A DNA stretch of 20,000 nt from Chiloscyllium plagiosum (taxonomy: Eukaryota): positions 3,641,260 through 3,661,259 of the forward strand of contig NC_057751.1 of NCBI RefSeq assembly GCF_004010195.1, read 5' to 3'. Below are positions 1 through 20,000 of the stretch, one piece after another. The position numbers and the translations under genes were made by a program. The notes under the pieces were generated by a model. That model was not told the origin of the DNA. It was given only the letters and a program-made list of their open reading frames with translations, and did not search any database. Within the stretch, counting starts at the first letter, position 1; each line of letters starts with the position of its first letter.

Positions 1-405
1 CCCGATCTTGTCCCACTTGCCAGCGCCCGGCCCATATCCCTCCAAACCCGTCCTATTCATATACCCATCCAAATGCCTCTTAAATGTTGCAATTGTACCA
101 GCATCCACCACATCCTCTGGCAGCTCATTCCATACATGTACCACCCTCTGCGTGAAAACATTGCCTCTTAGGTCTCTTTTATATCATTCCCCTCTCAGCC
201 TAAACCTATGCCCTCTAGTTCTGGCCTCCCCGACCCCAGGGAAAAGACTTTGCCTATTTATCCTATCCATGTCCCTCATAATTTTGTAAACCTCAATAAG
301 GTCACCCCTCAGCCTCTGACGCTCCAGGGAAAACAGCCCCAGCCTGTTCAGCCTCTCTCTATAGCTCAAATCCTCCAACCCTGGCAACATCCTTGTAAAT
401 CTTTC
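1..405 (-). mobile_element. 5'-truncated young CR1/HER1-type LINE 3' fragment (ORF2 C-terminus and 3'UTR), running off the left edge
   Basis: Minus-strand ORF 184..390 (LPGLEDLSYRERLNRLGLFSLERQRLRGDLIEVYKIMR) is the typical CR1 ORF2 C-terminus. The DNA closely matches about 3850-4243 in this window. Confidence 0.95.
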
Positions 406-1319
406 AACTGCTCAGATTCTCACGGTCTCCCAAACATAGCTTTGGCAGAGGTGTAGAAGCATATTGTACAAATGTTCACCTCTCACATCTGGTTGACTCA
501 ATGGTGAATGGCTCAGTGAAATGGAAGAAAGGAAGTTTGCTTTAACAGACTAAACAGTCAATTTAGGTTGAATAAATATGAAAGGGCAGGATTGTAAGCC
601 TGCTCATTCATTGACCTTGATTTACAGTGTTGTTTGCACTGGTTGTGGCTGGACATCTTCAACAGTAAGAACACCCGCTACATCAAGCACCAATCAGACA
701 CTAAAGATCTGACCAGAAGCTTTGTCAACTTATCAAGTGCCTTGTCAGTGAAGTCCCTCCTCACGTGAAGCTGCAAGTCAATAAAAAAAGGCAGCCACTG
801 GGAGTTGGACTGAATTGAAAGAAGCCCAGGCTGCGCAGCTGTTCGCACTTACACCAGTGAGTAAAATCTGCGAGTGTTTGGAGGAATCATGGGGTGGCGG
901 TTGTGAGGAGAGAGGTGTCGGTGGGTTGGAAGCTGAGCTCCTTGGTCCCTTATCTGTGACCTATAATTGCCCCCACTGTTTGCTGTTAGCACAGAATCCA
1001 CTTTTTTCACCTACAGGGGAAGGAAGGTAATTGGAGCAGTTGTGGGTTGAGGCTCTTAAGTTGTCATGAATTGACTACATAACAGATTCAAAAACTGCTG
1101 AAACAAGATATATTTATCAAAGCTTAATTTCAGAAAAACCTGCAGTTAACTGTCAGTCATTATTAACTTGTACTTTGCTGAATGTTTTGACATGAACAAT
1201 CAGAATCCACTTAACGACCAATCAGCCCTTTCCTCTTGACTGGTACAAATGTTTTTTTACTCTTCAATTGATAAAATGTTCATTCTGGATCGCTATAAAA
1301 GGCAATTAATTAATGCTAC

Positions 1320-1548
1320 TCCCCTGCAATTTTCTCATTGATCTGCAATCTTTTCTCTTTTCAAGTACTTATCCAATTCTCTTTTGAAAGCTTTGATTTA
1401 AACTGCTTTCATCACACTTTCAGGCAGCGCATTCCAATCTGAAAAACTCACAGCATAAAAATCCAATTCTTCATATTGCCATTGGTTGTTACAGTTCATT
1501 TCAAATTGGTGTTCTCTGGTTTTCATACTGACTGCCAATGAGAAAAGC
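1320..1548 (-). mobile_element. Highly decayed CR1/L2-type LINE 3' remnant
   Basis: The stretch TTTCAAGTACTTATCCAATTCTCTTTTGAAAG...CACACTTTCAGGCAGCGCATTCCA is the reverse complement of the 'WNALP...FKRELDKYL' CR1 ORF2 terminus. Boundaries are approximate. Confidence 0.6.
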
Positions 1549-3068
1549 ACTAGAAGTGTCGAAACAGGAATATGCTAGATGCGAGGTAAACCTCTGGGAT
1601 ATAACATCAGCTGGGGCAGTCAGTGTTGACATCTCTGCCTCTAGGGGATGCTAAACAAGTTCTTGATGGATGCAGCAATTCTGCCAGACAGAAAGTGAGT
1701 GGATTGCAAGTAATCAACAAATTGTTCAATTGGAGTGTTGATTAGATTTTGATCAGTTGGAAAATAATTTTCCAGTATTTCCCATTCCAACCCTTTAGGT
1801 TTACTCCCCATGCCAAATGTTTGGCCTTTTTTTGCCTCTCCTGAGTGTTTAGATTACTTGTATAGTTGGAGGCTATTCATTTGCACACATGAATATAGGG
1901 TCAGTTTGATAGTTCAGTGGTTTCTTCTGGTTTATCAATTTTCCATACTTGCATATTTTCACAGAGACATCAGTTACCTACCGATTTCCAAACTGGATTT
2001 GACCTACGCTCCTTTTGATTACTGATTGCCAGCCACAGCTTTATCGTAATCTCTGCTTGAACTCTGTGCTGTGTAACTCATTCCTCTGCTGGATTAATAT
2101 TTCTTAAACAAAAATCAGCTTATAATTTCAGTGGAAGCAGTTCAAATAAGTTAGCAAATTTGAAAATTAGTACTGGTTCCAACCTCAATTTTGATGGAGC
2201 AATAAGTGACTTCAATATGGTTGACAAATGGAACCAGGCCCCATTGCACACTTGTATAACAAAGAAATATATGAAGCACTTATCAGGGGACTCTGCTGGC
2301 ATGTGCTTTGCTGTGTTGCTAATTGTTTCAGGCGACTTCCATTTTATGCTTTGATGCAATGTGGGTTTTTTTAAAGAGCTCATTTCCAATCATGTAACCA
2401 AGAAAATGCCAATTATTTCTGCAACAAAATATCATTGATATGCAAATCCAATATGGGTAAATCCAAAGGGAATTCAGAGTGCCAATTTTCTCTCTGATAA
2501 ATGAACACAATGCCACCGTTGACTTCTGCTTTATATACTATGAATATGATTATAAACAGCCTTGGCATCCCCACATGTGTATCCGACATGAGGTTCAGCT
2601 CTCGTAGAATATTAGAAGACAAAATTATTCTGTTGAAAAAGTCTATTGTGAACACATTACCAGCTGTAAAGAGTTAAAACGGTTGAAGTACCAACATCAC
2701 ACAGATAAATGGTAATGATAAGCCTGTGTCTAGGCATGGTGGTAATCATTAATGATCTCTATGAGTCACACACAAATATCTTCAAAAGTACTGCTGAGGG
2801 AGGGGGTGGTGGTGGGAAAGAGGAATATTATAGAACTCTTATCCATTAATCATATGAATGCTTTTTATATCACCATACAGGGATTTTACCAAAACCACAC
2901 AATGCTCAGGAAAGAAAATGACCTTTTCTGAGAATTTTATTTTCATTATTAGAAGCCTCAGTTGGTATTCAAAGAACTTGTTTATAATGGGATTGACAGT
3001 GTGGGATGGGGGTGGGGTGTGGAAATATCAAGTGTGACTCTCTTTGCCATTTTATTTATCTATCTCTA

Positions 3069-3382
3069 GGGTGGCACGGTGGCTCAGTGGTTAGCACTGC
3101 TACCAGCACCAGGGTCCCACGTTCAATTTCAGCCTCGGGCAACTGTCTGTGTGGAGTTTGCACATTCTTTCTGTGTCTGTGTGATTTTCCTCTGGATGCC
3201 CCGATTTCCTCCCACAGTCCAAAGATGTGCAGGTCAGGTGAATTGGTCATGCTAAGTTGCCCATAGTGTTAGGTGCATCATTCAGAGGGAAATGGTGACT
3301 GGGTGAGCTACTCTGTGGAGGGTCGGTGTACACTTGTTGGGCCGAAGGGCCTGTTTCCACACGACAGGGAATCGAATCTAAT
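3069..3382 (+). mobile_element. HE1-like tRNA-derived SINE, near full length
   Basis: Pol III A-box TGGCTCAGTGG (3080-3090), B-box-like GTTCAATTTC (3121-3130), core CTCCCACAGTCCAAAGATGTGCAGG, and a 3' tail GGGCCGAAGGGCCTGTTTCCAC similar to the LINE tails in this window, ending in an AATCT-like repeat. Confidence 0.9.
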
Positions 3383-3411
3383 ATCTCATTTTCTCACTTT
3401 TTGCCCTCGTA

Positions 3412-3775
3412 AACATAGAACATAAACGTTACAGTGCAGGACAGGCCTTTCGGCCCTCAATGTTGCACCGACCTGCAAAGTTAACCTGATGCCCATCTAA
3501 TGTTGGCGAGGCCATTCCATGCCCTTAATACTGTCTGAGTAAAGAAACTACCTCTGATATCTGCCCGAAATCTGTCACCCCTCAATTTAAAGGTATCTCC
3601 CCTCATGTTAGCCTTCACGCTCGGAGGAAAAAGGCTCTCACTGTCCATCCTATCTCACCCTCTGATTATCTGATGCTTTCAGATTAAGTTACCTCTCAAC
3701 CTTTTCTATTCAACAAAAATAGCCTCAGTTTCCTCAGCCTTTCCACATAAGACCTTCCTTCCGTACCAGGCAACA
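3412..3775 (-). mobile_element. 3' end of host CR1 element A (continues at 5771)
   Basis: Terminal AACATAGAACATA repeat, then CAGGCCTTTCGGCCC 3'UTR motif, then the reverse complement of the ORF2 C-terminus. It breaks at CCAGGCAACA (3775) and resumes as GTAAATCTCC at 5771. Confidence 0.85.
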
Positions 3776-3779
3776 CAAT

Positions 3780-5770
3780 GTCATAGTCATAGAGATGTAC
3801 AGCATGGAAACAGACCCTTCGGTCCAACCCGTCCATGCCGACCAGATATCCCAACCCAATCTAGTCCCACCTGCCAACACCCGGCCCATATCCCTCCAAA
3901 CCCTTCCTATTCATATACCCATCCAAATGCCTCTTAAATGTTGCAATTCTACCAGCCTCCACCACATCCTCTGGCAGCTCAGTCCATACACGTACCACCC
4001 TCTGCGTGAAAAAGTTGCCCCTTAGGTCTCTTTTATATCATTCCCCTCTCAGCCTAAACCTATGCCCTCTAGTTCTGGACTCCCTGACCCCAGGGAAAAG
4101 ACTTTGTTTATTTACCCTGTCCATGCACCTCATAATTTTATAAACCTCAGTCTCTGATGCTCCAGGAAAAAAAGCCCCAGCCTGTTCAGCATCTCCCTAT
4201 AGCTCAAATTCTCCAACCCTGGCAACATCCTTATAAATCTTTCCTGAATCTTTCAAGTTTCACAACATCTTTCCGATAGGAAGGAGACCAGAATTGCACA
4301 CAATATTCCAACAGTGGCCTAACCAATATCCTGTATAGCTACAACATGACCTCCCAACTCCTGGACTCAATACACTGACCAATAAAAGAAAGCATACGAA
4401 GCGCCTTCACTATTCTATCGACCTGTGACTCCACTTTCAAGGAGCTATGAACCTGTACTCCAAGGTTCCTTGTTCAGCAAAACTCCCTAGGACCTTACCA
4501 TTAAGTGCATAAGTCCTGCTAAGATTTGCTTTCCCAAAATGCAGCACCTCGCATTTATCTGAATTAAACTCCATCTGCCACTTCTCAGCCCATTGGCCCA
4601 TCTGGTCAAGATCCTGTTGTAATCTGAGGTCTCCCTCTTTGCTGTTCACTACACTTGCAATTTTAGTGTCATCTGCAAACTTACTAACTGTACTTTTTAT
4701 GCTCACATCCAAATCATTTATATAAATGATGAAATGTAGTGAACCCAGCACCAACCCTTGTGGCACTCTACTGGTCACAGTCCTCCAGTCTGAAAAACAA
4801 CCCTCCACCACCACCCTCTGTCTTTTACATTTGAACCAGTTCTGTATCCAAACGGCTAGTTCTCCCTGTATTCCATGAGATCAAACCTTGCTAACCAGTC
4901 TCCCATGGGGAATCTTGTCGAACACCTAACTGAAGTCCATATAGATCACATCTACTGCACTGCCCTCATCAATCTTCTTTGTTACTTCTTCAAAAAACTC
5001 AATTAAGTTTGTGAGACATGATTTCCCACTCACTAAGCCATGTTGACTATCCCTAATCAGTCCTTGCCTTTCCAAATATATGTACATCCTGTCCCTCAGG
5101 ATTCCTTCCACAAATTGCCCACCACCAATGTCAGGCTCACTGGTCTGAAGGTCCCTGGCTTGTCCTTACCACCCTTCTTAAATAGAGGCACCACATTAGC
5201 CAACCTCCAGTCTTCTGGCACCTTACCTGTGACGATCGATGATACAAATATCTCAGCAAGAGGACCAGCAATCACTTGTCTAGCTTCCCACAGAGTTCTA
5301 GGGTTCACCTGATCAGGTAGTGGGGATTTATCCACCTTTATGCGTTTCAAGACATCCAGCACTTCCTCCCCTGTAATATGGACACTTTTCAAAGTGTTAC
5401 CATCTATTTCCTTTCAGTCTATATCTTCCACGTCCTTTTCCACAGTAAATACTGATGCAAAATACTCGTTTAGTATCTCACCCGCTTTCCGTGGCTCCAC
5501 ACAAAGGCCGCCTTACTGATCTTTGAGGGATCCTATTCTCTTCCTAGTTACCCTTTTGTCCTTGATGTATTTGTAAAAACCCTTTGGATTCTCCTTAACT
5601 CTATTTGCCAAAGCTATCTCATGTCCCCTTTTTGCCCTCCTGATTTTCCTCTTAAGTATACTCCTACTGCGTTTATACTCTTCTCAGGGTTCACTCGATC
5701 TATCCTGTCTATACCTTATATATGCTTCCTTCTTTTTCTTAACCAAACCCTCAATTTCTTTAGTCATCCA
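3780..5770 (-). mobile_element. Young 5'-truncated CR1/HER1-type LINE (element B, about 2 kb) with a frameshifted RT, nested in element A
   Basis: 3' tail GTCATAGTCATAGAG at 3780. Minus-strand ORFs 5096-5392 (WRLANVVPLFKKG), 4926-5111 (QHG..GKSCLTNLIEFFE..DVIYMDFS) and 4437-4814 (VPQG..LG..FIIYINDL..KFADD, with FADD at 4668-4679) are RT motifs broken by frameshifts and stops. Confidence 0.96.
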
Positions 5771-7469
5771 GTAAATCTCCTCTGAACCCTTTCCAAAGCT
5801 TCTGCATTCTTCCTCTAATACGGTGACCAGAACTGCAGGCAATACTCCAGGTGCGGCCGTACCAGTGTCGTGTACAGGTGAAGCATGACCTTGTGGATCC
5901 GAAACTCAATCCCCCTACCAATTAACGCCAACACACCATATGCCTTCTGAACAAACCTATCAACCTGGGTGGCATCTTTCAGGGATTCATTCACCTGGAC
6001 ACCGAGATCTCTCTGTTAATCTACACTGCCAAGATTTTTGCCATTAGCCCACTGTTCTGCATTCCTGTTACTTCTTCCGAAGTGAACTATCTCACACTTT
6101 TCTGCATTAAACTCCATTTGCCACTTGTCAGCCCAGCTCTGCATCATATCTATGTCCCGTTGTAACCCAGAACATCCTTCGGCACTATCCACAACTTTGC
6201 CTTACCTTAATGTCATCCACAAACTTACTAACCCATCTTTCTTTGTCCACATCCAGATCATTTATGAAAATAACAAACAGCAGTGGCCCCAAACAGATCC
6301 TTGCAGCATATCACTGGTAACTGAGCTCCAGGATGAACATTTTCCATCAACCACCACCCTCTGTCTTCTTTCAGCTAATCAATTTCTGATCCAAAGCGCT
6401 AAAGCACCTTCAATCCTGAAACTCCTTATCTTGTGGAATAGCCTACCATGCGAAACCTTATCAAAAGCCTTACTGAAGTCCATATACACCACATCAACCA
6501 CCTTATACTTTTATCCACCTGTTTGGTCATCTTCTCAAATAACTCAATAAGATTAGTGAGGCACGACCTACTCTTCACAAAACCATGTTGACAATCCTTA
6601 ATCAAATTATTCATTTCCAGATGATTATAAATCCAATCTCTTTATAACCTTTTCCAACACATTACCCACAACCAAAGTAAGACTCACTGGCCTTTAATTA
6701 CCAGGGTTGGCTCGACTCCCCTTCTTAAACAAGGGAACAACATTTGTTATTCTACAGTCTTCTGGCATTACTCCTATCGACAATGATGGCATCACGATTG
6801 AAGCAAAAGGCTCAGCAATCGCTTCCCTGGCTTCCCAGAGAATCCAAGGGTAAATCCAACCCTGGGTTCTTATCTATTTTCAGATCTTCCAAAATTTCTA
6901 AAACCTCCTCTTTGTCAACCTGAATCCTACCCAATTTTATACCCTATATCTCCATATTCTCACTAACATCGTCCTTTTCCAATGTGAATACTAATGAAAA
7001 GTATTGATTAAGTGCTTCCCTTATGTCCTCAGATTCCACAGACAACTTTCCACTATTATCTTTGATTGATCCTATACTTACTCTAGTCATTCTTTTATTC
7101 CTGATATACTTATAGAAGGCCTTAGGGTTTTCCTTGATCCTATCCGCCAACAACTTCTCATGTCCCCTCCTGGCTCTTAGCCCTTCTTTAGATGTTTACT
7201 GGCTAACTTATAACTCTCAACAAAGCTTTCATGCCTCATCCTCACAAAAGCTTTCCTCTTTCTCTTGACAAGAGCTTCAAATTTAGTAAACCATGGCTCC
7301 CTCTCTCGACAACTACCTCCCTGCCTGATACATATATACGTATCAAGGAACCGCAGTAGCTTTTCCTTGAATAAGCTCCACATTTCAAGAGCGTCCATCC
7401 CCTGCAGTTTCCTTCCCCATCCTATGCATCCTAAATCTTGCCTAATCACATCATAATTGCCTTCCCCCC
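5771..7469 (-). mobile_element. CR1 element A, ORF2 pseudogene (linker plus RT; APE endonuclease absent)
   Basis: Minus-strand ORFs 7177-7449 (W.LFKEKL..EPW), 6944-7153 (IKENPKAFYKYIRNKR) and 6426-6614 (QHGFVKSRSCLTNLIELFE). The catalytic motif reads FVDD at 6212-6223. The sequence is clearly diverged from element B, so it is a different subfamily. Confidence 0.92.
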
Positions 7470-7818
7470 AGGGTATTGGTACCCCTCTGGTTCAGGTGAA
7501 GACCATCCTGTTTGTAGAGGTCCCACCTTCCCCACAACGAGCTCCAATTATCCAAGAATCCAAAGCCCTCCTCCTGCACCATCCCTGCAGCCACTGTTCA
7601 GCTCCACGCTCTCCCTATTCCTCACTTCACTAGCATGTGGCATGGGCAACAAACCAGAGTTAACAACTCTGTTTGTTATAGCTCCAAGCTTTCAACTTAG
7701 CTCCCTGAATTTCTGCCTTAGATCTCCAATATTCTTCCTACCAATGTCATTGATGCCTATGTGGACCACAACTTGGGTAGCTCCCCCTACCCCTTAAGGA
7801 TCCCGAAAACCCTGGCAC
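7470..7818 (-). pseudogene. CR1 element A ORF1, C-terminal half of the SGNH/GDSL esterase domain
   Basis: Minus-strand translation, with frameshifts: VFGILKG..VVVHIGINDIGRK..RVVNSGLLP..WLQGWCR..WDLYKQDGLHLNQRGTN. GxND block at 7746-7763; DxxH (DGLHL) block at 7493-7507. Confidence 0.88.
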
Positions 7819-7819
7819 A

Positions 7820-8063
7820 AGTTCTTGGACGCAGTTGGAGAGGTCACAATGTCTCCAGAGAGCAGCCGAGCCTGTCAGGACATGTGAGTGTACGGTTTAA
7901 ATTTCCTTTAGTTCCTGTTTATCGTCAGTTCCTGGATGCAGTCGGAGAGGTCATGAAGTCTCCAGGGAGCAGCAGAGCCTGTTGGGATACGTGAGCACAA
8001 CGTTTAAATTTCTTTTAGTTCTGGATTTTCTTCAGTTCCTGGATGCAGTCAGAGAGGTCATGA
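7820..8063 (+). repeat. 107-bp tandem repeat, about 2.3 copies, probably the 5'UTR of element A
   Basis: Units start with AGTTC(T/C)TGGA(C/T)GCAGT at 7820, 7927 and 8034, giving an exact 107-nt period. All three share GAGAGGTCA; the two full units share GAGCCTGT and GTTTAAATTTC. Confidence 0.92.
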
Positions 8064-8721
8064 GGTCACATATATGGGCAGTTGCTTTACCCAAAACACG
8101 ACTCGGGTAGTGTCTCGCACCCACCCTCCTCCTCTTACCAAAACAAAATCTGTGCATTGGTTGGTAAGGTGACAAGTATTTTCTTTCATGTTTCATTTGT
8201 TTTTTTTTCCAGCAGTCTATTTGGGAATTTAGATTAGTGGGATTGGAGATTAGGGCAATTGAATGTTCCTCCTGCATTATGTGGGAGGTAAGGGTCACTA
8301 GTGTCCCTGCTGACTTCATTTGTAGGAAGTGCACCCAATTCCAGCTCCTCGAGGACCGTGTTAGGGAATTGGAGTTGGTACTGGAGGAACTTCGGATCAT
8401 TCAGGAGGTGGAGGGGGTTATTGAGAGGAGTTACAGGGAGGTAGTTACTCCGCAGCCACGTGAAGAAGGTGGATGGGTTACCATCAGGGGTAGGAAAGGG
8501 AACCGGCAGGCAGTGCAGGGATCTCCTGTGGTGGTTCCCCTCGTCAAGTATACTGCTTTGGATATTGTTGAGGGGGACGACTTACCAAGTCATTCTGTCC
8601 CTGTTACTCAGAAGGGAAGGAGGAAGAGATAGTTAAGGGGACAGATAGGAGGTTTTGTGGGAACAAGAGAGACTCATGATTGGTGAGTTGCTTCCCAGGT
8701 GCCAGGGTTCATGATGTCTCT
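8064..8721 (+). mobile_element. CR1 5'UTR and ORF1 N-terminal half (zinc finger/leucine zipper plus start of esterase), inverted relative to 3412-7818
   Basis: ORF 8237..8632 contains CSSC..MWE..CRKC followed by a heptad-rich LLEDRVRELELVLEELR. After a deletion at about 8628 that removes the GDS block, it reads IVKGTDRRFCGNKRDS*LVSCFPGARVHDVS and ends at about 8721. Confidence 0.9.
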
Positions 8722-8730
8722 TACCTTTTG

Positions 8731-9003
8731 GGCAGCAAGGATCTCTTATTGCAATTGTACAGGACCTTGGTGAGAGTATTGTGTGCAGTTTCGGTCTCCT
8801 TCTGTAAGGAAGAATGTTCTGGCTATGCAGGGAGTGCAAAGAAGGTTTACCAGACTGATTCCTGAAACAGCAGGACTGACATATGAAGGGAGACTGGATC
8901 AGTGAGGTCTAGACTTTAGAAGAAATGGTGGGGGATGTCATAGAAACTGATAAAATGCTTACAGGATGAGAAAGGTTGAATGCCGGAAGGATATTCCCAA
9001 TGA
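8731..9003 (+). mobile_element. Decayed CR1 ORF2 C-terminal fragment of a third subfamily
   Basis: Reads SKDLLLQLYRTLVR, then ..VQRRFTRLIP..AGLTYEGRLDQ.., across small deletions. Confidence 0.8.
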
Positions 9004-9006
9004 ATA

Positions 9007-9539
9007 GAGTTAAAAATCACACTAGGTGATAGTCCAACAAGTTTATTTGGAAGCACTAGCTGCTGAAATGCTGCTCCTTCATCAGGTGGTTGTGGAGTAT
9101 AAGATCGTAGGCACAGAATTTATAACAAAAGTTTACGGTGTGATGCAACTGAAATTATATATTGAAAAATACCTAGATTATTTGTTAAGTCTCTCATCTT
9201 TTAGAAAGACCATGTTGGTTTCAGTTCTTTCACATGTAAATCCTTAAACATTTTTGAAAAAGCTACATTCTCAAGTGAACTTTAACAACAGGTGCCAAGT
9301 CAGCTCAGATAATGCATTGAAGGTGTGAGGTTCCCTGTGTGAGCCTGTGTCCCAACATTCAGACTGAATCTATTTCCAAAAAATAGATTTACAGAATCTT
9401 ACATGGATTCATGCAGTTTTTGAGCAAAATAAAATTCTGCAAGTACAAATTCACCCCACAAACTGTGTGCACGTGCATGTGGGTGTGGGTGGATGTGGGG
9501 GGTTTGAGCGTCTGTGAAAGAGCATGTGTATGTGTATCT
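9007..9539 (-). mobile_element. Penelope-like element 3' region (non-coding tail) with decayed hammerhead core and TG-rich microsatellite
   Basis: The minus strand reads CCACCTGATGAAGGAGCAGC..GCTAGTGCTTCCAAATAAAC..TTGGACTAT (CTGATGA at 9079-9085), which I recognise as a shark Penelope-type terminus. It grades into TG-rich sequence at 9463-9543. No ORF evidence. Confidence 0.6.
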
Positions 9540-10048
9540 GTGTCTGAACACTTTCATTCTCCCTCCCACTCCGCCAAGGACATGCAGGTCCTAGGCCTCC
9601 TCCACCCCGAAACCCTGACCACCCGACACTTGGAGGAAGAAGACCTGATCTTCTGCCTTGGGACCCTCCAACCACATAGAATCAATGTGGATTTCACCAG
9701 TTTCCTCAATTCACACCTTCGCCCAGATCCAACCTTCCAACTCAGCACTGCCCTCTTGACCTATCCTACCTCTCCATCTTCCTTCCCACCAATCCACCCC
9801 ACCCTCCTCTCTGATCTATCGCCTTCACCCCCATCTTCATCGCCCTATCGCATTCTCTCTTCCTCCAGCCCCACTCCCTCCCATTTATCTCTCGGCCCCC
9901 TTCAGCCACCCCCTCATTCCTGATGAAGAGCACACATTCAGAATGTTGATTCTCCTGTTCCTCAGACGCAGCCTGACTGGTTGTGCTTTTCCAGCACCAT
10001 ACTCTTCGACTCAGATCTCCAGCATCTGCAGTGTTTACTTTCTCCCAG
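9540..10048 (+). mobile_element. 5'-truncated Penelope-like element: GIY-YIG endonuclease C-terminus, pyrimidine-rich 3'UTR and hammerhead remnant
   Basis: VSEHFHSPSHSAKDMQVLGLL...RHLEEEDLIFCLGTLQPHRINVDFTSFL matches the PLE GIY-YIG C-terminal pattern (HF..H, R..E, LG..P.G.N). C/T-rich tract at 9710-9920, CTGATGA at 9920-9926, and terminal CTCCAGCATCTGCAG. Confidence 0.85.
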
Positions 10049-10147
10049 TCAATTCATTTCCTACTTCTGTCTGTTCTTTGCTTTCATCTCATCAAATTGT
10101 TTTCTATCTGTTGCAATATTGAGGTTGTAAGATTGTTATGTTCGTAC

Positions 10148-10407
10148 GTGGTACGATGGCTCAGTGGTTAACACTGTGTCTGAGTGGGTTTCCTCTGGGC
10201 CCTCCAGTTTTGTCCCACAGTCCAAAGATGTGCAGATTCAGTGGATTGGCTGTGCTAAATTGCCACAGTGTCCAGAGATGTGCAGGTTAGGTGGGTTAGC
10301 TATGGGAAATGTGGGGTTGCAAGGGATATGGTTAGGGTGGTGGGTCTGGGTGGATTTGATGGACCAAATGGCCTGTTTCCATGCTGTAGATACTGTATGA
10401 TTTTATA
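10148..10407 (+). mobile_element. HE1-like SINE with an internal deletion that removes the B-box
   Basis: A-box TGGCTCAGTGG is followed almost directly by TGTCTGAGTGGGTTTCCTC, skipping the B-box segment present in the 3069 copy. Two CCACAG..CCA(A/G)AGATGTGCAG units and a GGACCAAATGGCCTGTTTCC tail are present. Confidence 0.85.
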
Positions 10408-10541
10408 TGCCTGTTTAATTTTCAGGTGAAGGAGTCCATCTGTTGTGTGCCAAATACTGCTCATCTTACGGCAATAAGAGACCCAAGTCCAAGAACTTGT
10501 CGGGCACATTCTCACATCTGCGACAAAGGGCCAGAGAGGTT

Positions 10542-10599
10542 GGGGGGGCGGGGGTGGGTGGTGATTGGGTGTGTGTGTGCGCGCACGCATGTGTGTGTG
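10542..10599. repeat. G-run cluster (possible G-quadruplex) next to a 31-bp alternating purine-pyrimidine (TG/CG/CA) tract
   Basis: G7-C-G5-T-G3-N8-G3 at 10542-10569, and GTGTGTGTGTGCGCGCACGCATGTGTGTGTG at 10569-10599. Confidence 0.8.
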
Positions 10600-12488
10600 A
10601 CAAGATGATGTCCTCCTGGTGGTCTGCCAAGCAGAATGTGGGAGAAGATATGGAGAGACTCAAACAGTGAAACTGAAGAAACTTAGAAGATTCAACCTGA
10701 TGTGGCTAGGGGACAGGCAATTGCTGCAACAGGCCTAACTACTGAAAATCAAGGATTTGTGGGGAATCAAGAGAAGAACCTTTTGATGGTCAATCGATTT
10801 ACAACTCGGTGAAACTGGTCAAGGTAAACCTGTTTGAAGATAAGGATGATGTTGGACTGATGTGTAAACTCTAACTCCTTATATAGTAAACAGTGAAATG
10901 TAACTGAAACATAAAATATGAGAGTCAAGTCAAAAGTTAACATGGGGGATTCTTTCTGTAGTTTGAAATAAAATATTTGTACAAAAAGGAAAGAGTGTTT
11001 TGTCAAGAGTATGTTTTGAGTCATTTGTTTCAGTATAAGTTTCGAAAACTACAACATTTTGTGTGGTAATTCTTTCAGCTGCAACAGGGTATTCAAATCT
11101 CTTCTGAAAAGTTATCAGTCTCGACGGAGATCATACATTATTTTTGAAATTTGCAAATAAGTTGATGACAAAGATCAGACAACGGATTTGATCAGTAGGT
11201 GGTATTTAGTATCACTGTTGAGTGCAATGAAGTGTCACTAAACTAAGTTTCTCCGTGGGGTCCTCCAGAATGCAAATGCATCCATTGCACCAATTTAACA
11301 AATAAATGTGTAAATACTGCATGTTCCAATATGACACAAAGAAATTTTACTGAAGAATTATGCCATTGCCCAGGAGGAATCATGTAAATCATGTTTCCAT
11401 GGAAACAAGGCATTTGAAAACAGGTCTGTGAAGGCATTAAAGAGTTTGGCATCATATCTCACCCTACCTTCAAATCAGACAATAATGAACAAGAAGATGC
11501 GGGTTTTAACTTACTTGGGACTACTGAGGAGTGAGACAAAACTAAGTGACGGAATACAAACATTTAAAAATTTGTCGCAGCAAACCTCATTATAATGCTC
11601 TTTGATAAGTTCTTGTCAATCACTCTGATTTTTGTGTCAATAAAAATATAATTTATTAAATTTTTCTGATTGGCCAGAATTGTAAGTAAAAGGGTGAGGA
11701 CAGAGATGCTATTAATCTCAAATAAAAAAACTGAGAATTCAAGAAAAACACAGCAGGTCTCTCAGCTTCTGAAAGAGAAAGGTGAGAGCTTTCATTAAAC
11801 ACAATATTACAGACAGGCTGAAAAGGACTTGGCTACAGAGCAGCAAAGGGAATACACAGCGTTGAGAAATCTGTAAACCAATGAAAATTGGAATAATTTT
11901 AACAAAGGTGAAAGCATCCGAGAAAGTTATAAAAAGGTACACAGCGAGTAATATAACTACTTATCCCTGCAGTGAGCTTCTGGTTAGGATTCACAAGAAC
12001 GCTCACTGTGACTAGCAATGACCTTTGCATATCCCTGCAAATTTGTTTGACAATGATCTTACTTGGCATCTTCAAAGTTGGATGCATTGCATAATGTTCA
12101 GAAAATCATGCCACTGAGAAATTTAGAAGCATGAAGAAAATTGAACTAACGATACTAGATACAACTGTGTAAATGTTAATGTAAACTCCCATTCCTCCAT
12201 CATGAACACATTTTTTCTGATGAATGAATCTGATTTTTCAGTACCTTCTGGCAGTAACAGCACATTTTCAGAGCTTGAATGTCACATTGTAGGATGATAT
12301 TAACATTGATCCAATTTCACAAATTAAAATCTTTTTATTACAGCATGTTGGGATCATCGTTTATTTTCAGTGACAAGTATCCCCATTGCATATACCCATT
12401 GCAAGAAGTATTGCCAGAGAGAACCACAGTTTTAAACTGATGTTCACAATGATCTAATTTGTCAAGTACAAAGAAGTAAATACATTAT

Positions 12489-12882
12489 GTAGAATTTACA
12501 ATACTGTTTCAGGCCATTTGGTCCAAATGATCAATGGTGACATTGGTCCTTCATACCTCCTACCTCTCATCTAACCAGATGAATATATTCTTCACTTGTG
12601 TTCCTCATAGATTTTTTTGGCTGCCTCTTAAATGTCTACAATTGAAATTATTTCATGTGATCCTCAGTATCGACTCGAAGTACCATCTAATTAAGTTTCT
12701 CATTAATCCATCAGGAGATTTTAGTGGTGAGTATCTTGAAATAATTGTCCCTAAATTTGAAGTTCCTTCTAAGTGTCAATTTCTCTTCATCAATGCGATT
12801 GAATCCATAGTTGCGAGATCCATAAAAGATCATCACTCACACTTGGTTTATATGAAGAAAAATACACCAGCCTGTTGAATAT
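12489..12882 (-). mobile_element. Ancient decayed CR1-type LINE 3' end
   Basis: Follows the same motif order as the younger minus-strand tails: TAGAATTTACA..CAGGCCATTTGGTCC..GCCTCTTAAATG..TGTCCCT..AAAATACACCAGCCTGTT. Confidence 0.55.
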
Positions 12883-13513
12883 TTAGAAACGTAAGTATGG
12901 AGCAAATCCAGCTAAGATATGAATTTGTACAATTTGCCATTCTTGGCTGGTTTGGCTGGAAAGGTAGAAACAATGGGCCACATTTTCTGATGAGTGGCAA
13001 TCAGATGCAGGTTTCCATTCTGATTTTTTATACAGAGAGAAAGAACTCTGCATTTCAGACAGAATATTCAGACTTATTTTAAATCTGACAAGTCCCTTGT
13101 CGCGCAGGACAGTCTGGGGAAGGCAAACCAAATTCCGTTTTTCACAGCAGTCAGTTGCTGCATTTTGTGATTTAAAGATCCAGAATCACAGACAGCCATT
13201 TTAACTGTTGCTGTAAAAGGTTAAGTACAGAGGTCAGTGTAGGATTTGGGTGCTCGGATGACAGGGTGCCAAATGAGCTAGTGACAGGGTAGAAGGGGGC
13301 ACAATAAGTAAATGAATGTCTAGCTTAGGTCCAGTGGTTGGGATATATTGGGTCTGCAGGGATTGTTGGACTCTATTTTAAAGGGGGGAGGGGCGCGGTG
13401 AAGGTGGGGTATATTCAGATCTGGCAGCGAAATATCCAAGTGGGGAGTCAGGTCCAGCAGCAAGTGGAAAAGACTTTAGATAACAGGGCCAAAGAATAAA
13501 AGGGGTTGTTGAG

Positions 13514-13627
13514 GGCCATACTGGCGTCGTGATAGTGTCACTACTTCTGAGCCAGGATGCCCAGATTGAAGTCTCAGTTGTTCCAGAGAACTGTAATCGC
13601 ATCTCTGAACAGGCTGATCAAAAAATT
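13514..13627 (+). mobile_element. Short degenerate tRNA-derived SINE-like repeat
   Basis: Degenerate A-box (TGGCGTCGTGAT) and B-box-like (GATTGAAGTCT) motifs at tRNA-like spacing, followed by a CAGAGA..TCTCTG hairpin and an A-rich end. Confidence 0.4.
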
Positions 13628-14025
13628 TCGAGAGGATGCTGCTGGGTCAACATGTAGTTGGGGGTGTTGTGGTAAATTGAGGGTAAATTGAAAAGGTACT
13701 CAGGAATTAGCCTTAAAAATCTAAGTTTTCCTGAGTAACTATTTAATGACATGTGATGAAACCCTCTAAACTTCCAAAGTTAAATTGATTATTTTGGACA
13801 GTTCCAGGTGTAGGAAATTGCCAAGCAGAATCTTCAAATTTCCAGGCAGGTCAGCTACACTGGCTTTTCTCAGAGATGCCATGTGCAATTCTCATCTGTG
13901 CTGGAGAAACCATTAAGTGGTGTTTGGAAAATCCAGGCCAATATTCCCTCATCGAGTGGTAAAGCAAAAAAATAAGGTACTCTCTGACAAAGTCTGGTGA
14001 TGTTTACACTTCTGTTTTGGCAAAG

Positions 14026-14468
14026 AGGTTCATAGCTCCTTGAAAGTAGAGTCGCAGGTAGATAGGATAGTGAAAAAGGCATTAGATATGCTTTCTTTTA
14101 TTGGTCAGAGTATTGAGTTCAGCAGTTGGGAGGTCACGTTGCGGCTGTACAGGACATTGGTTTGGCCACTGTTGGAATATTGCATGCAATGCTGGTCTCC
14201 TTCCTATCGAAAAGATGTTGGGAAACTTGAAAGGGTTCAGAAAAGATTTACAAGGATGTTGCCAGGGTTGGAGGATTTGAGCTACAGTGGTGGAGGCTGG
14301 TACAATTGCAACATTTAAGAGGCATTTGGATGGTTATATGAATAGGAAGTATTTGGAGGGATATGGGCCGGGTGCTGGCAGGTGGGATTAGATTGGGTTG
14401 GGATATCTGGTCAGCATGGACGGGTTGAACTGAAGGGTCTGTTTACATGCTGTACATCTCTATGACTC
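14026..14468 (+). mobile_element. Young CR1/HER1-type 3' fragment (same subfamily as element B) with an internal deletion of about 250 bp
   Basis: ORF 14040..14318 (LRLYRTLV.PLLEYC.Q.WSPSYRKDVGKLERVQKRFTRMLPGLEDLSY) jumps at 14287 to TGGTGGAGGCTGG and ends with the CTCTATGACTC tail. Confidence 0.93.
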
Positions 14469-16529
14469 GAAATCATTTCCAAAAAGGTGAAATATTGCTA
14501 CTTACTGGGGAAGGCTATATTGTTTACGCACATAACCTGTTACACACCAGTAATGCAATTTGAACTAAATGTGACATGCACCTTCATATTTAAAGCCACA
14601 AAGTCACCTCATGTGGGCACCTCACTCAACTGAGCCCACACTAAGACTGTCTGCAAAGACTATTTCTAAAATTCTTGACAGGCCATTTATTGCAGTGATT
14701 AAATCAACTGACATTCTCTGTGTTCATCGCCTACATTCGCTCAGTAGTTTCTTCATTAAGCAGAGCAAATTCATCACAAGATGAGTCTGCAGCTCATCTA
14801 TACCAAAAAGAGTAATCTCTGTCTTACAAGCATAATAACAGCAACACATAATACTGGTGATTGCAATGAAACATCCTTAACTAGCTGTTCTCTCACAGAT
14901 AAATTATATTCCCTTTTATTATCTGCCTAACAATGGTGGCCTTCCACTCTAAAAAATATACAGGAGATGCAAGGTCTGTCATTTCTATAGTGGTAGTTTC
15001 TCATGATCCAGGCTTGTTTGTGACTCTAATTCAGGCATTCACCACTGAATTTCTAAAGTAAAAGAGTCTGTGATATAATTGCAATAATCAAGGTGGCCTT
15101 GGCTTCAGTTCTTAGGAAATGGAGCGGCCACCTTTGACAGACGATTCCCCACAGAGACGAGTTTAATTCTCAGCAGGGCCAACTGGTGAAGGCTTTGACA
15201 GGCATCATGATGCTTCTCCACAGGGATAAGTTGAAAATTGGCAGAATAAGACTTTTGCTCGTTCACCTGTGGCTGCGTCCAAGAAACATTCATACAGTCT
15301 CCAAATTAGATATAGGTGTCCTTGGAGATGGAGATTTCAAAAGCAACTTCCAGTCAGCAAGTTTACCTTTAAAATACATGCGCACAATACGAAATGCAAA
15401 GTTAAGAAAATAATAAAAATAAAGGAATCATTGGAACTTCTCTAAAAGTGCAGCTCACAAACACAAACAGGATTTTACAGTCTTGCTCACAGCAGTAATG
15501 ACACCACAACTTCAGCAATTTTACCTCATCTCCCTCAGGACTACAGAGTGTATTCCAGCTGACAAAACTTTCTTTCTTTAAAGCATGCCAGTCTGGTCTC
15601 CATGAACAGTATGCGGTAAGTTTGCAAATTTGTGCTGCAGTTTTGAATCGTCACTTGCTGGGAACGCATGTTAGGAGTTTGGTTACATTTCTGTGATAAT
15701 TTTTCATCAATTAATTCCGAATTCAGAAAATTACACATAAATTGTAAACATTCCTGAGCCAAAACAACTGTCTACATTTGTGGAAAACCCATTTTACACC
15801 TGACATTTCCTGATTCTATCGCACATTTTACGCTGATTTATCTTGCAAATGATCTGATTTTTGCTGGGTTACTTCCAACATCCTTTTCTTTTGGAAAGGG
15901 TTGGATGCCAGTTTCCTTACAAGTGCAAACCTGAAACTGTTACTCTCTGTCACTGTGAGTGAATTAATCTCAACCTCACTACATTATGTGTGGAATACAC
16001 AGAGATTTCCCAATACTTCGCCTGTCAATCTGGAAGGGAGGAAATATTCATCATTGACCAGATATAATTGCAAAATATAACTCACAAAAACAGAAAATTC
16101 ACTGAATTAACTTGTGACAAGTTTAATAATGTTTTGCTTTCAAACGTGAAGTGATTCCTCAAAGAGTCCAATCTTCCCATATCATTCTGGGGAGGACTTT
16201 TTAAGTGCTTCATGTACAGTCATGATAAACAGGAAAAGACCAACTAACCTATATCAGCTTGACCTGTGCAGCCGCTTACCCCATTGCATCAACCTGGACT
16301 TTTAGCTGCACACAGGACAGGTCTGACCCCCACAGCATTTATCCACATGATTGCTCTACATGTCAAAATGCCTTCCTTTTTAACCCTTAAACAAAACATG
16401 TAAACAAAATGTTAATTATCTAATGAAATAAAAAAGCTCCAGTGAGATGGCACCTGGAATCTTGTAATCTACACTATACTCGGGGGAACTGGGGCATAAA
16501 ATCACAAACAATGCCAGAGTCAAAAGAGT

Positions 16530-16952
16530 TGAATTCAAAGGAGAGAGTGCATATTCACTTGTACGTCTTCAGTGCAGAAAATTAAGACTAGAGCTTACTG
16601 AAATATTTAAATGATTGAAGGACTTAAGAGGGAAGAGAAAAAAGGCTATATTTTCTGCAGTAAGGACAGAGGGGTGGGTTGGGATCATCTGGAACAAGGG
16701 TTTCTGAAATTAACTTCAAATTGGAGATGTGATGACGTCAGGAAGGTCTTTTCACATAAAGAGTAGTGGAAATCGAGAACTACAAAAAGGCTGCAGTGCT
16801 GAGGGTTGAGAAATAGTTAAAAATTTATTAGCTTCTTGTTATGTAAGGCAAATGGAGGAAAGATGGGCAAAGTATCTTCTGTAAGGTCAGCCATGATCCA
16901 AATGAATGGCAGGATAAGCTTGAAGGGTTGACTGGCCTACTCATGTCCCTAT
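16530..16952 (+). mobile_element. Ancient decayed CR1-type LINE 3' end
   Basis: Motifs CTTACTGAAATATTTAAA..TTTTCACATAAAGAGTAGTGGAAATC..GTCAGCCATGATCCAAATGAATGGC..GGCCTACTCATGTCCCTAT match the CR1 ORF2 end and conserved 3'UTR. Confidence 0.65.
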
Positions 16953-17944
16953 ATCAATTGTCCCATTACATATTGTGCTTTCATTATGAATTTCAGTGCC
17001 AGTATTAACATTCAGAAACACAAAGCACAAGGATCTCAGCACTCCTGAACAGCTGCCAGCTGCATAATGCCTAACAGATAATGCGTGACATCCAAGCAGA
17101 TCTTTATCTGTCAGGAGATATAGCTTGGTATGTCTCTGCAAACTGTATTTGAAGCGATAGGAATGCAAGTATATTCTCCAAGGAAGGAACAATATGAAAC
17201 AATCTTTCGTAAAATGAATTTTTTGGAGAGACACTGGAAGCACCTCTTCCCCCATCTCCTTTAATTAATCTGGAATATTTCAACAAACTCCACTTGCTAA
17301 TTCACCTTTCTAATACAGACAGTACAATAAATCCTTCAAACTAGTACACACGATTCATGTCATCAACACTGAGCATTGAGAGCACATGAAAAAGGAGCAC
17401 AAGGAGGTGCAAAAACACCAAAGAAAGTCAAAGTCTTTTTTTTCAGTAAAAGACTTAATTGGAAAATAGTAGTGACTGAGAAGTAACCTGTGAGGTTGGA
17501 GGATATGTTAATAATTGACTTAATCAAAATCTAAACAAGAAATGATATAAAAAAAACTTTTTGCAGGATTTATGTAAAGGAATTGAATGCCTTCTCATGA
17601 ATTTTTAAAATCTGATTACCAAGAGAAAGGCTGTGTTCATAACTTAGATCAAAGTTGTGAATGAGTTATAGTCAGACTCCTAAGTGCAAATGAAAAACGA
17701 ATTTCACAAGTATTCATATCAATGTGTTTTTAAATACATGTTATTATTGCATTATATAATTTTTCTTTGACTCAGAATATCTGCTGACTGATAGCAAAAT
17801 CATTTTGATGATTATTTTAGTTGTATATTTCTGGTGGCTGGACAGCTGATAAAATGACAGGAATTAATATTATACTTGTGAAGCTCATTACCATGAGGAG
17901 AAGGTAAGTCACATATCATTAGCCCATTTCTCAAGAACCCCCTT

Positions 17945-18339
17945 ATTTATTAATTCATGGGATGAGTGATCATTAGCACGACTAGCATTATCGTCCACCC
18001 CAAAGTGCCTTTGAAAAACATGGTGAGTTTCTTTCCTAAACCGCTGCAGTCCGTGTGGTACATCCACATTGCTGATAGATGGCGACTTCTAAGTTGTCCA
18101 AAACATTGACAAAGATAGAGTTCTGAGCGAGGAAAGGCAGTGGTTTTGTAGAGGAATTGCGATTGGTTGTGTCACCATGCATCTGCTGCCCTTGTCCTTG
18201 TGTGTGGCAAAGGTTGCGATTTTGTGGTGAGTGCTCTCCAAGGAGCATTGATGGTGAGTAACTGCAGTGCAGCTTGTACAAAGCACACACTGTTTCAACA
18301 AAAGTTTGGTCAAAGAGGGAATAGATATATAAAATGATG
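17945..18339 (-). mobile_element. Old L2/CR1-group LINE, 3' end
   Basis: ORF 18036..18365 contains IYSL....TVCALYKLHCSYSP, a post-RT motif (SL..RR...YK..). The 3'UTR reads, on the plus strand, TATT..TTCATGGGATG..AGCATT..AACCGCTGCAGTCC. Confidence 0.65.
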
Positions 18340-18587
18340 CTCGGCTGAAAAGTAGCAAGAAGCATTTGTGCTACACAAATGCCAGGTAATGACGATCTCT
18401 GACAAGAGACAGTTTAATCATTGTCCCTTGATATTCAATGGCATTATCATCACTGAATTCCTCACTATCAACATCCTGGGATTACCACTGACCAGAAAGT
18501 GAACATGACTAGTCTCAAGAATACAATGGCTACAATGGGAGGTCAAAGACTAGAAATCCTGTTGTGAGTGGCTCACCTCCTAATTCC
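18340..18587 (+). mobile_element. RT-thumb fragment of apparently the same old LINE, inverted
   Basis: Plus-strand translation AEK*QEAFVLHKCQVMTISDKR..LIFNGIII..INILG/ITTDQKV..GQRLEILL*VAHLLI matches the W..F...KC..M and LG(V/I)..D.KL RT-thumb motifs. Confidence 0.7.
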
Positions 18588-19407
18588 ATGATGCTTGTTC
18601 ACTCCCCCCCACCCCCGAAGGGAAAAAGTCTCAAATATAAGAAAAATGGAAATAAATTTTGAACATTGTTCACAAACGATGCAAATTGCAATTGTGAATT
18701 ATTTTGTTTTATGTATGCAGTGGTGTAAAGACGATCTTTATGGCAGTCAAATCTTTCAAATATGCAAGATAAAATTTATCAAATGTGCACCAAGACATTG
18801 CTGGAAAGTAACAAATGAGCAAGGAAATTAAAATCATTTCCAGGTTTGTTCTATGGGTTATCTTGAACATTACTCTCACCTGTCTGGTAACCATGCGGTT
18901 CTTTCAAGTTTTTTTTCTCATGTCACTCGTAATAAAAAGTTGAATAATTACCTGTGTTTTTCAATTCAAATCCCACCCTACTCACTGCAGTGTTCAGACA
19001 TTAATGTTTGCCATATAACAAGTTCCGCTGGTCAACAACTATTCCATGTGCACAACAGGTAATGCTAGTCATTTCTCTATCAAACTGTTCGTTCCATTAT
19101 AAAATATGCTAAACATTATTCTCATGTGCAATGTTCCATGGTCAAAGAATCATTCAAATATGTGTTCCCAAACCTGCTCCTTTTTAAAGGGGAGACTGAT
19201 ACAATAACGATGAGCAAGTGGCAAGAATTATGCCACCCTTTGGCAATTAAAGTTTTTTCACTGCGATGCAATACTCAAGTACCTTAAGTCATCTTGTTTT
19301 CATTCAGTAGAGATAAAAGTCAAACAATAATGCACAATATGGAAGGGATTTTGTTTTGGGTAAACATTCACTTTCAACAAATTATAATTGAATAAATCTT
19401 TTCCTCA

Positions 19408-20000
19408 GTTACTGCCTTTGCTGTTTGAATTCGTGTATCACTGGACATCGGAGTGCATCTGGGAAAATTAACAAACAACTAATCTTGGAGGAATTGGTTT
19501 GGGCAAAGTTCACAGCACAGAATCAGATAAGTTAATTGTTGTGTTAAGTCTGTCCAAGAGAAAGGCTACAGTAGTGAGTATAGTGGATTCTTTCTTGATT
19601 ATATGTTTTTGGAGATAAGTCTCTTGATTAAACTTAAAATATAAGCCATAGCTATTAATTTAACCTGGGGCAGTGTTTGTAGAGGAATAAGACGGTGTTA
19701 TTTTCTGGGTCTGTAGATTGTGAAGGAGCAAAATGGCCTTTGCAGTAATATGTACTTTTTGTCAGATGTGGGAGTTTAAAGAGAGTTTAAGGATTACTGT
19801 GGATTATATCTGTTGGATGTGAATCTTATCAGATTGAGTGGATCGGTTGGAGAGACAGATAGAAGCGATGAGGAATTTGCAACAGCAACAGTATGTGATG
19901 GATGGCAGTTATAGGAAGGGGGCAAACTGTCAGATACAGTCACATAGATGGGTTAACTCCAGGAAGGATTAGAGAGGTAGGCAGCTAGTGCAGGAGTCTT
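19408..20000 (+). mobile_element. 5' region and degenerate ORF1 N-terminus (zf/lz) of another CR1-family element, running off the right edge
   Basis: From the ATG at 19733: MAFAVICTFCQMWEFKESLRITVDYICWM*ILSD*VDRLERQIEAMRNLQ..MDGSYRK..WVNSRK. This is colinear with the 8237 ORF1 (CxxC-x-MWE, D(F/Y)IC, SYR, WV). The 5' boundary is approximate. Confidence 0.8.

Follow-up and report, generated by a model that had tools for sequence, protein, structure and literature searches.

The window analysed here is a stretch of 20,000 nucleotides from Chiloscyllium plagiosum (GCF_004010195.1, NC_057751.1, 3,641,260 to 3,661,259, forward strand), in which at least six CR1-like pieces are found. Its main feature is a CR1 host element whose 5' ~900 bases are flipped exactly where the remainder begins, leaving two arms that stand head-to-head with the 3' tail at the far end (Table 1). 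We used a natural chondrichthyan CR1 ORF1 (P0001) as the residue ruler for both arms and L001, the sole useful locus from our contig searches, as a distant nucleotide ruler (tblastx) for the body of the host element.

Table 1. Features of the host element and its surroundings (window coordinates)
Feature	Position	Strand	Basis
Left copy, candidate degraded 12-bp TSD	3392..3403	+	10/12 identical to 8719-8730
Host 3' end: ORF2 C-terminus, 3' UTR, TTCTATG-type tail	3412..3775	-	colinear with L001 3308-3517
Nested younger 5'-truncated CR1, other subfamily, same orientation as host	3776..5770	-	ORF2 comparison, RVT_1
Host ORF2 (RT and preceding region), stops and frameshifts	5771..7470	-	tblastx colinear with L001 1514-3313
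Non-inverted ORF1 part, P0001 184/185-302, esterase C-terminal half	7463..7816	-	92/115 aligned residues identical
Internal deletion of ~870 nt	7466..7470	-	L001 alignment passes from 647 straight to 1514
Inner head-to-head junction	7808..7819	-	7808-7818 = reverse complement of 8699-8709; 1-2 nt at the join unaccounted for
107-bp tandem array, 2.3 copies	7820..8067	+	probably 5' UTR of the element, inferred
Presumed unique 5' UTR	8068..8236	+	between array and ORF1 start; P0080 alignment begins at 8177
Inverted ORF1 part, P0001 1/4-183, two internal deletions	8237..8721	+	122/155 aligned residues identical
Right copy, candidate degraded 12-bp TSD	8719..8730	+	10/12 identical to 3392-3403
Right flank: 3' ORF2 fragment, different CR1 subfamily	8735..8980	+	identity to host and nested ORF2

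The original prediction of a CR1 LINE agrees with what the host copy contains, namely an esterase-type ORF1, an RT-bearing ORF2 and a 3' microsatellite tail without poly(A); the L1-type ORF1 and poly(A) of the L1 clade are both lacking. Canonical vertebrate CR1 elements likewise have a GDSL/SGNH esterase ORF1, an RT-bearing ORF2 and no poly(A) according to the accessible part of PMC13343379, where galeomorph sharks are also reported to be without canonical L2; the shark copy differs from them in that its 5' part is inverted and its endonuclease region deleted. In Pfam searches, P0001 matched Lipase_GDSL_2 with E 5.6e-15 (esterase residues 148-296), while its residues 6-36 resembled a zinc ribbon at sub-threshold level only, and the short ORF1 pieces of the window gave no Pfam match on their own. 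The nearest named ORF1 relatives are from Mustelus and Stegostoma (chondrichthyan P0001-P0003). Host ORF2 is 45% identical to the RT-bearing P0059, and one of its three short pieces, 39 aa long, matched RVT_1 with E 4.4e-4, below the Pfam cut-off.

The minus-strand body begins, as predicted, inside the ORF1 esterase: the codons A-R-V-F-G-I-L-K are read from 7816 downward, and ORF1 residues 185-302 are followed by ORF2 to 5771. Its 3' tail was correctly placed at 3412, and a degenerate extra unit may reach ~3408. The block proposed for removal from the body is indeed a nested CR1 of another subfamily (RVT_1 E 2.8e-15), which is 64% identical to host ORF2 over 1560 columns and 87-94% identical to the copies at 1-405 and 14017-14467. 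The ~870-nt internal deletion, absent from the original prediction, takes the last ~10 ORF1 codons and the start of ORF2, which by position is the endonuclease region. The host copy is a single, long dead and decayed one with no evident function.

The inverted arm accounts for the first part of ORF1. It terminates in the codons D-V-S at 8713-8721, so that codon S183 is the outer breakpoint, and lacks P0001 residues 141-153, a stretch that includes the GDS motif. That tandem units and UTR sit at the junction was predicted; the array (82% matches) does start there, and the UTR is presumed by its position only. The array probably belongs to the 5' UTR of the element. No further copy of it was found within the 20-kb window, and a protein search with the stop-free frame across array and UTR gave no relative. 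The available portion of PMC13343379 mentions 5' tandem subunits of 100-500 bp solely in elements that lack ORF1. A 122-bp repeat (1.8 copies) upstream of an esterase-bearing ORF was seen at another locus, L002 (TRF, 13 loci); it was set aside as a parallel to the array, L002 being 37% identical and unclassified.

That the two halves complement each other and are joined 5'-to-5' is borne out by the residue ruler, on which the plus arm spans residues 4-183 and ORF1 continues in the minus body from 184/185. On an element of ~4.2 kb, the breakpoints of the two arms agree within 0-23 nt, which by simple arithmetic would happen for unrelated ends in about 1% of cases. At the protein level, identity to P0001 is 79% for the plus arm (122/155) and 80% for the minus arm (92/115; Fisher p 0.88), and the arms are also comparable in divergence against three other references (p 0.13-0.57, protein level). 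Of 120 proteins, 43 cover both arms; within these, P0001 is the top match to the plus arm and shares the top rank for the minus arm. In a tree whose input held some misframed residues, the plus arm is sister to P0001 at 87/62; with the same input, the minus arm falls in an open group of seven rows on a longer branch (0.45 vs 0.27). The arm identities correlate with a Spearman coefficient of 0.83, which is expected for any two related-family pieces and is not counted as support. Of the proposed check of colinear, equally diverged arms of one subfamily, equal divergence is seen at the protein level; a common subfamily is suggested only coarsely, by the common best reference, and the trees, with weak or open support, do not settle it, which counts against the single-insertion reading.

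The complementary breakpoints, equal divergence and common best reference support a single CR1-group element carrying an inverted 5' segment. The arms could otherwise stem from two independent copies of the same family lying back to back, one a 5'-truncated minus copy and the other a plus copy with its 3' part deleted, whose breakpoints match by chance or through homology-guided repair. CR1-group elements make up 22-34% of elasmobranch genomes in the accessible part of PMC13343379, the window itself is rich in CR1-like pieces, the common subfamily of the arms is shown coarsely only, and CR1 ORF2 sequence does come after the plus arm, at 8735. Where it aligns, however, that fragment shares only 69% identity with host ORF2 and 72% with the nested copy and therefore comes from another subfamily; we rejected it as a 3' continuation of the plus arm. 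As two copies would also require a breakpoint coincidence of about 1% or less and would have to be equally diverged, we regard this origin as very unlikely.

At the inner junction, the 11-bp match reported in the original prediction is exact, at 8699-8709 (+) and 7808-7818 (-), with one occurrence per strand in 20 kb and a rough probability of 2e-5 for such a placement by chance. Its status as an inverted duplication did not hold to the same degree. The join can be read either as flush, with a single substitution, or as an overlap of 23 nt from which 21 nt were later deleted, and because ORF1 has its own near-repeat at this position (GARV...SDRV), duplication is only one reading. The match therefore supports twin priming more weakly than was first held. 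The junction shows 0-1 nt of microhomology plus 1-2 extra nt. Recombination between the two 11-mers was rejected, since it demands a stranger ancestor. An assembly artefact, with 7820-8721 turned around by a chimeric read or by a contig placed in the wrong orientation, has to be considered in a region dense in repeats that was assessed from the assembled sequence alone; but neither break has an N gap or a long inverted repeat, the 11-bp match being the sole inverted one, and if the flip had occurred between the 11-mers, 23 nt of inverted ORF1 would lie outside the element with no explanation. We consider such an artefact highly improbable.

The outer boundary bears on when the flip occurred. 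From 8722 onward, no array or UTR remnant was found on either strand. The original prediction had identified no TSD; a degraded 12-bp candidate with 10/12 identities does exist, but it was found after looking, its left copy is separated by 8 nt from the tail at 3412, and most scoring schemes give it a p of 0.01-0.07, but it fails the strictest, with p 0.55-0.67. A post-hoc test (p 0.0007-0.007) was not relied on, because length and threshold had been set after the match was seen, and the best exact short TSD is 3 nt, which is at chance level (2098 of 3000 random pairs do as well). The right copy of the candidate begins at the last codon of the plus arm, where the first 3 nt are common to both and could represent microhomology between target and RNA; this would be 3 nt only if the candidate is real.

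A staggered-break inversion is expected to leave an inverted duplication at the outer breakpoint too. None was found there (the best local match is 5 nt, a score that 94.5% of random pairs reach), and this form of inversion was rejected for that reason. More generally, a nearly full-length minus-strand CR1 could have suffered two later breaks, the first in ORF1 and the second at the 5' end of the element or slightly outside it, that flipped 0.9 kb. Blunt breaks would yield a flush join, and old 4-kb copies can carry such microinversions, which accumulate in birds at 0.25-0.39 per Mb per My (PMC3123225). The copy was also rearranged after insertion in other ways, by the ~870-nt deletion, short deletions and the nested insertion, which counts against an inversion at insertion; and if the array were flanking DNA, a later microinversion would be the preferred reading. 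Against it, the clean outer edge means that the outer break must have fallen on the edge of the element or that the remainder was cleanly lost, and a genuine TSD at the candidate site would enclose the element in its inverted state. The lack of both a second inverted duplication and a stranded UTR remnant favours inversion at insertion, and we judge a later microinversion to be rather unlikely, though the most serious of the competing accounts.

We argue that a twin-priming-like insertion of one CR1 RNA is the leading mechanism, and a fairly probable one. The twin-priming model for 5'-inverted L1 reportedly goes back to Ostertag and Kazazian in 2001. Applied here, one CR1 RNA would have been copied from two primers within a single insertion. 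The first target nick would prime at the 3' tail and give a cDNA of ~3.3 kb, reaching ORF1 residue 184 or ~23 nt further; the second target end would anneal in the RNA at codon 183 and be extended by ~0.9 kb toward the 5' end, stopping in the array, and the two cDNA ends would then be joined. Decay would have come afterwards, together with the ~870-nt deletion, several shorter losses and the arrival of the nested CR1. Such a copy would have been dead on arrival, because its promoter and ORF1 start point away from the body.

Three expectations of twin priming are seen directly: head-to-head arms with a far tail, adjacency in element coordinates, and equal divergence of the arms. Two further ones, a TSD of 10-20 bp and 2-5 bp of target/RNA microhomology at the outer junction, correspond to candidates only, in which the shark copy differs from twin-primed L1. 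The 3-nt microhomology at the 12-bp candidate would, if the candidate is real, fit the prediction in the accessible part of PMC2912911. The inverted-5' architecture of the original prediction stood; twin-primed integration is the leading explanation, with a candidate TSD whose support depends on the scoring scheme, and one ancient copy is not enough to establish that the inversion arose at insertion.

By analogy, the shark copy works like a 5'-inverted L1, as a CR1-group element. In human 5'-inverted L1, so far as the available text describes it, an inverted 5' segment is likewise head-to-head with a non-inverted 3' segment, and the breakpoints are adjacent in element coordinates, within about 20 nt. 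Excerpts of 10.1101/2024.08.27.596794 give a median deletion of 14.5 bp and a median duplication of 22 bp at twin-primed L1 junctions; the shark junction offset lies within this range, which counts for twin priming. The forward/inverted ratio is about 3.6 in the shark copy and on average 2.6 in L1 (same excerpts). Unlike L1, with its own ORF1 and poly(A), the shark copy has an esterase-type ORF1 and a microsatellite tail and lies in a non-mammalian host; in addition, L1 breakpoints are described as concentrated toward the 3' end, while the inverted arm of the shark copy seems to extend into the 5' UTR array.

The accessible part of PMC4245944 treats 5' inversion as nearly L1-specific in human cells, the stated reason being overhang length: the overhangs of CR1/L2 elements (3-5 bp) are too short for twin priming in its model, CR1/L2 TSD lengths peak at 3-5 bp, and ZfL2-1 showed no 5' inversions in cells. 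The same text reports a single 5'-inverted insert of Nimb-2_DR in chicken DT40 cells, which, like the shark copy, is a non-L1 LINE; it differs in being a cell-culture insert with ~12-bp TSDs, the CR1/L2-type ZfL2-1 of that study being uninverted. We found no CR1 precedent for 5' inversion in the literature searched, and the parts accessible of PMC5389967, PMC6007223, PMC3747384, PMC4316615, PMC4476161, PMC13174262 and PMC12350158 contained nothing on inverted CR1. Searches of metagenome, viral and genome contigs gave 0/179, 0/5 and 0/106 candidates with P0001, and 12/257 (all 43% or less), 0/40 and 1/57 with alignment A1. Of the 24 sequencing runs listed as sharing 7000-9400, 19 hold part of it, with best shares of 0.61 and 0.59 (two samples of one organism in one study) and ~0.2 in two other organisms; these runs are silent on the junction and on orthologues and are not taken as evidence.

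One decayed copy by itself alters little. If a CR1 twin-priming junction with a long TSD is true, the length model would be supported and the clade restriction dropped. It is conceivable, but doubtful, that this shark CR1 lineage twin-primes recurrently because the staggered cut made by its endonuclease is at times long (~12 nt); in that case, the rule that elements of the CR1/L2 clade generate TSDs of 3-5 bp, too short for priming from the second end, would be broken, and 5'-inverted CR1s would form a class that can be counted in shark genomes. Since CR1-group elements account for 22-34% of the genome there, sharks would permit a direct count of whether the TSDs of inverted CR1s are longer than those of ordinary ones.

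The window is repeat-rich vertebrate DNA and contains a single, real CR1-group copy whose 5' part is inverted. The closest named relatives of its ORF1 come from sharks and rays. The frame of the inverted block (the plus arm), used as a protein query, matched 2 of 443 candidate proteins, the better being P0001, a natural ORF1 protein of 313 residues with a GDSL esterase domain. In tblastn, P0001 residues 1-183 map to 8237-8721 on the plus strand and residues 192-303 to 7793-7460 on the minus strand; frame-aware alignment extends the minus arm back to residue 185, from 7816. Across the breakpoint P0001 reads PGARV-RDVS-DRV-FGILKG. Since the plus arm terminates in D-V-S (8713-8721) and the minus arm takes up A-R-V-F-G-I-L-K, the two halves of ORF1 complement each other and are fused through their 5' sides, in agreement with the original prediction. 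That this join is an artefact of assembly is highly improbable.

Among natural ORF1 relatives, the N-terminal part of P0086, P0162, P0163 and P0168 skips directly to (AR)VRD(V/I)(S/L)D, the motif at which the window inversion breaks; these jumps may be introns placed by gene predictors, may reflect true splicing, or may mark a site of recurrent deletion or template jumping. The record of P0008, which shares 76% identity with the ORF1 of shark-type CR1, names it an SGNH hydrolase of Pseudomonas aeruginosa and places it on a contig of 4159 bases; host DNA has probably contaminated this bacterial record.

With 3776-5770 removed, as had been proposed, the minus-strand body proved to match L001, a distant natural locus, in colinear order over ORF1, RT and the 3' end. 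At 7466-7470 this ruler skips from 647 to 1514, a deletion of ~870 nt absent from the original prediction. The removed piece, a nested CR1, aligns with the host CR1 at 64% identity over 1560 columns and with two further window copies at 87-94%, marking it as younger and as a member of another subfamily. The element works like a 5'-inverted L1 but differs in ORF1 type and in its tail, a TTCTATG-type repeat with no poly(A), and these two features rule out L1 identity. The CR1-group features covered, an esterase-type ORF1, an ORF2 with reverse transcriptase and a 3' microsatellite tail, were all found.

Other repeats are collected in the table. The 178-codon frame, which gave no real match in Pfam, may resemble the C-terminus of Penelope-like elements, and by eye a decayed stretch at 18380-18600 (+) resembles the RT C-terminus of a LINE of another clade. 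The label HE1/V-SINE for the SINE-like repeats is our guess, prompted by a table in PMC3747384.

Other repeats and reading frames in the window
Feature	Position	Strand	Remarks
Another CR1 subfamily, 5' end	19560-20000	+	ORF1 start 33% identical to P0001; runs past window end
Younger CR1 subfamily, three copies	1-405; 3776-5770; 14017-14467	-; -; +	87-94% alike; third with internal deletions
Two SINE-like repeats	just left of 3381; 10140-10410	; +	66% alike; 3' ends resemble CR1 3' end
Stop-free frame, 178 codons	9387-9923	+	

The similar divergence expected of the two arms was observed: identity to P0001 is 122/155 for the plus arm and 92/115 for the minus arm (Fisher p 0.88), and three other references gave p 0.13-0.57. 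Both arms are covered by 43 of 120 proteins, with P0001 first for the plus arm and joint first for the minus arm. In trees with 28 references hand-chosen from 256, the plus arm lies beside P0001, a weakly supported placement (87/62); the minus arm falls, on a longer branch, within an unresolved seven-member group containing P0001. Together, these results support an equal age of the arms and are only compatible with the same subfamily. That two separate CR1 copies happen to abut is very unlikely, since unrelated ends would match within 23 nt with a chance of only ~1% (arithmetic for a restored length of ~4.2 kb). Moreover, the CR1 ORF2 fragment from ~8735, which follows the plus arm, is ruled out as its continuation by 69% identity to the host ORF2.

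An 11-bp inverted duplication had been proposed at the inner junction. The match is exact and occurs once per strand; duplication is one of two readings, and a flush join fits too. R-V recurs in ORF1 seven codons apart. The breakpoint motif is present in 104 of 256 proteins, followed by DRV in 35 and ARV in 2. The D-R-V codons of L001, a locus 43% identical to P0001, are GAC AGG GTT, one base from GCC AGG GTT in the window. The junction could thus be a flush join with one substitution; equally, the first cDNA could have overshot the second primer by 23 nt, 21 nt between the near-repeats being skipped or later lost. Both readings fit twin-primed L1, whose inversions are reported to carry short deletions (66%, median 14.5 bp) and duplications (17%, median 22 bp; 10.1101/2024.08.27.596794).

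We consider a twin-priming-like insertion the probable origin of the inversion. A later microinversion of the 5' block is possible though rather unlikely. Such events are not rare over long times, the reported rate in birds being 0.25-0.39 per Mb per My, with smaller ones said to be commoner (PMC3123225). Array- or UTR-like sequence outside the inverted block and a second inverted duplication were found nowhere in the window, so that, provided the 107-bp array belongs to the element, the outer break of a later inversion must have hit the element edge or the remainder been erased. The array continues directly into the UTR, and 5' tandem arrays of this kind occur in shark CR1 leaders. Arrays of 100-500 bp subunits are described for some CR1-group elements, those without ORF1 (PMC13343379). 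Counting against twin priming, PMC4245944 reports that TSD length of CR1 and L2 peaks at 3-5 bp, that ZfL2-1 gave zero 5' inversions, and that Nimb-2 was the sole non-L1 inversion among >200 inserts.

At the target site, the longest exact flank repeat is 3 nt, equalled in 2098 of 3000 random pairs. A degraded 12-bp match (3392-3403 and 8719-8730, 10/12 identical), 8 nt from the tail, is a lead to a putative TSD. Unanchored local alignment gave p 0.07 and 0.05; of the anchored tests over all lengths, three schemes gave p 0.010-0.039 and a fourth, where the copy must touch the tail and mismatches are penalised more, gave 0.55-0.67. The right copy begins on the final codon of the inverted arm and would thereby give 3 nt of microhomology; 2-5 bp is reported in ~70% of inverted L1s (PMC2912911).

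In the largely open-access literature searched, no precedent for a 5'-inverted CR1 was found. The element would gain in wider significance should inverted CR1s with long TSDs turn out to form a class.
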